This document shows positions 1 to 64,000 of a stretch of 64,000 nt of DNA, one piece after another. The notes below the pieces were generated by a model, which saw only the letters and a program-made list of their open reading frames with translations, was not told where the DNA came from and made no database searches. Both the position numbers and the translations under genes were made by a program. The number at the start of each line of letters is the position of its first letter. Within the stretch, counting starts at the first letter, position 1. Source of the DNA: Gammaproteobacteria bacterium (GTDB taxonomy: Bacteria > Pseudomonadota > Gammaproteobacteria > Eutrophobiales > Eutrophobiaceae); contig JBHIXH010000006.1 of assembly GCA_041984885.1 (NCBI GenBank), positions 4,968 through 68,967 of the forward strand, given 5' to 3'.

Positions 1-1147
1 TGTCATCCGGATTCAGGCCGGATGCCTGTAGCGCAGCACGTACCCTGGCAATGTAACCGTGGTGATCCGCGCCCCAGATATCAATAATCCGGTCGTAACC
101 GCGTGAAAATTTTTCAACATGGTAGGCAATGTCTGCAGCGAAGTAGGTCAGGTTACCATTTTCACGCACGACGACGCGGTCTTTCTCGTCACCAAGTGAA
201 GAAGATCGAAACCACTTTGCACCATCTTTTTCATAGATATGACCGTTGTTTTCCAGTTGTTCAATCGCAGCGCTGATACGATCTTCATCGTGCAGGGTTC
301 GTTCGGAATACCAGCGGTCGAAGCTGACGCCAAAGTCATCAAGATCGGATTTGATTTCATCCAGGATCGTATTCAGCCCAATCGCATGCACAACCGGATA
401 ACGGTCAGCAAGTTGAGCCTTGATTTGATCGATGAGCATATCCAGTTTTTCATCATCATTTTCAGCATCGACAGGTTCTTCCAGCTGAACGACAAGTTGC
501 TTACCCTGTTGCTCGAATAACTCTGCGGCAATTGTTTTTATGTAGTCACCCTGATAACAGGCATCAGGCAACCCGATCTCGATATCACAACATTGCAGAT
601 AGCGCAGGTACACGCTGAGCGCGAGTATGTCCATTTGTCGGCCGGCATCATTGACATAGTATTCACGATCGACCCGGTACCCGATATTTTCCAGCAGGTT
701 GGCGACAGTGGCGCCATACGCCGCCCCGCGGCCATGACCGACATGCAGTGGTCCGGTCGGGTTTGCCGAAACAAATTCGATCAAGATGCGTGAGCCTCGG
801 CCGAACTCACTGCTGCCAAACGTCTCCGCTTGCTGCAATATTTCGCTGATCACAGCATGCTGTGCATCCTGTTGCAGAAAAAAATTGATAAAACCGGGGC
901 CGGCGATCTCGGTCTGTCTGATCAGGCCGGAGTCAGGCAGATGCCTGACAATGAGTTCAGCCAGTTGTCGAGGTGCGGTTTGCAGTGGTTTCGCCAGGAC
1001 CATCGCGATGTTGGATGAAAAGTCACCATGTGCCTTGTCACGCGTTCGCTCGATTTTGATCTCTGGCAAACCGGTCTCTGCTAGATCACCCTGGTGTTGT
1101 AAAGATTGCAGGCTGGATGCGATAAGTTTTTGCAGGTCTTCTTTCAA
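1..1147 (-). CDS. argS: Arginyl-tRNA synthetase, N-terminal part (C-terminus lies beyond the window edge)
   Basis: Minus-strand translation gives FVSANPTGPLHVGHGRGAAYGA (HIGH motif) and DRIIDIWGADHHGYIARV. The N-terminus aligns to E. coli ArgS. The start is probably TTG near 1147 or GTG near 1171. Confidence 0.9.
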   Translation of the reverse strand, partial: MKEDLQKLIASSLQSLQHQGDLAETGLPEIKIERTRDKAHGDFSSNIAMVLAKPLQTAPRQLAELIVRHLPDSGLIRQTEIAGPGFINFFLQQDAQHAVISEILQQAETFGSSEFGRGSRILIEFVSANPTGPLHVGHGRGAAYGATVANLLENIGYRVDREYYVNDAGRQMDILALSVYLRYLQCCDIEIGLPDACYQGDYIKTIAAELFEQQGKQLVVQLEEPVDAENDDEKLDMLIDQIKAQLADRYPVVHAIGLNTILDEIKSDLDDFGVSFDRWYSERTLHDEDRISAAIEQLENNGHIYEKDGAKWFRSSSLGDEKDRVVVRENGNLTYFAADIAYHVEKFSRGYDRIIDIWGADHHGYIARVRAALQASGLNPDD

Positions 1148-1242
1148 TTGGACAGTTACGTATGGATAACAAAGAATAAAATCGCGCACATTCTAGCGGC
1201 TAGTGCGTCTTGTCGAAACCGGAAAAGCGGGAAAGGAAGGAA

Positions 1243-1890
1243 TTATTTGACAACAGTGAGGCCGAGACTCTCCCAGGCCTGCATACCGCCACGATACCAT
1301 TTCAGTTTTTCGGCCGGATAGCCAAAACGTAACAGGGTTTTGATATTAGCAGGCGATTGACCACACCACATGCCGTTGCAAAACAGCACAAGTGTTTTTG
1401 CATCGGAGAAATCCCATAGTCCTTCGGTAGGACTGGCACCGAAGCGGTTCTCGAGAATATCAGCAATCGTAAACGGATCGGCACCGGCTTCAGGTTTAAG
1501 CAGGGTCCAGGGGATATTAACGGTTCCCGGTATTGTGCCTTTTGCGACCCAGTCCGGGGTTCTGGAGTCAATCACCAGGATGGAGCCATCACCATCGGAT
1601 CGGCGTTTCAGGTAGTCGATGAGTTCAAGTTCGGCAATTGTCTCAACACCCTCGGCCAGCTTGTAGGGTTGAATGCAAAACGGAGGACAGGGGCGTGACG
1701 TTTTCGCGTAGTTCGGGTTAACGGTATTGCTTTTATCCTGGTTGCGTTGAATACGTACGGAATTATCGTCATGCATGACATCAACTGAAAATATTTCGTC
1801 CGAGATAGCGACATCATTCGCCAGCACGGGCTGGATTGATGCTGACAACGTAACCAGAACACAACAGAGGTAATATCGAATACTATTCAT
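1243..1890 (-). CDS. Periplasmic rhodanese-domain sulfurtransferase-like protein with signal peptide
   Basis: N-terminal hydrophobic signal sequence. Rhodanese-like core with a Cys-containing loop (FCNGMWCGQS). Confidence 0.65.
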   Translation of the reverse strand: MNSIRYYLCCVLVTLSASIQPVLANDVAISDEIFSVDVMHDDNSVRIQRNQDKSNTVNPNYAKTSRPCPPFCIQPYKLAEGVETIAELELIDYLKRRSDGDGSILVIDSRTPDWVAKGTIPGTVNIPWTLLKPEAGADPFTIADILENRFGASPTEGLWDFSDAKTLVLFCNGMWCGQSPANIKTLLRFGYPAEKLKWYRGGMQAWESLGLTVVK

Positions 1891-1938
1891 TATCCGTTTT
1901 GACGATGTTTTTACCCGGGTGTTTCATTTAATTTCAGT

Positions 1939-4137
1939 TTACATCATATCCTGTGGATCAACATCGATAGACCAGCGCACCGAGCGTGTCTGTTTTAATT
2001 GTTCGACCTCTGCCAGCCACGGTCGAAGAAATTGATGCATGGACTGCCTGCTGGCGCTCTGAATGATCAATTGCATTCGGTATCGGCCCGCCTTGCGCGC
2101 CAGCGGCGCTGTTATAGGCCCTATAAGCTGTATGTTGGATTTTTCTGCGTTATCCAGATTTCTGACCGTGCGTAAAAATGACTCCACCTGTTCCGGTTGA
2201 TTGGCCTCGGCACGTAAAACCGACATGAAAATACCTGGTGGTAACCCGGCCTGTTCTCTCTCCTGCAACAAACGCTCGGCAAACGATCGATAACCCTGTT
2301 CGAACAAACATTGCAGCAGGGGATGTTCAGGGAAATTCGTCTGAATGATGACATGGCCTTTTTTGTCGCTGCGTCCGGCGCGACCGCTGACCTGCGTAAC
2401 CAACTGGCCGAGTCGTTCGGTCGCGCGAAAGTCCGTGCTGTACAGGCTGCTGTCGATGTCAACAACTGCGACCAGGGTCACGTTCGGGAAGTGATGACCC
2501 TTGGCCAGCATCTGCGTGCCTACCAGTATATCGGCCTGACCGGACAAGATATTTGCATAGTGTTTTTCCATACTGCCTTTTTGGCGTGTTGTATCGCGAT
2601 CAATGCGTATTATATTTTTACCAGGAAAGTGATCGGCCAGTGTTTCCTCAATGCGCTCAGTCCCATGACCAACCTGGATCAGTTCACCGGAATCACAGCC
2701 CGGACATTTTTCAGGTATTGGGATCTGTTTATCACAATGATGACACCATAAACGTTGCCGACGTTTATGCATGGTCATTAATTTATTGCAACGTTCGCAT
2801 TCAGCCAGCCATTCGCACTCACGACATACCAACGCCGGGGAGTACCCGCGCCGGTTCTGAAATACCAGGACCTGTTCCTGACGGTCCAGCGTTTTACTGA
2901 TCAGGTTTTTCAGTCTGTCCGAGATCGCCTGACTGCCCGCCACTGTCTTCATGTCGTAGATCTCGATGTCGGGTAATGTCGCGTTAGCGGTACGTTCTGT
3001 CAGACGAATTTCACAGTATTGTTTTCGCTTGAGGTTGTGTAACGATTCGAGCGAAGGCGTCGCAGTGCCAAGCACGACAGGACAAGCCGATCGTTTTGCC
3101 CTGACCAGCGCGATATCACGCGCGTTATAGCGAAACCCTTCCTGTTGTTTGTAAGACATGTCATGTTCTTCATCGACAATAAACAAACCGGCAGATGACA
3201 GAGGTATCCAGATCGCTGATCGGGTCCCGAGAATCACATTGACCTTGCCGTCTCTCGCCTCTATCCAGTGGTTCAGCCGTTCACGATCGCTCAAACCGGA
3301 ATGATAAACGGCGACCGCCTGTTCGATACCCGACTGCATACGCTGGATCAGTTGTGGAGTTAATGCGATTTCGGGGACGAGTACGATCACCTGTTTACCG
3401 GCCTGTAGTGTCGCCTTGATCAACCGGATGTAGACCTCGGTCTTGCCGCTACCGGTCACACCATCCAGCAGAAAACCCTGAAACCGGTTTAATGATTGAA
3501 TTATGGTTTGCGTCGCCTGCTGCTGTTCGCTATTGAGCAGAATTTCGTTGTTTGTTTGTATGTCAACCCGAGGTGGAGTCAAGGTTGCGGTTATCAGTTT
3601 TTTTTCCGTTAATGCCTTTAACGCCGACGCAGAATACCTGGTTTCCTGTTTTAACTGTTCATCAGGCAAGCCTTCAGGATATCGCTTCAGATGTTCAAGT
3701 ATGGCAAGTTGTCGCGGACTACGACTCAGGCTGTCAACGTTGTCTGTCCAGCCGTGTTGCGTTACTTTCCATACCGGAGGCCGGTCTATTTCGTCAACGC
3801 GGCCTTTGCGCAACAACGTTGGCAGACTGTTGAATATAACTTCACCGACCGGGTGCTGGTAATAATCGCTGGCCCATTGCAACAGCGCCAACTGCTTTTG
3901 ATTTAATACCGGCCTCGTATCAATATACTTTTCAATATATTTTAATTTTGCCCGCGGAACGTCGGTATGGTCGCTGCCTGAAACTATGATGCCAACGACC
4001 GACCTGCGACCAAATGGCACCTGAACACGTTGGCCGGGTTCAGGCGCTATCTCCGGACCGCTTGCAACGGGCAGGTAATCAAAGACCCGCCGCAGTGGCG
4101 TCGGGATTGCGACCTGGATATAACGGGGTTTTGGCAA
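1939..4137 (-). CDS. priA: Primosomal protein N' (PriA helicase)
   Basis: 732 aa. Walker A motif GVTGSGKTEVY, DEEH box, and CxxC...CxxC zinc-finger pairs typical of PriA. Confidence 0.9.
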   Translation of the reverse strand: MPKPRYIQVAIPTPLRRVFDYLPVASGPEIAPEPGQRVQVPFGRRSVVGIIVSGSDHTDVPRAKLKYIEKYIDTRPVLNQKQLALLQWASDYYQHPVGEVIFNSLPTLLRKGRVDEIDRPPVWKVTQHGWTDNVDSLSRSPRQLAILEHLKRYPEGLPDEQLKQETRYSASALKALTEKKLITATLTPPRVDIQTNNEILLNSEQQQATQTIIQSLNRFQGFLLDGVTGSGKTEVYIRLIKATLQAGKQVIVLVPEIALTPQLIQRMQSGIEQAVAVYHSGLSDRERLNHWIEARDGKVNVILGTRSAIWIPLSSAGLFIVDEEHDMSYKQQEGFRYNARDIALVRAKRSACPVVLGTATPSLESLHNLKRKQYCEIRLTERTANATLPDIEIYDMKTVAGSQAISDRLKNLISKTLDRQEQVLVFQNRRGYSPALVCRECEWLAECERCNKLMTMHKRRQRLWCHHCDKQIPIPEKCPGCDSGELIQVGHGTERIEETLADHFPGKNIIRIDRDTTRQKGSMEKHYANILSGQADILVGTQMLAKGHHFPNVTLVAVVDIDSSLYSTDFRATERLGQLVTQVSGRAGRSDKKGHVIIQTNFPEHPLLQCLFEQGYRSFAERLLQEREQAGLPPGIFMSVLRAEANQPEQVESFLRTVRNLDNAEKSNIQLIGPITAPLARKAGRYRMQLIIQSASRQSMHQFLRPWLAEVEQLKQTRSVRWSIDVDPQDMM

Positions 4138-4149
4138 TCTGGTTCTGGT

Positions 4150-4764
4150 TTATTCAGAAATTTCTGTTTCGATCATTGACTGCAAGCGGTTCGCTTTTAC
4201 CCGTGGCATGGTTTTGCCATCAGTCGGGCTGAGCGGGCTTTGATTCATTTTTTTCAATGGAAACACGGTTAAAGCGACGGCCTGTTCATTGACGAGAAAC
4301 TGGTAGCAAGGGTATATCTGCTCAATACCTGTCTTGAATTTCGCCGGTCTGTCGATCAATTCATACGGGATACCACGGTCATCAAGGAAATAATCCACTT
4401 GTTCGGCATTATCCGTATAGGCAATTAACTGTATGGTTGAATATTCCGTTGCCGTGCCTTTTAACACGGCACCGACAAGAAACGGGTTAAACCCGGCAAA
4501 GAATTGCATTGCCTGCAATGCCAGCCGACGTTTTTTCTGTACCATGCCCGGTTGACTGTCAGACTGAAACAGCTGCTGATAATGGATCAATGCGGTCTCG
4601 ATTTCCCTGTTGCTGGGCAGATGTTTTTGTTCAGTGACGCCGAGGCGCGAGGCCGCTTTCTTCTTCGCGCTGAGATAATCTGACACCCCGTCTACCGCCA
4701 TTAACCTGGCAGCAGTTTGTGCCAGTTCTACACGCACGGTGGAGTCGGTTTTGGTTCGCGACAT
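4150..4764 (-). CDS. Hypothetical protein (conserved ORF between priA and mrcA)
   Basis: 204-aa ORF with good coding compaction and no recognisable motif. Confidence 0.45.
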   Translation of the reverse strand: MSRTKTDSTVRVELAQTAARLMAVDGVSDYLSAKKKAASRLGVTEQKHLPSNREIETALIHYQQLFQSDSQPGMVQKKRRLALQAMQFFAGFNPFLVGAVLKGTATEYSTIQLIAYTDNAEQVDYFLDDRGIPYELIDRPAKFKTGIEQIYPCYQFLVNEQAVALTVFPLKKMNQSPLSPTDGKTMPRVKANRLQSMIETEISE

Positions 4765-4778
4765 TTTTTCTTTGCTGA

Positions 4779-7298
4779 CTAAAACAAATCCGGAACGGTG
4801 TTCGTGGAATTTTCGACATAAGGATCAACAGCCCCCCCGGATGGCAACGTTGATGGTGCGTATTCACTACGAAACACTTCAAACAACGCATCCGTGTCAT
4901 TGGCCGAGGCCGGTTTGCCGGTGCTTTTATTGATACGAACGTTCACCAGTCCATCCGGTCTGGCGAGAATATTTTCCGGTTTTCCCTCCAGCGCGGTCTT
5001 CATGTAATCGATCCACATCGGCAACGCAGCCTGTGCGCCTGTCTCCCGGCTGCCGAGAGGCAGGAATTTATCGAAACCGACCCATGTGATCGCAACCACA
5101 TCGCCGTTAAAACCTGAAAACCAGGCATCGCGTTGATCGTTCGTGGTACCGGTCTTGCCGGACAGATCCCTGCGGCCGAGCGACATTGCCCGACGACCGG
5201 TTCCGGCCGTAATCACATCGCGAGTGATTGAATTCATGATCCAGATGTTACGCGCATCCACGACCCGTTCGGCATAACGTATCGGAGCAGTCTCCGTAGC
5301 AATGTCGGGATCGGGTTCAGCTGTTTCTGTTACCGGTTCTGTATTCTCAATAACGTCAGCAGACATAGGCTCCTCTTCTGTCTCTTCCGCTGCCATCGTT
5401 TCGATACAATGTTCGCAAATGACTTTCGGTTCATAGGTATACACGGTTTCACCGTTCGTATCGACGATCGACTTGATGTAGTGCGGCTCGATCATGAAGC
5501 CGCCGTTGGCAAACACGGAGTAGGCGCGTGCCTGTTCCCACATCGAGATCTCGCCGCTGCCAAGCGACAGAGACAGGTTTTTCGGTAGCCGTTCCGGGTC
5601 AAAGCCGAAGCGTTGTACGTGCTCCAGTGTGAATGGCACACCGATTTTATTCAGCAGGCGTATCGAGACCAGGTTACGTGACTGGGTTAATGCCTCACGC
5701 ATGCGCATCGGGCCCTTGTAATCGTGCCCGTAGTTTTCCGGACGCCATTCATCCTCGATGCCGGGATCGGAAAATACGACCGGTGCGTCATTAAAAATGC
5801 TTGCTGCGGTCTCGCCGGCAGCAAGGGCAGCCGAGTAGATAAATGGTTTGAATCCGGAACCCGGTTGTCGAAACGCTTGCGTGACCCGATTGAATTTACT
5901 GTGGTAAAAATCGAAGCCGCCGACCAGCGCCAGCGTTGCGCCGGTTTTCGGATCAAGTGAAACGAGTCCGCCTTCAACCGCCGGTATTTGCGATAACCGC
6001 CAGTTGCCCTCTGCATCTTCAAGCACACGGACGATATCACCTGTTTGCACGATCTCATCTGCCCGTTTCGGCGCGCCGCCGCGACGGTTTTCAGTGATGT
6101 ATTTACGTGCCCAGGAAAGCCCGCTCCAGTCGATGTCAATTATACCGATGCCGCCCATGTAGACGCCGATCGCCTGTTCAGCAACATGGATAACAAGTCC
6201 CGGGTATAAACCATTCACGACCGAATACTCTTTCAGCAACTGACTCCAGTCGGCCTCGGTCAGATCAGAGCGTAACTCGATATGGTTTTCAGCACCGCGA
6301 TAGCCATGCCGAACGTCATAGTCGAGTAGGGCTTTTTTAACCGCATGGTTCGCTGCAGTCTGGTTGCGGTTGATCAGTGTGGTATAGACATTAAAGCCAC
6401 TGGTGTAGACATCTTCACCATATAACTCGATCAGATCCTTGCGCACCATCTCTGCCACGTAGGGCGCATTCAGTTCTATATCCGTCGAATGCAGGCTTGC
6501 ACTTAATGGCTCAGCACTTGCCTGTTTGAACTCATCTTCATTGATAAATCCGACCTTCAACATACGATCGAGCACGTATTGTCGACGTTGTTTGGCAGCG
6601 TCGGGGTTGGTAATCGGGTTTGTAGACGAGGGAGCTTTCGGCAAGCCGGCCAGCATGGCGGACTGAGCCAACGATAACTCAAACAATTCAGAACCGTAAT
6701 AAACCTGTGCGGCGGCTTGTATGCCATAGGCGCGTTGCCCCAGATAAATTTTATTCAGGTACAGTTCAAGAATTTCGTCCTTGGTTAACTCGCGTTCGAT
6801 CTTGAACGCAAGAAATATTTCGTTCAGTTTGCGCATGTAGGTTTTTTCCCGACTAAGAAAAAAGTTGCGCGCAACCTGCATCGTGATCGTGCTACCACCC
6901 TGTTTTTTCTCCCCGGTTTTCAGCAGTGCAACGACAGCGCGTGTCAGTCCCTGCCAGTCCACGCCGGGATGTGCATAAAAGCGATCATCTTCAGCGGCGA
7001 GGAACGCAAGGATGATCGGTTCGGGTACCTCGTCGATTGCGATCGGGTTGCGCCGTTTCTCACCAAATTCAGCGATCAGTGACTGATCGCTGGAATAGAT
7101 ACGCAGCGGGATTTGTAGCTGAACATCGCGCAAGGTATCGATTTCCGGCAGTTTCGGCACGACAAACCAGGTCAATCCGGCACCAAAAGTGACGATCAGG
7201 GCGAAAAAAAACAACAGACTATAGAAGGTAAAGCGCAACATATTGCGTAGTCTACACGTCAAAAACGCCAGATGTACCGCTTTTGAAGATAATTGCAA
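4779..7298 (-). CDS. mrcA: Penicillin-binding protein 1A (bifunctional transglycosylase/transpeptidase)
   Basis: N-terminal membrane anchor. GT51 motifs (QGGSTITMQVARNFFL). Transpeptidase motifs SGFKP, SxN and KTGT. Confidence 0.9.
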   Translation of the reverse strand: MQLSSKAVHLAFLTCRLRNMLRFTFYSLLFFFALIVTFGAGLTWFVVPKLPEIDTLRDVQLQIPLRIYSSDQSLIAEFGEKRRNPIAIDEVPEPIILAFLAAEDDRFYAHPGVDWQGLTRAVVALLKTGEKKQGGSTITMQVARNFFLSREKTYMRKLNEIFLAFKIERELTKDEILELYLNKIYLGQRAYGIQAAAQVYYGSELFELSLAQSAMLAGLPKAPSSTNPITNPDAAKQRRQYVLDRMLKVGFINEDEFKQASAEPLSASLHSTDIELNAPYVAEMVRKDLIELYGEDVYTSGFNVYTTLINRNQTAANHAVKKALLDYDVRHGYRGAENHIELRSDLTEADWSQLLKEYSVVNGLYPGLVIHVAEQAIGVYMGGIGIIDIDWSGLSWARKYITENRRGGAPKRADEIVQTGDIVRVLEDAEGNWRLSQIPAVEGGLVSLDPKTGATLALVGGFDFYHSKFNRVTQAFRQPGSGFKPFIYSAALAAGETAASIFNDAPVVFSDPGIEDEWRPENYGHDYKGPMRMREALTQSRNLVSIRLLNKIGVPFTLEHVQRFGFDPERLPKNLSLSLGSGEISMWEQARAYSVFANGGFMIEPHYIKSIVDTNGETVYTYEPKVICEHCIETMAAEETEEEPMSADVIENTEPVTETAEPDPDIATETAPIRYAERVVDARNIWIMNSITRDVITAGTGRRAMSLGRRDLSGKTGTTNDQRDAWFSGFNGDVVAITWVGFDKFLPLGSRETGAQAALPMWIDYMKTALEGKPENILARPDGLVNVRINKSTGKPASANDTDALFEVFRSEYAPSTLPSGGAVDPYVENSTNTVPDLF

Positions 7299-7419
7299 TA
7301 ATTAAAGTAATTCATAAAAAAGTCATAAAAAGCAATTGTTTTTTAAATTTCACTTGGCTATAGTTGCCAAAGCTAGTTAATGTTATTGTACATATATGGC
7401 TCATAACTAATGACATTAA

Positions 7420-8492
<1,073 letters not shown>

Positions 8493-8493
<1 letters not shown>

Positions 8494-9065
8494 TGGCAAA
8501 AATTAACCTGTTACCGTGGCGCGAGGCGCTACGCAAGGAAAAACAAAACGAATACATCGCGACGATGATCGTATTTGCGTTGATAGCGGCAGGCATCTGG
8601 GGCGCAGTGCATTTCTATCACGGCGAAGTCATCAAGTACCGCAAATCAAGATTAAGTTACATCGATAATCAAATCGAACTGCTCGACAAAAAGATTGAAG
8701 AAATCAAACGACTCGAAAGAGAAAAGGAACGTCTGCTCTCCAGGATGCGCGCGATCGAGCGGCTGCAGGGCAATCGTCCACTGGTTGTACGCTTGTTTGA
8801 CGAGGTAGTGACCAGTCTTCCTGAGGGCGTCAGTCTGGAGAAACTGTCGCAGAAAAATAACACAGTCACCATTAACGGCGTGGCGCAATCTAATGCACGC
8901 GTGTCTTCCTTTATGCGAAAACTCGATACTTCGCAGTGGTTACAGAATCCTGAACTGGACATCATTCAGGCGACCAACCAGGACGGTACCAATGTCAGTA
9001 ATTTTACCCTGAAGTTCAAACAGGTCATACCGAAGCAGGGCGAAGACGAAGGGGATGAGGCATGA
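8493..9065 (+). CDS. pilN: Type IV pilus assembly protein PilN
   Basis: Start overlaps the pilM stop. Single N-terminal transmembrane helix followed by a coiled coil. Confidence 0.85.
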
Positions 9066-9685
9066 GTCTGATTGACGACATTAATAATCTTGACCCCCAG
9101 AATATGGGTGGCTGGCCGCTGCCTATCAAGATTGGTCTGATTGTAATTATCTTTGGCGTCATCCTGTTTCTCGGCTGGCAATACGACGTCAAGGGATTGC
9201 GAGAAGAGATTGCCAAGCTTGAGAAGAAAGAAGTTGAACAAATTGGTGTTCTCGAAGTAAAGCAGAAAAAAGCCTCCAACCTGAAAGCACTGAAAGTGCA
9301 GATGGAAGAAATGAAGCAGTCTTTCGGCGATATGCTGCGCCAGTTGCCGGATGAAACCGAGGTGGCCGGGTTACTCGTTGATATTTCGCAGACAGGTCTG
9401 GCAGCAGGCCTGGAGTTTGAGCTGTTCAAACCAAAGAAAGAGAATCCGCAGGAGTTCTATGTCGAGTTACCGATCGAGATCAAGGTGGCGGGCCAGTATC
9501 ATGAGTTTGGCGAATTTGTCAGTGGCGTCGCCGCGTTGCCGAGAATTGTCACCACGCACGACATCTCTATATCCGGTGGTAAGGAAGCAGGGCTGACAAT
9601 GACGGCAACGGCAAAAACCTATCGTGCACTGGAAGAAGAAGAATACGCAGAGGAGCAGTCCTCGAAGAAGAAGGGGAAACGTTAA
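9062..9685 (+). CDS. pilO: Type IV pilus assembly protein PilO
   Basis: Position in the pilMNOPQ operon, with an N-terminal transmembrane helix. Confidence 0.8.
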   Translation: MSLIDDINNLDPQNMGGWPLPIKIGLIVIIFGVILFLGWQYDVKGLREEIAKLEKKEVEQIGVLEVKQKKASNLKALKVQMEEMKQSFGDMLRQLPDETEVAGLLVDISQTGLAAGLEFELFKPKKENPQEFYVELPIEIKVAGQYHEFGEFVSGVAALPRIVTTHDISISGGKEAGLTMTATAKTYRALEEEEYAEEQSSKKKGKR

Positions 9686-10236
9686 TGGTTAATTCATTCA
9701 TCAGACGCCTTCTTGTACTTCTGTCTCTGCTTGCACTGACTGCCTGTGTGTCAAATGACATAAGTGACCTGGAGGCACAGGTCTCACAAATCCTGGCGCG
9801 ACCCGGTGGTGAGATCGAACCATTACCCGAGATCAAACCGTACGAAGCCTATGCCTACCAATCGAAAGAGCAGGGAGCAATCGATCCGTTCGAGCCATTT
9901 TATGACGAGAAACAGGTCGTGGCTGAACAGGATCCGGATGCCGGGCTGACTGAAGAGATGGAGCGTGAAATTAAAAACCGTAACAGGGAAGAACTTGAAG
10001 GCTACGAGCTGGACAGTCTCAAGATGGTGGGCACGCTGGATGGCGTAGAAGATCAATGGGGCATCATCAAGTCTCCGGATGGCACGGTACACCGTGTCAA
10101 GGTTGGCAATTACATGGGACGCAACATTGGCAAGATTACCAACATCTTCGAAGACAAGATTGAACTCAGAGAAATCATCAAAAACAGTCAGGGTCGATGG
10201 GAGGAACGCGTCGCGGCAATAGCACTTGCCGAATAA
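9685..10236 (+). CDS. pilP: Type IV pilus assembly lipoprotein PilP
   Basis: Lipoprotein signal (LALTAC) and operon position. Confidence 0.75.
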   Translation: MVNSFIRRLLVLLSLLALTACVSNDISDLEAQVSQILARPGGEIEPLPEIKPYEAYAYQSKEQGAIDPFEPFYDEKQVVAEQDPDAGLTEEMEREIKNRNREELEGYELDSLKMVGTLDGVEDQWGIIKSPDGTVHRVKVGNYMGRNIGKITNIFEDKIELREIIKNSQGRWEERVAAIALAE

Positions 10237-10293
10237 CGTAAAAGAGTTATGACCAAAGCGAACAAATCAAAATATTTAACCGGGGAAAGACGG

Positions 10294-12372
10294 ATGAGCA
10301 AGCAACTGATATCCAGAAGTCTGCTATTTATACTGGCCATTTTCAGCCTCAACGTGCATGCCCAGTCATCACTGGAAGGAATCAGTTATTCAGCATTACC
10401 GGGTGACAAGGTTCAGGTAAGGATCGACCTCAGCACACCACAGGCAAGTGAACCGTTGAATTTTACGATTGATAATCCGGCCCGAATTGCGCTCGATTTT
10501 CCGAACACGGTACTGGCCACGAGTAACAGAAATGTCAGCATCGGTCTGGGTGTGGCACATAGCGTCTCAGCGGTTGAAGCCGCCGGGCGTACCCGGGTTG
10601 TCCTGAACCTGGTTGAATCCGTGCCTTATGACATCTCGACAGACGGCAATGCCGTTCTGGTGACGCTCGGTGCGAAGTCAGTGGCGTCTGCCGACAGTGG
10701 CAGCACGTTTGCCGCAGGTCCCCGGTATCACTCGTCCAGTTCGGTCGACAACATCGATTTCCGTCGCGGCTCCCAAGGTGAAGGCAGGATCCTGGTTACG
10801 CTGTCTGATCCTTCTATCGGTGTCGACATAGGTCAGGAAGGAGGCAAGATCCTGATTGATTTTCTCGATACCAATTTACCGGATCAACTGGACAGGAAAC
10901 TGGACGTAATAGATTTCGCAACACCGGTTAAGGAAATTGATACAGCACCGCGTGGTAACGGTGCACGCATGGTGATCTCGACCATCAATGATGAATACGA
11001 TCATCTTGTCTATCAGTCGGATAACCTGCTGACAGTGGAAGTAAAGCCGCTGACGAAGGCCGAACAGGAAGAACTGAAGAAGCAGAAGTTTGGCTATACC
11101 GGCGAGCGACTGTCACTTAACTTTCAGAACATTCAGGTCAGGGCAGTACTGCAATTAATCGCTGACTTCACCGGCTTCAACATGGTGGCAAGTGATTCTG
11201 TGTCAGGTAATGTCACCTTGCGTTTGAAAAATGTCCCCTGGGACCAGGCGCTCGATATTATTCTGAAAGCACGCGGTCTCGGTATGCGTAAAGACGGCAA
11301 TGTCGTTCTGGTCGCACCGCAGGAAGAACTGGCGGCACGTGAGAAGCTGGAACTGGAAGCAGAGAAACAACTGGAAGAACTCGCGCCGTTACGTACAGAG
11401 TTTATGCAGATCAACTACGCCAAGGCCGCGGACCTGGCCGGGTTGATTCGCGCCGATGAAAACAACCTGTTATCCGAGCGTGGTAACGTCTCAATCGATG
11501 AGCGAACCAATACGCTGATCGTTCAGGATGTGAGCAGCAGCCTGGATAGCATCCGTTCGCTGATTACCAAACTGGACATACCGGTAAAACAGGTATTAAT
11601 CGAATCAAGAATCGTCAATGCTGACGAGAGTTTTACCAAGGATCTGGGCGTCAGATTCGGTTACAGCAAGGATACGGACAGAAACAACAATATTGCCAAT
11701 GACAGTACGTTTGCCGCCGTCGGCGGTGGCTTACCGGGCAATGTCAATGCCGGTGGTGGTACATTTATAACCCAGGGCGATAATGAAAACCTGATTGTGG
11801 ATCTGCCGGTCGCCGGTGCAGCAGGTAGCCTGGGACTGCTGGTGGGTAAAATTGGCACCTGGTTGCTGCAGCTTGAATTATCCGCTGCCGTTGCTGAAGG
11901 TCGCACGGAAGATATTGCCAATCCTAAAGTGATTACCGCCAACCAGCGCGAAGCGATTATCGAAAATGGTGTGGAAATTCCATTCCAGCAGGCAACATCC
12001 AGTGGCGCTACCTCGGTATCGTTCAAGAAAGCGGTGCTGTCGTTGCGAGTCACCCCGCAGATTACACCGGACGATCGTGTACTGCTTGACTTGTCGGTGA
12101 ACCAGGATAGCCGTGGTAGCCCGGATGTGCTCGGGGTACCGCCAATCAACACGCGTAATGTCAGCACGCAGGTCCTGGTCGATGATGGAGAGACCGTTGT
12201 ACTGGGTGGTGTTTATTCGCAAACCGATTCAAATAGTATAGATCGGGTACCCTTTTTCGGTGACCTGCCATACGTCGGTTTCCTGTTTAAACGTACCAGT
12301 AACGAAAAAACCAAATCTGAACTGTTAATATTCGTCACGCCGAAGATTCTGAAAGAAAACTTTCAGATCTGA
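10294..12372 (+). CDS. pilQ: Type IV pilus secretin PilQ (ORF extends to 10249; ATG at 10294 with GGGGAAAG RBS preferred)
   Basis: AMIN domains followed by a secretin domain (VLVDDGETVVLGG...LLIFVTPKIL). Confidence 0.9.
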   Translation: MSKQLISRSLLFILAIFSLNVHAQSSLEGISYSALPGDKVQVRIDLSTPQASEPLNFTIDNPARIALDFPNTVLATSNRNVSIGLGVAHSVSAVEAAGRTRVVLNLVESVPYDISTDGNAVLVTLGAKSVASADSGSTFAAGPRYHSSSSVDNIDFRRGSQGEGRILVTLSDPSIGVDIGQEGGKILIDFLDTNLPDQLDRKLDVIDFATPVKEIDTAPRGNGARMVISTINDEYDHLVYQSDNLLTVEVKPLTKAEQEELKKQKFGYTGERLSLNFQNIQVRAVLQLIADFTGFNMVASDSVSGNVTLRLKNVPWDQALDIILKARGLGMRKDGNVVLVAPQEELAAREKLELEAEKQLEELAPLRTEFMQINYAKAADLAGLIRADENNLLSERGNVSIDERTNTLIVQDVSSSLDSIRSLITKLDIPVKQVLIESRIVNADESFTKDLGVRFGYSKDTDRNNNIANDSTFAAVGGGLPGNVNAGGGTFITQGDNENLIVDLPVAGAAGSLGLLVGKIGTWLLQLELSAAVAEGRTEDIANPKVITANQREAIIENGVEIPFQQATSSGATSVSFKKAVLSLRVTPQITPDDRVLLDLSVNQDSRGSPDVLGVPPINTRNVSTQVLVDDGETVVLGGVYSQTDSNSIDRVPFFGDLPYVGFLFKRTSNEKTKSELLIFVTPKILKENFQI

Positions 12373-12396
12373 TCCTGACGACATTTACCAGACCCG

Positions 12397-12436
12397 AAGA
12401 TGTGGCCATGTTCAAAATGGTCACATCTTTTTTTTA
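12397..12436 (+). terminator. Rho-independent terminator after pilQ
   Basis: Hairpin aagatgtggcca / tggtcacatctt followed by a run of 8 T. Confidence 0.65.
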
Positions 12437-12487
12437 TCTGCTATTCTGTGCCTGGATCTGAAAGATGAATTTGGGTGTGAATATCCG

Positions 12488-13012
12488 GTGCCTGCGACTA
12501 AACTCACAAACCTGTATCTGGTTGGCCCAATGGGCGTTGGTAAAACGACAATTGGCAAGCATCTGGCCAAGGTTCTGCGACTCGAATTTATTGATTCCGA
12601 TCATGAAATAGAAAATCGAACCGGGGTTGCTATCCCGACAATTTTTGATATTGAAGGTGAAGACGGATTTCGTAAAAGGGAGGCTGAGGTCCTGGCGCAA
12701 CTGGTTCAACAGGACGGAATTATACTCGCTACAGGCGGCGGTATAGTCCTGCTGGAAGAGAACCGCGAGATGCTGAAAGAAAACGGTTTCGTTGTTTATC
12801 TTAAATCCAGCCCTGATCTGGTGTATTCACGCATAGCCAGGGACTCGCGCCGGCCACTTTTGCAAAACGACGACCCGAAAGCCACATTGACGAAAATTAT
12901 GCATGACAGGGATCCGTTATACAGCAGCATCGCAGACTTGACGATCGATACATCAAGACTGAACATCAAGCAGGTTATTGAAAGAATATATAATCATAAA
13001 GTATCCGTATGA
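12488..13012 (+). CDS. aroK: Shikimate kinase
   Basis: [17 protein letters not shown] Walker A motif. Conserved aroK-aroB order. Confidence 0.9.
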
Positions 13013-14081
13013 AAACGCTGAATGTCGAACTCGGAAAACGAAGTTATCCGATATATATCGGTGCCGGGTTATTAAACGAGCCCGCCAACATCCGAAAACA
13101 TATTCGTGGCAAACAGGTTTTTATCGTCACCAATGACAAGGTTGGCCCTCTGTACCTGGACAGGCTTCTCGGATTGTTGGCCGACTATGATTGCAAAACC
13201 ATTCAGCTTAAAGACGGTGAGCAGTACAAAAACCTGGATAGCCTTTCAGAAATTATCACTGCGTTGCTGGAGAACAGGCTGAATCGCGACGTTACGTTAA
13301 TCGCTCTCGGCGGTGGTGTAGTTGGAGATATAACCGGTTTTGTTGCTGCCTGTTATCAACGCGGTGTGAACTTTATTCAGGTACCGACAACATTACTGGC
13401 GCAGGTTGACTCATCTGTGGGCGGGAAAACTGCTGTTAATCACCGTCTGGGCAAGAACATGATTGGCGCGTTTCATCAACCGGTTGCTGTCATTGCCGAT
13501 ATCGAAGTATTGAATACGCTGGAATCTCGTGAGCTAGGTGCTGGCCTGGCTGAGGTGATCAAGTATGGATTAATCCGGGATTCAGCGTTTTCTGGTTACA
13601 GGAAAACATTCAGGCGCTGCTAAACCTTGAGACTGACGCACTTGTCAGGGCAATCCAGACTTCCTGCCAAAACAAGGCTGACATTGTCGCTGCCGATGAA
13701 CGTGAAGGCGGCATTCGCGCGATACTGAATCTGGGACATACATTCGGCCATGCAATCGAGACAGCGCAGAATTACACGGGATTGTTACATGGAGAGGCAG
13801 TCGCGTTGGGAATGTTGATGGCTGCCAGACTTTCAAGCCAGATCTATACTGTTTCGAAGGACGACTGTGAAAGCTTACGCTCGCTACTCGAGACAGCCGG
13901 TTTGCCCGTGCAGTTACCGGCAGGTGTTTCTGCAGAAACAATGTTGCAACATATGGCCGTAGACAAAAAGAATCGAGAAGGAAAGATAACCCTGATACTG
14001 CTGGAAGAAGTCGGCAAGGCAGTCATACGTAATGATATTGATCGCGATCAGATCATCGAAACGATCAACGCCTTCGCCTAG
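13009..14081 (+). pseudogene. aroB: 3-dehydroquinate synthase (AroB) split by an apparent -1 frameshift in a T4 run at about 13588-13591 (possible sequencing error or true pseudogene)
   Basis: The 13009 frame reads ...[14 protein letters not shown] and then hits a stop. Shifting one base restores [15 protein letters not shown]...ILNLGHTFGHAIE...LHGEAVALGM, which matches AroB through its C-terminus (ORF 13782..14081). Confidence 0.8.
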
Positions 14082-14095
14082 GGGATAACCTGACC

Positions 14096-15250
14096 ATGCA
14101 CGCACTTGCCGATTACGCTGCGAATCCGGAGCAGTCGAAAGGGCGGCAATACAAGGAAAACAAGCCGGCCCATCGCGATGAATATCAGCGTGACCGGGAT
14201 CGGATTATTCACTCGGCCGCATTTCGTCGGCTCGAGTATAAAACCCAGGTATTCGTCAATCATGAAGGCGATATGTTTCGCACACGTCTTACGCACTCAA
14301 TCGAAGTGGCGCAAATCGGACGCTCCATCGCCAGGGCATTACACGTCAATGAGGACCTGACCGAGGCAATCTGCCTGGCACACGATCTCGGTCATACCCC
14401 TTTTGGCCATGCCGGTCAGGATGAGTTGAATGATTGTATGCGTACCTATGGCGGGTTTGAGCATAACCTGCAGTCACTCAGGGTCGTCGATCTACTCGAG
14501 GAAAAATACGCGGAATTTCCCGGTCTGAACCTGACTTTCGAGACACGCGAGGGAATTTTAAAACATTGCTCGCAAAAGAATGCGCGTGAGCTGGGTGAGA
14601 TAGGCCTGCGTTTTTTAAACAAGCAGCAGCAAAGCCTGGAAGGCCAGATAGCGAATGTGGCCGACGAGATTGCCTACAATAATCACGACGTGGATGATGG
14701 CTTGCGAGCCGGATTAATTGTCGTCAACCAGTTGCTTGAGTGTGAACTGTTTCGTACAGCGCATGAGCAGGTTATGCAGGAATATACCGGACTGGATCAA
14801 AAGAAGGTGATCCATGAGGTCATCCGTCGCATGATTAATCGACTCGTCTGTGACCTGATTGATACAAGCCAGTCATTGATTAACCAGGTGGCACCGCATT
14901 CAACCGATGAAGTTCGAACAGCCGGAGAGAGCCTGGTTCAGCTCGGAACCGACACCGTTGATATCAATCGGGAGCTGAAAACCTTTCTGCGCAAGAACCT
15001 GTATCAGCACTACCACGTACATCGAATGACACATAAGGCGCGCCTGATAATACGTTCGCTGTTTGATGCATTCATAGCCGATGTGAGGCTGTTACCGCAC
15101 GATGTTCAGGCAAAAATGGATCAATCAGAAGGCGAACAATACTATCGATATATTTCAGACTATATTGCCGGCATGACTGATCGTTATGCTATCTCCGAAT
15201 ATGAGCGGGTATTCGGATCTGTTGTTTATCCGCAAGGGTTAAACAGTTAA
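14096..15250 (+). CDS. dGTPase-family HD-domain triphosphohydrolase-like protein
   Basis: HD motif region (HSIEVAQIGR...AHDLGHTPFGHAG). The length and family match Dgt-like proteins. Confidence 0.8.
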   Translation: MHALADYAANPEQSKGRQYKENKPAHRDEYQRDRDRIIHSAAFRRLEYKTQVFVNHEGDMFRTRLTHSIEVAQIGRSIARALHVNEDLTEAICLAHDLGHTPFGHAGQDELNDCMRTYGGFEHNLQSLRVVDLLEEKYAEFPGLNLTFETREGILKHCSQKNARELGEIGLRFLNKQQQSLEGQIANVADEIAYNNHDVDDGLRAGLIVVNQLLECELFRTAHEQVMQEYTGLDQKKVIHEVIRRMINRLVCDLIDTSQSLINQVAPHSTDEVRTAGESLVQLGTDTVDINRELKTFLRKNLYQHYHVHRMTHKARLIIRSLFDAFIADVRLLPHDVQAKMDQSEGEQYYRYISDYIAGMTDRYAISEYERVFGSVVYPQGLNS

Positions 15251-15259
15251 CCCGATTCA

Positions 15260-16855
15260 ATGTCGAAAAAAGCTGACAACCTGGACAGATACTTTTCTGC
15301 CTATGATCTGGAACAGGATCCATTCCCGGTTGAAACTGTCGATGACACCTACTATGCCATCAGTGAGCTCGAACATCGTCTTGAACTGACTCAACACCTG
15401 ATCAATTTCAGCGATCGCATCCTGTTATTTACCGGCGATTCGGGGTTGGGGAAAACGGCGTTCCTGAATCGACTTTCCAGTGAAGCGGAACAACACTGGG
15501 TGTTGAGCCGACTGGATATTACCGGTGGAGAGACACAACTACAGATCCTTGAATCCTTGTTTCAACAAAACCAGCTGGATTTCCATGCCGGGTTGCTAAC
15601 AGAGTCGGCACTGCAACAGTTATCTGCCCGGTTTGAAAATAATATTCAAAACGGTTTCAAAAACGTGCTGTTGGTTGATGATGCACAGCTGTTGACGGCC
15701 AGCGCGCTGAACCTTTTATTGTTGTTAAACAGGCCGACAACAAATGATCAGGTGGTACACCTGGTTATCATGAGCAGTGAAGATATTTCCTCATTGTTGG
15801 TGCAACAGGAAAACGATTACCTGCATAAACTGGAGTTGCCGTTGTTATCCGAAGAGCAAACGTTCGGTTATATTCGCCATCGAATGCGGAATGCTGAACC
15901 GGGTTTTGATCAACTGTTCAAACCGGATCAACTAAAAAATATTTATAAGACTTCAGGTGGCAATCCCGGCCTGATCAATCAACTGGCAGCCAGATCCCTG
16001 CAGGATCCCTCCATCGCCGGCCAGCAGAAGCAGACCCGGTCAGCGTTATCGTTTGCCACAGCGTTACTGGATGGCAGGGTAACGATCATTATCAGCCTGC
16101 TTCTTGTTACCGCGTTTGTTGTCGTCGTGTTGAACCAGGAAACAGAAGAGACGAAAGAAAAAATTGATATTGCCCTGCCGCAAACGCAGTCGACGCCGCC
16201 ACAACCACCGAAGGCAGAAGTGATTCGGCCTGAAGCGGATGAAATTGTAACGATAGAGGAGCCCGGCAAGCGGCCAAACGAGTATCTGGATGAAACCGCG
16301 GAACCGGCAGAAGATTTGCCGGCGCCGATGATCGCGGAACAAAACCGGCAGCCTATTGAACACGCTGCCAGTGCAACGGCAGAACCGGTTGAGGTGCCGG
16401 TCGTAGCTGAGCCATCAGCCACGGTCGAACCCGAACCGGAATCACCGGTCGATACGGTCGAGACGATAGCCGCAACCTCACCGGAACCCGAATTGATCGC
16501 AACTGAGTCCGGCCCGGAACCGGCCAGCTCAGAGCCAAAGCCGGCAGCGCAAAACACATCCGGTTTTAAAGGAGCTGACTGGCTCAAACAACAGGCCGCG
16601 AGTAAATATGTGCTGCAATTGATTGGGGCTCATGACCCGGATGTCATCAACAAACTGCTGGCGGCAAATCCTTCCATCTACGACAAGGTCGCCAGGTTCA
16701 CAACAGTGAATGACGACAAGCGCTGGTATGTACTCGTCTACGGCTTATTTGACGGTCGGGATCAGGCCGCCGCACACGTGCCCAAGTTGCCGAAAGGATT
16801 GCAGGCACTGGGCCCCTGGCCACGCTCGATCGCAAGTATTCAGCAGGATCTGTAA
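15260..16855 (+). CDS. AAA ATPase (ExeA-like) with Pro/Glu-rich linker and C-terminal SPOR domain (DamX-like)
   Basis: GDSGLGKTAFLNRL Walker A, a transmembrane segment, a low-complexity EP-rich linker, and a C-terminal SPOR-like fold (KYVLQLIGAHD...WYVLVYGLF). Sits at the conserved position after aroB. Confidence 0.75.
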   Translation: MSKKADNLDRYFSAYDLEQDPFPVETVDDTYYAISELEHRLELTQHLINFSDRILLFTGDSGLGKTAFLNRLSSEAEQHWVLSRLDITGGETQLQILESLFQQNQLDFHAGLLTESALQQLSARFENNIQNGFKNVLLVDDAQLLTASALNLLLLLNRPTTNDQVVHLVIMSSEDISSLLVQQENDYLHKLELPLLSEEQTFGYIRHRMRNAEPGFDQLFKPDQLKNIYKTSGGNPGLINQLAARSLQDPSIAGQQKQTRSALSFATALLDGRVTIIISLLLVTAFVVVVLNQETEETKEKIDIALPQTQSTPPQPPKAEVIRPEADEIVTIEEPGKRPNEYLDETAEPAEDLPAPMIAEQNRQPIEHAASATAEPVEVPVVAEPSATVEPEPESPVDTVETIAATSPEPELIATESGPEPASSEPKPAAQNTSGFKGADWLKQQAASKYVLQLIGAHDPDVINKLLAANPSIYDKVARFTTVNDDKRWYVLVYGLFDGRDQAAAHVPKLPKGLQALGPWPRSIASIQQDL

Positions 16856-17164
16856 TAGAAACCCGCGAAAATGTTGCAGCACAAAATCAGTTATTTTGCG
16901 ATAAAAAGCAGATAAAATACGTCAAATGACTCTAAATGCTTCAAAATTCAATAATTTAAACTGTAATATAATTGTCCGATTTCGGTGACATCAATGCCTC
17001 TCTTGATTATAATTTCGCGTCCCGCTTGGGGGTGGGGTGCACTGCAATATTTATAATAATCACAAGGTGTTAGCCGGGCAGGATGTCGGCCACCATAACA
17101 ACCATTGCGCAGTAAACATTAATTTCTCAAAACAGGTCCTGCGGCTTGCGGTGCCTGTTAGCAC

Positions 17165-20100
17165 GTGGATGTACTAGATATGAAGTTTTCACAAAATAAT
17201 TATTCACAATCCGGCCAGCAGACCGGTCTTTATGAGCCGAGCACGGAACACGATGCCTGTGGTGTCGGTTTTATCGTGCACATGAAGGGACAGAAGTCAC
17301 ACTCGATCATCGACGATGCCCTGACGCTGCTGAAAAACCTGTTGCATCGTGGCGCCTGTGGCTGCGAGGAAAACACCGGTGACGGTGTCGGCATCCTACT
17401 CCAGAAACCGGATAAATTTTTCCAGCGCGTCTGTCGCGAGATCAATATTGAATTACCTGAATCGGAAAACTACGGCGCGGGCATGGTCTTTCTCCCCGTG
17501 GATCCGGAACAATCAAAAGAATGTCAGCAAATATTTGAAAACATCATAAAGGAAGAAGGACAAACACTGCTCGGCTGGCGCGATGTCCCCACCGATGACA
17601 GCCTGCTGGGCCCTTCTGCAAAAAAAGACGAACCAACGTTTAAACAGATTTTTATTGGCAAGGCCGATGGCATGGATTCAGCCGCGTTTGATCGCAAGTT
17701 GTATGTCATTCGCAAGCGCGTCGAACACCAGGTGTGGGGCTCCAGCCTGTCACAACAAAACCTGTTTTATATTCCTTCACTGTCCTATCGCACCTTTGTT
17801 TACAAGGGTATGTTAACCGGTGAACAGATCGAACCGATGTTTCCGGAGATAGGCGATCCGGACGTGGAATCCGCGATGGCATTGGTGCATCAACGTTTCT
17901 CCACGAATACGTTCCCGGAATGGCGACTTGCGCATCCGTTCCGCTATGTGGCACACAATGGTGAGATCAATACCGCGCGCGGTAACGCCAACTGGATGCG
18001 TGCACGTGAGTCGTTGTGTGAATCGGATTTGTTTGGCGATGATCTGCAAAAGTTATTTCCGATTGTGATCGAGGGCGGTTCAGACTCGGCTACGTTTGAT
18101 AACGTCATGGAATTTTTACACATGGCCGGCCGACCATTACCACATGCCGTGTTAATGATGATCCCGGAAGCCTGGGCCGGCCATGAAACGATGGATGCAA
18201 AGCGCAAGGCGTTTTATGAATATCACGCCTGCCTGATGGAACCCTGGGATGGACCGGCCTCGATTGCCTTCACCGACGGTGAAGTGATCGGAGCCGTACT
18301 GGATAGAAATGGTCTGCGACCGTCACGTTATTATGTGACAAAGGACGACAAGGTGATCATGGCTTCCGAAGTCGGTGTGCTGGATGTTGCACCGGAAAAT
18401 GTACTGATCAAGGAACGCCTGCATCCCGGTCGTATCTTTATGGTCGATACCGGCGAAGGTCGCATCATTGACGATGAAGAAATCAAGAGCGAATTTATAA
18501 ATGAAAACCCGTATGGCGAATGGTTGAAAGACAACATGATGCCAATCGGTAGCCTGCCGGAACCGAAACACATTACCGGTACCGACCTGGACACCTTGTT
18601 GCAGCGTCAACAGGCGTTTGGCTATACACATGAAGACCTGCGTATCCTAATGGCACCGATGGCTGCCAAGGGAATGGAACCGACCGGTTCGATGGGCACC
18701 GACGCCGCGCTGGCGGTGTTATCGAATCGATCACGCCTGCTGTACGATTATTTCAAACAGCTGTTTGCCCAGGTGACGAATCCTCCACTGGATGGCATCC
18801 GGGAAGAACTGGTGACGCAGGTCGGTTCAGTCGTCGGCCCGGAAAAGAACCCGTTAAAACCCGCGCCGGAACATTGCCGCCAGATTAAACTGAATTCACC
18901 GGTCATTACGAACGAGGAACTGGCCCGCATCCGCGATATGGATCTGCCGGGATTTAAATCGATCGTGCTGCCCATCACCTATCCGGTCGCCGATGGCAGC
19001 CAGGGTATGGAAACAGCCATTGATCGCTTATGCAAGCAAGCCGACAAGGCAATCGAAGACGGTTATACCTATTTTATTCTTTCTGACCGCGACATCGACA
19101 AGGACAACGCGCCGATCCCGGCGTTGCTGGCCGTCTCCGCTGTGCACAATTACCTGGTAAGAAACAGCACGCGTTCACAGATCAGCATGGTGCTCGAATC
19201 CGGCGAGCCGAGAGAGGTGCATCACTTTGCCGTGCTGCTCGGCTACGGTGTCGGTTGTATCAACCCGTACCTGGCGTTTGAATCGCTCGCGGATTTGATC
19301 GGCAAGGGGCATATCCCGCAGATGGATCACAACAAGGCGGTGAAGAATTTTATCAAGGCAGTGAACAAGGGATTGATCAAGATCATGGGCAAGATGGGGA
19401 TCTCGACGATACAGTCGTATCGTGGTGCGCAGATCTTCGAGGCAATTGGTTTAAACAAGGAATTTGTCGACAAGTATTTTACCTGGACAGCATCCCGTGT
19501 CGGCGGTGTGGGCATTGATGTCATTGCGCGTGAGGCCAGTCATCGACATCACAACGCGTTTCCGGATCGCCCGGTGAAACGACCGGACCTGGAATGGGGC
19601 GGCGAATATCAATGGCGTCGTGACGGTGAATATCATTTATTCAATCCGAACACCGTGTTCAAGCTGCAGCACGCGACCCGTTCCGGCCAATACAAGATAT
19701 TCAAGGAATACACCTCGCTCGTGGATACGCAGAATGAAAACATCGCGACCTTGCGCGGTCTGTTTGAATTCAAGTCAGGCGAATCGATTCCCATCGAGGA
19801 AGTCGAGCCGATTGAAAACATCATGAAACGTTTTTCCACCGGTGCGATGTCATACGGCTCGATCAGCAAGCAGGCGCATGAAACCCTGGCGATTGCGATG
19901 AACCGCATTGGCGGTAAATCGAATACGGGCGAAGGGGGTGAAGACCCGGATCGGTTTATCCCGGACGAGAACGGTGATCTTAGAAGAAGTTCGATTAAAC
20001 AGGTAGCCTCCGGTCGCTTCGGTGTCACCAGTCATTACCTGGTGAACGCGGACGATATCCAGATCAAGATGGCACAAGGCGCCAAGCCGGGTGAGGGCGG

Positions 20101-21754
20101 CCAGTTACCGGGCACGAAGGTTTATCCCTGGATTGCCAAGGTGCGCGGGTCGACGGCCGGAGTTGGATTGATCTCGCCACCGCCACACCATGACATCTAT
20201 TCTATTGAAGACCTGGCGCAACTGATCCATGACCTGAAGAATGCGAACCCCGAGGCACGCATCCATGTGAAGCTGGTCGCTGAAGTCGGTGTCGGCACGG
20301 TCGCGGCCGGTGTCGCCAAGGCGCACTCCGATGTTGTGCTGATTTCCGGATACGACGGCGGTACCGGTGCCTCACCGGTGACCTCGCTAAAACATGCTGG
20401 TCTGCCGTGGGAACTCGGCCTAGCCGAGACGCAACAGGTACTCATCCAGAATGGCTTGCGCGACCGCATCGTCGTGCAAACCGATGGCCAGTTAAAGACC
20501 GGCCGTGATGTCATCATTGCCGCGTTGTTAGGCGCAGAGGAGTTCGGTTTCTCTACCGCGCCGCTCGTGGTCATGGGTTGCATCATGATGCGTGTCTGTC
20601 ATTTGAATACGTGCCCGGTCGGCGTTGCCACGCAAAACCCGGAACTGACCAGGAAGTTTGCCGGTCAGCCCGAGTTCGTCGAAAACTTTTTCAAATACAT
20701 CGCCGAGGAAGTGCGTGAATACATGGCGGAACTGGGTTTCCGAACCGTTAATGAGATGATTGGCCAGGTCGACAAGCTGAACGTGAAAAAAGCGGTCGAA
20801 CACTGGAAGGCAAAAGGTCTGGATTTCTCGAAGATCCTGTACAAGCCGGAGCCAAGACCCGGTGATGAAATCTATTGCGTTAACGAGCAGGATCACGGCC
20901 TGGATAAATCCCTTGATGTGACCAAACTGGTACCGTTGTGCAAGGAAGCGTTAGACAACAAGAAAAAGGTCGACATCATCCTGCCGATTAAAAACACGAA
21001 CCGTACCGTCGGTACAATCCTCGGTTATCACATCACGAAGAAATACGGTGCGGAAGGCTTACCGGAAGACACGGTCAATGTGCATTTCAATGGCTCGGCC
21101 GGTATGAGCTTCGGTGCCTTTGTACCAAGAGGCGTGACGATGACGCTGGAAGGCGATGCGAACGACTACATTGGCAAAGGCTTGTCCGGTGGCAAGATCA
21201 TTGTCTATCCGCCACGGCATTCGACGTTCGTCCCGGAAGAAAACATACTGGTCGGCAACGTTGTCTTGTACGGCGCTACCAGCGGTGAAGCCTATTTCCG
21301 TGGCATCGCCGGCGAGCGTTTCTGCGTACGCAACAGTGGTGTGCATACCGTTGTCGAAGGCGTTGGCGACCACGGTTGCGAATACATGACCGGTGGTCGT
21401 GTCGTCATCATCGGCAAGACCGGGCGTAACTTTGCGGCCGGCATGTCTGGTGGTGTTGCCTATGTGCTGGATCAAGAGGGTGATTTTGCCATTCGTTGTA
21501 ACAAGGACATGGTCGATCTGGACCCGTTAAACGAGGACGAAGACCTGGAACTGGTGAAAACGCTGTTAACAAAACACCTGGACTACACGCAAAGCACGGT
21601 CGCGAAAAACATTCTCGATCACTGGAGCCGTTATCAATCAAAATTTGTCAAGGTTATGCCAAAAGATTACAAACGCGTGCTCGCCGCGATCAAGCGGGCC
21701 AAAGAAGCCGGTACATCGATCGACGAAGCCGTCATGGAGGCCGCTCATGGGTAA
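17165..21754 (+). CDS. gltB: Glutamate synthase large subunit
   Basis: 1529 aa. N-terminal amidotransferase Cys (CGVGF), FMN and 3Fe-4S regions, and a GXGXG C-terminal domain. Confidence 0.95.
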
Positions 21755-23192
21755 GGCCACCGGTTTTATGGAAAAGGGGCGCGTTAAACAACCGTATCGC
21801 CCGGTCGAAGAACGGGTAAAAGATTACCGCCAGGTCATGCAGCCATGGCCGGTCGAACCGTTAAAGGAACAGGCCGCACGTTGCATGGATTGCGGTATCC
21901 CGTTTTGTCATCAGGGCTGCCCGCTCGGAAACCTGATCCCGGACTGGAACGATCTCGTCTACCGCGATCAATGGAACGACGCGATCAAACGTTTGCATGC
22001 AACGAATAACTTTCCGGAATTCACCGGCACCCTGTGTCCGGCACCGTGCGAAGGTTCATGTGTACTCGGCATCAACGATGATCCGGTCACGATCAAGGCG
22101 GTCGAACTGTCGATCATCGACAAGGCCTGGGAAAACGGCTGGGTCAAACCGCTGCCACCGGAAAAGAAAACCGGTAAAAAGGTTGCTGTTGTCGGTTCCG
22201 GCCCCGCCGGTCTGGCCGCGGCGCAACAGCTTGCCCGGGCCGGGCACGATGTGACGTTGTTTGAACGCGACGATCGTATCGGTGGTTTACTCCGCTATGG
22301 CATACCGGAATTCAAAATGGAAAAACGTGTGCTAGACCGTCGCCTGGAACAGATGGAAGCCGAGGGTGTCACGTTCAGGACCAATGCGCATGTCGGTGAC
22401 AATGTGTCGGTGGAAGAATTAAGGAACGAGTTTGATGCCTTGTTATTAACCGGCGGTGCCTGTGATCGGCGCGACCTGCCGGTCGAAGGCCGTGAACTAA
22501 AAGGCATCTACCAGGCGATGGATTACCTGCCGATGCAAAACCGTGTCTGTGAGGGTGATGAACCGCAAGCCGATTTTATCAGTGCCAAGGATAAGCACGT
22601 CATCATCATCGGTGGTGGTGATACCGGTGCCGACTGTCTCGGTACCGCCAACCGCCAGGGCTGTGCGTCTGTGCACCAACTCGAGATCATGCCGGAACCG
22701 CCGAAGGCACGCGCGGCCGATAACCCGTGGCCGGAGTGGCCACGCATCTTCCGTACCGCATCAGCGCATGAAGAAGGTGTCGAACGTGTTTATTCTGTTT
22801 CAACAAAGAAATTTATCGATGACGGCAACGGCAATGTCAAGGCATTGCAACTGGTTAACGTGGAATTAAAAGTTGTCGATGGTCGATTAAACTTTGAAGA
22901 AGTCGCCGGCAGTGAACATGAACTGCCGTGTGACCTGGCACTGCTGGCAATGGGTTTTGTTGGCCCGGAAAAACCCGGCATGCTGGAACAACTCGGTTGT
23001 GAACTCGACGGTCGTGGCAATGTCATCGCCGATCCCAAAACCTGGATGACCAGTGTCGATGGTGTCTTTGCCGCCGGGGACATGCGTCGTGGTCAGAGTT
23101 TGATCGTCTGGGCGATTGCCGAGGGACGGAGCGCGGCTGCGGGGATTGATTCTTATCTGATGGGTGAGACGGATCTCCCAGCCCCGGTTTAG
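21747..23192 (+). CDS. gltD: Glutamate synthase small subunit (ATG at 21747 overlaps gltB stop by 8 nt)
   Basis: 4Fe-4S Cys motifs ([18 protein letters not shown]) and FAD/NAD Rossmann motifs ([14 protein letters not shown]). Confidence 0.9.
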
Positions 23193-23288
23193 CATACATG
23201 CTGACAGAATTATCAATAAATCATACTGAGAGAAATATATTGTAGAGCTTTATATCTTTTTACGGAGAAAATTGAGGAGATACTTGGG

Positions 23289-24413
23289 ATGAGTTTTAAA
23301 TCAATATTTTTACATGGAATTATTTTCACGGCTATATGTTTCACTGGTTGCCAGGGCCCAACAACTAAAACTATTAAACCCAATGATGCTTCAGTCGAAT
23401 TAGAAGCGGCTAAACAGCGAGAAATAGCTCTACAAGAAGCACTTCATAGTCATATTAGACTTAATCGGGTCGGTTTCCCAATTCTTAAAGCCGGACTGCC
23501 TCTTTGTAAAGATCGAGTAACTACTTCAAACATCGGTATTGCAATCTCTAATAAATATGAGTTTGATGATGAATATAGAGATACCGCTATGTTGATGTTT
23601 GATCTAGGGGAACCTTTAAAACTTATTCATGTATATAAAAATTCTCCGGCGGAGGCCGCAGGTCTAAAAAAAGGTGATGTAATTATATCTCTCAATGGAG
23701 AAGATTCGCCCACTGGAAATAATGCAAGGAAAAAATTTATAAAATCTATAAGAGATGAATCTAAAGAAAATTCGAATTTATCTTTTAAAGTTAGAAGAGG
23801 TCAGGAGGATCGAATTATCAGTGTGGCAACCATAGAAACGTGTGACTATCCATTAAGTGTTTCAGGAGACACTTCAGTAAATGCGTATGCAGATGGCAAT
23901 CAAATAGTCTTCCATCAAGGCATGATGGATTTTGCCAAAGATGATAATGAGCTTGCCTTGGTCATCGGACATGAACTGGCACATAACTCAATGAGACATA
24001 TAGATGCCAAACGGATTAATGCTCTTGGCGGGTTTTTAGTTGATTTATTGTTTGCTGCATTAGGAGCTAATACGCAAGGTGCATTTACTAAAATGGCAGC
24101 ACAGGCATATAGCCAAGAATTTGAGGCGGAAGCAGATTATGTCGGTCTTTATATAAATGAGCTGGCAGGATACGATATTTCGGATGCGCAATATTTTTGG
24201 CGGAGAATGGGTGTCAAACATCCTGGTGCTATAGATAAAAATCACGCTGCCTCACACCCATCCACTCCCGAGAGATTTGTTGCAATTGAAGAGTCTGTTA
24301 AGGAGATTGAAGCGAAAAAGATAGCTGGCGAAGTTTTAATGCCAAATATAGATGATGAAGTGGTAGCTCAAAGAGATCCACCTCCCGAGGCTGTCGAGTT
24401 AGGGTTTAAGTAA
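23289..24413 (+). CDS. M48-family zinc metallopeptidase lipoprotein with PDZ-like domain (AT-rich gene)
   Basis: Lipobox FTGC, PDZ-like GLKKGDVIISLNG, and HELAHNSMRH (HExxH). Markedly lower GC than its neighbours. Confidence 0.7.
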   Translation: MSFKSIFLHGIIFTAICFTGCQGPTTKTIKPNDASVELEAAKQREIALQEALHSHIRLNRVGFPILKAGLPLCKDRVTTSNIGIAISNKYEFDDEYRDTAMLMFDLGEPLKLIHVYKNSPAEAAGLKKGDVIISLNGEDSPTGNNARKKFIKSIRDESKENSNLSFKVRRGQEDRIISVATIETCDYPLSVSGDTSVNAYADGNQIVFHQGMMDFAKDDNELALVIGHELAHNSMRHIDAKRINALGGFLVDLLFAALGANTQGAFTKMAAQAYSQEFEAEADYVGLYINELAGYDISDAQYFWRRMGVKHPGAIDKNHAASHPSTPERFVAIEESVKEIEAKKIAGEVLMPNIDDEVVAQRDPPPEAVELGFK

Positions 24414-24473
24414 ACTAAAAGATATCCAGACCACAGCTTTTCTGCTGAATCAGATAGGTCAGCGTGGATTTAC

Positions 24474-25181
24474 TCAGGCAATCAACACCTCTTTCACTTT
24501 ATTCTGTTTCATCTTGATGATTTGGAACGGTTCGGCGAGTTGGCTGTAACGTTCGTGTTGCGACAGTTTTTCGATGTATTTACAGATGTACGTGATCGCG
24601 CCGATCGTGAGCGTGGTGACGTTGTCGAGGTTCGTGACCACCTTGTTACAACTGTCGTTGATCTGCATCATGATCGTCATCGCATTTTCGCTCATCTCGG
24701 CTTTATGCATTTCGGTAATCGTTTCTTCACCGTGCAGCTTGCCCATGATGCCGGACAGCACCGGGACTTTTTCTTTAATTACGCCGTTCAGCATATCGAG
24801 ATTCGATTGAATCTCGCTGATGCAGTTTTCCAGGCGGGTTTCGAGCAAAGCGACGTTATTGCGGACTTTTTCCAGCGAGATATTACCGACGGACTCCGGT
24901 AGTGCGTATTTCTTGCCGTCCGTGATCTCCTTGATCTTCGGGATGTCACTCTCGAACAGGCGGATGACGGTATAGACCTTTTCCAGTTCTTCTTGCTGGT
25001 TCAGCGCCGAGCCGAGTTCCTCGAACTTGACCATCAGGTTGGCGATGCTTGTCTTCAGCTCCTTGATCTTGTCGGCGCGACTGGCCATCACAGTGATGTC
25101 GTCCGAGCTTTCCTGCATCAGGTCGATCAGCTTGAGGATGACGCCACAGCGATCGAGGATGTCGGTCTGAATATTGAACAC
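24474..25181 (-). CDS. Hypothetical alpha-helical / coiled-coil protein
   Basis: 235-aa ORF with normal GC and no diagnostic motif. Confidence 0.45.
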   Translation of the reverse strand: MFNIQTDILDRCGVILKLIDLMQESSDDITVMASRADKIKELKTSIANLMVKFEELGSALNQQEELEKVYTVIRLFESDIPKIKEITDGKKYALPESVGNISLEKVRNNVALLETRLENCISEIQSNLDMLNGVIKEKVPVLSGIMGKLHGEETITEMHKAEMSENAMTIMMQINDSCNKVVTNLDNVTTLTIGAITYICKYIEKLSQHERYSQLAEPFQIIKMKQNKVKEVLIA

Positions 25182-25347
25182 GTGTTTTCGGCTCTGAATT
25201 CGCTCAGATGTGCCGCCTCCCGTTGCTTTTCTTATGCTGACACAGTTTGTTCATTATCCTTTGATATTGTTTTAACTAGAGAAATCAGAACTTTGACGCC
25301 GTTTCGATGTCTCTATAACTAGCTAATATTACTCAATTTTTCCTGTT

Positions 25348-25911
25348 TTGCACATAAAAAACACAGAAAACAGCTTCGGTCTGGTCACGATATTACTGCA
25401 CTGGTCGATGGCAATATTGATCATCGCCTTGTACGTGCTCGGTGAGGTGATGGCAGACCTGGATTATTACAGCAAGTGGTATAACACGTTGCCGTACTGG
25501 CACAAGGCGCTCGGGATGATCACGTTCGCGCTGTTACTGCTGCGTATCGGCTGGGTCGTTGCCAACCCAAAACCACTGGCATTACCGAACTACCTGCGCT
25601 GGGAAATCATCTCGGCAAAGCTGGCGCATGTTACGTTTTATATTGCACTCGTTGTAATATCCGTCAGCGGCTATTTTATTACGACGGCCAAGGGCGCACC
25701 GATTGATCTGTTTGGCTGGTTTGAGATCCCTGCGCTGACGACGCTGGATACCGACACTGCAAAACTGGCTGGAGACGCACATGAAATATCGGCGACCGTG
25801 ATCCTGGTATTGTTTGTGTTACATGTGAGTGCCACATTGAAACATCACTTTGTCGATAAAGACGTGACGTTTAAACGAATGTTAATTCCGAATGAAGTAA
25901 AGGAGAGGTAA
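25348..25911 (+). CDS. Cytochrome b561 family protein
   Basis: Four transmembrane helices with conserved His residues. The N-terminus ([21 protein letters not shown]) is typical of CybB/YceJ. Confidence 0.8.
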
Positions 25912-25913
25912 CA

Positions 25914-26483
25914 ATGATCAAGCGTTTTACATTTTTGATAATCCTGGGGTTGATGTCGTTACCGTTAAGTGCAGCGGAATACCTGATCGACAAGAAAGGC
26001 ATGCATGCGTTTATCCAGTTCAAGGTGTCGCATCTTGGTTACAGCTGGTTATACGGTCGTTTCAACGACTTCGATGGATCGTTTACCTATGACAGTGAGA
26101 ATCCGGCTGCGGCACAGATAACCGTCAACATAAATACGGCCAGTGTTGATTCCAATCATGCCGAACGGGACAAGCATTTGCGTAGTGACGAGTTTCTGCA
26201 TGTTGATAAATTTCCAAAGTCCCGGTTTGTCAGTACGTCAATCGTCTTGTACGATGACGGTACCGGTGTGTTAACCGGCGACTTTACGTTACGTGGTGTG
26301 ACGAAGCCGCTCACAATCGACATCAAGTTTATCGGTGAGGGTGATGACCCCTGGGGTGGCTATCGCGCCGGTTTTGAAGGCAGCACGAAGCTGGCGTTGG
26401 CCGATTATGGTATTGTCAGGGACCTTGGTCCGACCGCGAAAGAAGTCGAGTTGTTTTTCTCAATTGAAGGCATTCGCCAATAA
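25914..26483 (+). CDS. YceI-family periplasmic protein
   Basis: Signal peptide. The conserved cytochrome b561 / YceI pairing with a 3-nt gap. Confidence 0.8.
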
Positions 26484-26504
26484 CCGTTTAGGAGTAAATG
26501 AACC

Positions 26505-26930
26505 ATGATTCGATCATTGAATATTATAATGCTACTCAGTGTGTTTATGTTGTCAACAGCGCAGGCAGCGACGTATACGTGCACGATTAAAAACACACTG
26601 AAGTTAAATCAAAACGGCAGTTTCGTTACGCACGGTTGGGCGGCAAACTATCAAAACCGGGAATTTACCGTTGATGCAGTGACCGGTCAGGTGTTACGCA
26701 CGACCGCTTTAAAACAACGTTTGACGAACTTCAATAAAGACACCGAGCCGAAGTTGCTGGACCTCGGTCAGGACGACAAACCGTTGCGAGCATTGACGCA
26801 TTACGCAGAACGCGGTGAGTATGCGCTGCTCGAGATCGATGACTCGGGTAAATATGCAAACGCGGACAAGAAACCGTTTTTTTATCATACCGATGTCGGT
26901 CTGATCCTGACCGGCACCTGCATGGAATAG
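26505..26930 (+). CDS. Hypothetical secreted protein (third gene of the cytochrome b561 / yceI operon)
   Basis: Signal peptide ending AQA. No known motif. Confidence 0.5.
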   Translation: MIRSLNIIMLLSVFMLSTAQAATYTCTIKNTLKLNQNGSFVTHGWAANYQNREFTVDAVTGQVLRTTALKQRLTNFNKDTEPKLLDLGQDDKPLRALTHYAERGEYALLEIDDSGKYANADKKPFFYHTDVGLILTGTCME

Positions 26931-26938
26931 ACGCCGGA

Positions 26939-27199
26939 CTATTTGTGCTCGTTATCCGGTGGTTCGTTGATCACTTCCCCTTCGATCGTGTGACCGTCCT
27001 CGACTTTTTCGGCTTTTTCCTTTTTCCAGTTCGCCAGCAGTACGGTTAACAGGCCGAGCAGGATTTCATCCACGAACGGAATAAAGTCGGGAATAATCAG
27101 GTCGAGCAGGAACAGTCCGCCAATCAGGAAAAACAATTGCTTGTGCTTCAGGTTATCGGCAAATACGAGTAAGGCAGAAATAATCGTGACGTTTTTCAT
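26939..27199 (-). CDS. Small membrane protein, DUF1232/YkvA-like
   Basis: 86 aa with two transmembrane segments and an acidic C-terminus. Confidence 0.5.
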   Translation of the reverse strand: MKNVTIISALLVFADNLKHKQLFFLIGGLFLLDLIIPDFIPFVDEILLGLLTVLLANWKKEKAEKVEDGHTIEGEVINEPPDNEHK

Positions 27200-27202
27200 T
27201 GG

Positions 27203-27589
27203 CTAGCGTTGGCCGGTCATGACCAGGAAGATGTCGCGCACATCAAAGACCAGGCTGATCGCAATCGTAGCTACCAGCAACACCAGGTAGACACCATAGG
27301 GGGTGTTCGGCCGTGTCTGCTTTTTTATAAATTCAAACGTAATTAAATAGATGAGTAGCGGCGCCCAGACGATCAAATGCGAGATGCCGAGCAGGTGTAC
27401 CTGTTGTGTTTGTTGAAAGATAAAAACGGCGATTGGCAGCGTCAGTACGAAGGCGGCGAGAATAAAACGCGCCGAGACATGCTGCCAGGTAAATAATACG
27501 CTGGTGACAAAGATGACAAACATCCAGTTTGTCCAGAGTTTAACAGTCGGTGAAATCGCCGCGTTCACGGCTGCGCTCATTTCTTCCAT
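27203..27589 (-). CDS. Small integral membrane protein (3-4 TM)
   Basis: Hydrophobic 128-aa ORF, 20 nt downstream of the Rieske gene on the same strand. Confidence 0.5.
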   Translation of the reverse strand: MEEMSAAVNAAISPTVKLWTNWMFVIFVTSVLFTWQHVSARFILAAFVLTLPIAVFIFQQTQQVHLLGISHLIVWAPLLIYLITFEFIKKQTRPNTPYGVYLVLLVATIAISLVFDVRDIFLVMTGQR

Positions 27590-27610
27590 TCTGTTTTCCC
27601 TTTTTATGAC

Positions 27611-28690
27611 TTACACATTGTCAGGTTGCATGGGAATGCCCTTGCGAATCAATAGATCGCGTACGCGTTGAATCACTTTAAAGATTTCCTGGTTCCAGTC
27701 TTCGCCCTGCGCATCAAATGCGGCCTGCTCCATCTCGACCACCCAGCGGTCTTCATTAAAAATGCCGTTGGTGAAATAGATCAGGAACGGCCAGAGCAGG
27801 TTTAACAATCCGGGAATACCCGGCTTGCGTACGTTGATCAGGCCAAACGTGTGGTTTTGGCGTTGTTGCCTGTCGATCGGAACATACGTGATCCACAGGT
27901 CGAGCGCCGGATGTTCACTTCCAGCGGTCCAGAATTTCAGGATCTGATACGGGTACTCGGTACGCACCGTCATCAGGTCCTTTGATTCTTTTTTCTTGTC
28001 TTTCATACGACTCAACATGACTTTCTCGCCGATTGGTTGTCGACCTTCGCGTTCAAACGAGTAATCGACCTCGACATAGTTATCGCCCTCGCGCAGGTCG
28101 AGAAATTTTGCCGTGATGTTGGCCATGATGCGCCGGTGTAAAAACTGATGATTCATGTCCATCAGGTTTTCATGCAGGAACGAGTAATGGCAATCGACCG
28201 TATGATCCAGGTAACGGGTTTTGTATTCGCCGGTTTTCCATGAGGGTATGTCCGGGAAGTCGACGAAAGCCGCCTTGTCCGCATCGCCGGGAAACACAAA
28301 GATCATTCCATAATCTTCGCGGCACGGATAACTGCGTACACCGCGCGGCATCTGTTTACTCTCGCCGACATACGGGATATTGATGCATTTGCCGCTGCAG
28401 TTATAGATCCAGCCGTGATAACAGCATTGAATGTTGTCACCGTTGACGACGCCCTGGCTGAGTGGAACCTGTCGATGTGCACAGCGGTCTTCGAGTGCGA
28501 ACAGCTTGCCGCTTTTCGTACGTACGATGACAATTGGTTCGCCGGCGAATGTTACGCGCGTCGCCTTGCCGGCCTTTAATTTTTTTGCGGCAAGCAGCGG
28601 ATACCAGTGATCTGGATGCGCTGCCGTTTTGCGTAAATCACGCACCGGTTTGCTGGTTGTAATTGAAGGTGCAGCCTCAGCTAAAGTCAT
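27611..28690 (-). CDS. Rieske [2Fe-2S] non-heme iron oxygenase, PAO/Tic55/CMO/KshA family
   Basis: Rieske CxH...CxxH (CAHRQVPLS...CCYHGW) and a mononuclear iron motif ENLMDMNHQFLH (E-x3-D-x2-H-x3-H). Confidence 0.8.
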   Translation of the reverse strand: MTLAEAAPSITTSKPVRDLRKTAAHPDHWYPLLAAKKLKAGKATRVTFAGEPIVIVRTKSGKLFALEDRCAHRQVPLSQGVVNGDNIQCCYHGWIYNCSGKCINIPYVGESKQMPRGVRSYPCREDYGMIFVFPGDADKAAFVDFPDIPSWKTGEYKTRYLDHTVDCHYSFLHENLMDMNHQFLHRRIMANITAKFLDLREGDNYVEVDYSFEREGRQPIGEKVMLSRMKDKKKESKDLMTVRTEYPYQILKFWTAGSEHPALDLWITYVPIDRQQRQNHTFGLINVRKPGIPGLLNLLWPFLIYFTNGIFNEDRWVVEMEQAAFDAQGEDWNQEIFKVIQRVRDLLIRKGIPMQPDNV

Positions 28691-28860
28691 GCCGGATTTC
28701 CTGTTATGGGTTTTGAATTCGGAACAAATGTATTGTTATTAGCTATTTGGAGTCGATTACAGTCTGCCGGTTCCGGCTGGACAAGACCCGATCAAAATAG
28801 GATTCTAACGCGAATCACGTTATCATTAATGTTAATAATTTCTCATAAAAACAATCAATT

Positions 28861-29931
28861 ATGTCTCACCCCCCGTTACAGAATGATCGCCTGATACGCG
28901 CTTTGTTGCGTCAACCGGTCGATCGTACACCGGTCTGGATCATGCGGCAGGCCGGCCGTTATTTACCCGAATATCGCGCCACGCGGGCGAAGGCGGGCAA
29001 CTTCATGACACTGTGTACGACACCGGAACTGGCCTGTGAGGTGACGTTACAGCCACTGGAACGCTTCCCGCTGGATGCGGCGATTTTATTTTCCGACATC
29101 CTGACGATTCCGGATGCAATGGGGCTGGGACTATCCGTGATCGAGCAACAGGGCCCCGTGTTTGAGAAAACCATTCGCACGGCAGACGACCTAGACAGGA
29201 TCGGCGTGCCGGACCCGGAAGACGATCTCGACTATGTCATGAACGCGGTGCGTTTGATCCGCAAGGAGCTGGATGGGCGTGTGCCGTTGATCGGTTTTTC
29301 CGGTAGTCCCTGGACACTGGCAACCTACATGGTCGAGGGCAAATCCAGCAAGAACCACGCAATCGTGAAAGCCATGTTGTATGACGATGCCGCCTTGCTG
29401 CATCGCCTGCTTGATCTGTTGGCGGAATCGGTAACGGCGTATCTGAACGCCCAGATCCAGGCTGGCGCACAGGCCGTCATGCTGTTTGATACCTGGGGAG
29501 GATTATTGACGACGGCGGCCTACAAGGAGTTCTCATTAAATTACATGCAGAAGATCGTGCAAGGGTTACAACGGGAACACGAGGGCAACCCGGTTCCAGT
29601 GACACTGTTTACCAAGGGGGGCGCACACTGGGCGAAAGAGATAGCGGCAACCGGTTGTGACGCGATCGGTGTTGACTGGACCACCGAGCTCGCCGATGTG
29701 CGTGCATTAACCGAGGATAGCGTGGCGCTGCAGGGCAACCTCGATCCTGCCGTGTTGTATTCAGCCGCGGCCAATATCGAACAGGAAGTCACCCGCGTGC
29801 TTGACAGTTATGGTATAGGCCACGGTCATGTGTTTAACCTGGGTCATGGTATCCACCCGCAGATAAACCCGGACCATGTCGCAGTCATGGTTGAAGCCGT
29901 GCAACGGTTAAGCGAACCGTATCACCGCTAA
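28861..29931 (+). CDS. hemE: Uroporphyrinogen decarboxylase
   Basis: [17 protein letters not shown]-terminal signature. 356 aa. Confidence 0.9.
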
Positions 29932-29959
29932 TGGTTTTGCCGGGCTTTTACACGCTTAC

Positions 29960-30865
29960 ATGAAAGACAGGCTGCTGCTCGTCATCAAGGGCTTTTGCAT
30001 GGGTGCAGCCGACGTGGTGCCCGGCGTCAGTGGCGGCACAATGGCGTTGATCCTGGGCATTTATCAACGCCTCATTGATGCAATCAAGTCGTTTGACCTG
30101 GTCTGGCTGCAATCATTTTTTCGTCTCGATCTCGGGCAAGTGCTACAACGTCCGCACCTGGCATTTATTATCCCGTTGTTTCTCGGCATAGGCAGCGCAT
30201 TGATCTTTTTTACGCGCATCGTGCCGTTACCGGTATATATCAGGACACACCCGGAGTATGTGTACGGACTGTTTTTTGGTTTGATACTCGGTTCAATCCT
30301 GGTACTGATTATTGACTTAAAAAAACCGGCACTGCAGGATTTGGTCGCAATTTTTTTCGGCACGATTTCCGGACTGTATGTGTTCAACCTGGTACCGGCG
30401 ACTACGCCGGACGATGCCTGGTTTATCTTTATTAGCGGTGCCGTCGCCATCAGCGCGATGATCCTGCCGGGGATCTCCGGCTCATTCATCCTGTTAATGA
30501 TGAAAAAATACGCCTACATCATGGATGGTATCGGCCATTTAAACCTGATGATCATATTGCCGTTTGGTCTGGGCGTCGTCGTCGGTTTGATATTATTCAG
30601 TCGGGTGCTGTCCTGGTTGCTGGCAAGGTATTACAAACCAACACTGTTATTTATTATCGGCCTGTTAGTTGCCTCATTATCTGTCATCTGGCCGTTTCAA
30701 CAGCGCAGTTACACGTCGGTCAGGGGCAAGGAATACCTGATTGACAGTACCGCCTACCTGCCGGATTCGTTCTCGTCGGTAGTGCTTGTGTCGACGCTGC
30801 TGATCGGCGTCGGTTTTCTCATCGTGGTGTTTGTGCACTGGCTGGCGCACCGTAAAAGGGCGTAA
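29960..30865 (+). CDS. DUF368 family integral membrane protein
   Basis: GxxxGVSGGTMALILG signature and multiple transmembrane helices. Confidence 0.75.
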   Translation: MKDRLLLVIKGFCMGAADVVPGVSGGTMALILGIYQRLIDAIKSFDLVWLQSFFRLDLGQVLQRPHLAFIIPLFLGIGSALIFFTRIVPLPVYIRTHPEYVYGLFFGLILGSILVLIIDLKKPALQDLVAIFFGTISGLYVFNLVPATTPDDAWFIFISGAVAISAMILPGISGSFILLMMKKYAYIMDGIGHLNLMIILPFGLGVVVGLILFSRVLSWLLARYYKPTLLFIIGLLVASLSVIWPFQQRSYTSVRGKEYLIDSTAYLPDSFSSVVLVSTLLIGVGFLIVVFVHWLAHRKRA

Positions 30866-30915
30866 AATACCAGCATTCAGCTGTGATCGCGTATAACGAC
30901 TAAAAGGTAACGCAA

Positions 30916-33357
30916 TTGCCAATATCAGAAATCGTCTTGATCGTTATGGGGCTGCTGACCGTAGCGATGATTGTTGCGGGCATTTGTCGCAACATCCCGA
31001 TCCCGTATACGGTCATTCTCGTCATCCTCGGCATTGGTTTCGGTCACCTCGGACGTCAGTACGAAGTATTCCATGATCTGCTGACTTTTCAGTTAACGCC
31101 GGAGCTGGTTCTGTTTCTGTTTTTACCGGCGCTGATCTTTGAGTCCGCGTTTAACCTTGATGCGCGCAAGTTATTAAAAGACATCGCCCCGATAATGATC
31201 CTGGCGATCCCGGCATTGCTGATATCAACGTTTGTTATCGGTGTCGGTCTCTGGCTGGTGCTGCCCATCAGTTTTATCCTGGCACTGTTATTCGGCGCAT
31301 TGATTTCTGCTACTGATCCGGTTGCAGTTGTTGCCCTGTTTAAAGAGGTCGGTGCACCACAGCGTTTGACCGTGCTGGTCGAAGGCGAGTCTTTATTAAA
31401 CGACGCCACCGCCATCGTGATATTCAATATTATCCTGGTAATGGCAATCGGTGGTGCGGCCTTCACCGCGGCCGATGTCGGTCTTGCCGTCATTGAATTC
31501 TTCCGCGTGTTTATCGGCGGTATTCTTGTCGGTTTTCTCATCGCAGTTGTATTGAGCGAGTTACTGTTTCGTATGCAGGTGGGCGTGAGTGCCTACCTGA
31601 TCATGTCAATTGTGCTCGCCTATGCCAGTTTTGCCATTGCCGAGCATGAGCTGCATGTCTCCGGTGTCATGGCCGTGGTTGCCTCGGCGATCACAATGGG
31701 CGTATTCGGCGTCAGCCGCATACCACAGACAGCGACGCATCTGGTCAAGGAGACCTGGGATGTGATCGCACTGGTGTTTAACTCGTTGCTATTTCTGCTG
31801 GTTGGTCTATCGGTGGATGTCGCTTCCCTGTTCGGCCATGTCGATGCAATTCTGTTCGGTGTGTTGTTTGTATTGCTGGCACGTGCCGCTTCGGTTTATA
31901 CGATGGTGCCGGCAACAATTAAGGTGTTTGGCCTGCCACACGTGACGATGGGTGAGCGGCATATCATGTGGTGGGGAGGATTAAAAGGCGGGCTGGCAAT
32001 CGCCATCGTGCTCTCGATCCCGCTCGATATGCCGGGACGTGAGATGTTATTGAATATGACGCTGGGCGTGGTCATGTTTTCACTGCTGGTGAATGCACCG
32101 ACGATTCGACCCTTGATGCACAAACTTGGCATCGACAGGCTGACCGACGATGAACGTTCCGAATTAAGACATGCGCTGGTCAATGCACAGCATCATGCAG
32201 AGGACATTCTGCAACGGTTGCATAATATCGGTTTAATCAGCACCAGCACACGCCAGCTGATCCAGAAGAAAAACAAGCAGATTTTCTCGACTGTCGATGT
32301 GGGCGGAGGGGATTACACGCAGGATGTTCGGCATATCTACATCACTGCGTTAAGGGTTGAACTGGAAGAAAACAAGTTTCTGTATGACATCGGGTTGATC
32401 CAGCATTACACCTACCTTGATATAAAGAATACGTTACAAAGGGACCGCGATACCTGGTTGTCTGATCCTAACAAGCACATGCTTGAAAAAGAGGTATCAA
32501 GAAAAAGCCTGTTTTTACAAATTGAGACGATACTGATCAAACGCATGCGAGAGATGGACCTGGTTGCCGGTTTATTATCCCGCTATCAATACCTGCGTCT
32601 TTCACAACGTCTGCAACGTGATCTGGCCGGCGTACTGATCGCCAGTGCTGTGCTGGAGATGTTGAAAAATGACGATCATTTTCTTGAAGAACATAAACAG
32701 AAAGTCATGCAGATTTATGCAAAACGTCTGCAACGCCGCAAGGAAAGGCTGGAAGAAATATCCGGCGAATACCCGGATTTTTACCTGCGTTTTGAAACCC
32801 GCCTGTTCACCAAGGTCGGACTGATAGCAGCCGGACATTACGCCGAGCAGGCATTCCAGCATGGCGAGATAGGTGCGAAAGCATTTTCCCGGATTGAACG
32901 CACGGTACGAGAGGCAACAAACCAGTTGCCGAAGATTTCAAACCCGGTTCCGAAAATGAAACCAAGCGATTTGATTGGTACGGTGCCACTATTAAACGGC
33001 CTGTCCGATACCGTGCTCGAGCGCTTGTCGAAACATGCCCAACCGGTCACTTTCCTGGCCGGTGATGAGGTTATCGGTGAAGGTGAACGCGGTGATGCGC
33101 TCTACATTATCAGTAGCGGTGTAGTCACGGTCAGTCGTGCTGGCGATGAGAAACCGATCGCAGAATTACGCGCCGGCGATTTTTTTGGCGAAATGGCCTT
33201 ACTCGGTGATCAAAAGCGAACGGCGACAGTCTGTGCGAAAGCACCGTCGACATTATTACGGCTACGCCGCAAGGACGTGCTGGACCTCGCCAACGATGAT
33301 CCGGAATTGAAGCTGCGCCTGGAGCAGGCACAGCGTAGCCGCAACGAGCGAGACTAG
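30916..33357 (+). CDS. CPA1 (NhaP-type) Na+/H+ antiporter fused to C-terminal cyclic-nucleotide-binding domain
   Basis: About 12 transmembrane helices with a Na_H_Exchanger core. Long cytoplasmic tail ending in a cNMP-binding fold (GDEVIGEGERGDALYIISSG...FFGEMALL...RTATV). Confidence 0.8.
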   Translation: MPISEIVLIVMGLLTVAMIVAGICRNIPIPYTVILVILGIGFGHLGRQYEVFHDLLTFQLTPELVLFLFLPALIFESAFNLDARKLLKDIAPIMILAIPALLISTFVIGVGLWLVLPISFILALLFGALISATDPVAVVALFKEVGAPQRLTVLVEGESLLNDATAIVIFNIILVMAIGGAAFTAADVGLAVIEFFRVFIGGILVGFLIAVVLSELLFRMQVGVSAYLIMSIVLAYASFAIAEHELHVSGVMAVVASAITMGVFGVSRIPQTATHLVKETWDVIALVFNSLLFLLVGLSVDVASLFGHVDAILFGVLFVLLARAASVYTMVPATIKVFGLPHVTMGERHIMWWGGLKGGLAIAIVLSIPLDMPGREMLLNMTLGVVMFSLLVNAPTIRPLMHKLGIDRLTDDERSELRHALVNAQHHAEDILQRLHNIGLISTSTRQLIQKKNKQIFSTVDVGGGDYTQDVRHIYITALRVELEENKFLYDIGLIQHYTYLDIKNTLQRDRDTWLSDPNKHMLEKEVSRKSLFLQIETILIKRMREMDLVAGLLSRYQYLRLSQRLQRDLAGVLIASAVLEMLKNDDHFLEEHKQKVMQIYAKRLQRRKERLEEISGEYPDFYLRFETRLFTKVGLIAAGHYAEQAFQHGEIGAKAFSRIERTVREATNQLPKISNPVPKMKPSDLIGTVPLLNGLSDTVLERLSKHAQPVTFLAGDEVIGEGERGDALYIISSGVVTVSRAGDEKPIAELRAGDFFGEMALLGDQKRTATVCAKAPSTLLRLRRKDVLDLANDDPELKLRLEQAQRSRNERD

Positions 33358-34874
33358 GCCGGTTTTTTCTTTTTCTTGTCCGGGTGTTGGCGTGACATCG
33401 ACAGGCCGAGCAGTGCAAACATAAGACCTACTATGAATACATTGCCGGATTTACTGTAGGGTGTCATGCCTTCGTACGGGATGACCTGGCCGGCCAGTAC
33501 GTCCGTACGATGTTGCGGAGACCGGGAAATAATTTTTCCTTTCTCATCTATTAACGCGCTGATGCCGGTATTCGTTGCCCGCAACATGTAGCGCCCGGTT
33601 TCAATTGATCGCATCCTGGCCATTTGTAAATGTTGGTGGGCGGCAATTGAATCGCCAAACCAGGCATCATTGCTGACATTGATCAACAAGCTCGCCTGCG
33701 GCAAGGCTTTTATGGTGAGTTCACCGAATACATCTTCGTAACAGATGGATACGCCGAGCACCTCACCGGCGGCTATCAGGATTGGTTGTTCCTGCTCGCC
33801 GGCAGAGAAGCTCGACATCGGTATGTGTAAAAACGAAAGTATGGGCCTGAGTACCGAATCAAACGGCAGGTATTCACCGAACGGTACCAGGTGTTGCTTG
33901 TGATAAAACTGATCTGTCTCACCAAAGCGGATCAGGCTGTTGAAATAATGCGGTGTCTCCGGATCCTTCCAGGCAAGCCCGCTGATTAATGCAGAACCTG
34001 ACCTGGCACTTCTTTGTCGAATCGTCTTCAGTATCGGTGTTGCCTCGTGATAAAACAGGGGTAACGCGGTCTCCGGCCAGAGTATCAGGTCGTGACCCCA
34101 GTACGGTTCAGTCAGGTCCAGATAGAGATCGATCGTTTTTTGCCGCTGTTCCGGTAGCCATTTCAGTTCCTGTGGAATACCACCCTGGATCAACGCAACC
34201 TGTAACGTTTTATCTTTCGGTCGGGTCCAGTCAGCTTCCAGGCTTTGCAGGCTGAACGCCCAGATACAAACCAGGCTGACCGCGGCCAGTAGTTTGTCGC
34301 GTTTTCTACCGACGATGATCAGCGTGAACATACCGGCGGTCATTGCCGTCAGCCAGCTGGTGCCATAGACGCCAAATATCGGAGCAATCCCGGCAAGCGG
34401 GCTGTCCGTCTGGCTGTAACCGAGATTCAGCCAGGGAAAACCGGTAAAGATCCATGAGCGGAACCACTCGGCCAGTGTCCATACGGCTGGCAGGATAACG
34501 ATCAGTCGGACATAGGTTCGACATCGACGATAACGAAATGTAACCCAGGCAACGAGTGCGGGATATAAAGACAAAAACAGGATGAGCAACAACGTGAAGG
34601 CAATGGCCATGATGAAAGACACACCGCCAAACAGGTTGATGCTGATATGTAACCAGCTGACACCGAAACCGAACAGACCAAGTCCAAAAAAATAACCGAG
34701 CAATAACGATTGCTTCACCGATGAGGTTTTAACGAGTAAATAAAATACGATCGCGAGCGTGAGTAAAGGAATAAAAAATAATTGATACGGGGCAAACCCC
34801 GATACGGTGACCGCACCACAGGTAAACGCTATAACCAGCTTGAGCAGAAACGCCTGTTTATCAGACAAGATCAT
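33354..34874 (-). CDS. lnt: Apolipoprotein N-acyltransferase
   Basis: N-terminal multi-transmembrane region plus a CN-hydrolase domain with catalytic Cys (VSICYEDVF). Confidence 0.85.
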   Translation of the reverse strand: MILSDKQAFLLKLVIAFTCGAVTVSGFAPYQLFFIPLLTLAIVFYLLVKTSSVKQSLLLGYFFGLGLFGFGVSWLHISINLFGGVSFIMAIAFTLLLILFLSLYPALVAWVTFRYRRCRTYVRLIVILPAVWTLAEWFRSWIFTGFPWLNLGYSQTDSPLAGIAPIFGVYGTSWLTAMTAGMFTLIIVGRKRDKLLAAVSLVCIWAFSLQSLEADWTRPKDKTLQVALIQGGIPQELKWLPEQRQKTIDLYLDLTEPYWGHDLILWPETALPLFYHEATPILKTIRQRSARSGSALISGLAWKDPETPHYFNSLIRFGETDQFYHKQHLVPFGEYLPFDSVLRPILSFLHIPMSSFSAGEQEQPILIAAGEVLGVSICYEDVFGELTIKALPQASLLINVSNDAWFGDSIAAHQHLQMARMRSIETGRYMLRATNTGISALIDEKGKIISRSPQHRTDVLAGQVIPYEGMTPYSKSGNVFIVGLMFALLGLSMSRQHPDKKKKKPA

Positions 34875-34911
34875 CTGAAGATATTAAAAAGATGTGAGCC
34901 TGACGTTAAAA

Positions 34912-35772
34912 TCAGGTGGTGTCTTCGTTGACTGTTGACGGCGGTTCAAGCTTGATAAAACGCATTAAGTGGATACGCCGTTGATCCGAACGCAGGATTT
35001 TTATATTGACACCATCTGTTTCCAGTGTTTCGCCCCGTTTCGGCAAATGACCGAACCGGTTCAATACAAAACCGCCAATCGTATCGAATTCTTCTGTCGG
35101 TAACTCAAGCCGGAAATAGTCGTTGATCTCCTGTAATGGTGTGATTGCCCTGATCGTGTAGCGGTTACGCCCATGCTGGTGAATCATGTTTTCATCTTCA
35201 AAATCATGTTCGTCTTCTATCTCACCAACGATTTCCTCGATCACATCCTCAATCGTAACAATACCGGCAACGTTGACATATTCATCGACAATGATCGCCA
35301 TATGGTTACGATTTGCCCTGAATTCCCGTAGTAATACATTCAGGCGCTTGCTTTCAGGCACGAATACCGCCGGACGCATCAGGTCCTTTATTTCGAACTC
35401 TTCTTCTTCATCCGAATTAAACGTGGCCAGCAGATCCTTGGCCAGCAGGATCCCTGTGACTTCATCTTTATGACCACTGATCACGGGAAAGCGTGAATGT
35501 CCGGATTCGATTACAGTCTCGAGTATTTCTTCGGGTGCAGCATTGTCCTCAATGACGACCATTTGTACGCGTGGCACCATGATATCGCGTACGCGTTGCT
35601 CACAGACTTGCAGTACACCCTCGATCATGGCGACTTCATCAGGCTGCAACAGGTTGTCATCCCCGGATTGATGAATGAAGTCGATAAACGACTCCCTATC
35701 GGAGGGCATGCCGGAGATGCGATTGATCAGTCGTTGAATAAAACCGATCGTCTGGGTTTGTTCGTCAGCCAT
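34912..35772 (-). CDS. corC: CBS-pair / CorC_HlyC domain Mg/Co efflux-associated protein
   Basis: Two CBS domains plus a transporter-associated C-terminal domain. Conserved position before lnt. Confidence 0.85.
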   Translation of the reverse strand: MADEQTQTIGFIQRLINRISGMPSDRESFIDFIHQSGDDNLLQPDEVAMIEGVLQVCEQRVRDIMVPRVQMVVIEDNAAPEEILETVIESGHSRFPVISGHKDEVTGILLAKDLLATFNSDEEEEFEIKDLMRPAVFVPESKRLNVLLREFRANRNHMAIIVDEYVNVAGIVTIEDVIEEIVGEIEDEHDFEDENMIHQHGRNRYTIRAITPLQEINDYFRLELPTEEFDTIGGFVLNRFGHLPKRGETLETDGVNIKILRSDQRRIHLMRFIKLEPPSTVNEDTT

Positions 35773-36230
35773 CAGTGATCAGCGATCACATAAGGATCGG
35801 CGTAGCCAAGTTGTTGCATGAGTTTACATTCCAGTAGTTCCATTTTTTTTGCGTCTTCGTTTTCTACATGATCATAACCGAGCAGGTGCAGGGTGCCATG
35901 CATGACAAGGTGTGCCCAGTGGGCTTCTAGCGTCTTTCCCTGTGCTTTTGCCTCACGATTCACAACCGGGACACTGATGACGATGTCGCCGATGACCCGA
36001 TCTGACTGCAGGTTGTCATCGTTATACAGGAAAGATAAAACATTCGTTGTATGATCCTTGTTTCGATAGCGTTGATTCAGTTCAGTGATCTCGGCCTCAT
36101 CCACCAGGCGCACGGTGATTTCGGCATGACATTGCTGGTTATCGAGCACAAGTGAAATCCAGTCATAAAACCGGCTCTCCGCCGGGCAGTCGCTATCGGT
36201 ACTGATAGTTTGCAGTGTCAGCTCAAGCAT
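35772..36230 (-). CDS. ybeY: rRNA maturation endoribonuclease YbeY
   Basis: HGTLHLLGYDH zinc-binding motif. Confidence 0.9.
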   Translation of the reverse strand: MLELTLQTISTDSDCPAESRFYDWISLVLDNQQCHAEITVRLVDEAEITELNQRYRNKDHTTNVLSFLYNDDNLQSDRVIGDIVISVPVVNREAKAQGKTLEAHWAHLVMHGTLHLLGYDHVENEDAKKMELLECKLMQQLGYADPYVIADH

Positions 36231-37216
36231 CAGTCTTTGTCCGTTTGACCGGATTCGTGTTTTTCATACGCGTTCAGAATGCGGGCAACAAGCGGATGAC
36301 GCACGACATCAACAGATTTAAACCAGGTAAAACTGATGCCCTCCTGTTCATCAAGTATATCGATGACGTGTTTCAGACCGGAGTTTTTGCCATTCGGTAA
36401 ATCAATCTGGGTAATATCCCCGGTGATGACCGCGGTTGAGCCGAAACCAATTCGGGTCAAAAACATTTTCATCTGTTCATTCGTCGTATTTTGTGCCTCG
36501 TCGAGAATCACGAACGATTCATTCAGCGTGCGGCCACGCATAAATGCGAGCGGTGCGATCTCGATCACGTTGCGCTCGATAAACTTCGCGACTTTTTCAA
36601 AGCCAAGCATCTCGTATAACGCGTCATACAACGGGCGTAAGTATGGATCGACTTTCTGTACCAGGTCGCCGGGCAAAAAGCCGAGACGTTCGCCTGCCTC
36701 GACGGCAGGGCGTACCAGAACCAGTCGACGTGCCCGTTCCTGTTCCAGCGCGGCCACTGCCGAGGCGACGGCAAGATAGGTCTTGCCGGTACCGGCCGGA
36801 CCAATGCCAAAGTTGATATCGTTTTCCTGGATGCTCTTTATATAACGTCGCTGATTCGGACTTCTGCCCTTGATAACCTGCCGCCTGATCTTGATTAACA
36901 CTTCCTTGTCACGTTGTTTGTCCAGTGGCATCGCGTGGGTGGCCTCCTGCAAAAACAGGTGTACACGTTCCGGTGACAATGTTTCTTCACCGGTGCTGTC
37001 ATACAGTTCACGGATCAGTTGTTCGGCCAGCGTGGTGGATTCCGCTGACCCGCTCAGGCTGAAACTGTTACCACGGTTACTGATGCTGACACCAATGCGT
37101 TTTTCCACCTGGCGCAGGTGTTCGTCCAGCGGTCCGCACAGATTCGCAAGTCGTTCGTTATCGACCGGTGATAACACCAGATCGATCCGGCTTTGTTCGA
37201 CTGTGGATTGGCTCAA
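36230..37216 (-). CDS. ybeZ: PhoH-like ATPase
   Basis: [13 protein letters not shown] Walker A. miaB-ybeZ-ybeY-corC-lnt synteny. Confidence 0.9.
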
Positions 37217-38586
37217 GGAGAGATCAGTACCGGTTCGTTGGCAGTAACAGTGGTGGCGGTGGTCGTGACGGGTTCGCCACGGAGTGAATTCGGTAATGCC
37301 TCTGTGATCTTCAGCGTGACAAAATTTCCAATCAACGAGCTGTCACCGTAGAAATTCACGATACGGTTGTTTTCCGTACGGCCACAGATTTGCTGCGGGT
37401 TCTTTCTGGCCGGGCCTTCGACCAGGATCGTCTGCTCGGTGCCAACCATGCTTTCACTGATCGCTGTGGCCATCTGGTTGATGCGGTTTTGCAATAGCTG
37501 CAGGCGTTCTTTTTTTACCGGCATCGGTGTGTCATCCGGCAGGTTCGCCGCCGGCGTTCCCGGGCGGGCGCTGTAGATAAAGCTGAACGACTGATCGTAA
37601 CCAATGTCTGCGATCAGGTTCATCGTTGCCTCGAAGTCGGCTGCGGTCTCGCCGGGAAAACCCACGATAAAATCCGATGACAGGCTGATGTCCGGTCGTA
37701 TCTGTCGCAGTTTACGTATGCGTGACTTGTATTCGAGAATGGTGTGGTTGCGTTTCATCAGGGCAAGCACACGATCGGAACCGCTTTGTACCGGTAGATG
37801 CAAATGATTAACGAGTTGTGGTACCCGTGCATAGACATCGATCAGGGCATCGGTAAATTCCATTGGATGTGACGTGGTATAACGAATGCGGTCGATACCA
37901 TCAATGACGGCAACGTATTCAATCAATCGGGCAAAGTCGCAAATCTCGCCGGTATGCATCTCACCGCGATACGCGTTGACATTCTGACCCAGCAGTGTGA
38001 CTTCGCGCACGCCCTGTTCGGCCAGTTGCACAACCTCGGTCAACACATCATCCAGCGGCCGGCTGATCTCCTCACCGCGGGTGTATGGCACGACACAAAA
38101 CGTACAATACTTGCTGCAACCTTCCATGATGGAAACAAATGCAGTCGGGCCTTCGGCGCGTGGTTCGGGTAAACGATCAAACTTTTCGATCTCCGGAAAG
38201 CTGATATCAACGACCGGTTTTTTCCGGGTTAATACGTCTTCGTACATCTCCGGCAGGCGGTGCAGTGTCTGTGGCCCGAAGATCATGTCGACGTACGGTG
38301 CCCGTTGCCAGATTTGATCGCCTTCCTGGCTGGCGACACAACCGCCGACACCAATGACCAGGCCCGGATTCTTTTCTTTCAACAGGCGCCAGCGGCCGAG
38401 TTCGGAAAACAGTTTTTCCTGCGCCTTTTCCCGTATCGAACAGGTGTTAAACAGGATGACATCGGCATCGGCGGCTTCGGTCGTCGGTTCGAGCGCGTGC
38501 GACTGCCGCAGCACATCGTGCATCTTGTCAGAATCGTATTCGTTCATCTGGCAACCGAACGTCTTGACGAAAAGTTTTCCTGCCAT
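37213..38586 (-). CDS. miaB: tRNA-i6A37 methylthiotransferase MiaB (ATG at 38586; longer ORF to 38637 rejected)
   Basis: N-terminal Cys triad (FGCQMN...C...C), radical SAM CxxxCxxC (CSKYCTFC), and a TRAM domain. Confidence 0.9.
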
Positions 38587-38745
38587 GCGTAACCTGAAAT
38601 TTATAACTAATTGATAATTATAGTAAAAAGTTCGCAATAGACTCGATATGAAGAAGCAATTGCGAAACGGCCGGTTACGTTACACGTTCTGCGACGAGTT
38701 TTCCAGACATTCAGACCTGCGTAAGCTAATAATTTTGCAGGGATT

Positions 38746-39168
38746 TTACGATTTTAGTTCAGACTCGAGTTGCTTGATCCGGGCCAGCGCCTGATCGCGG
38801 GATTTCGCGGCATCGGTCAGCTCGGCCAGCGCCTCAAATGCGGATGACTCGGCATGCTCGGCTCGCTCGATCAAGGCCTCCCGTTGTTTACTCAAATTCA
38901 ACTCCTGCCGACTTGGCCCGAACAGCTTTCTCAGCCAGTCACGCAGCGCCGGCTGGTGGGAATGTATGATCGACTCCAGTTCTTTCTCGTATTCGTTGTC
39001 GGCTTCACCGGAGCGGGCAAGAAATGCGACCAGTTCACTGCGCAACTGACTGATCTGCTCGGAATCAAAATGGTCCTGTAACTGGTACAGCTCGACCAGC
39101 GACAACAGGCTTTTGATCAAGCGTGCTTTTTTGTATCCGTCAGCAGTGTCCGGAATGGTCAGGGACAT
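38746..39168 (-). CDS. Hypothetical acidic coiled-coil protein
   Basis: 140-aa ORF lying between miaB and the ModE-like regulator. Confidence 0.45.
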   Translation of the reverse strand: MSLTIPDTADGYKKARLIKSLLSLVELYQLQDHFDSEQISQLRSELVAFLARSGEADNEYEKELESIIHSHQPALRDWLRKLFGPSRQELNLSKQREALIERAEHAESSAFEALAELTDAAKSRDQALARIKQLESELKS

Positions 39169-39201
39169 GGGTTAGTCAATTATTTCTCGTTGTCTACGAT
39201 T

Positions 39202-40272
39202 TTAAGCGAAAAGTCGCTGCAACGGCACCGTTTTACCGGACTGACTGCAATCATAACCGGCTATCCTTGCCGAATATTTCTGAAATTCAACCGAGTTCAA
39301 TTGCTCGATCAGTTGTTTGCGGAATGGTTTATTCAGTTGCGGCGCCAGTGCCAGGCAGTATTGTTCCCGCACCAGCGGGATAAATCCAAGTTTAAACCTG
39401 TCCGCTGCGGCTTTCAGTCCGATACCGACATCGGCCGCGCCACTGGCCACCATCGCGGCCACTGCCAGGTGGGTATATTCCTCATTCACATAACCATTGA
39501 TGTCCTGACTCCTGATACTTTCCTGTTGCAAAAGCGAATCCAGGAGTATGCGCGTGCCGGATTCCTGTTGTCGGTTGATAAAACGCACCGAGCGCCGCGT
39601 TAAATTGGCAAGCCGGTGAATCTTTTTCGGATTGCCTTTCTGCACGATCAACCCCTGTTCGCGGATTGCCAGCTTGATACAACTGGCGTGGGCAAGGCGC
39701 AGATAGTGATGAAACTGCTCCAGTTCTGCACCGGCGTATTTCTCCACAGGAAAATGAAAACCGGCGACATCACACTCGTGGTTGGCCAGCGCGCGCAGAT
39801 TATTCAGGCTGCCTCGAACCTGCACGCTAAATGCTGTTTTACTAATCTCGCGTACTCGCTTGAGCAGCTGTTCCAGCAGCAGGTCATGACTGATGAAGAC
39901 ACGCAGTGTGGCATTCGCGGCATGCTGTTGCAGGTGCTGCAGGCTGGAATTGATGCGCGAGGAATGCTCTTCCAGCAGGGACGCCAGTTGCGTGCGAACC
40001 TCTGTATCTTCAATTATCAGGGTCTGACTGAATTCACTCAGGCTCGCTCCCTGTTTTCGTCCCCGGTCAGCCTGTACCAGGGGTTGCTGAAAGTGGTGTT
40101 CCCATTCGCGTAGCAAGCCCCAGGCAAAGCGATACGACACGCCAATGGATTTTGCGGCCTGGCGTATCGAACCGGTTGAATGAATTTCACTTAATAATGC
40201 AAGCAAACGGGCGTCAATCGCCAACTTGTCGTTGCCCTCGAAACGCCAATGCAGATCCAGCCTAATATGCAT
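39202..40272 (-). CDS. ModE-like winged-HTH regulator fused to periplasmic-binding-protein-like (oxyanion-binding) domain
   Basis: N-terminal domain resembles the ModE HTH (SIRQAAKSIGVSYRFAWGLL). The C-terminal roughly 230 aa are PBP-like. Divergent from the porin and tupABC. Confidence 0.6.
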   Translation of the reverse strand: MHIRLDLHWRFEGNDKLAIDARLLALLSEIHSTGSIRQAAKSIGVSYRFAWGLLREWEHHFQQPLVQADRGRKQGASLSEFSQTLIIEDTEVRTQLASLLEEHSSRINSSLQHLQQHAANATLRVFISHDLLLEQLLKRVREISKTAFSVQVRGSLNNLRALANHECDVAGFHFPVEKYAGAELEQFHHYLRLAHASCIKLAIREQGLIVQKGNPKKIHRLANLTRRSVRFINRQQESGTRILLDSLLQQESIRSQDINGYVNEEYTHLAVAAMVASGAADVGIGLKAAADRFKLGFIPLVREQYCLALAPQLNKPFRKQLIEQLNSVEFQKYSARIAGYDCSQSGKTVPLQRLFA

Positions 40273-40361
40273 AGATAAACATATTACAGTTTATAAATAG
40301 ATGTATAAAATAATAAAAATAATAATAACAGGCAAAACTTTGCATATTAAGGGGTGAAAAA

Positions 40362-41699
40362 ATGAAATATATATATCGTATTCTTTTCTGTCTGTGTCTG
40401 GCTCCGGTGGCGACTGCGGCCGAGAATCAGGCCTTGATGCAGTTACTGAAGGCGCTACATGAAAACGGCACGATTGATGAGCAAACCTATGAACTGGTGA
40501 CGCGCGTCGCCGACCAGGAATCGCTGGCACAACAGCAGCAGGTGAAGCAGGTAGCGAAAACCGAGTCAGAGCGTACGGCCAGGGAAACCGTCAAACAGGA
40601 AATCAGCCAGAACGTCAGTTTGAATAAAAATACCGGGCCGTCGGTACGACTCGGTGGTCGTATCCAGGTTGATGCGGCTGCGTATGACGGTGATGTCAGC
40701 AGTCATAATGATGGTACCGAGATACGCCGGGCACGATTGTTTGCCAGTGGCAGCCTGACCGATAACTGGAAGTACAAATTACAATACGATTTTACCAGTA
40801 CCGGCAACAGCGGCATTCAGGATGCCTATCTCGATTACGCCGGCCTTGACTGGTTTGACATCCGCCTCGGCCATTTTAAAGAGCCGTTCAGTTTGCAGAA
40901 CATGACCAGCTCCAAGTACATCACGTTCATGGAACGTGGCATGCCGCATGTTTTTGCCGAGGGACGCAACCTTGGTCTGCAGTTACACACGGGCGGAGAT
41001 AACTGGAATCTTTACGGCGGGGTATTTGGTGATGGCCGGGATGGCGCGGCCAGCGATAACGATGAAGGAATGGGCGTGTCCGGTCGTGCTACCTGGGCCC
41101 CATTAAAGTCAGAGCAGCAGTTGGTACACCTGGGGTTATCTGCGTCCTGGCGTGAAACCGGATCTGTCGACACCTTACGTTTTCGTGAACGACCGGAGTC
41201 CCATGTCACCGATACCCGGCTGGTGGACACCGGTACGTTTGATGCGGATTCATTCACACGTTATGTCGCCGAAGCAGCCTGGGTCTATGGACCGTTCAAC
41301 CTGCAGGGGGAGTATTACCACACTGTTGTTGATCGTGAAATCACGGGTAATTCAGATCTGGATTTTAACGGTTTTTATCTGGAAGGCGGCTGGTTTATTA
41401 CCGGCGAATCGATGAACTACAAACAGTCGGGAAGTTTCGGTCGTGTTAAACCGAATGCCTATGTCGGACAGGGTGGCATCGGTGCCTGGCAGTTGGCAAC
41501 GCGTTTCAGCAATCTGGATCTGACCGACGAGGATATCACCGGTGGCGAGATTGACAGCTTCACCGTTGGCCTTAACTGGTATGCGACACCGGATATCCGT
41601 TTCACTGCCAACTATATCAACGTGCTGGAAGTCGATGGCGGCGGGGCGGATGGTGATGAACCGAATGTGTTCCAGGTGCGAGCCCAGGTGGAATTCTGA
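40362..41699 (+). CDS. Anion-selective porin, OprO/OprP (porin_O_P) family
   Basis: Signal peptide and beta-barrel signature similar to Pseudomonas OprP (RLGGRIQVDAAAYDGD..., C-terminal VRAQVEF). Confidence 0.75.
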   Translation: MKYIYRILFCLCLAPVATAAENQALMQLLKALHENGTIDEQTYELVTRVADQESLAQQQQVKQVAKTESERTARETVKQEISQNVSLNKNTGPSVRLGGRIQVDAAAYDGDVSSHNDGTEIRRARLFASGSLTDNWKYKLQYDFTSTGNSGIQDAYLDYAGLDWFDIRLGHFKEPFSLQNMTSSKYITFMERGMPHVFAEGRNLGLQLHTGGDNWNLYGGVFGDGRDGAASDNDEGMGVSGRATWAPLKSEQQLVHLGLSASWRETGSVDTLRFRERPESHVTDTRLVDTGTFDADSFTRYVAEAAWVYGPFNLQGEYYHTVVDREITGNSDLDFNGFYLEGGWFITGESMNYKQSGSFGRVKPNAYVGQGGIGAWQLATRFSNLDLTDEDITGGEIDSFTVGLNWYATPDIRFTANYINVLEVDGGGADGDEPNVFQVRAQVEF

Positions 41700-41732
41700 T
41701 AAGTCATTTTAAAACGAACAGGAGCGGTAAAC

Positions 41733-42536
41733 ATGCGGTATAGAAATTTTGTAATTTTATTTTCACTACTGTTTTTGACAGTGAACGTACAGGCAGGTGA
41801 TCGTTTGCGTATGGCAACAACGACGAGTACGGATAATTCCGGTTTGTTGTCCGTCTTGCACCCACCGTTTGAACAGCAACAGGACATCAGGATCGATGTG
41901 ATCGCGGTCGGTACCGGCAAGGCATTACGACTGGGGCAGCAGGGCGATGTGGATATTGTGTTTGTGCATGCACCTGCAGCCGAACAGAAATTTGTTGATT
42001 CCGGTTATGGTGTCGAACGGTTGCCGGTCATGCATAATGATTTCGTCATCATCGGACCAGAAGATGATCCGGCAGGTATGTCCGGCGTGAATGACGCAGG
42101 CCAGGCATTAAAGAAAATGGCCGAGTCGCAGCAAGTCTTTATTTCACGTGGTGATGATTCCGGTACGCATAAAAAGGAAATGGCACTCTGGCAGTCAGCC
42201 GGCATGCAGCCGGGTGGTGACTGGTACCTGGCGGTGGGTCAGGGTATGGGGGCGGTGTTGAAAATAGCAGACGACAAACAGGCATACACGCTGACCGATC
42301 GCGGTACTTTTCTCGCTTACAAGGACAAGATAAGTCTGAAAGTCCTGATCGAGGGTGATGCAGCGTTATTCAATCCATACCACATAATTATGGTTAACCC
42401 GGATAAACATTCACATGTTAATTCTGCAGCCGCACAGGCTTATATCGAGTTTATCCGTAGCGAACAGGGCCAGGCGATCATTCGCGATTACAGGGTCAAC
42501 GGTGAGCAATTGTTTCATCCGGACGTGATTGAATGA
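41733..42536 (+). CDS. tupA: Tungstate ABC transporter substrate-binding protein TupA
   Basis: Signal peptide and the TupA-diagnostic TTTST motif (RMATTTSTDNSGLL). Confidence 0.8.
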   Translation: MRYRNFVILFSLLFLTVNVQAGDRLRMATTTSTDNSGLLSVLHPPFEQQQDIRIDVIAVGTGKALRLGQQGDVDIVFVHAPAAEQKFVDSGYGVERLPVMHNDFVIIGPEDDPAGMSGVNDAGQALKKMAESQQVFISRGDDSGTHKKEMALWQSAGMQPGGDWYLAVGQGMGAVLKIADDKQAYTLTDRGTFLAYKDKISLKVLIEGDAALFNPYHIIMVNPDKHSHVNSAAAQAYIEFIRSEQGQAIIRDYRVNGEQLFHPDVIE

Positions 42537-42570
42537 GTTTGTCTAAATCAATCAATGCTAATATTGGCGC

Positions 42571-43263
42571 GTGGATTATTTTCTCTACGCGCTGACCAGC
42601 GCGTTTCAACTTATCTTCGGTCTTGATAGTGAAGTCTTTGTTATCGCATCGACTTCACTATTGATATCGACTATCGCAACCTTGCTGGCTGCGGGAGTCT
42701 CGATCCCGGCCGGTATTTTCCTGTCTTTGAACGAGTTTCGTGGCAAGCGATTACTGCTGAACATACTGAATACTTTAATGGCGTTACCCACTGTTGTCGT
42801 CGGTTTGTTCCTGTATGGCCTGTTGACGCGACAGGGCCCGGCAGGCGATCTGGGGCTGTTATACACACCGGCGGCCATGGTGCTCGGCCAGTTCATCCTG
42901 ATTACGCCCATCATTACGAATCTGACGCAATCAACGGTTTCTTCTGCTGATCCGCGTTTACTGCAGACATGCCTGTCACTGGGTGCGAATCGATGGCAAC
43001 AGCTGACGGTGTTCACAGTTGAACTTCGACTCGGACTGATGGCAGCGGTCGTTGCCGGTTTCGGGCGGGCGATTGGCGAGGTTGGTGTGGCGATGATGCT
43101 CGGTGGCAACATTGAAGGTTATACACGAACGATGACAACAGCGATCGCTCTGGAAACCAGCAAAGGTGAATTTGAACTGGCGTTGGCACTGGGGATATTA
43201 CTGCTGGTTGTTGCGTTTATCGTCAATGGTCTGCTATTTCGATTGCAGAGGCGACCGACGTGA
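42571..43263 (+). CDS. tupB: Tungstate ABC transporter permease TupB
   Basis: Five to six transmembrane helices and the ABC permease EAA-like region. Confidence 0.8.
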   Translation: MDYFLYALTSAFQLIFGLDSEVFVIASTSLLISTIATLLAAGVSIPAGIFLSLNEFRGKRLLLNILNTLMALPTVVVGLFLYGLLTRQGPAGDLGLLYTPAAMVLGQFILITPIITNLTQSTVSSADPRLLQTCLSLGANRWQQLTVFTVELRLGLMAAVVAGFGRAIGEVGVAMMLGGNIEGYTRTMTTAIALETSKGEFELALALGILLLVVAFIVNGLLFRLQRRPT

Positions 43264-44255
43264 CACAACTTTATTCAGTCAAACAACTGTCGTTTGCGTA
43301 TGAGAGAGAAAATATTCTTGACGTTAACGAATTTGAAATCAGCAGCAACAGCGTCACGGCGATTACCGGGGCGAATGGATCCGGCAAGACAACCCTGTTA
43401 AATCTGTTTGCCTTACTCCGGCTGCCCACCAGTGGCAGCCTGTCATTCCGGTCACAAGTGGTCACGAAACAGAACCTGACAGCATTACGCCAGGATATCG
43501 GTTATGTGCAGCAGAAGCCCTACCTGCTGAACCGTAGCGTCTATGAAAATGTAGAACTTGGTCTGAAGTTCAGGGGTATACCTGCCAGCGAGCGAGCACA
43601 AACCGTACGGGCTATTCTGCAAAAGACGGACATAATGCAGCTGGCCGATCGTCATGCCCACACACTGTCCGGCGGCGAATCGCAGAAGGTGGCAATTGCC
43701 CGTGCCCTGGTCCTGCAGCCTTCAGTATTGATCCTTGACGAACCGTTTTCTCATCTTGATCGCAGGGCAGTGCAGTTTTTTGAAAAATTCATTCACTCGT
43801 TACGACATAGTATTGGTGTAACGATAATATTCTCCAGTCACGATCCGATCGCGGCACAGCTGTTGTCGGATAATGTTTATAGCGTTGTTCACGGACGACT
43901 CATAGCCAGTACGATGACAAATCTGTTTTTCGGTCATGTCGATGCCAATAATCGATTATTCAAAACAGAAAAAATACAGATTCACATTCCGGAGAATGCA
44001 GGGGTCGGATCACATTTAACGATTGACCCGAATCACCTCGTCCTCTCCCGCAACAAGCTGGATTCGAGTATGCGCAATCAATTTCAGGGCAGCGTAATCG
44101 CGGTAAACCAGCAGCGTTCACAAATTCGATTAACCATCAATGCCGGTGAGAAGTTTGATGTCCTGATCACCGCTGATGCAATGCAGGATATGGATATCCG
44201 CTTCGGGGATCCCGTCTGGATCAGCTTCAAATCTTCCGCTGTCCGGGTTTTCTAG
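43260..44255 (+). CDS. tupC: Tungstate ABC transporter ATPase TupC with C-terminal TOBE/Mop domain
   Basis: Walker A GANGSGKTT, signature LSGGESQK, and a C-terminal TOBE-like beta domain. Confidence 0.8.
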   Translation: MTQLYSVKQLSFAYERENILDVNEFEISSNSVTAITGANGSGKTTLLNLFALLRLPTSGSLSFRSQVVTKQNLTALRQDIGYVQQKPYLLNRSVYENVELGLKFRGIPASERAQTVRAILQKTDIMQLADRHAHTLSGGESQKVAIARALVLQPSVLILDEPFSHLDRRAVQFFEKFIHSLRHSIGVTIIFSSHDPIAAQLLSDNVYSVVHGRLIASTMTNLFFGHVDANNRLFKTEKIQIHIPENAGVGSHLTIDPNHLVLSRNKLDSSMRNQFQGSVIAVNQQRSQIRLTINAGEKFDVLITADAMQDMDIRFGDPVWISFKSSAVRVF

Positions 44256-44340
44256 CCAAACGTGATGTTGTTCATTGCTCTCGGCCGGTCACATTTTTAT
44301 AATCCGGTTACCAGAACGCACAACAGACCGAAAAATATTA

Positions 44341-44979
44341 ATGAATATCGACAAGGCGTTACTCGACGAAGCAGAGAGTCTGTACGATCCTCGACTGGCA
44401 TACCATAAATTTGACCATATCAGGATGGTATTCGGCGAGGCGGACAGGATCCTCCAGCGCTGCAAGAAACATAATATCGAGGTGGATGAAAACGTCGTAT
44501 ACCTGGCCCTTTTATTTCACGATGCCGGTTTTATCGAAAACCATGCGCTGAAAGGGTTTGAGTCAAAAGAAGCCTATTCTGCCGATCTGGCCGGTCAGAT
44601 CCTGCCGAAACATAATTACCCCGATGAGACAGTGCGGCAGGTGCAACAGGCAATTATGTGTACCCACTGCGACCATCGATGCCAGTCGAATGAAGACAAG
44701 GTGGTCAAGGCAGCCGATCTTGCCGGATTGGCGGCGGACTTTGACTTTTTTCTGAAGAATACAGTCCGGCTCAGGGCCGAGTACGAGATGTTCAATCAGT
44801 CTGAAATCGAGTGGGAACACTGGAAGCAACTGGCGATAGATCGATTACGGATTTTTATCGAGGACGAAATGGAATTGACCGACGAGGAATTTGATGAAAA
44901 CGGCAATTCGTTATTTAAACTTGCGGTTGCTGAAAACATACAGCGATTACAAGAAGAGCCGGAACCCGACAGGACATAA
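44341..44979 (+). CDS. HD-domain phosphohydrolase (ATG 44341 preferred; ORF extends to TTG/ATG 44275)
   Basis: H...HD motif (HKFDHIRMV...LLFHDAGF). Confidence 0.7.
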   Translation: MNIDKALLDEAESLYDPRLAYHKFDHIRMVFGEADRILQRCKKHNIEVDENVVYLALLFHDAGFIENHALKGFESKEAYSADLAGQILPKHNYPDETVRQVQQAIMCTHCDHRCQSNEDKVVKAADLAGLAADFDFFLKNTVRLRAEYEMFNQSEIEWEHWKQLAIDRLRIFIEDEMELTDEEFDENGNSLFKLAVAENIQRLQEEPEPDRT

Positions 44980-44982
44980 TTA

Positions 44983-45810
44983 ATGATGGATCAGGAGCTG
45001 GAATCCGCACAACGGGCTGTCGATATTGCCAGCGAACTGGCAGTGAAATACGGATTTCAGTTCATCGCTGCGATCATCATATTGCTAGTCGGCTGGCAGA
45101 TAGCCAAATGGGTGGCGAAATTTGTCCTCAGACTGTGTGACAAGGCGAAGCTTGATATTACCCTGTCAAAATTCTTTGCCGGCGTTGCCAAGATCCTTGT
45201 GCTTGTCTTTGTCGTCATCATCGCACTGGGAAAATTCGGCATTACCATTGCACCATTTATCGCCGCACTCGGTGCGGTTGCCTTTGGTGGAACGCTGGCC
45301 CTGCAGGGCCTGTTATCGAATTATGCGGCCGGGCTCACGATTATCCTGACACGGCCGTTTGTTGTTAACGACACGATTAAGATACAGGGTGTGATTGGTG
45401 TCGTTGACGAGATTCGACTTGGTTACACCATGTTAAGCACGGAAGACGGTGAGCACGTGCTGGTTCCAAACAAGCAGATCGTCGGTGAGATCCTGCACAA
45501 TTCACATGAAAACATGATCGTTGAGTCGGTCGTTGGTATTGATTACAACGATGAGCCGGAGCCGGCTATACAGATCATCCGCGAGGTGCTGCAGGCGAAT
45601 GATAAGGTCAGTCATGATCCCGCACCGCAAGTCGGGGTACAGGCGTTCGGCGATTCATCAATTGATATCGGTTACCGTTACTGGGTACCGACAAAAGCCT
45701 ATTTTCAGACGCAATATCAGGTAAACGGCGAGGTGTATGCCCGGCTGATGGCAGCGAATATCACGATTCCCTATCCAAAGCGCGATGTGCAAATGACCCG
45801 GGCGGAATAA
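44983..45810 (+). CDS. mscS: Small-conductance mechanosensitive channel
   Basis: Three transmembrane helices plus the MscS beta-domain. Confidence 0.85.
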   Translation: MMDQELESAQRAVDIASELAVKYGFQFIAAIIILLVGWQIAKWVAKFVLRLCDKAKLDITLSKFFAGVAKILVLVFVVIIALGKFGITIAPFIAALGAVAFGGTLALQGLLSNYAAGLTIILTRPFVVNDTIKIQGVIGVVDEIRLGYTMLSTEDGEHVLVPNKQIVGEILHNSHENMIVESVVGIDYNDEPEPAIQIIREVLQANDKVSHDPAPQVGVQAFGDSSIDIGYRYWVPTKAYFQTQYQVNGEVYARLMAANITIPYPKRDVQMTRAE

Positions 45811-45922
45811 CTTTCGATAATTGGTTCAGGCGTTGTCACCGCAAGCACATAAACATTTAACATATTTGTAACATATTTACTCTAGTCTTCTGATCAATAT
45901 AAAAAAGTCAGAAGGTGAGAAT

Positions 45923-47380
45923 ATGAAAAACTGGATGCGCGCGCTTGCGGATCACTATGAAAAGATTCGCGAAAAATACCCGAACGATAACCTGGTTATT
46001 TTGTTCGACATTGACGGGACCATTCTGGATACCCGCTATACCGTCCTGAAGTTACTCCGCTCCTACGACAGGCAACACAATACGCAGTATTTTGATCAAC
46101 TGCATATTACCGATATTAATTTTAACGAAGAGGATCTGCGCCAAGAACTGGCAATGCTTGATTTAAGTGGCGATGAACTGGACGATGTTTGTCGCTGGTA
46201 CCAGGAAAACCGTTGGGCCAGTTGGGCCGTGTTCGAGGGCAACAAGCCATTTCCCGGCGTACTTGAAGTCATTCGCTGGTTTCAGCTGCAACCGAACACG
46301 GATGTCGGCCTGAATACCAACCGCGGCGAACAACTGCGCGAACACACCCTGGAAACCCTGAATAAACTCGGTATGGAATTCCGTATAGACATCAGGGATG
46401 AGCTGTTGTTAATGAACCAGGACCCGGCCACTATCAGTAGTGGTGAGGCAAAGATCAATGGAATTCGCCAGGTCCATGCCAATGGTCAGCGGGTCTTTGC
46501 AATGGTGGATAATGAACCACGCAACCTGGAGGTCATCTCGGCCGAAAATGATCTCGACGAGGTGTTGCTGTTACATGCGAACAGTTTTTACACTTTTGAT
46601 CGCAGTCGTATCAACGACAAACTGGTCAACGGCAAGATATACGATCTGACCGAGTTGATACCGAAACGGGCAATTCCACAACATATCCAGTTCGTCTGGC
46701 AAAGTGTCAATAATGAAGCCAGCCTGAATAAATTCCTTGGCTCCAATGTGAGCTGGGCAGATTTATCCGATTTGATTCAACCGGTGATTCAACAACGGCA
46801 GATATTACTGGATAAAGCCGGCCGGGATGTGCGCTCTACAAATCTTGAATCAATGTTTGAGCAATACATTAATCTCATGAAGCATAAACAGAGAGGCATC
46901 CGTTTATGTTTTGCAAACGACTTTGAAGAAATCGAGTTTATTATCGACATGCTGGTACACGCCGGGGTTGATGATAAACAATTGTGGTTCAGCGCCAGTC
47001 TCGATCAACTAACTGAAAACGGTTTTCGTTTCCTGTCGGACAGCTTCCCGAATGCCGTCATCGAATGTCCAATTGATTTTCTCGGCCAGGTGATTACGAC
47101 CACGCCAACCACCGCAGAACATTTACTCGATATGTACTCGGACTGGGGTATCAATCGATTCGCCATGAGTTGGCGTACCAGCAATATCAAGTCGTTATCT
47201 GCGATTATCGAGGGTTGGGGTTTTGAGCTGACGATAAACGACATTCGTAACCTGGAAACCTTCCTGCAGGCGGCGTTGCTGACACCGAAAGCGATCGTAT
47301 CGAATTTTAATTTTCCTGCCTGGAAGTCAATCAATGAACCGGCTTACGAACGCACGAGCGAGCGAAAACTTGTAAATTAA
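45923..47380 (+). CDS. HAD-superfamily hydrolase-like N-domain fused to ~250-aa domain of unknown function
   Basis: HAD motif I (ILFDIDGTILDTRY), motif II (GLNTNRGE) and a motif III/IV region (MVDNEPRN). No match recognised for the C-terminal half. Confidence 0.6.
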   Translation: MKNWMRALADHYEKIREKYPNDNLVILFDIDGTILDTRYTVLKLLRSYDRQHNTQYFDQLHITDINFNEEDLRQELAMLDLSGDELDDVCRWYQENRWASWAVFEGNKPFPGVLEVIRWFQLQPNTDVGLNTNRGEQLREHTLETLNKLGMEFRIDIRDELLLMNQDPATISSGEAKINGIRQVHANGQRVFAMVDNEPRNLEVISAENDLDEVLLLHANSFYTFDRSRINDKLVNGKIYDLTELIPKRAIPQHIQFVWQSVNNEASLNKFLGSNVSWADLSDLIQPVIQQRQILLDKAGRDVRSTNLESMFEQYINLMKHKQRGIRLCFANDFEEIEFIIDMLVHAGVDDKQLWFSASLDQLTENGFRFLSDSFPNAVIECPIDFLGQVITTTPTTAEHLLDMYSDWGINRFAMSWRTSNIKSLSAIIEGWGFELTINDIRNLETFLQAALLTPKAIVSNFNFPAWKSINEPAYERTSERKLVN

Positions 47381-47396
47381 TCAGCCTCCCCCTCTG

Positions 47397-47430
47397 GAAA
47401 AAGCCCGGTTTTTATACCGGGCTTTTTTGT
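47397..47430 (+). terminator. Rho-independent terminator
   Basis: aaaagcccggt / accgggctttttt hairpin followed by a T-run. Confidence 0.75.
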
Positions 47431-47479
47431 TTTATAGTGCTTAAAACCATGAACCAGACAAATCTTGAAGGAGGGCATC

Positions 47480-47845
47480 ATGCCATTAGTCAATATCTAT
47501 TTACTCAAAGGCAAGTCAAAAGAATATATAAAAGCGGTCAGTGATGGCATTAATTCTGCGGTTATCGAGACGATGGATTTTCCTGATGATGATCGTTACC
47601 AGATTGTGCATGAAGTCGAACCGCACTGTTTGCAATACCAGGATCGGGATGCGGATCGTGTCATGATGCACCTGACGATGCGTGCCGGGCGAGCGAACAA
47701 GGCGAAACAGGCGTTTTATGCGAAGGCCGTTGAAAACCTGCAAAAAGACCCCGGCATTGACCCCGGCAACGTGTTAATCACGATAGTGGAAAACCACGAT
47801 ATAGACTGGTCGTTCAAGGATGGTGTCGCCTCGTTTGTAGTCTAG
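47480..47845 (+). CDS. Tautomerase-superfamily protein (Pro1 after initiator Met)
   Basis: AGGAGG RBS 6 nt upstream of the ATG. MPLVNIYLLKG N-terminus typical of 4-OT/tautomerase enzymes. Confidence 0.7.
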   Translation: MPLVNIYLLKGKSKEYIKAVSDGINSAVIETMDFPDDDRYQIVHEVEPHCLQYQDRDADRVMMHLTMRAGRANKAKQAFYAKAVENLQKDPGIDPGNVLITIVENHDIDWSFKDGVASFVV

Positions 47846-47862
47846 TTGTTAATAACAAATAG

Positions 47863-49473
47863 CTATAAATCAGGCGAGACCGGCGCGGTAAATTGGTTAT
47901 CGGATTCATCGCTGTTTAATGCCTTTTGCAGATTAACGATGATGAAAATTATCAGCAGCGCAAACGGTAAACCGACGGATATGGCGGCGGTCTGTAATGC
48001 AGTCAGGCCGCCGGCGATTAACAGGATGGCAGCTACCAGTCCTTCTGTTATTGACCAGAAGACGCGTTGAACGACAGGCGGGTTGGCATGGCCGCCGGCC
48101 GTGATCATATCGATAACGAGTGAACCGGAATCTGACGACGTGACAAAAAAACTGATGATGACAACGGTCGCAAACGCACCGGCAGTCTTGAGCAGGATAT
48201 CGGGGAAGTTTTCATAACCGACCACGACCGGCAGCTTTTCAAAGAAAACGAACAGGGAACTCGCGACATTTTTTTGCACCGCGCCGACAAGTTCACCAGC
48301 CTGGTTGATCTCAACAAATAATGCGGCGTTACCGAACACGGATAACCAGATAAAGGTCATCAATGTGGCCACGACCAGAACTGCAAAAATAAATTCACGT
48401 ATCGTCCGGCCATAGGAAATACGTGCGACAAACATGCCGACGAACGGTGACCAGGCTATCCACCAGCCCCAGTAAAATACGGTCCAGCCGTTTTGCCAGT
48501 CACCACCGGTGTAGGTTTCATTCCAGAACGCGAGGTAAAAGAATCGATCCAGGTACAGGCCAAGGTTCTCGACAAAGCCATTCAGGATGAACAGCGACGG
48601 CCCGATAATAAATACAAACAGCAACAATAAAATGGCAACGAAAATATTGAACCTGGATAAATTCTGAATGCCACGATCAAGGCCGAGCACTACGGAAAGA
48701 GTCGCAACCGCGGTAATGCCGGTTATCAATAATATTTGTGTCAATGAACTGACCGGTATGCCAAACAGGTGGTCGAGACCGGCATTGATTTGACTGACGC
48801 CAAGACCGAGGGAGGTAGCGACGCCAAACAAGGTTGCCACTGTTGCGATCACATCGATTGCATGACCGTAGAAACCATAAATACGATCACCGAGAACGGG
48901 CTGAAAAATACTACGAATACTGAATGCCTGTTTTCGATTATAGGCAAAGTAGGCGATGGCCAGGCCGGTCAGGGCATAGATCCCCCATGCATGCAGCCCC
49001 CAGTGTAAAAACGTCGTGCTTATTGCATCTTCATACGCTCTCACACTGTAGGGGTTCGCCCCGTGTGGTGGTGTGATCAGGTGGAACACCGGTTCGGCCA
49101 CGGAATAAAACATGAGACCGATGCCCATACCGGCAGAGAACAACATGGCAAACCAGCCAAACCGGGAAAATTGCGGGTTTGCCTGCTTGCCGCCCAGGCG
49201 TATGTTTCCCGCAGGAGAAAATACAAGATAGATCAGGTAGGCCAGAATCAGATTTACGCACAAGACGAAAAACCAGCCGGTCTGGTTCGCTATCCAGGCC
49301 TGGATGGCGTTGATAGATTCAGCCACTGCTGTCAACGATATCAGGCAAACGACCACCAGCAAGGTGATCAGGACGACAGAAGAGAAAAATACAGGCGGAT
49401 TATAACTTAACCAGACGCGATCATGACGATCGCGGTATTCCTGGATTTTCAGTTTTTGATCCGCATCATTCAC
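47863..49473 (-). CDS. BCCT-family betaine/choline/carnitine transporter
   Basis: 536 aa with 12 transmembrane helices and a BCCT Trp-rich signature region (WTVFYWGWWIAWSPFVGMFVARIS). Confidence 0.85.
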   Translation of the reverse strand: MNDADQKLKIQEYRDRHDRVWLSYNPPVFFSSVVLITLLVVVCLISLTAVAESINAIQAWIANQTGWFFVLCVNLILAYLIYLVFSPAGNIRLGGKQANPQFSRFGWFAMLFSAGMGIGLMFYSVAEPVFHLITPPHGANPYSVRAYEDAISTTFLHWGLHAWGIYALTGLAIAYFAYNRKQAFSIRSIFQPVLGDRIYGFYGHAIDVIATVATLFGVATSLGLGVSQINAGLDHLFGIPVSSLTQILLITGITAVATLSVVLGLDRGIQNLSRFNIFVAILLLLFVFIIGPSLFILNGFVENLGLYLDRFFYLAFWNETYTGGDWQNGWTVFYWGWWIAWSPFVGMFVARISYGRTIREFIFAVLVVATLMTFIWLSVFGNAALFVEINQAGELVGAVQKNVASSLFVFFEKLPVVVGYENFPDILLKTAGAFATVVIISFFVTSSDSGSLVIDMITAGGHANPPVVQRVFWSITEGLVAAILLIAGGLTALQTAAISVGLPFALLIIFIIVNLQKALNSDESDNQFTAPVSPDL

Positions 49474-49490
49474 GGAAAAGCCCGGTTTTA

Positions 49491-50330
49491 TCAGTCAGGT
49501 TTTTGATAGTGCATGATACCCCATGCAAGGTAAGAGTTTTTTCCGGCTTCTATCCAGTGCTCAAGACCCTGGATCATGCGCGTGATGTAATCCGGCGAGA
49601 CAAACTGTTCCAGTTCTTCACGACGTGACAGTAACTCCTGCCGTACCCTGCCATAATGCGCGATCAACTGGTGTGTCATCTCGACCTGGCGCAGTTTTTT
49701 CCAGTTCAGTTTTTCTGCTATCGCCAGATAAAACTCAAAAGAACCGAGCGTATCGAGATGAATGCGATCAAGCACTGGTTGTAACACACCGTCCGGACAC
49801 GTATCCGATTGCATCGGGTCAGTAAAGATAAATTCACCACCCGGTTTTAAAACCCGATCAACCTCGTTTAATACCTTTTCGCGCTGACCGGAATGTAATA
49901 TTGCATCCTGTGACCAGGCAACATCAAAAGTGGAATCAGCAATGGACAGATCCTCAAAGCTGCCATCGATCACTTCGATCCTGTTACTGATGCCGAGTTT
50001 TTCATTGATGTCACGGTTGCGTGCATTCTGTGCCTCGCTCAGGTTGACACAGGTGACATTGCAGCCAAACTTATGATGTAGCCAGCGTGCTGCACCACCA
50101 TAACCGGCACCCAGATCAATGACGTTCGAGCCTGGCTGTATGCTTGTCAGCATCCCCGCCATTTTCGCCACGGTACGTTCGGATGCCGCGGCAATGGTGT
50201 CCGTTTCGTCTTCATACAGGCCGATATGTATATCTTCGCCGCCCCAGATGTGGAAGTAGAAATTGTCCGCATCATCGCTGTTGTAATACTCTTGCGCGGT
50301 TTTAACGACTTCTGAATAGTTTGCGTTCAT
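49491..50330 (-). CDS. Sarcosine/dimethylglycine N-methyltransferase (SDMT)
   Basis: Collinear with Halorhodospira halochloris SDMT (YYNSDDADNFYFHIWGGEDIHIGLY...DLGAGYGGAAR...GGEFIFTDPMQ). Confidence 0.85.
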   Translation of the reverse strand: MNANYSEVVKTAQEYYNSDDADNFYFHIWGGEDIHIGLYEDETDTIAAASERTVAKMAGMLTSIQPGSNVIDLGAGYGGAARWLHHKFGCNVTCVNLSEAQNARNRDINEKLGISNRIEVIDGSFEDLSIADSTFDVAWSQDAILHSGQREKVLNEVDRVLKPGGEFIFTDPMQSDTCPDGVLQPVLDRIHLDTLGSFEFYLAIAEKLNWKKLRQVEMTHQLIAHYGRVRQELLSRREELEQFVSPDYITRMIQGLEHWIEAGKNSYLAWGIMHYQKPD

Positions 50331-51139
50331 TAGTCTGTTTGAACATAACTTTTGGATGCCACGTGAATAAAGAAATCAGGCTCCTGGTTTTTAAACGTCT
50401 CCTGAAAATCGCCGTATGTTGTCACCTCCTGAAAGCCGACCTCTTTCATCAGCTTTTGCGTGTATTGCTTGCGCAGAGGAAACATGTTCAGGTGAAACGT
50501 TGCGCCGTCCTTGAATACGTATCGGAACCGCGCCAGGGTTGTATCCATGTGTTCCGGTGTTGCCGTGATCTCTTCGCCACAATAATAATAATTGTGGCCG
50601 GCCTCAATTTTGCCATCCATCAATGCATCGTAGTTTCGTTGATCGAGGATGAGGATACCGTCATGCCGCAGAGTGGCATAATACTCTGCCAGCGTTTTAC
50701 GGCGATCATTTTCATCATGTAAATGTGTAAACGAATTACCGAGGCAGATCACTGCATCGTAAAGATCATGCACGCTTTTGTTTAACCAGCGCCAGTCCGC
50801 ATGTACGGTTCTGAGTATATGTCCACGTTTACGCGCGTTTTCGAATGCCTTTGCCAACATGGCCGGGCTGCCATCGGCACTGGTAACTTCAAAACCGGCT
50901 TCCATCAGTTGTACCGAGTGGTAGCCGGTACCGGTTGCCACGTCGAGGACTTTTTTTGCCCCGTGCTCCTTTAGTATGTCGATAAAAAAGCTGCCTTCGC
51001 TATCGGCACGCCCGTCCCAGTCGATCAGTTCGTCCCATTTATTTACAAACGGGCTGATGTACTCATCGACGTACTTGTCCGAGCTTCGAACCCTGGTCGG
51101 GTTCTTGCCGTAATTCTGTTTCTTCGCTGTCTCAATCAT
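50330..51139 (-). CDS. Glycine/sarcosine N-methyltransferase (GSMT)
   Basis: Collinear with H. halochloris GSMT (DKWDELIDW...KKVLDVATGTGYHSV...SADGSPAML...TVHADWRWLNK). Confidence 0.85.
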   Translation of the reverse strand: MIETAKKQNYGKNPTRVRSSDKYVDEYISPFVNKWDELIDWDGRADSEGSFFIDILKEHGAKKVLDVATGTGYHSVQLMEAGFEVTSADGSPAMLAKAFENARKRGHILRTVHADWRWLNKSVHDLYDAVICLGNSFTHLHDENDRRKTLAEYYATLRHDGILILDQRNYDALMDGKIEAGHNYYYCGEEITATPEHMDTTLARFRYVFKDGATFHLNMFPLRKQYTQKLMKEVGFQEVTTYGDFQETFKNQEPDFFIHVASKSYVQTD

Positions 51140-51342
51140 AATATGCTCATTGCACCGGAATGCATGATGTCTGGTTAGTCAACGCTTCTCCATCCGGAAA
51201 AACGTACATTCAATTCAGTTTATTGTTTTTTTAGTCGTCCCTGCCTGAACAGGAACCTGGATAGATACTGAGCCTCAGGAGTCAGAACCTCAGCCATTGA
51301 AACGTGTTGTTACACGCAACGATGTAATCAGCATTGAAGCAA

Positions 51343-51368
51343 AGCCCACTTTGCAGGGGCTTTTTCTT
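51343..51368 (+). terminator. Orphan terminator-like hairpin in 620-bp non-coding region
   Basis: aaagccc-actttgca-gggcttt followed by ttttc. There is no + strand CDS upstream. Confidence 0.3.
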
Positions 51369-51760
51369 GTGTCTGATAATTGATGTAGTGCAGGCTGCGC
51401 TGCCTACAGATTCCTAACTATATGATAATTTTGAAATATTTTCAATGTCTAATCTCGTCACGGGCTTTAGCATTGCAGATAAGTAAATTCTCAATAATCG
51501 TGTATTTAACAGCCAGTTAGCGTATTTATGCCCTGTTTCGGGCGATCATCGTTTACACATTACCGATGTTAAACAGGCACTGCCATACCTTGCTGAACCA
51601 GGGCTTTCGGCCTTTCCGAATGCGGGGATAAACGCGCGAATGCGTCACAGGTAACTTGCTGTTGTTGCTTCATGCTTTTTTAACAGTTCAGTCAGGCGGG
51701 GCTGTATACAGGACAAGACGACCACTTTTTCTTTTCGCTTACCTGTAGCATGATCAGTCC

Positions 51761-52165
51761 ATGTGCGTTGCTATCAGATTTAAAAATTCCGAGGTGCGCT
51801 GGAACGTAACCGGTGCCGCGTTGCCGGTCATGGATAAGGAATCCGGTGAGATCGTCAGTTATCCGTGGGGGCGACGCGAATGGAACGAGCCCGGCAAGTT
51901 GTATCCGACCGGTTGGGCCCGACGCGAATCCATCGAGCAGGGCAAGTGGCAACGCTTTCATCCGCTGTCTGTTTTTATTGTTGCCGAATCGTTTATGGAG
52001 CGCGATCTCGACAAGCAACCGCACTGGGTCGATTTGCATGCGAGACAATACATCTCCGGTTTGCTTGTTGCATCCGGTGAAGAGAAGCGTGTCTATGTCA
52101 TTACCGTGCCGCCACCGGAGCCTCGTTTCAAACGTTGGCCGGAGATCGTGAATGAAGCTGGATGA
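51761..52165 (+). CDS. Short protein resembling an SOS response-associated peptidase (SRAP, YedK/HMCES family; Cys2 N-terminus); overlaps umuD start
   Basis: Starts MC... with a stop codon 15 nt upstream in frame. Contains RWNVTGAALPV (cf. the SRAP RYNVAPG..PV motif) and WGRREW / WARRESIEQ (cf. WG..P.W, NARxET). Only 134 aa, so truncated or divergent. Confidence 0.4.
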   Translation: MCVAIRFKNSEVRWNVTGAALPVMDKESGEIVSYPWGRREWNEPGKLYPTGWARRESIEQGKWQRFHPLSVFIVAESFMERDLDKQPHWVDLHARQYISGLLVASGEEKRVYVITVPPPEPRFKRWPEIVNEAG

Positions 52166-52577
52166 GTTTATTCTGCCAAAAGCGGAGTTATCCAGGCAGG
52201 AGATTCCGCTACTGGCAACGAAACTGGTCGCCGGGTTTCCCTCAGCCGCCGATGACTTTATTGATCAAAAACTCGATCTGAATGAATTCCTGATCAAGCA
52301 TCCGGCAGCGACCGTGTTTGCCTGGGCCAAGGGCGACTCGCTGATCGGTAAGGGCATATTCAATAATGATTTATTGATCATTGATCGCAGTATCGAACCA
52401 CAACATCACCAGGTCGTCGTCGCTGCGATCAATGGCGAGTTTACCTGCAAGATTCTCGACAAGAAGCAGGGCATGTTACTGGCTGCAAATGCCGAGTTCC
52501 CGCCGATCGATATCAATGGTCACGAGGATGCGTTGATCGAGGGTGTCATTATTCACTCGGTGCGAAGTCATATCTGA
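52152..52577 (+). CDS. umuD: Translesion polymerase V accessory subunit UmuD (S24 LexA-like peptidase)
   Basis: Aligns along its full length with E. coli UmuD (GFPSAADDFIDQKLDLN...GDSLIGKGIFNNDLLIID...INGEFTCK). Confidence 0.85.
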   Translation: MKLDEFILPKAELSRQEIPLLATKLVAGFPSAADDFIDQKLDLNEFLIKHPAATVFAWAKGDSLIGKGIFNNDLLIIDRSIEPQHHQVVVAAINGEFTCKILDKKQGMLLAANAEFPPIDINGHEDALIEGVIIHSVRSHI

Positions 52578-53836
52578 TGTACGCGCTCGTCGACTGCAAC
52601 AGCTTTTACGCATCGTGCGAGCAAATCTTTCGGCCTGATCTGCGTAACCAGCCTGTTGTTGTGTTGAGTAATAACGATGGTTGCATCATTGCGCGGTCAA
52701 AAGAAGCAAAGGCACTCGGTATCCCGGATCTGCATGCGTATTTCAAGGTCAAACCGTTTTTAAAAAAACATAACGTCACCGTGTTCTCGGCCAACTTCTG
52801 TTTGTACGGCGATATCAGCTGGCGGGTGATGGAGACGCTACGACAGTTCAGCCCGGCGACCGAGGTATACAGCATTGATGAGATGTTTGTTGATCTGCAT
52901 GGCAATATTGAACCGCTGGACACGCTGGGCAGAAACATCAAACAGCGTATCTGGCAACATGTACGCATGCCGGTCGGTGTCGGCATTGCACCGACGAAGA
53001 CACTGGCAAAACTGGCGAATCGTGGTGCAAAACATATCGCAAGAACGCAGGGCGTATGCGTACTGGATACAGCGGAGAAATGGCAATGGCTACAACGTCG
53101 TTTACCGGTGGAAAAGGTCTGGGGCGTAGGACAACGCTTTGCCAAACGTTTAAATCGTCTCGGTATATACACGATATTTGACCTGGCGCAGGCTTCAGCA
53201 AAGCGCGTGCGCGAACACAGCAATGTAAACCTGGAACGTACAGTAGAAGAACTGAATGGCGTGCCCTGTTATGCACTGGAAGACGCACATGCGAACAAGA
53301 AACAGATCTACGTCACGCGCTCGTTCGGAAAAAAAGCGACGACATCAGAGGAACTGAGAAACCATATCAGCCGTTATGCCAGTGCAGCCGCCGAGAAATT
53401 GCGTGCGCAAAATTGCAAGGCCAGTGTTGTTACTGTCTTTGTGCAAACCAGCCCGTTTGAAGATAACTATTATGGTAATGCGGTAACGTTACCTTTGCCG
53501 CATCCGACCGATGACAGTCGCGACCTGATCTACCAGGCAAGAAAAATGATTGCCTCGCTGTATCGACCGGGACACCGTTTCCAACGCTGCGGTTTCGGTA
53601 TTGTCGAGATGTTCGATAACACATATCGACAGTTCGATCTGTTTCATTCGGGGCAAACGCAGCAGTCAGAAATAATGATGACGACGCTGGACAGGATCAA
53701 TCGACGCTATGGGCGTGATACCGCTGTGTTTGGTGCGGAAGGACTGCGCGGCAAATGGACGATGCGACAAAACTATCTTTCGCCACGCTACACGACGAGC
53801 TGGAAAGACCTGCCGACAGTGAAGTGTATAAACTGA
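52577..53836 (+). CDS. umuC: Error-prone Y-family DNA polymerase UmuC
   Basis: MYALVDCNSFYASCE N-terminus and SNNDGCIIARS. The start overlaps the umuD stop. Confidence 0.9.
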   Translation: MYALVDCNSFYASCEQIFRPDLRNQPVVVLSNNDGCIIARSKEAKALGIPDLHAYFKVKPFLKKHNVTVFSANFCLYGDISWRVMETLRQFSPATEVYSIDEMFVDLHGNIEPLDTLGRNIKQRIWQHVRMPVGVGIAPTKTLAKLANRGAKHIARTQGVCVLDTAEKWQWLQRRLPVEKVWGVGQRFAKRLNRLGIYTIFDLAQASAKRVREHSNVNLERTVEELNGVPCYALEDAHANKKQIYVTRSFGKKATTSEELRNHISRYASAAAEKLRAQNCKASVVTVFVQTSPFEDNYYGNAVTLPLPHPTDDSRDLIYQARKMIASLYRPGHRFQRCGFGIVEMFDNTYRQFDLFHSGQTQQSEIMMTTLDRINRRYGRDTAVFGAEGLRGKWTMRQNYLSPRYTTSWKDLPTVKCIN

Positions 53837-53852
53837 TATTGCAGTAAACAGT

Positions 53853-54503
53853 ATGCAACAAATACTCGTTTATGCGGACAGTCTGTCATGGGGCATCATC
53901 CCGAAAACGAGGCAGAGATTTCCGTTTGAAAAACGCTGGCCCGGTGTAATGGAAATGCAATTACAGAAAAGCGGTCATGCCGTGCGTGTCATTGAAAACT
54001 GTCTGAATGGACGCAGAACCGTGTGGGACGATCCGTTCAAACCGGGCAGAGATGGTTCGCAGGGGCTGGCCCAGGTCATTGAAATGCATAGCCCGTTGAG
54101 TCTTGTTGTGCTGATGCTGGGCACGAATGATTTTCAATTTGTACACCATAATAATGCCTGGTCATCGGCACAGGGTATGGCAAAGCTCATCTCGATAATA
54201 AAATCAGCACCGATAGAGCCAGGTATGTCGGTGCCGGAGATGTTGATTATTGCGCCGCCAGTCGTGCAGCCAAAAGGTAATATGGTGGAAAAGTTCAGGA
54301 ATGCAGAACAAACAGCTAAAGGTCTGAACGAGGAACTGGAGAAGATAGCGAAAGAACAGGCAGTAGCGTTTTTTGATGCTGGCTCGGTAACAGCGTCAAG
54401 TCATGTCGATGGAGTTCATCTGGACGAGAACCAGCATCAATTACTCGGTGAGTCAGTATGTAGCCAGGTATTAAAATTAAATTGTCTACAGGATGCTAAA
54501 TAA
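53853..54503 (+). CDS. SGNH/GDSL-family hydrolase
   Basis: Block I YADSLSWG (GDSL-type), GTNDF block, and D-x-x-H near the C-terminus (DGVHLD). Confidence 0.7.
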   Translation: MQQILVYADSLSWGIIPKTRQRFPFEKRWPGVMEMQLQKSGHAVRVIENCLNGRRTVWDDPFKPGRDGSQGLAQVIEMHSPLSLVVLMLGTNDFQFVHHNNAWSSAQGMAKLISIIKSAPIEPGMSVPEMLIIAPPVVQPKGNMVEKFRNAEQTAKGLNEELEKIAKEQAVAFFDAGSVTASSHVDGVHLDENQHQLLGESVCSQVLKLNCLQDAK

Positions 54504-54545
54504 ATAATCTGACTCACCCGGGACTGAAACAGGGCGATGCCAATG

Positions 54546-55061
54546 CTATTTACCCAGATGCTGATAACTGAATAAAAATTCATTGCTTTGTAGCGGTGTA
54601 TGACAGGACACACAGTCAAGATCATTCTCTTTAATACCGCCCCTGGCATCATATATCGCATAACCCCAGTCGCCTGTTCTGTTATCCGCGGAGAACTGTG
54701 CATCCCAGTTGTTGCGTTTTTCCATCACTGCGATAGCCGCCAGTTTTGATTTTATAAATAACCCGTCAGCGCCAGTGACAGGATTGCCTGCCTCATCTAC
54801 CTCGGGTTTATAGACTTCCATGACCACAATGGAACCATCAGACAGCTTGCCGTTTTTAATACTTTCAATGGCGGCTTTATTCGCATAGAAATCAGCGACT
54901 TGTTTATTATTTGCACGATTTTGCGTGTGGTACTGAATAAACTGGTTTTTGTAATCTGCAGGAAATGGTACGAATTCCGGGTTGCCACCCGCGTAAGCAA
55001 ACATTGAAACTAATGCAATACAAGTAAAACCGGTTACATACTTCATCAACATGTCCTCCAC
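54546..55061 (-). CDS. Cytochrome P460 / c'-beta family protein (periplasmic, single CxxCH near C-terminus)
   Basis: Signal peptide. About 170 aa with a DCVSCH heme-binding motif 20 residues from the C-terminus. Confidence 0.6.
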   Translation of the reverse strand: MEDMLMKYVTGFTCIALVSMFAYAGGNPEFVPFPADYKNQFIQYHTQNRANNKQVADFYANKAAIESIKNGKLSDGSIVVMEVYKPEVDEAGNPVTGADGLFIKSKLAAIAVMEKRNNWDAQFSADNRTGDWGYAIYDARGGIKENDLDCVSCHTPLQSNEFLFSYQHLGK

Positions 55062-55079
55062 AGGGTGGCACTTTTAATA

Positions 55080-55102
55080 AACATGTATATAATATACATG
55101 TT
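55080..55102. promoter_or_regulatory. Perfect 11-1-11 palindrome matching NsrR (Rrf2) operator architecture
   Basis: AACATGTATAT-a-ATATACATGTT. Compare the E. coli NsrR box AAGATGCATTT-n-AAATGCATCTT. Lies between the divergent P460 and nsrR starts. Confidence 0.6.
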
Positions 55103-55171
55103 AATGGAGTGTAGTGGATGAAAGTAAAGTTGTCCAGATGTAATACGGTTGAATTCGGCAGGTAATGACGT

Positions 55172-55591
55172 ATGCAATTAACGAGGCAGTCTGATTATTC
55201 TTTAAGGGTGCTGATCTACCTGGCCCTGAATCCGGATCGACTTGCGAATATTGCTGAAATCGCCGATGCCTTTAACGTTTCACGAAACCACCTGGTTAAA
55301 GTCGTCCACCAGTTGTCTAAAACGGGATACATACGCACGGTTCGTGGACATGGCGGAGGTATCGAGTTGGCGTATTCTGCAGAAAAGATATCTGTCGGCT
55401 CAATAGTCAGAATGACAGAGAACACGCTTGAAGTGATTAACTGTAAACAACCCGTTTGCCCTATCTTGCCGGCCTGTCGATTAAAAAGAGTGTTGAATGA
55501 AGCAACGGAAGCATTTATGCGAACACTTGACGCTTATACGATCTCTGACTTGATACGAAATAAAAATAAATTAAATCGCTTAATTGCCTGA
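55172..55591 (+). CDS. nsrR: Rrf2-family NO-sensing repressor NsrR
   Basis: Rrf2 HTH (SDYSLRVLIYLA...) and a C-x4-C-x5-C cluster (CKQPVCPILPAC) with NsrR spacing. Confidence 0.8.
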   Translation: MQLTRQSDYSLRVLIYLALNPDRLANIAEIADAFNVSRNHLVKVVHQLSKTGYIRTVRGHGGGIELAYSAEKISVGSIVRMTENTLEVINCKQPVCPILPACRLKRVLNEATEAFMRTLDAYTISDLIRNKNKLNRLIA

Positions 55592-56010
55592 GCTACAAAC
55601 ATCAGGTAAATGAGTGGCAGACGACAGCTGATTTACTATTAAGCTATTTCCCGCTCCTTGCTGAATGCAGTCGGTAATAAAATGGAAAGAGAGAAACAAG
55701 ACAGGGTTGCTAGCGATGGGGATCTGGATCACCAATAGCAGCATCAAGAATGTGATCTGAATAGTTAATATAGCAATTAAAACAGCGGCTTAAGGTATTC
55801 GACCTGTGTTAAAACCCGTATCAATTTAGCTTCATTTCAGATTTCATTAAGTCTCTATTTGACACATTTAAGACCAAATCAGCACTTCAGATTAAATCTA
55901 TATGGTACTTTTCGCTTTCATTATTTAGAAATAGTCATTGTATTATTAATTTTAATAACACTAAGCCATAGGATGTTTATCTTCTTCACTAAAAATATCG
56001 ATCTTAAGCT

Positions 56011-57165
56011 ATGAACCCATTAAAAGTTTTATTAATTGAAGATCAGGGAGATGATGCGAAATTAATCAGAAGGATACTGACCAATAATTTTAACCTGGTT
56101 GAAATTGATCATATCGATGATCTTGACGTCTTTAAACAAAAGATACAGTCAGATAATTACGACATAATCCTGACTGATTACAATTGTGGCAATTTCTCAG
56201 GCATAGACGTAATTACTGAACTGGAAACACTTAATCGGGATATTCCTGTAGTTGTGATTACTGGAGAACATCGCATGGATATAGCAGTAGAAGCAATGAA
56301 ATACCATGTTGATGATTATATCCTTAAGGATTTTAGATGCTTCAAACAATTACCGGAAATAATAAAAAGAGTAATTGATAATCATAATGTTATAAGTGCC
56401 ATAAAAAATTCCGAAAAAAATATCAGTGAATCACTGGGTAATTATATAAACCTTTGTGTGAAATCACCGGAGCTTATAGTAAGCATATGGAATGACGGCT
56501 CTTTTATATCAATTAACACGAATCTTCAGAACATGCTCGGCTATTCAAGAAAAAAAATTAACAGTATGAATTTCAGAGATATTCTTGCTGAAGAATTTCA
56601 TATTGAATTTGATTATGTAATAAAGAATCTCGATCAAAACAAACCAAAAAAAGATGTGGAATTCGCTTTTGTAAATAACGAGGGCGACAAAATTTATGTT
56701 AAAGGCAAAGCCAGCACCCGGATTGAAAATGGAAAGATTATAGGTAGTCACTGGGTACTACATAATATCAGTGAATTTAAAAACCTGGATAATCGGTTAA
56801 TTCAGTCAAACCAGCAATATAAAGTTGTGTTTGAAAATGCATCAGTACCAATGGTTATGGGTGACCATCGTGGAATTGTCCTGCAGATAAACCAGGCGGC
56901 TTGTGCACTCATTGGATATTCCCGGGAAGAAATGCTGGGAAGACATATAAGGTCAATTACACATCCATTGGACATAATTATGAGCCTGATCAATCACAGG
57001 AAACTAACAAGGGGTTTGATAGATAACTATACACTTGTAAAACGATACAAGCATAAAGACGGTCATTATATCAAGGTAGAAGTTACAGCAGTTTTAATCA
57101 GAAACAAGGCAGGTCAACCGTGGTTCGCAATTGCAGAATTCAAAAAGCTTGAACCGGAATCATGA
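56011..57165 (+). CDS. Response-regulator receiver fused to two PAS domains, no output domain (very AT-rich gene)
   Basis: Receiver-domain Asp pocket (ILTDYN..., KD). Two PAS-like repeats. GC well below the window average. Confidence 0.7.
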   Translation: MNPLKVLLIEDQGDDAKLIRRILTNNFNLVEIDHIDDLDVFKQKIQSDNYDIILTDYNCGNFSGIDVITELETLNRDIPVVVITGEHRMDIAVEAMKYHVDDYILKDFRCFKQLPEIIKRVIDNHNVISAIKNSEKNISESLGNYINLCVKSPELIVSIWNDGSFISINTNLQNMLGYSRKKINSMNFRDILAEEFHIEFDYVIKNLDQNKPKKDVEFAFVNNEGDKIYVKGKASTRIENGKIIGSHWVLHNISEFKNLDNRLIQSNQQYKVVFENASVPMVMGDHRGIVLQINQAACALIGYSREEMLGRHIRSITHPLDIIMSLINHRKLTRGLIDNYTLVKRYKHKDGHYIKVEVTAVLIRNKAGQPWFAIAEFKKLEPES

Positions 57166-57216
57166 AAATCCACTAATGAAAATCTTTCCAGGTTATGTAA
57201 AGGAGTCGATTAAAAT

Positions 57217-57330
57217 TGGTGGCTATGGGTGGATTTGACAATTTTGTCGGGAACAAAATTGGGCAAACGTAGTTTGCCCTAAGGGTGAAATACAAGGACG
57301 TATTTCATCAGCTACCGACATCAGCATTAT
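57217..57330. repeat. Interrupted direct repeat of the 3'-terminal 42 nt of tRNA-Met (att-like), split by a 73-bp insertion
   Basis: 57217-57238 matches 58114-58135 (22 nt, 1 mismatch). 57312-57330 matches 58137-58155 (19 nt, 1 mismatch). The insertion at 57239-57311 carries the hairpin gggcaaac-gtag-tttgccc. Confidence 0.6.
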
Positions 57331-57477
57331 CAAATAGCATTTCAACGTCCATAGAGTTTTGATGAGAAAAAAGTCAATTAGTATCTGGCCTGTTAATATA
57401 CGCAGTATTAGATTCAGGCAGGATTGCAGGCTTCTTGTATTAAATTCTGTCTCGTACAGAAGAAAGAATTTTATTAC

Positions 57478-57984
57478 TTAAGGAGTAATAAATTCTTTAG
57501 CTGATTTTTCTGCATGATGCATTTGATTTGGGAATAATTTGTGTTCCTCGGATAGTGCTTTCATATGTTTGCGTGCATTTTTGTTGCCTTGTTTATGGGC
57601 CGCAAAAAACCACATGTAAGCAGTTGTAAAATCTCTTTCAGTATTCTCGCCATTTTCATACATTTTCCCCAGGTTATATTGGGCATCGGCATGCCCGCTT
57701 TTCGCAGCTAGTTCAAACCAGTGCATGGCTTTCCTGAAATTTCTTTTTACCCCGAGCCCAAGATAGTAATGTATACCAATATAATTTTGAGCTTCTGAGT
57801 TTCCAGAGTTCGCTAACGGAAACCAAAGTTCATAAGACCTCTCATAATTGCCCTTTCTGAATTCAGTTAATGGATCTGTACCTTCGTAACAGGACAATAT
57901 CGTGACAGCCAGGAGTAAAATAACAAACAATTGATGCACAATTATAAAACCCAATTGATATTGGCTCGATGAAGTTGACGCCAC
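57478..57984 (-). CDS. Sel1-repeat (TPR-like) protein with N-terminal TM helix
   Basis: Repeated Sel1-like units (AQNYIGIHYYLGLGVKRNFRKAMHWFELAAKSGHADAQYNLGKMYENG). AT-rich. Confidence 0.65.
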   Translation of the reverse strand: MASTSSSQYQLGFIIVHQLFVILLLAVTILSCYEGTDPLTEFRKGNYERSYELWFPLANSGNSEAQNYIGIHYYLGLGVKRNFRKAMHWFELAAKSGHADAQYNLGKMYENGENTERDFTTAYMWFFAAHKQGNKNARKHMKALSEEHKLFPNQMHHAEKSAKEFITP

Positions 57985-58113
57985 TAATGAATTATAGCGC
58001 GATGTATTTTTTCGTTATTAGATTAATTCATTTTCAGATTTAGCTAATTTCAATATACAGGTAAAGATTACATTAAAAGATTAAAGAGAAATTGAGACAT
58101 TGGAAAAGAAATT

Positions 58114-58190
58114 TGGTGGCTATGGGTGGACTTGAACCACCGACATCAGCATTATGAATGCTGCGCTCTAACCGACTGAGCTACATAGCC
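58114..58190 (-). tRNA. tRNA-Met (anticodon CAT, elongator type)
   Basis: The reverse complement folds as a canonical cloverleaf (GGCTATG acceptor, GCTC/GAGC D-stem, CAGCA/TGCTG anticodon stem, loop TTCATAA, GGTGG/CCACC T-stem, CCA end). Closest to E. coli elongator tRNA-Met. Confidence 0.9.
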
Positions 58191-58316
58191 ATGAGATCAG
58201 CTAATAGCTAGCAGGTAGTAGCCATTAGTGCAGGGAACGGGATTTTCTGTACTCGGTGTGGGCTTGTCAAGTTTGGATTACCGGAGTTCTTCCAACACCT
58301 CCTTCAGGAGGCTCAG

Positions 58317-58952
58317 TCAACGCGTCCCGAAAACGACGATGGTTTTGCCTGCGACGGAGATCAGGTGATCCTCCTCCAGGCTTTTTAACACCCGGCCGAC
58401 CATTTCCCTTGAGCAACCGACAATCCGCCCCAGTTCCTGGCGGGTGATTTTTATTTGCATGCCATCCGGATGCGTCATCGCGTCCGGCTCCTTGCACAGG
58501 TCTAGCAGCGTACGGGCGACGCGGCCTTTGACATCGGTAAAGGCCAGGTCACTGACCTTGCGGCTGGTCTTGCGCAGGCGCGTTGCCAGTTGCGTGGCGA
58601 TGGCAAATAACAGGTCAGGAAACAGCGAATTTAGCGATTTCAGCCGGTCATAACTGATTTGGGCAATTTCACATTTGGACTTCGCCCGCACAAAGGCACT
58701 GCGCTTGTGGTCTTCGTCAAACAGGCCTATCTCGCCAAAGAAATCGCCGGGGTTCAGGTAGGTCAGGACAATCTCGCGGCCTTTATGGTCTTCGATTAAC
58801 ACGGTGACCGAGCCACTCAGGATGTAATACAAGTGGCTACTCGGATCGCCTTCTTTAATGATGACGTTTTTGGCGTTGTAGCTCCTGGTATGACAATGCT
58901 CCAGAAATTGTGAAATTGTCTGGTCGCGATTATGAAAACTGTCATTTTGCAT
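58317..58952 (-). CDS. crp: cAMP receptor protein (CRP)
   Basis: Near-collinear with E. coli CRP (PDAMTHPDGMQIKITRQELGRIVGCSREMVGRVLK...GKTIVVFGTR). Confidence 0.9.
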   Translation of the reverse strand: MQNDSFHNRDQTISQFLEHCHTRSYNAKNVIIKEGDPSSHLYYILSGSVTVLIEDHKGREIVLTYLNPGDFFGEIGLFDEDHKRSAFVRAKSKCEIAQISYDRLKSLNSLFPDLLFAIATQLATRLRKTSRKVSDLAFTDVKGRVARTLLDLCKEPDAMTHPDGMQIKITRQELGRIVGCSREMVGRVLKSLEEDHLISVAGKTIVVFGTR

Positions 58953-59058
58953 ACTCTTTCCCCATTTCGACCCGTGCCCGGCGAAGATGCACGAGTTCCG
59001 AATAAGCTCCGAACTATGTTACTCTTTTTGCCGAAAATCAACAATTTGGAGTGCTTTA

Positions 59059-59478
59059 ATGAATGTCGTGGTCAGGTGGGAGCAGGGTGTTGCATTCACA
59101 GGCGAGACGGCCTCGGGCCACACCGTGTTGATGGATGGGCCGCCGGATGCCGGTGGCGAGAACCGGGGGCCACGGCCGATGGAGATGTTGCTGCTGGGTA
59201 TGGGGGCGTGCAGTTCTGTTGATGTGATCTCGATTTTGGAAAAATCTCGCCAGTCGGTGGCCGATTGTTATGTCGAGATCCAGGCAGCGCGAGCAGAACA
59301 ACCGCCGAAAATTTTCACGGCAATCCACCTGCACTTTGTCATTACCGGCAGCGCATTAAAGGAAAAACAGGTCAGCCGCGCGATTCAGCTTTCCGCAGAA
59401 AAATACTGTTCGGCTTCAATCATGCTGGGTGCCCGGGCCGACATCACGCACGATTTCGAGATCCGGGAATCGGCGTAG
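59059..59478 (+). CDS. OsmC/Ohr-family protein (YhfA-like), divergent from crp
   Basis: GGAG RBS before the ATG at 59059. OsmC fold motifs (PMEMLLLGMGACSSVDV). crp-yhfA synteny as in E. coli. Confidence 0.8.
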   Translation: MNVVVRWEQGVAFTGETASGHTVLMDGPPDAGGENRGPRPMEMLLLGMGACSSVDVISILEKSRQSVADCYVEIQAARAEQPPKIFTAIHLHFVITGSALKEKQVSRAIQLSAEKYCSASIMLGARADITHDFEIRESA

Positions 59479-59479
59479 C

Positions 59480-59857
59480 TTACTCCGCAAGCAGGTCCAA
59501 CTGGATCGTGTCTCCGTCTGATACCGTTGCCAAAACGCTGACGGACGTGAGTGCGGTGGCCCAGATATTAGTTCTTGCCGCCAGGCGAATTTCGTCGGCT
59601 TGAGAAATCGGCGTCGGCCCAAAACCAATGGCGATACAACTGCCCTCAACCCAGAAGGCAATTTCACCGGCTTCAATAATCTGTCTGGCATCCGCCTCTA
59701 GCGGTACATCCACTCCGGTAGAAAAATAGATTTCATCGCCCCAGGTACGGGCAGTCGAGTCTATCGGCAGGGCCTTGACGATGGCGGCAGCGGTGGGCGT
59801 GTCCAGTGTTTGCAGAGTCAGTGACTGCTGACCGCAGTCGAGCCTGAGCCGCGGCAT
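59480..59857 (-). CDS. Hypothetical small protein co-transcribed downstream of the receiver-LuxR regulator
   Basis: 125-aa ORF whose start abuts the stop of the upstream regulator. Confidence 0.5.
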   Translation of the reverse strand: MPRLRLDCGQQSLTLQTLDTPTAAAIVKALPIDSTARTWGDEIYFSTGVDVPLEADARQIIEAGEIAFWVEGSCIAIGFGPTPISQADEIRLAARTNIWATALTSVSVLATVSDGDTIQLDLLAE

Positions 59858-61168
59858 CTAGTCGGATGCGACGCTGCCGGATTTAATCAGCACACCGGCC
59901 GGACCACTGACGATATGATGCACGAGAGAGGACTGGCGGTCGGTGCCGGTTTTGGAGAACAGTTTTTTCAGATGGGTTCGCGCCGTATTCACGGTAATCC
60001 CGATTGAGCTGGCGGCCTGCTCCAGACGCGGGTCACGCATCAGTGCCGCCGCCAGTCTGGATTCCGCCTTCGTCATTCCATATAAATATTCAAGCACGGT
60101 CTCCAACTGGGCCTGGTCCTTACGACCGGAGAATAAAAATATAATTGAAATCGGGGCAGAATTTGAACGTGAATTCAGTGAATTTTGCAAAGGGGAGATT
60201 AACAGGTAAATCGTGGTGTCCACCGAACCGTCGGTGAGTGTGATTTTCCCGTCTTTTGATTCCTGTACCAGCAGGATAAGCTGGTTTTGTAAATCCACAT
60301 CCGTCAACGTCAGTTGTTTATTGCTCAGGTTAATCAGGTTCGTGGCGTTGACCAGCGTTTTCGCCGTATCGTTGATAAAGGTCGGCTCCATCTGCTCATT
60401 GATCAGAATAACACCGGTAGAAAGGTAGTTTAGTGTCTGTTTAAACGCGTCTTCCATCGTATGTCTGGCAGATAAACGATCCTTGTTACTGATATTTTCG
60501 CATATGATCTTTATCTGATCGTTATGCTTGTCCGGTATATATTCCCAGGTAAAGATGTGATCAAAGATACGACCCGCGATCAGGTTGGAACTGTCAAGTC
60601 GCTGACAGTAACTGCTAACCTGTATGTGATTTAACGGTAGCAGTTGTTCCGGCTCGTCCAGTTCCAGCGTTTTCAGTGTTTCAAACATCGGTACCGGATC
60701 AAAATCAATGATTCGGCCTTTTGCGTCGCAGATGAACTCAACTTTTAACTCCGTTGCCTGTTCGACCTGTTCATGCTGTTGATTTTTCGCATTATGCCGA
60801 ACCTGTTCCATCGCGATTTCAACGGTAGAACGGATGTCCTTGTCACGCAGTGGCTTGTTGATATACCCAAGCGGATGGATATTTTTTGCGCGTGCCAGCG
60901 TGGCATCATCGTTATACCGGGTGACAAAGACGATCGGGGTTTTGAAACGCGTTTTGATTATGCTTGCGGCTTCGATGCCGTCAGCACCTTTACCCAGGTT
61001 GATGTCCATCAACACGAGCGAAGGATGGGATTTTTCCACTTGCTGGATGGCTTCGTCCGCGTTTTTGGCGAGAAAGGGCACCTTGTAGCCCAGACTCTGC
61101 AACTTTAGCTGCATGATTGAGGCGGTGGTTTTGTTGTCCTCAACGACTAGGATTTGCTCTCCCGGCAT
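59858..61168 (-). CDS. Response regulator: receiver domain, ~250-aa unknown sensory/PAS-like middle, C-terminal LuxR/GerE HTH
   Basis: Receiver domain (ILVVEDN...LVLMDINLG...K). C-terminal LuxR HTH (LTKAESRLAAALMRDPRLEQAASSIGITVNTARTHLKKLFSKTG). Confidence 0.75.
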   Translation of the reverse strand: MPGEQILVVEDNKTTASIMQLKLQSLGYKVPFLAKNADEAIQQVEKSHPSLVLMDINLGKGADGIEAASIIKTRFKTPIVFVTRYNDDATLARAKNIHPLGYINKPLRDKDIRSTVEIAMEQVRHNAKNQQHEQVEQATELKVEFICDAKGRIIDFDPVPMFETLKTLELDEPEQLLPLNHIQVSSYCQRLDSSNLIAGRIFDHIFTWEYIPDKHNDQIKIICENISNKDRLSARHTMEDAFKQTLNYLSTGVILINEQMEPTFINDTAKTLVNATNLINLSNKQLTLTDVDLQNQLILLVQESKDGKITLTDGSVDTTIYLLISPLQNSLNSRSNSAPISIIFLFSGRKDQAQLETVLEYLYGMTKAESRLAAALMRDPRLEQAASSIGITVNTARTHLKKLFSKTGTDRQSSLVHHIVSGPAGVLIKSGSVASD

Positions 61169-61296
61169 AAATTTTCACAAAGATTTTTGCATATGAAGTG
61201 AGCTTTATCATAAGCTGATTTTGAATCTCTGCCTACGACTTTATTTTTTTTGATAGTGGTTTTCAGTCTGAAAACCCGCGTGAAAATAACGGTTTA

Positions 61297-61557
61297 TTAT
61301 ATGGCCTTCGGTTCTGCCGCACGCTCGATACAAAAGGTAAACACGCCATCGTCCTCGCTGATGTTGATCAATTCGTGACCGGTGCGGGCACAATAGGCCT
61401 CGAAATCGACACGTGAGTGCGGGTCTGTTGACTCCACCAGGATGCGTTCGCCGGCCTGCATCCGGTTCAACTCGACTTTGGTTTTCAGGATGGGCAGGGG
61501 ACAATTCAGCCCTTTTGCATCAAGGCGAATGGCAATGTCTTCATCAGCAAATGGCAT
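61297..61557 (-). CDS. tusA: TusA-like sulfur-carrier protein
   Basis: CPxP motif (LDAKGLNCPLPILKTK) in an 86-aa protein. Confidence 0.75.
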   Translation of the reverse strand: MPFADEDIAIRLDAKGLNCPLPILKTKVELNRMQAGERILVESTDPHSRVDFEAYCARTGHELINISEDDGVFTFCIERAAEPKAI

Positions 61558-61629
61558 AGAGAAAAAGCTGGACTGGATGTGATATCCAGTCTAACCCAAG
61601 CCTCAAAGACAGTTAATGTTTATGTCAGG

Positions 61630-63609
61630 TTAATAACTCAAGCGGACCCCGAGCATGGCAGCACGTCCGGGCAAGGGTGCGCGTTCCTTGATAAACGAGG
61701 TGTGCCTGCGAGCATCCCTGTCCAGCAAGTTGGTTCCACGCACAAAAAATCTGGCATCGGCATCGCCTACCGGCAGCGTATAGGCGAGACCGGTGTTTAA
61801 CATGACATAACCGCCGGTTCCTTCCTCAAGCTCTGCCGTGTCATCCTGTTCAAAGACGTTGATGAGATCGAGATCGGCACTCCAGGCATTGCGGCTGTAG
61901 TCAATACCAAGGCCCAGTCGGGCAGGTGAGATGCGCGGGACGTCATCACCGCCTTCGAATTCAGCACGAACGATGTCGGTAAACAGGCGGATATCAAAAT
62001 GATTTGCCCCCAATTCCATATGCCAGGTGGTTTCGAATTCAGCGCCATAGAACAGTGCGTCATCCTGGGCAAAACGGATCAGCAGAAATTCACCGCCGAG
62101 GTTACCGTCCTCGTCAACTTCATCGGCTTCGCCATCGCCATTCGTATCCTGGGATTGCCCGAAGATATAATCCTCGATGTAATTGGCAAACAGGTTGGCC
62201 TTCCATGACCAGGCATCGCCGTTTCGCTGCACGCTGACATCGATATTGTTGGCAGTCTCCTCATCAAGAAAAGGATTGCCGATCTCGAACGTTTCGGTCG
62301 CGTGATGCGGCCCGGTAGCGATCAGTTCCTCGATTGCCGGGGCGCGTTGGGCGCGACTGATCGTCAGACCGGCAGTATAACGATCCGAGAAACGGTAGAC
62401 GCTGCCAAAACTGAGCGAGTAGGTATCGTGGTCAATGTCATTGATTCCGGTCGTTGACGTGGGCTCGACATTCTGGAATTCATAACGTCCGCCAATTTCA
62501 ATATGAAGATCATTCCAGTCCGTGTCTTCATAGATGAAAAGACCAACGGATTTCAATTTTGTCGGCTGAACAAACGCTTCTTCACCGATGGCGGCAAAGC
62601 TGCGCGTACGTGCCTGCACACCGACCACACCGGACCAGGGGCCGAACGCCTTGTGATTGGCCTCCAGCCGGCCTTCCCATTCATCATTGAAAAATTCAGT
62701 GCCGGGTTCTCCCGGTCCTTCAAATTCGGTGTGCGCATAATCATTGTGTGCACCACGTATGCGGATATTGTTCAACCAGGGGAGAGGGTCATTCAGTTGA
62801 CCGGCAAAATCCACACGGGTCTGGTCCATGTCAATGAACACCAGTTCATCGGGTTCCTCCGGATTAAACGGGACCCCGTAGGTAGTGTCGTAACGGCCGA
62901 CCGAAAATCCGAGGAATCCCCAGTCATCGATCAATGACGCACCGAAATTCACATCGGTGGTATCCGTATCACTGTTCAGAATCTCCCCGACTTCGGCCTC
63001 GTAATTTTCGGTTTCCAGTGACATAAAGTCGACATGAAACGCAAGCTTGTCGTGGCTGCCGTTTGCACGACCGGCATAGGTGTCGCCATCAAAAGCCGTG
63101 TTATAGCTGTAACCCAGTTCCGCCTCGAATTCGCCGAGATATTCCGGGATGCGGTCATTGACGATATTAATGACACCGGCAGAGGCACCATTGCCATACA
63201 GCAGCGCGGCTGGTCCCCGGAGTATTTCAATCTGACTGGCATTGAACGGCGACAGGGATACATTGTGATCCACGCTGATGGTTGAGATATCCATTGAGCT
63301 GATTCCGCCCTGCATCACCTGCAGCCGTTGCCCGCCCAGTCCACGAATGATCGGTCGTGAGGATCCCTGGCCAAAGTCCGAGGCCGTGACACCCAGCTCC
63401 TCCGACAGGGTTTCACCGATCGTGTTCGACATTTTGTCTTTCAATTGCTCGCCTGAAAGGATCGAGAAAGGGGTGGCGATGTGTTCCACCGATTGCATGC
63501 CATAGGGGCGGGCATACACATTGAGTTGATCGAGTTCATGCACAGCATCGGCATGACTGTTGATTGAGGTGGCCAAAAGCACCACGCCCGTAATCATTCT
63601 GAGTTCCAT
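61630..63609 (-). CDS. TonB-dependent outer-membrane receptor
   Basis: Signal peptide, plug-domain motifs (IEILRGPAALLYGNGASAGVINIV), and a long beta-barrel. Confidence 0.85.
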   Translation of the reverse strand: MELRMITGVVLLATSINSHADAVHELDQLNVYARPYGMQSVEHIATPFSILSGEQLKDKMSNTIGETLSEELGVTASDFGQGSSRPIIRGLGGQRLQVMQGGISSMDISTISVDHNVSLSPFNASQIEILRGPAALLYGNGASAGVINIVNDRIPEYLGEFEAELGYSYNTAFDGDTYAGRANGSHDKLAFHVDFMSLETENYEAEVGEILNSDTDTTDVNFGASLIDDWGFLGFSVGRYDTTYGVPFNPEEPDELVFIDMDQTRVDFAGQLNDPLPWLNNIRIRGAHNDYAHTEFEGPGEPGTEFFNDEWEGRLEANHKAFGPWSGVVGVQARTRSFAAIGEEAFVQPTKLKSVGLFIYEDTDWNDLHIEIGGRYEFQNVEPTSTTGINDIDHDTYSLSFGSVYRFSDRYTAGLTISRAQRAPAIEELIATGPHHATETFEIGNPFLDEETANNIDVSVQRNGDAWSWKANLFANYIEDYIFGQSQDTNGDGEADEVDEDGNLGGEFLLIRFAQDDALFYGAEFETTWHMELGANHFDIRLFTDIVRAEFEGGDDVPRISPARLGLGIDYSRNAWSADLDLINVFEQDDTAELEEGTGGYVMLNTGLAYTLPVGDADARFFVRGTNLLDRDARRHTSFIKERAPLPGRAAMLGVRLSY

Positions 63610-63682
63610 GTTGTGTTCTCCACAATAGATAACGGATCCGGACGACGCACGGTTGTCCGGAGTGAATTAAGGGGTCAGTTAT

Positions 63683-63952
63683 CTAGCGTGCAGGCGGGGC
63701 GCGAATGGGGTGATCGTGTTCGGAGGCGGTTGCCGTGGCCGGCGTCGAGATTAATAGTGGCGGTTCATGACGAGAGACAATATCGGGGCAGGGAGTGTCG
63801 GCCGTCAGTGAATACTGGAAATGTTTCAGGGCCGGACAGTCAATACACTCGGTTGTGGTCGGCTCATCCAGGTGCTCAAACGCATGCACGACCGACTGCA
63901 TCTGCATGATCAGCATCAGCGAGACAGCAAGCACAGTCAGGTAGCGGCGCAT
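63683..63952 (-). CDS. Small secreted Cys/His-containing protein upstream of the TonB-dependent receptor
   Basis: 89 aa with a signal peptide and a CIDCP motif. Confidence 0.4.
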   Translation of the reverse strand: MRRYLTVLAVSLMLIMQMQSVVHAFEHLDEPTTTECIDCPALKHFQYSLTADTPCPDIVSRHEPPLLISTPATATASEHDHPIRAPPAR

Positions 63953-64000
63953 CGTTCGAGTCAGGATTAATCTGTTAATTATTACTGTTATGTTATAACA

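Follow-up and report, generated by a model that had tools for sequence, protein, structure and literature searches.

Organization of the locus

Within the window, the whole 64-kb stretch of DNA that was analyzed, all six genes of interest are confirmed between positions 39202 and 44979 (Table 1). A TupABC importer, headed by its own OprP-like channel and facing a LysR-like regulator, constitutes a real and widely conserved module, and both the identities and the positions of its genes agree with the original prediction of a tup module accompanied by an OprO/P-type porin and a divergent regulator.

Table 1. Positions of genes and sequence elements, numbered from the first letter of the window.
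Feature	Position	Strand	Remarks
Regulator, 356 aa	39202-40272	-	Winged helix ~19-96, long linker helix 80-119, PF12727 sensor ~120-350
Operator site 1, ATATGCATAGATAAACATAT	40265-40284		Perfect ATATG-N10-CATAT; conserved in relatives
TTTATA-N8-TATAAA palindrome	40290-40309		Present here; not conserved
Candidate operator site 2, ACAGGCAAAACTTTGCATAT	40328-40347		2 mismatches, right half good; read from sequence, degenerate
Porin, OprO/P family, 445 aa	40362-41699	+	PF07396 Porin_O_P
TupA, 267 aa, periplasmic tungstate/molybdate-binding protein, signal peptide	41733-42536	+	NCBIfam TupA is the best match
TupB, ABC permease	42571-43263	+	NCBIfam ABC_perm1 234 bits, TupB 200 bits
TupC, ABC ATPase, C-terminal TOBE (residues 269-329)	43260-44255	+	Pfam ABC_tran and TOBE; NCBIfam WtpC, TupC best
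HD-domain protein	44275-44979	+	Pfam HD, 27 bits only

The HD hydrolase that the original prediction places after the other genes is not retained as a member of the module. Its translation probably begins at the ATG at 44341, and a homologue is encoded after tupC in just the three closest relatives (L081, L082, and L097). The genes encoding the HD protein, an MscS protein, and a 140-aa coiled-coil protein were excluded from the module because their co-occurrence is limited to these three relatives, which also share miaB-ybeZ-ybeY synteny. The HD gene may be co-transcribed with the module.

The TupABC transporter

Profile and structure-database comparisons place the binding protein among the TupA proteins, as had been predicted. 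Specifically, it scores 246 bits (E 4e-73) against the NCBIfam TupA model, the curated equivalog cut-off of which is 400 bits, and 18 bits (E 2e-3) against modA, and it groups with the solved TupA proteins 3lr1 (E 3e-82, 55% identity) and 5my5, the characterized TupA of D. alaskensis (E 4e-66), rather than with ModA or phosphonate binders. Its translation contains the motifs ATTTSTDNSG (TTTST), GTGKA, SRGDDSGTH (RGDDSGTH), and DRGT, and the TTTS and RGDxSGT signatures are invariant or almost invariant across the TupA alignment. The TTTST motif that had been put forward as tungsten-selective is present, but it marks the TupA family as a whole and is no proof of selectivity for tungstate over molybdate. 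The cargo of TupABC would be tungstate or, possibly, molybdate.

A porin of the OprO/P family

The porin matches PF07396 (259 bits, E 1.4e-76) and resembles OprP (PDB 2o4v) both in sequence (E 2e-31) and, when an AF2 model is compared by Foldseek, in fold (E 3e-24, TM 0.70/0.76), the constriction loop of the model being of low confidence. A signal peptide is present, ~70 residues at the N-terminus form a helical extension, and the beta-barrel starts at about residue 94. In an alignment with OprP that is ambiguous in segment 218-226, OprP residues R34, R59, R60, R133, and S124 correspond to R100, R122, R123, R192, and S183, all conserved across 64 relatives, so that the core of the OprP arginine ladder is retained. 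The residues at the OprP/OprO selectivity positions 62, 94, 114, and 121 are R125, Q153, K173, and N180, so that all four are changed, though a one-residue gap near OprP position 94 lowers confidence in that column. Where OprP has D94, the window porin carries no acidic residue, and this position varies within the tupA-linked clade. A search for a residue signature dividing tupA-linked from other porins yielded a partial one only, consisting of enrichment for H171 and N180.

Genomic linkage between this porin and tupA is close. In 27 of 27 porins of the window clade with enough sequence, tupA lies immediately downstream (the other two stop at a contig edge), and the porin-tupA gap has a median of 33 nt; in one locus (L117), moaC is found upstream of the porin-tupA pair. 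None of the papers searched connects tupA or tungstate with a porin of the OprO/P type. The clade suggests a dedicated, previously undescribed outer-membrane route for trace oxyanions, of which the substrate would be tungstate or molybdate.

Architecture and family of the regulator

Domain matches and an AF2 model bear out the prediction of a ModE-type winged helix fused to a cytoplasmic binding-protein domain and encoded divergently from the porin. The protein, which is without a signal peptide, matches PF12727 PBP_like (189 bits, residues 144-324), the NCBIfam ModE repressor domain TIGR00637 (55 bits, E 7e-15, the subfamily cut-off being 98.5), and the ModE DNA-binding domains 2ijl and 1b9m in the PDB (E ~1e-7). 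In Pfam, HTH_1, at 26.3, falls just short of its cut-off of 26.6, and neither LysR_substrate nor TOBE is matched; HTH_17 was not found, the Pfam and NCBIfam matches for DNA binding being HTH_1 and ModE-type only. The model (pLDDT 87.5) consists of a winged helix, a linker helix, and a two-lobed effector domain, and its top 48 Foldseek matches are full-length LysR-type regulators. In a profile alignment with the anion loops of TupA, GSLxxLR of the sensor corresponds to GTGkALR, and NRQxxSGTR to SRGDDSGTH.

The regulator family is very common: species-representative genomes contain at least 594 of its loci. About 30 of the best 80 genome loci adjoin tupA or tupB, 4 of these with the porin between, and in Methylophaga (L003 and L007) the regulator faces a porin without tupA. 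The PF12727 domain also occurs in archaeal MoeA fusions. A neighbor-joining tree resolves the family into two clades, one linked to tup and porin genes and containing the window gene, the other linked to the NAD-formate dehydrogenase genes fdsGBA and probably including the formate sensor FdsR; the window regulator falls outside the latter. As the two clades are deep and Burkholderiales occur in both, tup-linked and fds-linked regulators are regarded as paralogues. When a homologue search was seeded with a Massilia fds-linked regulator, only Oxalobacteraceae were among the matches listed.

Sequence elements of the intergenic region

Both palindromes named in the original prediction are present between the regulator and the porin. 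One of them, ATATG-N10-CATAT at site 1, is the sole perfect match in the 64 kb; of 114 related loci, 94 carry it at an identical offset, well beyond the ~1.5 expected from shuffles. On the strength of this conservation it is taken to be a real operator, at which binding is predicted. It overlaps the start codon of the regulator, the Met-His-Ile of which is ATGCATAT. Site 2 is positioned 63 bp from site 1, and 14 nt lie between its end and the porin ATG; in relatives, the distance from site 1 to a second site is 65-67 or 76-78 bp, a phased spacing. Owing to its degeneracy in the window, site 2 is treated here as a candidate operator. One-mismatch matches outside this region, at 24091, 51420, 53607, and 62002 of the window, are at chance level.

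The other palindrome, TTTATA-N8-TATAAA, was rejected as an operator because it is not conserved, being found in only 1 of 48 homologous intergenic regions. A promoter-like site spans 40283-40311, and the predicted -10 element of a porin promoter, TAAAAT, overlaps the palindrome, which is probably mere AT-rich promoter sequence. Searches near the operon for an E. coli ModE box, a Moco riboswitch, or any other Rfam family were negative.

A proposed pathway and its alternatives

Starting from the gene identities, folds, conserved gene order, and conserved operator described above, we consider it probable, on balance, that the locus encodes a regulated, high-affinity uptake pathway for tungstate, possibly molybdate, across both membranes. 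Oxyanion at very low concentration would cross the outer membrane through the OprP-like, arginine-lined, anion-specific porin, be captured in the periplasm by TupA, and be pumped inward by TupB and TupC, the TOBE domain of the latter being one that could permit feedback inhibition. The LysR-like regulator, probably a dimer of dimers, would act on ATATG-N10-CATAT operators, one over its own start codon and a weaker one just upstream of the porin ribosome-binding site. By analogy with ModE, a loaded cytoplasmic sensor domain would cause the regulator to repress both itself and the porin-tupABC operon. A broader proposal is advanced tentatively, at somewhat short of an even chance: that the large OprP-like porin clade represents the first dedicated outer-membrane tungstate/molybdate channel, sharing a transcript with TupA in many Gammaproteobacteria of marine and sediment origin and controlled, via the previously undefined ATATG-N10-CATAT, by a LysR-like tungstate sensor paralogous to FdsR.

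It is also conceivable, if rather unlikely, that the regulator senses formate in the manner of FdsR and turns on the porin and TupABC to supply a W/Mo formate dehydrogenase; its ligand may, in other words, be formate rather than a W/Mo oxyanion. In Cupriavidus necator, FdsR responds to formate and acts as a dual regulator on the fds operon, which encodes NAD-formate dehydrogenase; together with its promoter, it gave 32-fold induction by formate in E. coli. Such a role would fit the 33 family members that are divergent to fdsGBA, the identity of all strongly conserved sensor and pocket residues between the tup- and fds-linked clades, and the fds promoter fragment of C. necator, whose end nearest fdsR reads ATGTAGAAAATAGCTTAT and would differ from a family site 1 by one mismatch and lie at the offset usual for it, provided that the fdsR start codon (CAT on this strand) directly precedes it. 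Membership of C. necator FdsR in the family is, however, inferred from this primer and not from protein sequence, and the paralogy of the two clades argues against this reading. Moreover, the differences between the clades adjoin predicted binding loops: G154 is present in 100% of the tup clade but 15% of the fds clade, position 279 is Ala in the former and Met (93%) in the latter, and position 131 is Leu and Phe, respectively. Known tup/mod regulators, ModE and TaoR, respond to the metal (PMC3417520, PMC12327845).

Two further readings concern the substrate. That the cargo is molybdate, with the module serving molybdoenzymes and "tungstate uptake" being an artefact of TupA-family naming, is unlikely but carries a real chance of being correct. 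Many relatives derive from marine metagenomes, and in marine settings molybdate vastly exceeds tungstate. The score of TupA below its equivalog cut-off points the same way, as does the fact that neither modABC nor any tungstoenzyme gene is visible within the 64-kb window; TupA homologues, moreover, bind both oxyanions, and comparable binding in related proteins is discussed in PMC11980592. Against this, abundant molybdate would need no dedicated porin, a specific channel being better suited to a very scarce substrate, and the characterized TupA proteins favor tungstate (5my5; C. jejuni TupABC, PMC3417520). Far less probable still is that an ordinary porin for phosphate or polyphosphate adjoins tupABC by chance, a notion compatible with the membership of the window porin in Porin_O_P, with a sister clade that lacks tupA and of which one member adjoins PhoU_div, and with the Pho-box-like sequence of the Methylophaga porins beside the regulator. 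Here, however, no Pho box is matched at <=3 mismatches in 40273-40361, operator sites lie upstream of the porin as the first gene of the operon, all four selectivity positions are altered, and every assessable member of the window clade is followed directly by tupA. The earlier view that this is no generic Pho-box phosphate porin thus stands.

Passage of molybdate and tungstate over the outer membrane is usually assumed to occur "presumably via porins" (PMC3417520). For the tungstate uptake pathway favored here, a porin clade that is always found with tupA and shares its regulator offers a concrete, testable candidate for this step, and a dedicated porin would explain how an element is scavenged at very low concentration. 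Additionally, the porin provides a naturally occurring alternative to the selectivity filter of OprP with which to study discrimination by anion channels. With the operator defined, the tungsten-uptake and formate dehydrogenase regulons therefore become predictable from sequence.

Comparison with known systems

The transporter shares with TupABC of Eubacterium acidaminophilum, Campylobacter jejuni, and Desulfovibrio alaskensis (3lr1, 5my5) the TupA motifs TTTS and RGDxSGTH and the order of TupA, TupB permease, and TupC ATPase, but differs in that its operon starts with an outer-membrane porin, its TupC bears a TOBE domain, and its TupA lies under the NCBIfam cut-off. Similarly, the porin belongs to the same Pfam family as the phosphate-specific OprP and diphosphate-specific OprO of Pseudomonas aeruginosa (2o4v, 4rjw), and has the same barrel fold (TM 0.70-0.76) and the R34, R59, R60, R133, and S124 equivalents. 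It is only ~25-27% identical to them, however, carries the additional N-terminal extension, differs from OprP by Y62->R, D94->Q, Y114->K, and K121->N, and is encoded with tupA, without a Pho box and under a different regulator.

Among regulators, ModE (E. coli 1b9m), the molybdate-responsive repressor of modABC, has a homologous N-terminal winged helix with an SYRxAW recognition helix, and, as here, an AT-rich palindrome close to the promoter serves it in the control of an ABC importer for oxyanions. The window regulator differs in sensing through a PF12727 binding-protein fold instead of two Mop/TOBE domains, and in its ATATG-N10-CATAT operator, the E. coli-type box being absent. A second point of reference is TaoR of Desulfovibrio (Rajeev et al. 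2019, as cited in PMC11980592 and PMC12327845), which responds to tungstate and regulates aldehyde oxidoreductase and tup/mod genes. It has the same kind of PF12727 PBP-like sensor as the window regulator, and its targets, W/Mo transport and a W/Mo enzyme, are of the same kinds; its DNA-binding domain is HTH_17 (PMC11980592), whereas that of the window regulator is a ModE/LysR-type winged helix. Lastly, FdsR probably belongs to the same family as the window regulator, the divergent arrangement and LysR-like architecture being common to both, and, if the primer begins right after the fdsR start codon, an operator reading ATATGTAGAAAATAGCTTAT would cover that codon as in the window family. The effector of FdsR is formate, while the window regulator lies in the paralogous tup/porin-linked clade and differs beside the predicted ligand loops.

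Gene Content and Organization

All six open reading frames of the original prediction are present at their predicted positions (table). The genes on the plus strand, from the porin onward, are separated by gaps of 33, 34, -4, and 19 nt, and no terminator-like site was placed by the scan in the gaps of the porin-tupABC-HD run; given these short gaps and the lack of such sites, the porin and tupABC are likely co-transcribed as one transcript. The HD hydrolase expected after tupC was recovered as a gene with a weak HD match, and synteny of this gene, like that of the adjoining MscS-type channel gene, is limited to close relatives. Downstream of the regulator lies a coiled-coil reading frame that is kept only in the three closest relatives (loci L081, L082, and L097).

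Features of the putative tungstate uptake locus and its surroundings (window positions)
Feature	Coordinates	Strand	Remarks
Regulator	39202-40272	minus	356 residues; PF12727 "PBP_like", 189 bits (strong); N-terminal ModE-type winged helix
Porin	40362-41699	plus	Porin_O_P, E 1.4e-76
TupA-like binding protein	41733-42536	plus	
Permease (TupB)	42571-43263	plus	
ABC ATPase (TupC)	43260-44255	plus	C-terminal TOBE domain
HD-domain protein	44275-44979	plus	Weak match; start probably ATG at 44341
HD and MscS-type channel genes	44275-45810		MscS-type gene begins 3 nt after HD gene
Coiled-coil ORF	38746-39168	minus	140 aa, no family match; 33 nt downstream of regulator
Operator site 1	40265-40284		ATATG-N10-CATAT, perfect
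Candidate site 2	40328-40347		Degenerate
Porin N-terminal extension	40425-40640		Residues ~22-93
Low-GC stretch	54000-58200		GC 0.36-0.42, ~0.50 elsewhere
tRNA gene	58117-58190	minus	Adjoins low-GC stretch

The remaining genes are of the housekeeping type: priA, a class A penicillin-binding protein (transglycosylase and transpeptidase), pilM, the secretin gene pilQ, gltBD, hemE, miaB, a PhoH-like gene of the ybeZ type, and ybeY. Neither molybdo- or tungstoenzyme genes nor a Moco riboswitch were found within the 64-kb window. The low-GC stretch may represent an acquired island.

The Transporter and the Porin

For TupA, the best family is NCBIfam TupA (E 4e-73, ModA being negligible), albeit at 246 bits, under the equivalog cut-off of 400 bits. 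Among solved structures, it matches 3lr1, a tungstate-binding protein of Geobacter (E 3e-82, 55% identity), and 5my5, the characterized TupA of Desulfovibrio alaskensis (E 4e-66). The protein is thus of the TupA type, as predicted, and does not cluster with ModA or with phosphonate binders. The motifs TTTST, GTG, RGDDSGTH, and DRGT are all there and are kept in relatives; TTTST, which had been called tungsten-selective, is a mark of the TupA family and does not indicate a preference for tungstate over molybdate.

The porin sequence matches OprP (2o4v, E 2e-31) and OprO, and in its AlphaFold model (barrel pLDDT mostly 80-90) the predicted fold is nearer to OprP and OprO (TM 0.70/0.76, E 3e-24) than to any general porin by far, the next family reaching only 1e-11. 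Shared with OprP, and kept across 64 relatives, are R34, R59, R60, R133, and S124 (OprP numbering), whereas all four selectivity positions of OprP/OprO are altered: Y/F62 to R125, D94 to Q153, Y/D114 to K173, and K121 to N180. No acidic residue occurs in the D94 column among the 64 aligned relatives, a column made less certain by a one-residue gap beside position 94, and the constriction loop belongs to the low-confidence part of the model. A conserved helical N-terminal extension (NQALMxLLKALxENGTI...), absent from OprP, is likewise modeled with low confidence. No Pho box was found in the regulator-porin intergenic region, and the porin is thus not the Pho-controlled type that would have spoken against the original prediction.

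Scanning metagenome contigs with the porin gave 80 loci. The clade containing the porin under study comprises 29 distinct sequences in a neighbor-joining tree; tupA directly follows the porin in 27/27 members with enough downstream sequence, and the divergent regulator is also present in nearly all members. A second clade is mostly tupA-linked, with moaC just upstream in one locus, and a third lacks both tupA and the regulator, one member adjoining a PhoU_div gene. The median gap between porin and tupA is 33 nt. Gain or loss of the porin is evident among the closest relatives: L082 and L097 have the whole arrangement while L081 (a Thiotrichales MAG, regulator 57% identical) has the regulator opposite tupABC without a porin.

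Several variants were also observed. The molybdopterin synthesis gene moaC lies directly upstream of porin-tupA in L117 (6339-6869) and likewise in L118. Elsewhere porin-tupA is followed by a protein of ~510 aa (L083 4317-5852 and L089 9206-10738; also L084, L090, L092, and L103). Its N-terminal half is another binding protein of the TupA kind (Pfam PBP_like_2, residues 29-245), joined to what is presumably a permease, and next comes a TupC of 217 aa that lacks the TOBE domain. In two Methylophaga loci (L003 and L007) the regulator faces a porin without tupA, and the intergenic region holds the Pho-box-like TTGTAATAAAACTGTCAT (two mismatches) and no ATATG-N10-CATAT, so that this porin may be phosphate-regulated.

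The Regulator and Its Operator

The proposed fusion of a ModE-type winged helix to a binding-protein-like domain is borne out by TIGR00637 (E 7e-15; Pfam HTH_1 falls slightly under cut-off), by PF12727, and by a match of the N-terminus to the DNA-binding domain of ModE structures. In the AlphaFold model (pLDDT 87.5) a linker helix of 40 residues connects a winged helix to a two-lobed alpha/beta domain, and the best structural matches are full-length LysR-type regulators. In a profile comparison, the conserved sensor loops GSLxxLR and NRQxxSGTR align with the TupA anion-binding loops GTGkALR and SRGDDSGTH, respectively; support for this alignment is weak, though consistent (E 2e-4).

Two palindromes had been noted in the intergenic region. 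ATATG-N10-CATAT is common to homologous intergenic regions: when up to one mismatch is allowed, 94 of 114 loci have it in the 230 nt preceding the regulator (~1.5 expected from shuffles), and it is found in all three gene contexts. The other, TTTATA-N8-TATAAA, is discarded as an operator: it occurs in 1/48 homologous regions, overlaps a predicted -10 box, and is probably promoter sequence. Site 1, the sole perfect match in 64 kb, overlies the regulator start codon, and the conserved Met-His-Ile start, ATGCATAT, forms half of it. Relatives have a further site at 65-67 or 76-78 bp from site 1, spacings that are one helical turn apart and suggest a looped dimer of dimers; in the window, candidate site 2 has two mismatches and stops 14 nt short of the porin start codon. 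A ModE box of the E. coli type is absent.

The analysis thus shows what the genes encode, how their products fold, that their linkage is conserved, and where the operator lies. The porin substrate, the regulator ligand, and the sign of control are inferred, and in the likeliest mechanism the porin would provide anion-specific passage through the outer membrane, TupA, TupB, and TupC would import the oxyanion, with possible feedback inhibition through the TOBE domain of TupC, and the ligand-loaded regulator on sites 1 and 2 would repress its own gene and the operon. This logic is modeled on ModE and on the control of tup by ModE in C. jejuni (PMC3417520).

The Regulator Family and the Ligand

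The family numbers at least 594 loci in species-representative genomes. Among full-length matches, the gene opposite is a porin (n = 36), tupABC or tupBCA (n = 21), or fdsGBA (n = 33), the last encoding an NAD-linked molybdenum/tungsten formate dehydrogenase, as Pfam confirmed for Stutzerimonas; members on plasmids adjoin FdhF/FdhD or Moco-synthesis genes. The regulator tree has an fds-linked and a tup/porin-linked clade, and as Burkholderiales are present in both, the two groups are paralogues. Additionally, in L009 (Herbaspirillum, 6144-7787) and L024 (Oxalobacter, 6118-7785) the gene opposite the regulator encodes an MFS transporter of 547-555 aa, followed by fdsG and fdsB in the former and a class I aminoacyl-tRNA synthetase in the latter; the arrangement may reflect a regulon tied to formate or oxalate.

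Formate is a possible ligand of the regulator studied here, for FdsR of Cupriavidus necator, a probable paralogue, responds to it. FdsR is described as a formate-responsive LysR-type regulator encoded divergently from fdsG, and its promoter gives 32-fold induction by formate in E. coli. In the primer EH272_r of a promoter-only construct (PMC7057948 supplement), the fdsR end begins with ATGTAGAAAATAGCTTAT; preceded by the start-codon complement, this becomes cATATGTAGAAAATAGCTTAT, a site 1 of the family type, at the usual offset and nearly identical to the sites of Oxalobacteraceae. FdsR therefore probably belongs to the fds-linked clade, judging from the primer, and the family operator at this promoter end implies that the formate biosensor carries a PF12727-type sensor instead of a classical LysR effector domain. 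The strongly conserved sensor residues (S128, R234, S238-R241, E265, T267, and H268) are common to both clades. Near the predicted loops, G154 is found in 100% of the tup clade versus 15% of the fds clade; the contrast is Ala versus Met (93%) at position 279 and Leu versus Phe at position 131; residues are thus bulkier on the fds side, which would fit a smaller ligand there. By our estimate the ligand is, by a modest preference, tungstate or molybdate; formate is rather improbable, and other ligands account for the rest.

Comparison with Known Systems

TupABC, OprP-type porins, and regulators with binding-protein-like sensors are each already known, while their conserved combination in a porin-tupA-regulator module, together with the operator, appears to be undescribed. 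The characterized tungstate-responsive regulator TaoR of Desulfovibrio has a sensor of the same kind as the regulator described here, but its DNA-binding domain is HTH_17 (PMC11980592, PMC12327845).

Follow-up and report, generated by a model that had tools for sequence, protein, structure and literature searches.

A predicted glycine betaine synthesis and transport module in a gammaproteobacterial genome

Three adjacent genes on the minus strand of a gammaproteobacterial contig encode a glycine/sarcosine N-methyltransferase (GSMT), a sarcosine/dimethylglycine N-methyltransferase (SDMT) and a BCCT-family transporter (Table 1), and very probably form one transcription unit that makes and holds glycine betaine. 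The window, by which we mean the whole stretch of DNA analysed, is 64,000 nucleotides long. In the model proposed here, GSMT and SDMT would transfer three methyl groups from S-adenosylmethionine (SAM), converting glycine through sarcosine and dimethylglycine to betaine, and the co-transcribed transporter would import external betaine and recapture betaine that leaks from the cell, the whole unit presumably being induced by osmotic stress. Betaine synthesis is reported to cost 36 ATP equivalents per molecule (PMC9062515), and recapture would save about 36 ATP equivalents for each molecule regained. Characterised orthologues differ in which of the two enzymes performs the middle methylation, TvGMT of Thioalkalivibrio versutus acting on glycine only (PMC9062515). 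The locus is an ordinary case of a well-known and fairly widespread system.

Gene layout and upstream region

The open reading frame list gives three minus-strand frames, with the transporter gene 3' of the methyltransferase genes on the same strand, as an earlier note on this DNA had claimed. The single-nucleotide overlap that it described between GSMT and SDMT can be read directly, the TAA stop of the former and the ATG of the latter having base 50330 in common within TAATG (...cagacTAATGaacgca...). In a signal scan the spacer between SDMT and the transporter gene had no site resembling a promoter or a terminator, the three genes contained no minus-strand promoter-like site, and the region directly after the transporter gene yielded no terminator. 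The overlap, the short spacer devoid of such signals and the preservation of gene order in the closest relatives amid unrelated flanking genes together argue for a single operon; in Methanohalophilus portucalensis, the gsmt gene is co-transcribed with sdmt (PMC3176816). The GC content of the module (0.46-0.50) is the same as that of its surroundings, and a search for signs of mobile elements found no repeats flanking the three genes. Neither metK nor metF had a match among the window ORFs scanned.

Table 1. Positions of the features of the locus within the window
Feature	Position	Strand	Details
Sigma-70-like promoter candidate	51417..51445	-	TTGAAA-17 nt-TATAGT; 278 nt upstream of GSMT ATG; 10/12 matches
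Conserved box	51296..51323	-	ATCG-N3-CGTGT-N4-ACACG-TTTCAAT; palindrome 51303-51316; in putative leader
GSMT, glycine/sarcosine N-methyltransferase	50330..51139	-	269 aa, ATG start; EC 2.1.1.156
SDMT, sarcosine/dimethylglycine N-methyltransferase	49491..50330	-	279 aa, ATG start; EC 2.1.1.157
SDMT-BCCT spacer	49474..49490	-	17 nt, SDMT stop to BCCT GTG
BCCT-family transporter	47863..49473	-	536 aa, GTG start; family TC 2.A.15

Upstream of GSMT, a candidate sigma-70-like promoter was located. The promoter scan overall returned no more sites than expected by chance, and each of the five distinct close relatives carries the pattern TTGnnn-17-TATAGT between -275 and -314. The putative leader contains a conserved box that occurs once in the window and is common to the window and the related loci L081, L082/83/84, L205 and L206; its loop is variable (AACA, GAAA, GCAA or AAA), and L082 is altered at both arm ends. 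The box was not found upstream of GSMT in L001-L080, and when metagenomes were scanned with the loose pattern GTGTAAN{0,1}AACACNTNTCAA, none of the 120 matches adjoined a GSMT gene. Relative to shuffled controls, the 291-nt leader has a better fold (z = -3.25), and a permissive scan of the 751 nt upstream for known RNA families gave no match. We considered a riboswitch-like leader and do not claim it as an RNA element; the alignment fold of five relatives (RNAalifold) backs only the 5-bp hairpin (-7.4 kcal/mol, covariation term +0.56).

Two side observations concern the wider window: an Rfam scan of its whole length at gathering thresholds gave a tRNA as its sole match, and a canonical SOS box (CTGT-N8-ACAG) was looked for upstream of umuD and not found.

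Identity of the two methyltransferases

GSMT scores 476.9 bits against the NCBIfam equivalog NF051855, for which the cutoff is 350, and covers profile positions 1-258 of 259. Over 258 residues it aligns without gaps to the GSMT of M. portucalensis (MpGSMT, PDB 5GWX/5H02) with 63% identity (E 4e-119 to 6e-120), an enzyme of known crystal structure and biochemistry for which catalytic, substrate, SAM and betaine-pocket residues have been defined (PMC5146677). In MpGSMT numbering, the window protein has the same catalytic residues (Tyr26 and Tyr185) and the same substrate residues (Arg167, Tyr206, Asn134, His138 and Met218), and neither set varies in any of 80 orthologues. The SAM contacts Arg43 and Leu132 are also kept, as are the betaine-pocket residues Asp35, Ile38, Asp39, Trp40 and Asn100; among these, the three that separate GSMT from GNMT (Asp35, Trp40 and Asn100) correspond to D36, W41 and N101. 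Identity extends to 15 of the 16 functional residues in the catalytic, substrate-binding and betaine-pocket set, the sole exception being His104 of MpGSMT, which is Arg105 in the window and arginine also in 57 of 80 bacterial orthologues. Replacement of His104 by lysine (H104K) increases the sensitivity of MpGSMT to betaine (PMC5146677). Since the archaeal allosteric betaine pocket is retained, end-product feedback inhibition of the window GSMT by betaine is likely on sequence grounds. The GSMT family is compact, and the window protein falls in its core; a search of 1.84 billion representatives gives only 116 clusters (50% identity) that reach E 1e-30.

SDMT matches NF041675 over profile positions 6-277 of 278 (E 7e-115), its 383.7 bits falling short of the cutoff of 550. 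All eight of the GSMT-adjacent SDMT orthologues tested, cultured halophiles included, likewise fall under this value (351-492 bits), so the cutoff appears to delimit a clade smaller than the enzyme family as a whole. For both window methyltransferases the next-best NCBIfam models score below 57 bits. A 273-residue alignment (residues 7-279) links SDMT to the characterised Galdieria enzyme (PDB 2O57, E 9e-74). Its residues D142, H146, P172 and M173 match the reported substrate residues Asp158 and His162 of GsSDMT and Pro171 and Met172 of A. halophytica DMT (PMC3176816), stand at the same positions as the substrate residues of M. portucalensis SDMT, and are kept in 73-76 of 76 orthologues. Among the best 80 related loci, SDMT adjoins GSMT in 79. 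The proposal of the earlier note that these genes encode GSMT and SDMT for threefold glycine methylation is borne out by family profiles, structure matches, residues and adjacency; it had named generic class I methyltransferases lacking the substrate residues as the finding that would count against it, and those residues are kept in both enzymes. Its claim of near-full-length alignment with the Halorhodospira halochloris proteins was assessed by equivalent comparisons, to the family profiles, MpGSMT and Galdieria SDMT, all of which were positive.

Recurrence of the module and comparison with known systems

Relatives of GSMT are present in at least 575 species-representative genomes, the best match in the species collection being 77% identical, and our survey of loci covered the best 80 of these at least 575. 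Among the best 80 are members of the Gamma- and Alphaproteobacteria, Planctomycetota, Verrucomicrobiota, spirochaetes and cable bacteria, together with MAGs of Saprospiraceae, Latescibacterota and Nitrosomonas. Of the 262 Nitrospira genomes covered by a published survey, 47 carried GSMT/SDMT genes (PMC13032477). Given this breadth, the characterisation of the pathway in the earlier note as rare and found mostly in extreme halophiles is overstated and outdated. Its description of operon-like packing with a BCCT gene stands up better, on the strength of the shared strand, the 1-nt overlap, the 17-nt spacer and the recurrence of the order in relatives.

A same-strand BCCT gene lies 3' of SDMT in 19 of the 72 informative loci drawn from the best 80, and 49 of the 72 have no BCCT gene within 6 kb, which makes the transporter an optional partner of the pathway. 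In the closest relatives with enough downstream sequence (L081, L082 and L205), a same-strand BCCT gene follows SDMT in three of three; the three genes keep their order, the spacers measure 10-34 nt and the flanking genes are unrelated. The gap between SDMT and the BCCT gene is 8-61 nt in seven gammaproteobacterial loci; in some distant loci it is 130-990 nt, or the BCCT gene is on the opposite strand. Linkage of GSMT/SDMT to a BCCT gene was seen in several phyla. The pair is accompanied by metK in 11 and by metF in 5 of the best 80 loci. Named relatives that carry the module are overwhelmingly saline or marine (Thiogranum, Thiohalophilus, Halochromatium and others), from which a saline or marine lifestyle of the host is plausible.

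The two enzymes resemble GSMT/SDMT of Halorhodospira halochloris, reportedly the subject of work by Nyyssola et al. in 2000 and 2001, and TvGMT/TvSDMT of T. versutus; all are adjacent gammaproteobacterial class I methyltransferases, some 270 and 280 aa long, that take, or are predicted to take, glycine to betaine with SAM. The H. halochloris and T. versutus enzymes split the three steps differently (PMC9062515), and no BCCT gene is reported in either cluster, whereas the window has one. The H. halophila cluster is described as having tetrahydrofolate genes for neighbours and its transporter far downstream (PMC7042295), in contrast to the distance of 17 nt seen here. The gsmt-sdmt genes of M. 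portucalensis (PMC3176816; 5GWX/5HIL, PMC5146677) are close counterparts in the residues and pocket described above, but their cluster has SAM synthetase and SAH hydrolase genes on its 5' side and no transporter on its 3' side, unlike the window. According to PMC3176816, Synechococcus WH8102 and Prochlorococcus MIT9313 likewise have their betaine synthesis genes next to a betaine uptake system; there it is an upstream, ATP-driven betaine/proline ABC system, whereas in the window it is a downstream BCCT, predicted to be Na+-coupled.

The transporter, competing readings and significance

The transporter matches PF02028 with 608.5 bits (positions 1-484 of 485) and passes TIGR00842 (498 bits, cutoff 407.55), a family assignment that, like those of the two methyltransferases, lies far beyond chance. 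Its GMGIG motif at 115-119 (G115 to G119) ends in glycine, as in the Na+-coupled subgroup, and E. coli BetT has Asp in place of the last Gly of this TM3 GXGXG motif. The aromatic box is complete (W158, W163, Y166, W337, W338 and W341, the last three forming the TM8 tryptophan motif), and GMGIG with a full aromatic box is found in 23 of 23 GSMT-linked BCCTs. On these features the protein is predicted to symport a trimethylammonium compound together with Na+. It shares GMGIG, the aromatic box of TM4 and TM8 and membership of the 12-TM BCCT fold family with BetP, the Na+/betaine carrier of Corynebacterium glutamicum; identity is 37% to BetP, 39% to E. coli BetT and 50% to TmaT. BetP bears a long C-terminal osmosensing extension, whereas the C-terminal tail of the window protein has roughly 20 residues.

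Gene context makes glycine betaine the most likely substrate; sequence does not reveal it, the closest relative of solved structure being specific for trimethylamine. TmaT of Myroides profundi, the best solved-structure match (E 6e-156), is a Na+/trimethylamine symporter that does not bind betaine (PMC11708041), and its ligand contacts (Met105, Trp146, Trp151, Tyr154, Trp325, Trp326 and Trp329) are all identical in the window protein. In a neighbour-joining tree TmaT is placed among the GSMT-linked BCCTs, and the window protein also misses the cutoff of NF047988, the NCBIfam model for glycine betaine uptake BCCTs (544.8 bits against 650). It is conceivable, although we consider it rather unlikely, that the transporter carries not betaine but trimethylamine, another quaternary amine, or dimethylglycine or sarcosine for SDMT to finish. 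The contact residues are common to BetP, a genuine betaine carrier, and so do not favour trimethylamine; the NF047988 score is uninformative on substrate, since TmaT itself scores 561.3 bits and a BetP fragment 513.2 bits and the model does not separate the two. The markers that the TmaT authors give for choline carriers (Phe154 and Asp108) and for DMSP carriers (Phe329) are missing from the window protein, and trimethylamine monooxygenase families had no match among the window ORFs scanned. The window protein differs from TmaT in an 11-residue insertion and in the linkage of its gene to betaine synthesis genes, and because such linkage extends across several phyla, betaine is the simplest explanation of what is carried.

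Doubt could also be directed at the transcription unit, at its role or at the enzymes themselves. That the genes are neighbours without a shared operon, the BCCT gene having its own promoter and separate regulation, is compatible with its GTG start, with a spacer that has no clear Shine-Dalgarno and with the wide gaps and opposite-strand arrangements of distant loci; we nevertheless think it improbable, since the spacer is too short for a promoter outside coding sequence, the genes contain no internal minus-strand promoter-like site in the signal scan, and the gaps in close relatives are short. Little probability likewise attaches to a genuine pathway with a mainly non-osmotic role, in which betaine would protect against cold or pressure, stabilise proteins, or store methyl groups or nitrogen. 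The related BCCT system of TmaT with Tmm is connected to pressure tolerance in Myroides (PMC7997507), but module-bearing named relatives are overwhelmingly saline or marine, betaine in T. versutus D301 rises about 40-fold at high salt (PMC9062515), and osmotic and non-osmotic roles are mutually compatible. It is very improbable that both methyltransferases are generic class I enzymes with another substrate: Pfam returns generic methyltransferase domains only, NCBI names the orthologues 'class I SAM-dependent methyltransferase' and SDMT lies under its NCBIfam cutoff, but GSMT exceeds its equivalog cutoff and sits in the core of a compact family, the substrate and catalytic residues are all kept, and rival NCBIfam models trail far behind. 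A more novel reading also seems improbable to us: the transporter would be a dedicated partner of the pathway instead of a generic betaine importer, either a carrier specialised in betaine salvage or a dimethylglycine/sarcosine importer, and, separately, the leader box would be a new cis-regulator (RNA or operator) with an osmolyte, an ion or SAM/SAH as its signal. Were the transporter a dimethylglycine/sarcosine importer, SDMT would complete betaine while spending one third as much SAM.

The preferred reading, a single unit for betaine synthesis and retention, leaves the current understanding of osmoadaptation unchanged. It provides secure annotation for two genes that are mostly recorded publicly as 'class I SAM-dependent methyltransferase', and it places the locus within a synthesis and BCCT module that occurs in about a quarter of the GSMT loci surveyed (from the best 80) and in several phyla. 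The presence of a trimethylamine-specific carrier with identical binding residues in the same clade makes substrate calls for BCCTs unsafe where they are based on sequence. For the organism itself, the genes mark the host as able to produce its own betaine, a trait that is useful as a marker of adaptation to saline or marine conditions.

The gene cluster and its surroundings

The earlier note had claimed three co-oriented genes, encoding glycine/sarcosine N-methyltransferase (GSMT), sarcosine/dimethylglycine N-methyltransferase (SDMT) and a transporter of the BCCT family, and the ORF listing reproduces their coordinates exactly, with the transporter after SDMT on the same strand. The GSMT/SDMT junction reads ...cagacTAATGaacgca..., so that base 50330 is common to the GSMT stop codon and the SDMT start codon; this bears out the 1-nt overlap and suggests that the two genes are translationally coupled. 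Between the SDMT stop and the GTG of the BCCT gene lie 17 bases (49474-49490). A simple scan found no promoter-like or terminator-like site at either gene junction, and the three genes very probably form a single, co-transcribed operon. Their GC content (0.46-0.50) is the same as that of the surrounding DNA, and no flanking repeats hinting at a mobile element were found around the cluster.

Features of the window discussed in the text
Feature	Position	Strand	Remarks
GSMT	51139-50330	minus	269 aa, ATG start (ORF listing)
SDMT	50330-49491	minus	279 aa, ATG start (ORF listing)
BCCT transporter	49473-47863	minus	536 aa, GTG start (ORF listing)
Promoter-like TTGAAA-17-TATAGT	TTGAAA 51445-51440, TATAGT 51422-51417	minus	window copy
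Palindromic box	51296-51323	minus	window copy; palindrome 51303-51316
MscS-type mechanosensitive channel	44983-45810	plus	about 2 kb from BCCT gene
CPA1 Na+/H+ antiporter	30916-33357	plus	813 aa; farther from cluster than MscS gene

The non-coding stretch before GSMT is about 550 nt long. Five distinct sequences make up the clade in which GSMT identity is at least 78%, those of the window, L081, L082/83/84, L205 and L206, and all five have a promoter-like site, TTGnnn-17-TATAGT, 275-314 nt before the ATG, and a box, ATCG-N3-CGTGT-N3/4-ACACG-TTTCAA, at -176 to -202 from it; the distance from TATAGT down to the box is about 100 nt, and that from the box to the GSMT start about 180-200 nt. An A-rich block like a -10 element was also read by eye near -85 in the five sequences. 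The box occurs once in the window; other copies lie at 3683-3694 in L081, at 7801-7811 in L082, and about 195 nt and 179 nt before the GSMT ATG in L205 and L206 respectively. Its arms are kept while the loop differs (AACA, GAAA, GCAA, AAA), and in L082 both outer arm positions are changed (GGTGT...ACACC) and the loop is shorter. The box was absent upstream of GSMT in 80 more distant loci (the best 80 of at least 575), a metagenome scan for it returned chance matches only, and the upstream region had no match in Rfam. Compared with shuffled sequence the leader has a better fold (z = -3.25), and in the consensus fold of the five sequences only a 5-bp hairpin is supported. The box may be an operator or a leader hairpin.

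The MscS channel and the CPA1 antiporter would suit a host under osmotic challenge. It is plausible that the host lives in a saline or marine setting, and the cluster would presumably be induced by salt. The C-terminal region of the antiporter (residues 683-810) weakly matches a portion of the model for family 2B encapsulin shells. A weak match to the methanotroph 4-beta-methylsterol monooxygenase SdmA model (27611-28690, minus strand; 188.6 bits, cutoff 600) and a cytochrome P460 gene (54546-55061, minus strand) are hints of a gammaproteobacterial host resembling methanotrophs or nitrifiers. In a 485-aa protein (45923-47380, plus strand), HAD-type hydrolase and acid phosphatase domains match about residues 25-195 only, and the C-terminal 290 residues or so have no family match. 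Directly upstream of umuD-umuC (52152-53836) is a 134-aa ORF (51761-52165, plus strand; beginning MCVAIRF...) that overlaps the start of umuD (52152), matches nothing in Pfam or NCBIfam and contains a 34-nt direct repeat (51866-51899 and 51914-47, 79% identical); a canonical CTGT-N8-ACAG SOS box is absent from this region. Finally, a low-GC patch at about 55600-58000 (0.32-0.39 versus about 0.49 elsewhere) encodes a response-regulator/PAS protein (56011-57165) and a Sel1-repeat protein (57478-57984), and may be a horizontally acquired islet since it abuts a tRNA-Met (58114-58190, minus strand).

Identity of the two methyltransferases

In GSMT, Pfam recognises nothing more specific than class I methyltransferase domains. 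The equivalog model NF051855 (glycine/sarcosine N-methyltransferase) matches it along profile positions 1-258 of 259 with 476.9 bits (cutoff 350), and its best solved structure is the GSMT of Methanohalophilus portucalensis (MpGSMT; 5GWX/5H02, E about 1e-119), with 258 residues aligned without a gap at 63% identity. Functional residues of MpGSMT include the catalytic Tyr26 and Tyr185, the substrate contacts Arg167, Tyr206, Asn134, His138 and Met218, the cofactor contacts Arg43 and Leu132, and an allosteric betaine pocket of Asp35, Ile38, Asp39, Trp40, Asn100 and His104 (PMC5146677). Fifteen of 16 functional residues are identical in the window protein, at positions that are invariant or nearly so across 80 bacterial orthologues. 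The exception is His104, replaced by Arg105 here and by Arg in 57 of the 80 orthologues; the MpGSMT mutant H104K has greater betaine sensitivity (PMC5146677), hence a basic side chain at this position would be compatible with feedback inhibition, and betaine probably feeds back on GSMT via the conserved pocket. When 1.84 billion cluster representatives were searched exhaustively with HMMER, only 116 clusters reached E <= 1e-30; a few full-length representatives have 50-68% identity, and below them comes a shell at about 40-45%. The family is compact and highly conserved, with the window protein in its core.

The sole strong NCBIfam match of SDMT is NF041675 (sarcosine/dimethylglycine N-methyltransferase; E 7e-115, positions 6-277 of 278), at 383.7 bits against a cutoff of 550. 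All eight GSMT-adjacent SDMTs tested (loci L004, L008, L014, L016, L020, L059, L068 and L078, with Halochromatium, Thiohalobacter, Thiohalophilus and Thiohalocapsa among the genera) also fall below this cutoff, at 351-492 bits, so that it marks a clade narrower than the enzyme family. The Galdieria sulphuraria SDMT structure (2O57) matches residues 7-279 at E 9e-74. Methyl-acceptor-binding residues have been reported as Asp158 and His162 in the Galdieria enzyme and Pro171 and Met172 in A. halophytica DMT (PMC3176816); these four correspond to D142, H146, P172 and M173 in the window, kept in 73-76 of 76 SDMT orthologues. Furthermore, in 79 of 80 related loci (the best 80 of at least 575) SDMT is the next gene after GSMT, and the remaining locus ends at a contig edge. 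Both enzyme assignments of the earlier note are upheld by these comparisons. In NCBI records GSMT orthologues are named only 'class I SAM-dependent methyltransferase', and public genomes probably contain more cases of the pathway than their annotation shows.

Together the two enzymes would turn glycine into betaine, consuming three SAM, and the cluster almost certainly makes betaine. To our knowledge, all three steps are covered in every known GSMT-SDMT pair. The Halorhodospira halochloris GSMT acts on glycine and sarcosine, its 77% identical orthologue from T. versutus on glycine only, and T. versutus SDMT does the last two methylation steps (PMC9062515). The pathway, known since 2000, is characterised in Halorhodospira, Actinopolyspora, Aphanothece, Synechococcus, Methanohalophilus, Myxococcus and Thioalkalivibrio (PMC7042295, PMC3176816, PMC9062515), and the window locus is a further case of it.

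Substrate of the BCCT transporter

The transporter is a full-length BCCT (PF02028, 608.5 bits; TIGR00842, 498 bits, cutoff 407.55) that scores 544.8 bits, under the cutoff of 650, on the NCBIfam 'glycine betaine uptake BCCT' equivalog. Among solved structures, its best match is TmaT of Myroides profundi (8ZW8, E 6e-156, 50% identity) rather than the betaine carrier BetP (37% identity; E. coli BetT, 39%). TmaT is a Na+/trimethylamine symporter for which binding of betaine, choline, carnitine and TMAO was not seen (PMC11708041). As a control, TmaT itself reached 561 bits on the betaine model and a BetP fragment 513; TmaT thus outscores the window protein there, and sub-cutoff scores on this model say nothing about substrate.

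The TmaT study discusses several signature positions (PMC11708041). In the window protein the motif GMGIG (115-119) ends in Gly, not Asp, as in the Na+-coupled type, and the aromatic box is complete (W158, W163 and Y166 in TM4; W337, W338 and W341 in TM8), as in carriers of trimethylammonium compounds; it has neither the choline markers (Phe154, Asp108) nor the DMSP marker (Phe329) proposed in that study. The same pattern is shown by all 23 GSMT-linked BCCTs, and by BetP and TmaT, so that it does not separate betaine from trimethylamine. In a neighbour-joining tree built without characterised OpuD-, BetL- and BetS-type carriers, the window BCCT clusters with gammaproteobacterial GSMT-linked BCCTs (58-65% identity) and TmaT falls inside a broader radiation of GSMT-linked BCCTs from other phyla. 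This position, with TmaT's score on the betaine model, makes naming substrates by sequence similarity unreliable in the clade. We consider it moderately likely that betaine is the substrate. BetP has a C-terminal osmosensor; the window protein has only about 20 residues past its last helix, and a sensor of that kind is therefore unlikely.

Recurrence of the cluster and proposed betaine economy

With each species represented by a single genome, a scan put the number of genomes carrying a GSMT relative at 575 or more, a lower bound of at least 575. The best 80 of these take in Gammaproteobacteria (Thiogranum, Thiohalophilus, Thiohalobacter, Halochromatium, Thiohalocapsa), a Nitrosomonas MAG, Alphaproteobacteria, Phycisphaeraceae and another planctomycete, Verrucomicrobiota, spirochaetes, a Saprospiraceae MAG, Ca. 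Electrothrix and a Latescibacterota MAG, and the description of the pathway as rare needs softening. Among the 72 of these best 80 with enough downstream sequence, a same-strand BCCT follows SDMT in 19 (within 450 nt in 18), a convergent BCCT lies downstream in three spirochaete loci and an upstream one in a single locus, and 49 have no BCCT within 6 kb. Other recurring neighbours, named from example sequences, are SAM synthetase (11 loci), a MarR-type regulator (11) and methylenetetrahydrofolate reductase (5), none of which was seen among the scanned window ORFs. The closest retrieved relatives by GSMT identity, L081 (86%), L082-L084 (80%) and L205 (a Thiotrichales MAG, 78%), have the gene order of the window, with 10-34 nt before the BCCT, and flanking genes unrelated mutually and to those of the window; one relative (79%) has an alpha/beta hydrolase where the BCCT would stand. 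Conservation of the order while the flanks differ is good evidence for functional coupling of the three genes.

In Halomonas it is established that TeaABC recovers self-made ectoine that has leaked out. In marine picocyanobacteria betaine synthesis genes are linked to an ABC uptake system (PMC3176816). Driven by the sodium gradient, the BCCT would most likely import external betaine and recapture leaked betaine, and so spare the cost of synthesis, about 36 ATP equivalents per betaine (PMC9062515). The explanation as a whole, combining synthesis, operon and betaine BCCT, is likely to hold, and the cluster finding is correct, well supported and biologically ordinary. No description of the GSMT-SDMT-BCCT operon as a recurrent module was found in the literature that could be searched, and the recurrence of this module is a modest addition to knowledge.

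Follow-up and report, generated by a model that had tools for sequence, protein, structure and literature searches.

What kind of protein is encoded by the short reading frame that lies directly in front of umuDC, and what might it do beside an error-prone polymerase? The locus that raises this question sits in a window of 64,000 nucleotides of gammaproteobacterial DNA, where a first-pass annotation had described a protein with a Met-Cys N-terminus and segments reminiscent of SRAP (abasic-site crosslinking) proteins, here called mini-SRAP, and had offered a truncated gene or an unrelated small protein as alternatives. Its features are collected in Table 1.

Table 1. Features of the cassette in the window, and mini-SRAP residues with their YedK counterparts (residue equivalences are from profile alignment, not coordinate superposition)
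Feature	Position	Strand	Description
mini-SRAP gene	51761..52165	+	134 aa; predicted SRAP core fold
umuD	52152..52577	+	141 aa; S24 autoproteolytic Pol V subunit; Peptidase_S24 E 2.2e-21; NF007621
umuC	52577..53836	+	419 aa; Y-family catalytic subunit of Pol V; IMS, IMS_C, DUF4113; NF002955
mini-SRAP 3' end / umuD 5' end	52152..52165	+	14-nt overlap
umuD stop / umuC start	52575..52579	+	TGATG, 1-nt overlap
N-terminal nucleophile position	Cys2		directly after initiator Met; present
YedK R77 equivalent	Arg54		present
YedK E105 equivalent	Glu80		FMERD aligned with FEWKK; present
YedK T149 equivalent	Thr115		present
YedK R162 equivalent	Arg125		present
YedK P164 equivalent	Pro127		present
YedK N75 position	Trp52		GWARRES aligned with INARVET; Asn absent
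YedK H160 position (HDRxP motif)	Phe123		FKRWP; His absent

The translation of the first frame starts MCVAI and reads MCVAIRFKNSEVRWNVTGAALPV...WARRESIEQGKW...FMERD...FKRWPEIVNEAG, and all the segments quoted as SRAP-reminiscent are found in it. The reported Met-Cys start after an in-frame stop also holds, and because that stop, a TAG at 51746-51748, is five codons 5' of the ATG, this ATG is the earliest possible start. At its other end the frame terminates with TGA (52163-52165) 14 nt into umuD, as the described overlap with the umuD start implies, and the umuD ATG at 52152 has a GGAG 7 nt 5' of it. The overlap and the GGAG together make translational coupling of mini-SRAP to umuD likely, and in the close-relative loci L001-L003 the corresponding overlap is 11 nt. 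The umuD TGA in turn overlaps the umuC ATG at 52577, which is 412 nt 3' of the mini-SRAP stop, and so the cassette is miniSRAP-umuD-umuC, three overlap-coupled genes in one operon with mini-SRAP first. The umuD product scores 128.7 bits against NF007621 (NCBI curated cut-off 110) and the umuC product 454.6 bits against NF002955 (curated cut-off 431), and as an adjacent, co-oriented pair above these cut-offs they constitute a Pol V (UmuD'2C) operon. The UmuC translation contains the catalytic motifs VDCNSFYAS and SIDEMF, and, taking E. coli UmuD and LexA as models, we read KLVA/GFPS in UmuD as the putative Ala-Gly cleavage site and the GDSL serine and FTCK lysine as putative catalytic residues.

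Comparison of the mini-SRAP gene with its homologue in L001 gives a protein identity of 77% and a nucleotide identity of only 68%, with 22, 19 and 87 differences at the three codon positions, synonymous-only changes in 69 codons and non-synonymous changes in 31. Judged by this pattern the frame is a genuine coding sequence under strong purifying selection. An antisense ORF (51692..52048) is considered spurious, its L001 counterpart containing many stops. Upstream of the cassette a LexA box of the form CTGT-N8-ACAG, a consensus that may not be the host's, was absent from 51139-51761 at up to one mismatch, and conserved upstream DNA was looked for and not found. A 10-bp palindrome, CTGTATACAG (51702-51711), is unique in the window and statistically unremarkable.

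Taken singly, the window protein gives no match or only noise in Pfam, NCBIfam, PHROGs and PDB sequences, and the significant SRAP HMM match that would most simply have placed it is missing, PF02586 being silent even at E=10. A word-indexed protein search recovers only 3 close homologues, and an exhaustive HMMER search was needed to reveal the family, whose 315 cluster representatives are for the most part 130-150 aa long and have common N- and C-terminal boundaries. Some members are long, with the domain internal and the Cys retained. As no Pfam or NCBIfam model covers it, the family is currently labelled 'hypothetical' in most genomes; its profile, when run against PDB sequences with hmmsearch, collects only spurious matches to RCC1-like BLIP-II repeats. 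Genome and metagenome scans found none of the window's own subclade, which therefore seems rare. In 80 independent GTDB loci, chosen by an internal motif, a Cys directly follows the start codon (Met/Val-Cys) in every case, and it is at position 2 in 103 of the 109 cluster representatives whose sequence extends over it.

The size of this family bears on whether the gene is what is left of a canonical SRAP gene of ~220 aa after truncation or decay. The window protein falls 88 aa short of YedK (222 aa), close to the difference of about 90 aa first remarked upon, and besides having no PF02586 match it has two canonical active-site residues replaced, all as might be expected of a remnant. However the relatives are equally short, and since most of the 315 cluster representatives are 130-150 aa long with identical boundaries the protein is no truncation; in addition the frame is under strong purifying selection, its stop codon lies inside the conserved umuD overlap, and the structural model described below is compact and confident over the 134 residues. 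Decay from a longer gene is thus highly improbable.

It is at the level of the family that a relationship to SRAP becomes apparent. PF02586 is the sole recurring family among the matches of 75 mini-SRAP relatives, 16 of which match it weakly but colinearly (best E 1.1e-6), with family residues 17-143 set against profile positions 37-171; the 20 relatives scanned singly gave 11.9-20.5 bits, below the gathering score of 27.1 bits. Comparison of the family with a small SRAP alignment by hhalign aligned motif to motif with P = 1.4e-4 to 3.8e-4, at a modest probability of 16-36% which stems from a canonical-SRAP alignment that was not diverse, consisting of close YedK relatives only (from the protein search and a viral scan). 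AlphaFold, which with 3 input sequences reached a pLDDT of 45, returned with 75 sequences a confident model (pLDDT 96.5, pTM 0.90) that is compact over all 134 residues. Foldseek with this model placed YedK in all of the best 7 matches, at probability 0.99-1.0 with the next at 0.09, and so the predicted fold is compatible with SRAP; a search of a viral fold library gave no significant match. That the frame encodes a minimal SRAP-fold protein, from a widespread Met-Cys family adjoining Y-family polymerase genes and here the first gene of miniSRAP-umuD-umuC, can be put forward with high confidence. A chance ORF or a small protein of unrelated origin could be argued for from the want of direct database matches for the window protein itself, and from the Met-Cys start being found also in Ntn glutamine amidotransferases, but this is refuted by the HMMER-found family and the fold evidence and its probability is negligible; on the fold, too, the notion that the Met-Cys start marks an Ntn amidotransferase was rejected. 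Identity of the family with Aravind's ImuB-C domain was also considered and rejected, that domain being a beta-barrel of ~50-100 aa with a conserved C-terminal Trp and without any catalytic pattern; ImuB-C is probably Pfam DUF4113, a domain inside UmuC here.

How much of the SRAP active site remains in so small a protein can be asked residue by residue. Mutational work on YedK found C2 and E105 essential, the H160A/Q variants ~10-fold slower and the effect of N75A modest (Paulin 2022, PMC9436759); R77, T149 and R162 were each needed to bind ssDNA, and crosslinking persisted in H160A (Wang 2019, PMC6821365). In the profile alignment the ssDNA phosphate anchor of YedK, Arg77/Thr149/Arg162, is matched by Arg54/Thr115/Arg125 of mini-SRAP, and the hydrophobic pocket W103/I147/T149/P164 corresponds to F78/V113/T115/P127. 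Among the three positions for which a comparison with YedK had been proposed, Cys2 and the Glu are retained (the latter as Glu80) and the His is not, Phe123 taking its place. No variation is seen at C2, R54, E80, T115, F123, R125 or P127 between the window protein and its two close homologues, and all 80 GTDB members keep C2, the Glu, the Thr and both Arg, with His at the His position in 78. Over 75 representatives the His position is more varied (His 27, Tyr 17, Phe 9) and the Asn75-equivalent position is Trp in 53 and Asn in 1. Among the 146 representatives with a residue at the catalytic Glu column 104 have Glu, and the 42 that have lost it (about a quarter) keep Cys2, so that the role of Cys2 may differ from that in YedK.

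Set against canonical SRAP proteins (YedK, the human HMCES domain and B. subtilis YoqW; PF02586, formerly DUF159), mini-SRAP has in common the Cys after Met, the catalytic Glu, the Arg/Thr/Arg phosphate anchor and the pocket residues. It differs in being 134 rather than 210-260 aa long, in having neither the helical insert near the N-terminus (~7-33 in YedK) nor the last ~50 residues (YedK ~172-222, including the 3'-side DNA contacts), and in having Trp for Asn75, as in most of the family, and Phe for His160, as in the window subclade. The initial SRAP-like reading thus survives in its fold, its family-level PF02586 and hhalign relationships, its Cys2 and its Glu, and fails for a direct PF02586 match and for the His. 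Loss of the His should make ring opening of the abasic site slower without abolishing crosslinking. YedK makes its C-terminal DNA contacts 3' of the lesion through R206, N210 and V211 (PMC6821365), and the absence of that segment should remove contacts of this type.

The missing His also bears on the original 2013 proposal for SRAP, by which mini-SRAP would be a thiol autopeptidase or peptidase that cleaves its own chain or processes a partner, for instance UmuD. In that study (Aravind et al. 2013) a Cys-His-Glu triad was inferred, together with an autoproteolytic switch, and those long family members with an internal domain and Cys would need cleavage for its exposure. However YedK and HMCES have been shown to be abasic-site crosslinkers, with Met1 removal independent of active-site residues (PMC9436759), the His of the putative triad is absent from the window protein, and UmuD here has an S24 self-cleavage module of its own, all of which leaves a peptidase very unlikely.

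Linkage to polymerase genes is a recurrent property of the family. Homology of the cassette to L001 by blastn covers exactly 51761-53808, that is the three genes, with different flanking genes, and the order miniSRAP-umuD-umuC is the same in L001-L003; the three genes are conserved together as one unit. More widely, 52 of 68 informative GTDB loci (76%) have the arrangement (lexA)-dinB-like-miniSRAP, with a DinB-like PolY directly upstream of mini-SRAP and a typical gap of 3-30 nt, and in one locus (L040) the family gene is divergent from a umuDC pair. The earlier suggestion of a coherent damage-tolerance unit gains support from this context, both from the three-gene extent of the L001 homology and from the PolY neighbour in 76% of informative loci. 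The (lexA)-dinB-like-miniSRAP operons (L006-L085) belong to Methylophaga, Sedimenticola, Thiohalomonadaceae, Woeseiaceae and bivalve symbionts, all Gammaproteobacteria, and encode proteins of equal length with a Met-Cys start, 36-47% identity to the window protein and a similarly tight coupling to a Y-family polymerase. They differ in having mini-SRAP downstream of a Pol IV-like polymerase rather than upstream of Pol V, in having a full LexA instead of UmuD and in keeping the SRAP His (78/80).

Association of SRAP with translesion polymerases is itself established. SRAP genes were linked to UmuCD, DinB and ImuAB-DnaE2 genes by Aravind et al. 2013, and the SRAP gene A1S_2014 lies upstream of umuC in Acinetobacter; the SRAP-UmuCD linkage has therefore been known since 2013, and short SRAP-like partners of UmuC-like polymerases have been in print since 2026. 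The latter are the SRAP-like proteins of a Planctomycetes UmuC-SRAP-RecA module, such as QDU13703 and QDU57894 (PMC12926913, NAR 2026), treated there in one sentence and AlphaFold models without active-site analysis or abasic-site chemistry, the models placing related SRAP-like proteins in complex with UmuC-like polymerases at ipTM ~0.85. The family HMM (A2) scores these planctomycete proteins at 27-72 bits (QDU57894 72.5, QEL14819 57.9, QDU13703 49.4, AGA24969 47.5, QDU82800 27.3), which puts them in the same superfamily. Like mini-SRAP they are short (137-156 aa), SRAP-related, start Met-Cys and adjoin a UmuC-like Y-family polymerase, although they have ~20 additional residues after the first strand and some carry the canonical HDRMP motif. 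In the planctomycete module, which consists of UmuC-like, SRAP-like and RecA proteins without UmuD, the SRAP-like protein is the proposed small subunit, whereas here there is a full umuD-umuC pair with mini-SRAP upstream and umuD between mini-SRAP and umuC.

These parallels give some weight to a non-covalent role, in which mini-SRAP would be a regulatory or structural polymerase subunit that binds UmuC in the manner of UmuD' or YolD and tunes Pol V, the SRAP fold having been put to new use in binding protein or DNA, with crosslinking chemistry lost or irrelevant. The proposal in PMC12926913 that SRAP-like proteins are PolY-binding small subunits, with confident AlphaFold complexes, is in keeping with this, as are the His and Asn missing from the window subclade, the Glu missing from a fraction of the family, and the tight PolY linkage, often with translational coupling. 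Such a role has difficulty with the near-universal Cys after the start codon (80/80, 103/109), difficult to account for unless the N-terminal Cys is chemically active, and with the invariance of Glu80 and the whole phosphate anchor in the window subclade, and as UmuD is already in the cassette there is no obvious vacant slot for a small subunit. We regard it as a minority possibility, and it and a crosslinking function are not mutually exclusive.

The account that we favour instead, as on balance probable when taken as a whole statement, is of a minimal SRAP-fold protein in a polymerase cassette that crosslinks abasic sites through Cys2 alongside Pol V; for the predicted covalent abasic-site mechanism alone we lean only slightly towards acceptance. 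Removal of Met1 by methionine aminopeptidase would leave Cys2 with its alpha-amino and thiol groups exposed, and ssDNA would be bound via the conserved phosphate anchor. Cys2 could then react with the ring-opened abasic-site aldehyde, with Glu80 as acid-base catalyst, to give a thiazolidine DNA-protein crosslink as for YedK and HMCES. Co-production with UmuD and UmuC would let abasic sites be shielded in the ssDNA gaps where Pol V works, and mini-SRAP may then control or hand over abasic-site bypass, perhaps in a physical complex with the polymerase, such as has been predicted for SRAP-like relatives. The human protein HMCES acts in cells to restrain translesion synthesis, not to assist it, and so mini-SRAP could either assist or restrain Pol V.

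More speculatively, and with low probability, mini-SRAP might be a dedicated fourth component of a Pol V-type mutasome, a minimal protein without the His that places a reversible covalent tag on ssDNA abasic sites through Cys2 and, bound to UmuC or UmuD', delivers Pol V to these lesions in particular or gates its entry there. If true, a translesion polymerase would be targeted to a specific lesion by a stoichiometric crosslinking subunit, and many Gammaproteobacteria would follow the same scheme through their (lexA)-PolY-miniSRAP operons.

YedK crosslinks abasic sites in vitro, and the tie of SRAP to translesion synthesis is known from gene neighbourhoods only. The 134-residue core suggests that SRAP can dispense with the helices at its N-terminus, with the C-terminal segment that contacts DNA, with the Asn and even with the His, but not with Cys2, the Glu or the Arg/Thr/Arg anchor. 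The tight linkage of mini-SRAP to polymerase genes, through reading frames that overlap in the umuDC cassette and across gaps of only 3-30 nt beside a DinB-like polymerase in dozens of genomes, also provides a compact genetic system in which to ask if error-prone bypass of abasic sites is helped, gated or antagonised by SRAP crosslinks.

The umuDC genes of the window are preceded by a short gene, here called mini-SRAP, and the three form an overlap-coupled cassette (see table). A TAG lies in frame five codons 5' of the mini-SRAP ATG, which leaves Met-Cys as the earliest start available; the first-pass annotation had described this start, the upstream stop and the overlap with the start of umuD, all confirmed from the sequence, and every segment it quoted (RWNVTGAALPV, WGRREW, WARRESIEQ) is found in the translation. 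The umuD product has a Peptidase_S24 domain and the umuC product has IMS, IMS_C and DUF4113 domains (Pfam), with NCBIfam scores of 128.7 bits for NF007621 (umuD, cut-off 110) and 454.6 bits for NF002955 (umuC, cut-off 431); both are bona fide. Compared with its homologue in L001, a comparison locus, the mini-SRAP gene has 68% nucleotide and 77% amino-acid identity, with 22, 19 and 87 differences at codon positions 1, 2 and 3, and with 69 codons showing synonymous-only and 31 non-synonymous change. Purifying selection acts on the ORF. An ORF antisense to the gene is spurious, the equivalent frames in L001 being full of stop codons.

Features of the cassette, its surroundings and the comparison loci (positions in the window unless a locus is named)
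Feature	Position	Strand	Remarks
mini-SRAP ORF	51761-52165	+	134 aa, N-terminus MCVAIRF
umuD ATG	52152	+	GGAG precedes; mini-SRAP stop codon 14 nt inside umuD
umuD stop/umuC start overlap	52575-52579	+	TGATG
Antisense ORF	51692-52048	-	118 aa
Palindrome CTGTATACAG	51702-51711		perfect, 10 bp; 50 nt 5' of mini-SRAP start
BCCT transporter, two methyltransferases	47863-51139	-	divergent from cassette
Cytochrome P460 (-), Rrf2-family regulator (+)	54546-55591	-/+	divergent pair directly downstream of cassette
lexA, Pol IV-like polymerase, mini-SRAP	L038 3015-5429
lexA, Pol IV-like polymerase, mini-SRAP	L063 3016-5423
mini-SRAP, umuD-umuC	L040 3096-5423
Canonical SRAP, polymerase, mini-SRAP	L086 654-3077
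Long protein with mini-SRAP domain	L088 153-1679

No Pfam or NCBIfam model matches the window protein even at E=10, PF02586 included, and searches of PDB sequences and PHROGs return only noise. A word-indexed protein search gives three close homologues. When 1.84 billion cluster representatives are searched exhaustively with HMMER, 315 relatives pass E<=1e-3 and 126 pass E<=1e-10. The window protein belongs to a family of short proteins with a Met-Cys start. Because most of the 315 are 130-150 aa long, the truncated gene offered as an alternative in the first-pass annotation is ruled out. Across the 75-member family alignment Cys2, LPV, WG(RR), GGWARLxSI, FMEKD, RVYVVT and [H/Y/F]xRWPRI are conserved; many members have HDRWP and some HDRMP, the canonical SRAP His motif, and in IMG some of the His type are annotated as 'putative SOS response-associated peptidase YedK'.

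With a three-sequence alignment AlphaFold2 reaches a pLDDT of 45 for mini-SRAP, and with the family alignment it gives a compact, mostly beta model (pLDDT 96.5, pTM 0.90), for which the top seven Foldseek matches are all YedK (probability 0.99-1.0; next 0.09). PF02586 is the sole Pfam family recurring among the 75 members (16, best E 1.1e-6), the individual matches being colinear, yet under the gathering score, and when hhalign compares the family with a small alignment of SRAPs, motif falls on motif at P = 1.4e-4 to 3.8e-4. Since these three lines agree, profiles and predicted structure together establish homology of the family to SRAP, and the window protein has the SRAP fold. The SRAP-like reading of the first pass is thus supported, although the standard HMM misses the protein itself, and the family sits beyond the current Pfam SRAP model. 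On the 315 relatives, the model, its fold and the purifying selection we reject a pseudogene, an unrelated ORF and an Ntn-amidotransferase as explanations.

Profile alignment (hhalign) to YedK, whose reference sequence was checked against the PDB entry, pairs Cys2 with Cys2, Trp52 with Asn75, Arg54 with Arg77, Ser57 with Thr80, Lys62 with Arg85, Phe78 with Trp103, Glu80 with Glu105, Val113 with Ile147, Thr115 with Thr149, Phe123 with His160, Arg125 with Arg162 and Pro127 with Pro164. Of the Cys2, Glu and His positions singled out at first pass, two are therefore occupied as in YedK and the His is absent. Also missing are the YedK N-terminal helical insert (about residues 7-33) and anything matching YedK after about residue 171, the part that holds Arg206, Asn210 and Val211, which contact DNA 3' of the lesion. 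In YedK Cys2 is indispensable, catalysis falls mainly to Glu105, crosslinking by H160A/Q is about 10-fold slower, chiefly at ring opening, and N75A has little effect (PMC9436759); ssDNA binding is lost in each of R77A, T149A and R162A, and H160A retains crosslinking (PMC6821365). Judged from this mutagenesis and the residue mapping, mini-SRAP retains all residues proven essential in YedK, the two absent ones being helpful and dispensable. A set of 80 GTDB loci was collected with the internal motif GGWARL[ED]S[IV]; every one has a Cys directly after the start codon, conservation of Glu, Thr and both Arg is 100%, and 78 have the His. Among the cluster representatives Cys is found in 103 of the 109 covering its position and Glu in 104 of 146, and where the His column is occupied the counts are His 52, Tyr 26 and Phe 13; from these counts the Phe type of the window is a derived minority within the family.

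P0003, the family protein 77% identical to the window mini-SRAP, occurs on four Logan contigs in the order miniSRAP-umuD-umuC, with an 11-nt overlap and flanking genes unrelated to those of the window, and by blastn the window matches L001 from exactly 51761 to 53808. Since the limits of homology match the cassette, gene order is kept and the flanks differ, the three genes are inherited together as one unit. The genes flanking the cassette in the window are ordinary chromosomal ones (BCCT transporter, two methyltransferases, GDSL lipase, cytochrome P460, Rrf2 regulator). The layout of the BCCT betaine/choline transporter and the two SAM methyltransferases (279 and 269 aa) resembles a glycine-betaine synthesis cluster (glycine/sarcosine/dimethylglycine methyltransferase), which suggests a halotolerant organism, and the P460/Rrf2 pair is possibly linked to NO or hydroxylamine handling. 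DNA 5' of the cassette shows no conservation between the window and L001, and the 620-bp intergenic region has no canonical LexA box (CTGT-N8-ACAG), a consensus that may not be the host's. The palindrome CTGTATACAG, its sole exact copy in the window and statistically unremarkable, has LexA-like half-sites with a spacer of 2 nt instead of 8.

A single-motif search finds 257 family members in GTDB species genomes, mainly of Gammaproteobacteria (for example Methylophaga, Sedimenticola, Thiohalomonadaceae, Woeseiaceae and sulfur-oxidising symbionts), and the family is tightly linked to Y-family polymerase genes. The count was restricted to the 68 loci whose upstream sequence extends 1.5 kb or more: in 52 of them a Y-family polymerase gene lies directly 5' of mini-SRAP, with a gap of typically 3-30 nt; the polymerase is Pol IV-like (411-419 aa, catalytic motifs intact), and 22 of the 52 have farther 5' a LexA gene, which is full LexA. 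An operon of lexA, Pol IV-like polymerase and His-type mini-SRAP recurs in many Gammaproteobacteria (L038 and L063, for example), and in L046 mini-SRAP is upstream of the polymerase. In L040 a His-type mini-SRAP is divergent from umuD-umuC, the UmuC sharing 46% identity with that of the window; here the family is paired with Pol V genes a second time, independently and in another arrangement. L086, a mobile element (MobA/MobL relaxase, RadC), has a canonical 220-aa SRAP (PF02586) divergent from a Y-family polymerase gene and a Tyr-type mini-SRAP 2 nt after the latter, and the presence of both at one locus argues that they are not redundant. The mini-SRAP domain is also found C-terminal in long proteins (P0089, 508 aa; P0100, 608; P0101, 610; P0127, 556; P0010, 248), right after a G.Y.LNL motif and, in three, with an N-terminal transmembrane helix; four of the five retain the internal Cys (MCGG, VCGG, LCHG, SCNG). 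Either the gene calls run on, or these are genuine fusions in which cleavage would have to expose the Cys.

Association of SRAP with translesion polymerase genes in general is already published: Aravind, Anand and Iyer in 2013 defined SRAP as a 220-260-residue domain and showed that its genes share operons with UmuCD, DinB and ImuA-ImuB-DnaE2 (PMC3765255), and an Acinetobacter umuC has a canonical SRAP transcribed upstream of it (PMC7273328). The second domain of the 2013 work, ImuB-C, is a small non-catalytic beta-barrel distinct from mini-SRAP. A UmuC-SRAP-RecA module in Planctomycetes (AlphaFold ipTM about 0.85) is described in PMC12926913, which refers five SRAP-like proteins of 137-156 aa with a Met-Cys start to the SRAP superfamily and is silent on active-site residues and on abasic-site chemistry; these five score 27-72 bits with the family HMM and share one superfamily with the window ORF. 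In contrast to the Planctomycetes module, which has no UmuD, the window cassette has a complete umuDC, and what appears new here is a minimal, His-less SRAP in front of it, from a family that lacks a curated model and has been mentioned only recently, in passing.

Methionine aminopeptidase would expose Cys2, Arg54, Thr115 and Arg125 would hold ssDNA bearing an abasic site, and Cys2 with Glu80 would form the thiazolidine crosslink; we infer covalent abasic-site crosslinking alongside Pol V. Produced stoichiometrically with the Pol V subunits, mini-SRAP would protect abasic sites and coordinate their bypass, and may act as a polymerase-bound subunit. The main rival, a purely non-covalent regulatory subunit, is compatible with the published AlphaFold models, but it and crosslinking are not mutually exclusive. 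Mini-SRAP defines a minimal SRAP core, and the cassette is a clean system in which to test the interplay of SRAP crosslinking and translesion synthesis.

Follow-up and report, generated by a model that had tools for sequence, protein, structure and literature searches.

A predicted NsrR operator between divergent genes for an NsrR-like repressor and a cytochrome c'-beta-Met in a gammaproteobacterium

In the 64-kb stretch of gammaproteobacterial DNA analysed here (the window), a gene for a P460-family haem protein and a gene for an Rrf2-family regulator are arranged divergently on either side of a perfect 11-1-11 inverted repeat, AACATGTATATaATATACATGTT, at positions 55080-55102. The two genes probably form a small NO response module, in which NO would relieve the repression exerted by NsrR on a periplasmic NO-handling cytochrome, and in which nsrR would also regulate its own expression. 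The haem protein had been taken in a preliminary description of this DNA for a hydroxylamine- or NO-reactive cytochrome P460; it is instead a predicted cytochrome c'-beta-Met, and its pairing with nsrR and the palindrome recurs in related genomes.

Layout of the locus

The haem protein is encoded by an open reading frame at 54546-55061 on the minus strand and the Rrf2 protein by one at 55172-55591 on the plus strand. The listed start of the haem gene, GTG 55061, is less likely than ATG 55046 (MKYV..., 166 aa), because a GGAGG lies 8 nt upstream of the latter and because the database copy and homologues of the protein are 166-167 aa long. The elements of the locus are as follows.

54546-55046, minus strand: predicted gene for a periplasmic mono-haem cytochrome c'-beta-Met of the P460 superfamily, 166 aa (Pfam PF16694; match to 7S5O)
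55055-55059, minus strand: Shine-Dalgarno sequence GGAGG, read from the sequence, 8 nt before ATG 55046; a conserved block in the intergenic alignment
55065-55093, plus strand: candidate nsrR promoter, -35 GTGGCA and -10 TATAAT (consensus scan, 10/12 positions matched)
55080-55102, no strand assigned: predicted NsrR operator AACATGTATATaATATACATGTT, a perfect 11-1-11 palindrome (matrix score; conservation)
55108-55136, minus strand: putative sigma-70 promoter of the haem gene, -35 TGGACA (55136-55131) and -10 TACACT (55113-55108) (consensus scan)
55172-55591, plus strand: nsrR, Rrf2-family repressor of 139 aa, predicted to sense NO through a [4Fe-4S] cluster (Pfam Rrf2, NCBIfam NsrR as best model, homology)

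The inverted repeat is exact over its 23 bp, as had been described, and the distance of about 70 bp given for the nsrR side agrees with the 69 nt counted to the nsrR ATG. On the other side, the choice of ATG 55046 as the start of the haem gene puts the palindrome 33 nt away, and the earlier figure of about 20 bp is therefore corrected.

Both hexamers of the putative haem gene promoter are conserved blocks across six diverged intergenic regions. The operator starts 5 nt downstream from the -10 and would thus cover the predicted transcription start. On the nsrR side, the -10 TATAAT of the candidate promoter lies in the centre of the palindrome. When a conserved nsrR promoter was sought by consensus scan and in the intergenic alignment of the relatives, this single candidate was obtained and its -35 was not conserved; because the -35 varies among relatives, the assignment of this promoter is weak.

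The two-gene locus sits in a low-GC stretch of the window, with umuDC on one side and a tRNA-Met gene on the other.

The haem protein is a predicted cytochrome c'-beta-Met

The haem protein matches the Pfam family Cytochrome_P460 (PF16694) at 85.6 bits against a cut-off of 27, over profile positions 1-125 of 125, which upholds the family placement given in the preliminary description and sets aside the possibility it had raised of an unrelated mono-haem cytochrome c family. The best solved relative is 7S5O, the cytochrome c'-beta-Met of Nitrosomonas europaea (NeCP-beta; E 3.5e-51, ~57% identity), and the database holds a 100% identical 166-aa copy. The following features were located in the gene.

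54990-55046, minus strand: predicted Sec signal peptide MKYVTGFTCIALVSMFAYA, read from the sequence, with cleavage before GGNPEF
54915-54917, minus strand: codon for Arg44, the distal cap residue, aligned with Arg46 of NeCP-beta and invariant in homologues (Table 2 of PMC11928373)
54819-54821, minus strand: codon for Met76, at the position of the P460 Lys cross-link, aligned with Met79 of 7S5O and Phe61 of McCP-beta
54600-54614, minus strand: CVSCH haem c motif (Cys145, Cys148, His149), read from the sequence and invariant in 34 homologues

The mature protein is predicted to begin with GGNPEF, at the same point as the chain in the 7S5O crystal structure, and the AxA/GG motif around the cleavage site is conserved in the homologue alignment.

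In cytochromes P460 the haem is cross-linked at its meso carbon by a lysine (Lys70 in NeP460, Lys78 in McP460 and Lys106 in NsP460; Table 2, PMC11928373), and a distal carboxylate (Glu96 in NeP460, Asp102 in McP460) is required to oxidise NH2OH (PMC11928373). The preliminary description had proposed that the lysine be looked for; its position is occupied by Met76, where the motif DGSIVVME aligns with DGTVTVKE of NeP460 (2JE2), and this methionine is invariant in 34 homologues. The position of the carboxylate is occupied by Ala106, the equivalent of Ala109 in NeCP-beta, which is invariant in the homologue alignment as well. Both hallmarks of P460 in the strict sense, the cross-linking lysine and the distal carboxylate, are absent from the protein, and all three of those that mark the Met subtype of cytochrome c'-beta, namely Met at the cross-link site, an Arg cap and the lack of the carboxylate, are present. 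Judged by these residues, the haem protein is a cytochrome c'-beta-Met and not a genuine cytochrome P460. Oxidation of NH2OH would not be expected of it, because Met76 stands for Lys and Ala106 for Glu/Asp and because the match to true P460 is marginal; the hydroxylamine-reactive part of the original proposal is thus given up, and the family is retained.

The Rrf2 protein groups with NsrR

An Rrf2 winged-helix fold is indicated for the regulator by its match to Pfam PF02082 (129 bits) and by a TIGR00738 score of 125.5 bits, which exceeds the cut-off of 73.3 for that model. Among the NCBIfam models the protein scores 158.1 bits with NsrR, 125 with RirA and 56 with IscR. The NsrR equivalog model, NF008240, remains the top model even though its cut-off of 182 bits is not reached, a shortfall that is taken to reflect the distance from E. 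coli NsrR. Over the full length the protein shares 46% identity with E. coli K-12 NsrR; the cysteines C91/C96/C102 are aligned and the recognition helix is nearly the same (VSRNHLVKVVHQLS in the window protein, VSRNHMVKIINQLS in E. coli NsrR). The best PDB match is the NsrR of Streptomyces coelicolor (ScNsrR), whose cluster ligands have been named (PMC11500311); in the alignment D8, R12, E83, C91, C96 and C102 correspond to Asp8, Arg12, Glu85 and Cys93/99/105 of ScNsrR. The predicted cluster ligands, assigned by alignment to NsrR proteins, are three cysteines and D8, the latter contributed by the other subunit of the dimer.

55442-55444, plus strand: codon for C91
55457-55459, plus strand: codon for C96
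55475-55477, plus strand: codon for C102

The C-x4-C-x5-C spacing noted in the preliminary description is accordingly confirmed as C91-x4-C96-x5-C102. Close homologues are labelled "nitric oxide-sensitive transcriptional repressor" by JGI, and homologues are labelled by NCBI only as "Rrf2 family transcriptional regulator". The model scores and the alignments support the grouping of the protein with NsrR and not with IscR or RirA, in line with what had been argued from the spacing.

The palindrome as a predicted NsrR operator

The palindrome was scored with a matrix derived from 26 NsrR sites of E. coli CFT073 that are given in a ChIP-seq study (PMC5320621). It reaches 25.0 bits, against a median of 19.5 for the sites of the matrix and 21.4 for the best of 200 shuffles. 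In the right half-site it agrees base for base with the E. coli hcp operator, and its core fits the ATGyAT-N5-ATrCAT of Rodionov; relative to the motif gATGyAT-N5-ATrCATc, its outer bases are swapped between C and G (cATG...CATg, not gATG...CATc). The 11-1-11 architecture that had been recognised thus fits published NsrR operators and supports the prediction of the palindrome as one of them.

Perfect 11-1-11 palindromes occur twice in the window, against 0.03 expected from shuffles. A second copy of AACATGTATATaATATACATGTT with up to three mismatches was found neither in the window nor in 100 shuffles. A matrix scan for further regulon members had also been proposed, and within the 64-kb window it recovered the operator itself and none of the others: with the E. 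coli-derived matrix no further NsrR box stood above chance, the next-best site scoring 13.2 bits against a shuffle mean maximum of 12.9, and therefore no regulon partner can be named within these 64 kb. A scan of metagenome contigs for the exact palindrome returned three loci, which were the L002 population, a Bacillus-like contig with spore-coat genes and a stretch of non-coding AT-rich DNA in which the palindrome lies within a longer hairpin; these three loci gave no new regulon members.

Conservation and genomic context in relatives

Relatives of the locus were found in gammaproteobacterial MAGs, including those of Thiotrichaceae. A divergent arrangement of nsrR and the c'-beta-Met gene, with the palindrome kept at 15.7-26.3 bits, occurs in seven distinct gammaproteobacterial lineages (the window, L002/L092-94, L003, L004/L095-96, L085/86, L087/88 and L097), and in the related gammaproteobacterial MAGs the palindrome is always accompanied by nsrR. 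The only conserved blocks in the intergenic regions of these lineages are the -35, the -10, the palindrome and the ribosome-binding site, and the flanks diverge. At the Entotheonella loci, nsrR and the c'-beta-Met gene are again paired, here with a related repeat, AACATGTA-N7-TGCATGTT.

In several relatives the arrangement extends to the genes of NO reductase. L001 has the identical palindrome, there placed between nsrR and norC-norB, and in L002, L092-94 and L097 the c'-beta-Met gene is followed by a cupin-like gene and norC-norB-norQ, with a 132-aa open reading frame and a VWA protein (norD-like) past norQ in L092-94 and L097. The genes nnrS and nirS are found near the nor clusters of relatives. 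A tblastn search of the window with the relatives' norC, norB, nnrS and cupin homologues gave no match within its 64 kb, and an hmp-like partner was likewise absent.

The pairing is restricted in its distribution. Of 80 c'-beta-Met loci taken from species-representative genomes, 72, with all Nitrosomonas loci among them, lack both a neighbouring Rrf2 gene and a strong box, and the link between NsrR and c'-beta-Met is therefore specific to certain lineages. The c'-beta-Met genes of Nitrosomonas, and those at most of the other loci, showed no NsrR box upstream, which is a weak negative because the NsrR of N. europaea may recognise a somewhat different motif. L001 and L083 each carry a paralogous or orthologous c'-beta-Met gene without a box.

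Near the module in L085, a true P460 gene that retains the lysine was seen at 3165-3770.

Proposed mechanism and alternative readings

In the mechanism that is considered likely, nsrR encodes an Rrf2-family repressor whose [4Fe-4S] cluster would, by homology, be held by Asp8, Cys91, Cys96 and Cys102, and the holo-dimer would bind the 23-bp palindrome at 55080-55102. The palindrome spans the predicted transcription start of the haem gene and also holds the -10-like TATAAT that faces nsrR, and occupancy by NsrR would therefore keep both genes from being transcribed. NO would nitrosylate the cluster, NsrR would leave the DNA, and both genes would be expressed. The cytochrome c'-beta of the Met type would then be exported to the periplasm as a protein of the P460 fold with an ordinary c-haem, without a Lys cross-link and with an Arg-capped distal face. 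There it would most likely bind, buffer or convert NO or an NO-derived oxidant, and in the cNOR-bearing relatives, in which its gene leads norCBQD, it may hand NO to the reductase.

The alternative that survives best concerns only the function of the cytochrome, which under the same control by NsrR could act as a periplasmic peroxidase or peroxynitrite scavenger, directed at the H2O2 or ONOO- that accompanies NO stress, and not as a binder or carrier of NO. NeCP-beta, whose spectrum is that of a canonical c-haem, has been shown to form a ferryl species with H2O2 and to turn over guaiacol as a peroxidase with a kcat of ~20 per second, its only reported activity being peroxidase-like and not turnover of NO (PMC11928373); its Arg cap, moreover, resembles that of chlorite dismutase (PMC11928373), and Arg44 is invariant in the clade. 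This rate, however, is low compared with true peroxidases (PMC11928373), a conserved link to peroxide-stress genes was seen in none of the loci examined, and the position of the gene at the head of norCBQD in several relatives, close to nnrS and nirS, points to NO as the relevant molecule. We regard a role as peroxidase as rather unlikely, and NO handling as the preferred function.

It is improbable that the Rrf2 protein is another Fe-S or redox regulator (RirA-, RsrR- or IscR-like) that uses a similar palindrome, with the haem gene responding to iron or redox state. Such a reading could draw on the missed cut-off of the NsrR model (158 against 182 bits), on the 125 bits obtained with RirA and on the generic NCBI label, but NsrR is clearly the top model and IscR far lower, and the identity to E. 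coli NsrR comes with the same cysteine spacing and a shared recognition helix. The operator, in addition, scores like a strong E. coli NsrR site, and in the relatives operator and regulator are accompanied by norCB, nnrS and nirS, all of them classic members of NsrR regulons.

It is highly improbable that the product is a true cytochrome P460, placed under NsrR and oxidising hydroxylamine to NO or N2O: the Pfam match and the Lys-bearing gene near the module in L085 would accord with it, but Met76 and Ala106 replace the lysine and the carboxylate invariantly in the clade, NeCP-beta does not oxidise NH2OH, and the cross-link-deficient P460s tested so far are all inactive (PMC11928373). Equally hard to credit is a palindrome unrelated to NsrR (an AT-rich repeat that arose by chance, a site for some other factor or a hairpin in RNA), for although AT-rich intergenic DNA is prone to palindromes and exact copies lie on two unrelated metagenome contigs (the Bacillus-like and the non-coding one), such perfect repeats are very rare in shuffles, the site is conserved between diverged flanks and stays with nsrR when the partner is norCB, and its score exceeds the median of the E. 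coli sites.

Significance

Cytochrome c'-beta (CytS) is described as occurring in all sequenced ammonia oxidisers and in comammox Nitrospira and as detected in ammonia-oxidising methanotrophs, and its cellular role "remains elusive" (PMC6967387); a 2025 review terms the Met/Arg variant of c'-beta a "half-way house" protein of undetermined function (PMC11928373). The adjacent gene for an NO sensor, the conserved operator and the leading position before norCBQD in relatives argue, from context, for a role in periplasmic NO metabolism. Since handling of nitrogen oxides by c'-beta proteins is already the prevailing hypothesis, the finding supports current thinking and does not overturn it; the regulatory logic is standard, and the locus is a predicted addition to a known type of NsrR regulon. 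With only a single repressor, a 23-bp site and a small secreted cytochrome, it offers a simple test system.

A broader proposal, which we put forward tentatively, is that c'-beta-Met may be the primary conserved NsrR target and the leader of the cNOR operon in sulfur-oxidising denitrifying gammaproteobacteria and, independently, in Entotheonella, acting as a dedicated periplasmic partner of NO reductase that captures NO or hands it over. The window would then contain a mobile, stripped-down cassette of nsrR, operator and cytochrome. If this proposal is true, regulation would for the first time give a lead to what CytS does in cells, a long-standing puzzle.

Comparison with known systems

The regulator resembles NsrR of E. 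coli in family, cysteine spacing, recognition helix and the 23-bp 11-1-11 architecture of its predicted operator; such operators have been described in E. coli for ytfE, hcp and hmp (Partridge 2009; ChIP-seq, PMC5320621). It differs in its setting, as E. coli nsrR stands in an nsrR-rnr context, whereas the nsrR of the window points away from its predicted target gene and probably controls its own expression. Neither the regulon lists published for E. coli and by Rodionov nor the other literature searched names a P460-superfamily gene among the targets of NsrR.

Among characterised haem proteins, the closest counterpart is the cytochrome c'-beta-Met of N. europaea (CytS, NE0824, 7S5O), to which the ~57% identity extends over the mature protein and with which the window protein shares Met at the Lys position, the Arg cap, Ala for the carboxylate, a C-terminal CxxCH and a signal peptide. 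The N. europaea locus (L035), however, is without an adjacent Rrf2 gene or a strong box, as opposed to the window gene with its paired nsrR and operator, and the host is, unlike N. europaea, apparently a non-nitrifying gammaproteobacterium whose relatives carry dsr, nirS and nor. True P460s (N. europaea CytL, 2JE2/2JE3; Methylococcus capsulatus, 6HIU) have in common with the window protein the Pfam family, the beta-sheet fold family, a C-terminal CxxCH and a periplasmic location, but bear Lys and a distal Glu/Asp in place of Met76 and Ala106, and the match to them is marginal (E 0.01-0.05). A likeness of another kind exists with cytochrome c'-alpha (CycP) of Rhodobacter sphaeroides, which is summarised in PMC11928373 (citing Choi 2005) as a five-coordinate, NO-binding periplasmic protein proposed to carry NO to NOR; CycP is an unrelated four-helix bundle, and the likeness is one of function, by analogy only.

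NsrR has also been placed over one or two NO-handling haem proteins elsewhere, as in Legionella glbN-lpg2536 (predicted; Rodionov 2005) and in S. coelicolor, where NsrR controls hmpA1 and hmpA2 as well as its own gene. The targets in those systems are cytoplasmic globins or flavohaemoglobins that dioxygenate NO, whereas that of the window is a predicted periplasmic c-type cytochrome. In Neisseria and Ralstonia, NsrR controls norB (and in Neisseria also aniA/nirK), with a Neisseria motif that differs in having T/A at the G4/C16 positions. Unlike in these systems, nor genes are absent from the window's 64 kb, but its relatives are like them in carrying the operator before norCB, immediately ahead of it in L001 and, in L002 and L097, at the head of an operon whose first gene is that for c'-beta-Met.

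The predicted operator and the divergent genes

A perfect 11-1-11 inverted repeat, AACATGTATATaATATACATGTT, lies between two divergent genes. On its left is an ORF, here called the haem gene or c'-beta-Met gene, whose product scores 85.6 bits with Pfam Cytochrome_P460 (cut-off 27); on its right is nsrR, the gene for a 139-aa Rrf2 protein (129 bits).

54546-55046, minus strand: haem gene
55080-55102: perfect palindrome, predicted NsrR operator
55136-55108, minus strand: predicted haem gene promoter (consensus scan; -35 TGGACA, -10 TACACT)
55172-55591, plus strand: nsrR

For the haem gene, the most probable start codon is the ATG at 55046 (MKYV...), because GGAGG lies 8 nt upstream and the identical database protein and homologues, 166-167 aa long, begin in the same way. 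From this start it follows that the operator ends 33 nt from the haem gene, not the ~20 bp of the preliminary description, and 69 nt from nsrR, in keeping with the ~70 bp given there; the repeat itself, its sequence and its place between a P460-family and an Rrf2 gene had been described correctly. Two perfect 11-1-11 palindromes occur in the 64-kb window against 0.03 expected from shuffles, and no second copy of AACATGTATATaATATACATGTT at up to 3 mismatches was found in the window or in 100 shuffles. The other palindrome, CAGCGATCAGTGACTGATCGCTG (7070-7092), is GC-rich, not NsrR-like, and lies inside a listed ORF (4779-7298, minus strand).

Among NCBIfam models, the Rrf2 protein is best matched by NsrR (158.1 bits, below the equivalog cut-off of 182), followed by RirA (125) and IscR (56 and 42). 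It is 46% identical over its full length to the annotated NsrR of E. coli K-12, with a near-identical recognition helix and with cysteines C91-x4-C96-x5-C102 that line up with those of the E. coli protein, and its earlier assignment to the NsrR rather than the IscR type is borne out on these grounds. Many close homologues are labelled 'nitric oxide-sensitive transcriptional repressor' by JGI and only 'Rrf2 family' by NCBI. Among solved structures, S. coelicolor NsrR comes closest to the window protein; in it, Asp8 and Cys93/99/105 ligate the [4Fe-4S] cluster, and Arg12 and Glu85 link it to DNA binding (PMC11500311); the equivalents in the window protein are D8, C91, C96, C102, R12 and E83.

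The NsrR motif of Rodionov et al., gATGyAT-N5-ATrCATc (PMC1274295), has as its counterpart in the window cATGTAT-ATAAT-ATACATg. A symmetrised matrix was derived from the 11-1-11 NsrR sites listed for E. coli CFT073 in PMC5320621 Table 4 (26 distinct sites, some of them predicted and without a ChIP-seq peak). On it the operator reaches 25.0 bits, against a median of 19.5 for the E. coli sites, a top score of 21.4 bits among 200 shuffled windows and 13.2 bits for the runner-up in the real window, where this matrix found no further NsrR box. The right half-site, ATATACATGTT, is identical to the right half of the E. coli hcp operator. The operator begins 5 nt past the predicted haem gene -10, overlapping the predicted transcription start, and the consensus scan places a TATAAT oriented toward nsrR at its centre.

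Genomic neighbourhood

Around the pair lie umuDC and genes for a GDSL hydrolase, a PAS-domain response regulator, a Sel1 protein, a Crp-family regulator and OsmC. A search of the window for nor, nnrS and cupin genes found none.

52152-53836: umuDC, one boundary of a low-GC stretch
58114-58190, minus strand: tRNA-Met gene, the other boundary

Between 54300 and 58200, GC falls below that of the surroundings (42-43% in the c'-beta-Met and nsrR genes and 31-38% in the genes for the PAS-domain regulator, 56011-57165, and Sel1 protein, 57478-57984; about 49-55% in the flanks), and this stretch may have been horizontally acquired. About 0.9 kb from the tRNA-Met gene there is a partial duplicate of its 3' part, 93-95% identical (57212-57238 and 57314-57333 against 58109-58135 and 58139-58158). 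The two repeat copies flank the Sel1-repeat gene; they resemble att-type repeats left by a small integrated element, or else a second tRNA copy in decay. At 47863-51139, a BCCT betaine/choline-type transporter gene adjoins two SAM-dependent methyltransferase genes, which resembles a cluster for glycine-betaine synthesis and uptake and suggests a salt-adapted host.

Comparative loci

A profile scan of species-representative genomes gave 80 loci encoding relatives of the haem protein; in two groups of these only, a divergent Rrf2 gene lies next to the haem gene.

L002, L003, L004: closest gammaproteobacterial MAGs
L066, L071, L073: Entotheonella/Tectimicrobiota

Loci L085/86, L087/88, L092-94, L095/96 and L097 were added from homologues of the haem protein (P0004, P0005) and of NsrR (P0109, P0127, P0111). 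All close NsrR homologues examined are divergently paired with a P460-family gene, the palindrome is kept in all these nsrR/haem gene intergenic regions (15.7-26.3 bits), and the only conserved blocks in an alignment of 6 intergenic regions are the -35, the -10, the palindrome and the RBS. In L001, nsrR and a cytochrome c/COX1 pair (norC-norB) have an identical palindrome between them, while the adjoining c'-beta, cupin and nnrS genes are without a box; the palindrome tracks nsrR, not the haem gene. Most c'-beta-Met loci, all Nitrosomonas loci included, have neither regulator nor box, and the association is lineage-specific. An exact-palindrome scan of metagenome contigs added nothing relevant.

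In L002, L092-94 and L097, the haem gene is the first of a cluster that continues, in this order, with a cupin-like gene, norC, norB and norQ (followed in L092-94 and L097 by a 132-aa ORF and a norD-like VWA protein). There nnrS converges on nsrR, with a gene for a cd1 nitrite reductase nearby; no second box was found before norC in L002. Since nor, nnrS and nitrite reductase-type neighbours are canonical NsrR-regulon genes (PMC1274295), this context supports both the NsrR identity of the regulator and the haem protein's tie to NO.

The cupin-like protein (~108 aa; weak Cupin_2 match; 56% identity between L001 and L002) is almost always encoded 3' of the c'-beta-Met gene in relatives (L002 4510-4836; L001 4468-4797; L085 5585-5827; L092-L097 about 4046-4372) and may be a conserved partner. 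One MAG (L083/L084 and L093; ERZ25074583 ctg10007, 2.75 Mb) carries two c'-beta-Met paralogues ~70 kb apart. The first lacks an NsrR box and is accompanied by cupin and nnrS, next to genes of dsrEFH-like and sulfite-reductase-like type; the second has nsrR, box and norCBQD. The NsrR-linked copy in L092 and L093 is called at 98 aa only and may be truncated or miscalled. In Entotheonella MAGs L063, L073 and L075 (about 3400-3915), an operator-like repeat, AACAGGTA-N7-TGCATGTT, is kept 5' of the c'-beta-Met gene. The Rrf2 gene beside it is split in L073, cut down to an N-terminal remnant in L075 and absent in L063; the regulator gene may be decaying, or assembly errors may account for this.

Proposed mechanism and significance

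Holo-NsrR on the palindrome would block the haem gene promoter, and probably that of nsrR too, giving autoregulation, until NO nitrosylates its cluster and the repressor is released. The five-coordinate c-haem protein would then be exported, and NO would be bound, buffered or converted in the periplasm; in cNOR-bearing relatives, c'-beta-Met may hand NO to cNOR. Sequence features, families, the operator match and its conservation are direct observations, while DNA binding, the response to NO, the transcription starts, autoregulation and the cytochrome's chemistry are inferred. The main rival on protein function is that of a scavenger of peroxide or peroxynitrite, suggested by the only measured activity of NeCP-beta, the N. 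europaea cytochrome c'-beta-Met (CytS; PDB 7S5O), which is of the peroxidase type. NO handling fits the prevailing guess that CytS-type cytochromes handle nitrogen oxides.

That NsrR regulates through 11-1-11 operators is textbook knowledge. Among the papers searched, those mentioning both NsrR and P460 report no such control over a P460-superfamily gene, and the Rodionov regulon text and tables hold no P460-superfamily gene (PMC1274295); the c'-beta-Met gene is a new predicted NsrR target under a known type of regulation. The pair speaks to what CytS-type cytochromes do in cells, and it offers a very small test system.

Class of the haem protein

The closest solved structure to the haem protein is, by a wide margin, 7S5O (E 3.5e-51, ~57% identity), whereas true P460 structures give marginal matches (E 0.01-0.05). 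The predicted signal peptide ends at AYA, before GGNPEF, in agreement with the mature N-terminus of 7S5O.

Diagnostic positions (reference residues from PMC11928373 Table 2)
Position; true P460; NeCP-beta; McCP-beta; window protein
Cross-link residue; Lys70 / Lys78 / Lys106; Met79; Phe61; Met76
Distal carboxylate; Glu96 / Asp102, absent in NsP460 (Ala131); Ala109; Gly82; Ala106
Cap; Phe / Arg / Phe; Arg46; Phe32; Arg44

Met76, Ala106 and Arg44 are invariant across an alignment of 34 homologues. The register is fixed by a second P460-family gene in L085 that keeps the Lys (DGTVLVKAV; DGTVTVKEL in 2JE2, N. europaea cytochrome P460; DGSIVVMEV in the window), so that Met76 occupies the Lys position. 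This L085 gene (3165-3770; GCA_025450675.1, JAOBKB010000113.1), just upstream of the nsrR/c'-beta-Met pair, encodes a 201-aa protein with 2JE2 as its best match, which is a candidate for a genuine P460 outside a nitrifier setting.

Hydroxylamine is not a substrate that NeCP-beta oxidises; with H2O2 the protein gives a ferryl species, and it is a weak peroxidase (PMC11928373). Its physiological function has been described as undetermined (PMC11928373, PMC6967387). Because of its likeness to NeCP-beta and the residues Met76 and Ala106, the window protein is, judged by its sequence, a P460-superfamily member and not a cytochrome P460; of the preliminary description's 'cytochrome P460', the family holds, while a hydroxylamine-reactive P460 proper, with the Lys cross-link for which it was to be checked, does not. 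Like NeCP-beta, the protein has Met at the cross-link position, Ala at the carboxylate position and an Arg cap, and in contrast to true P460 it has neither the cross-linking Lys nor the distal carboxylate.
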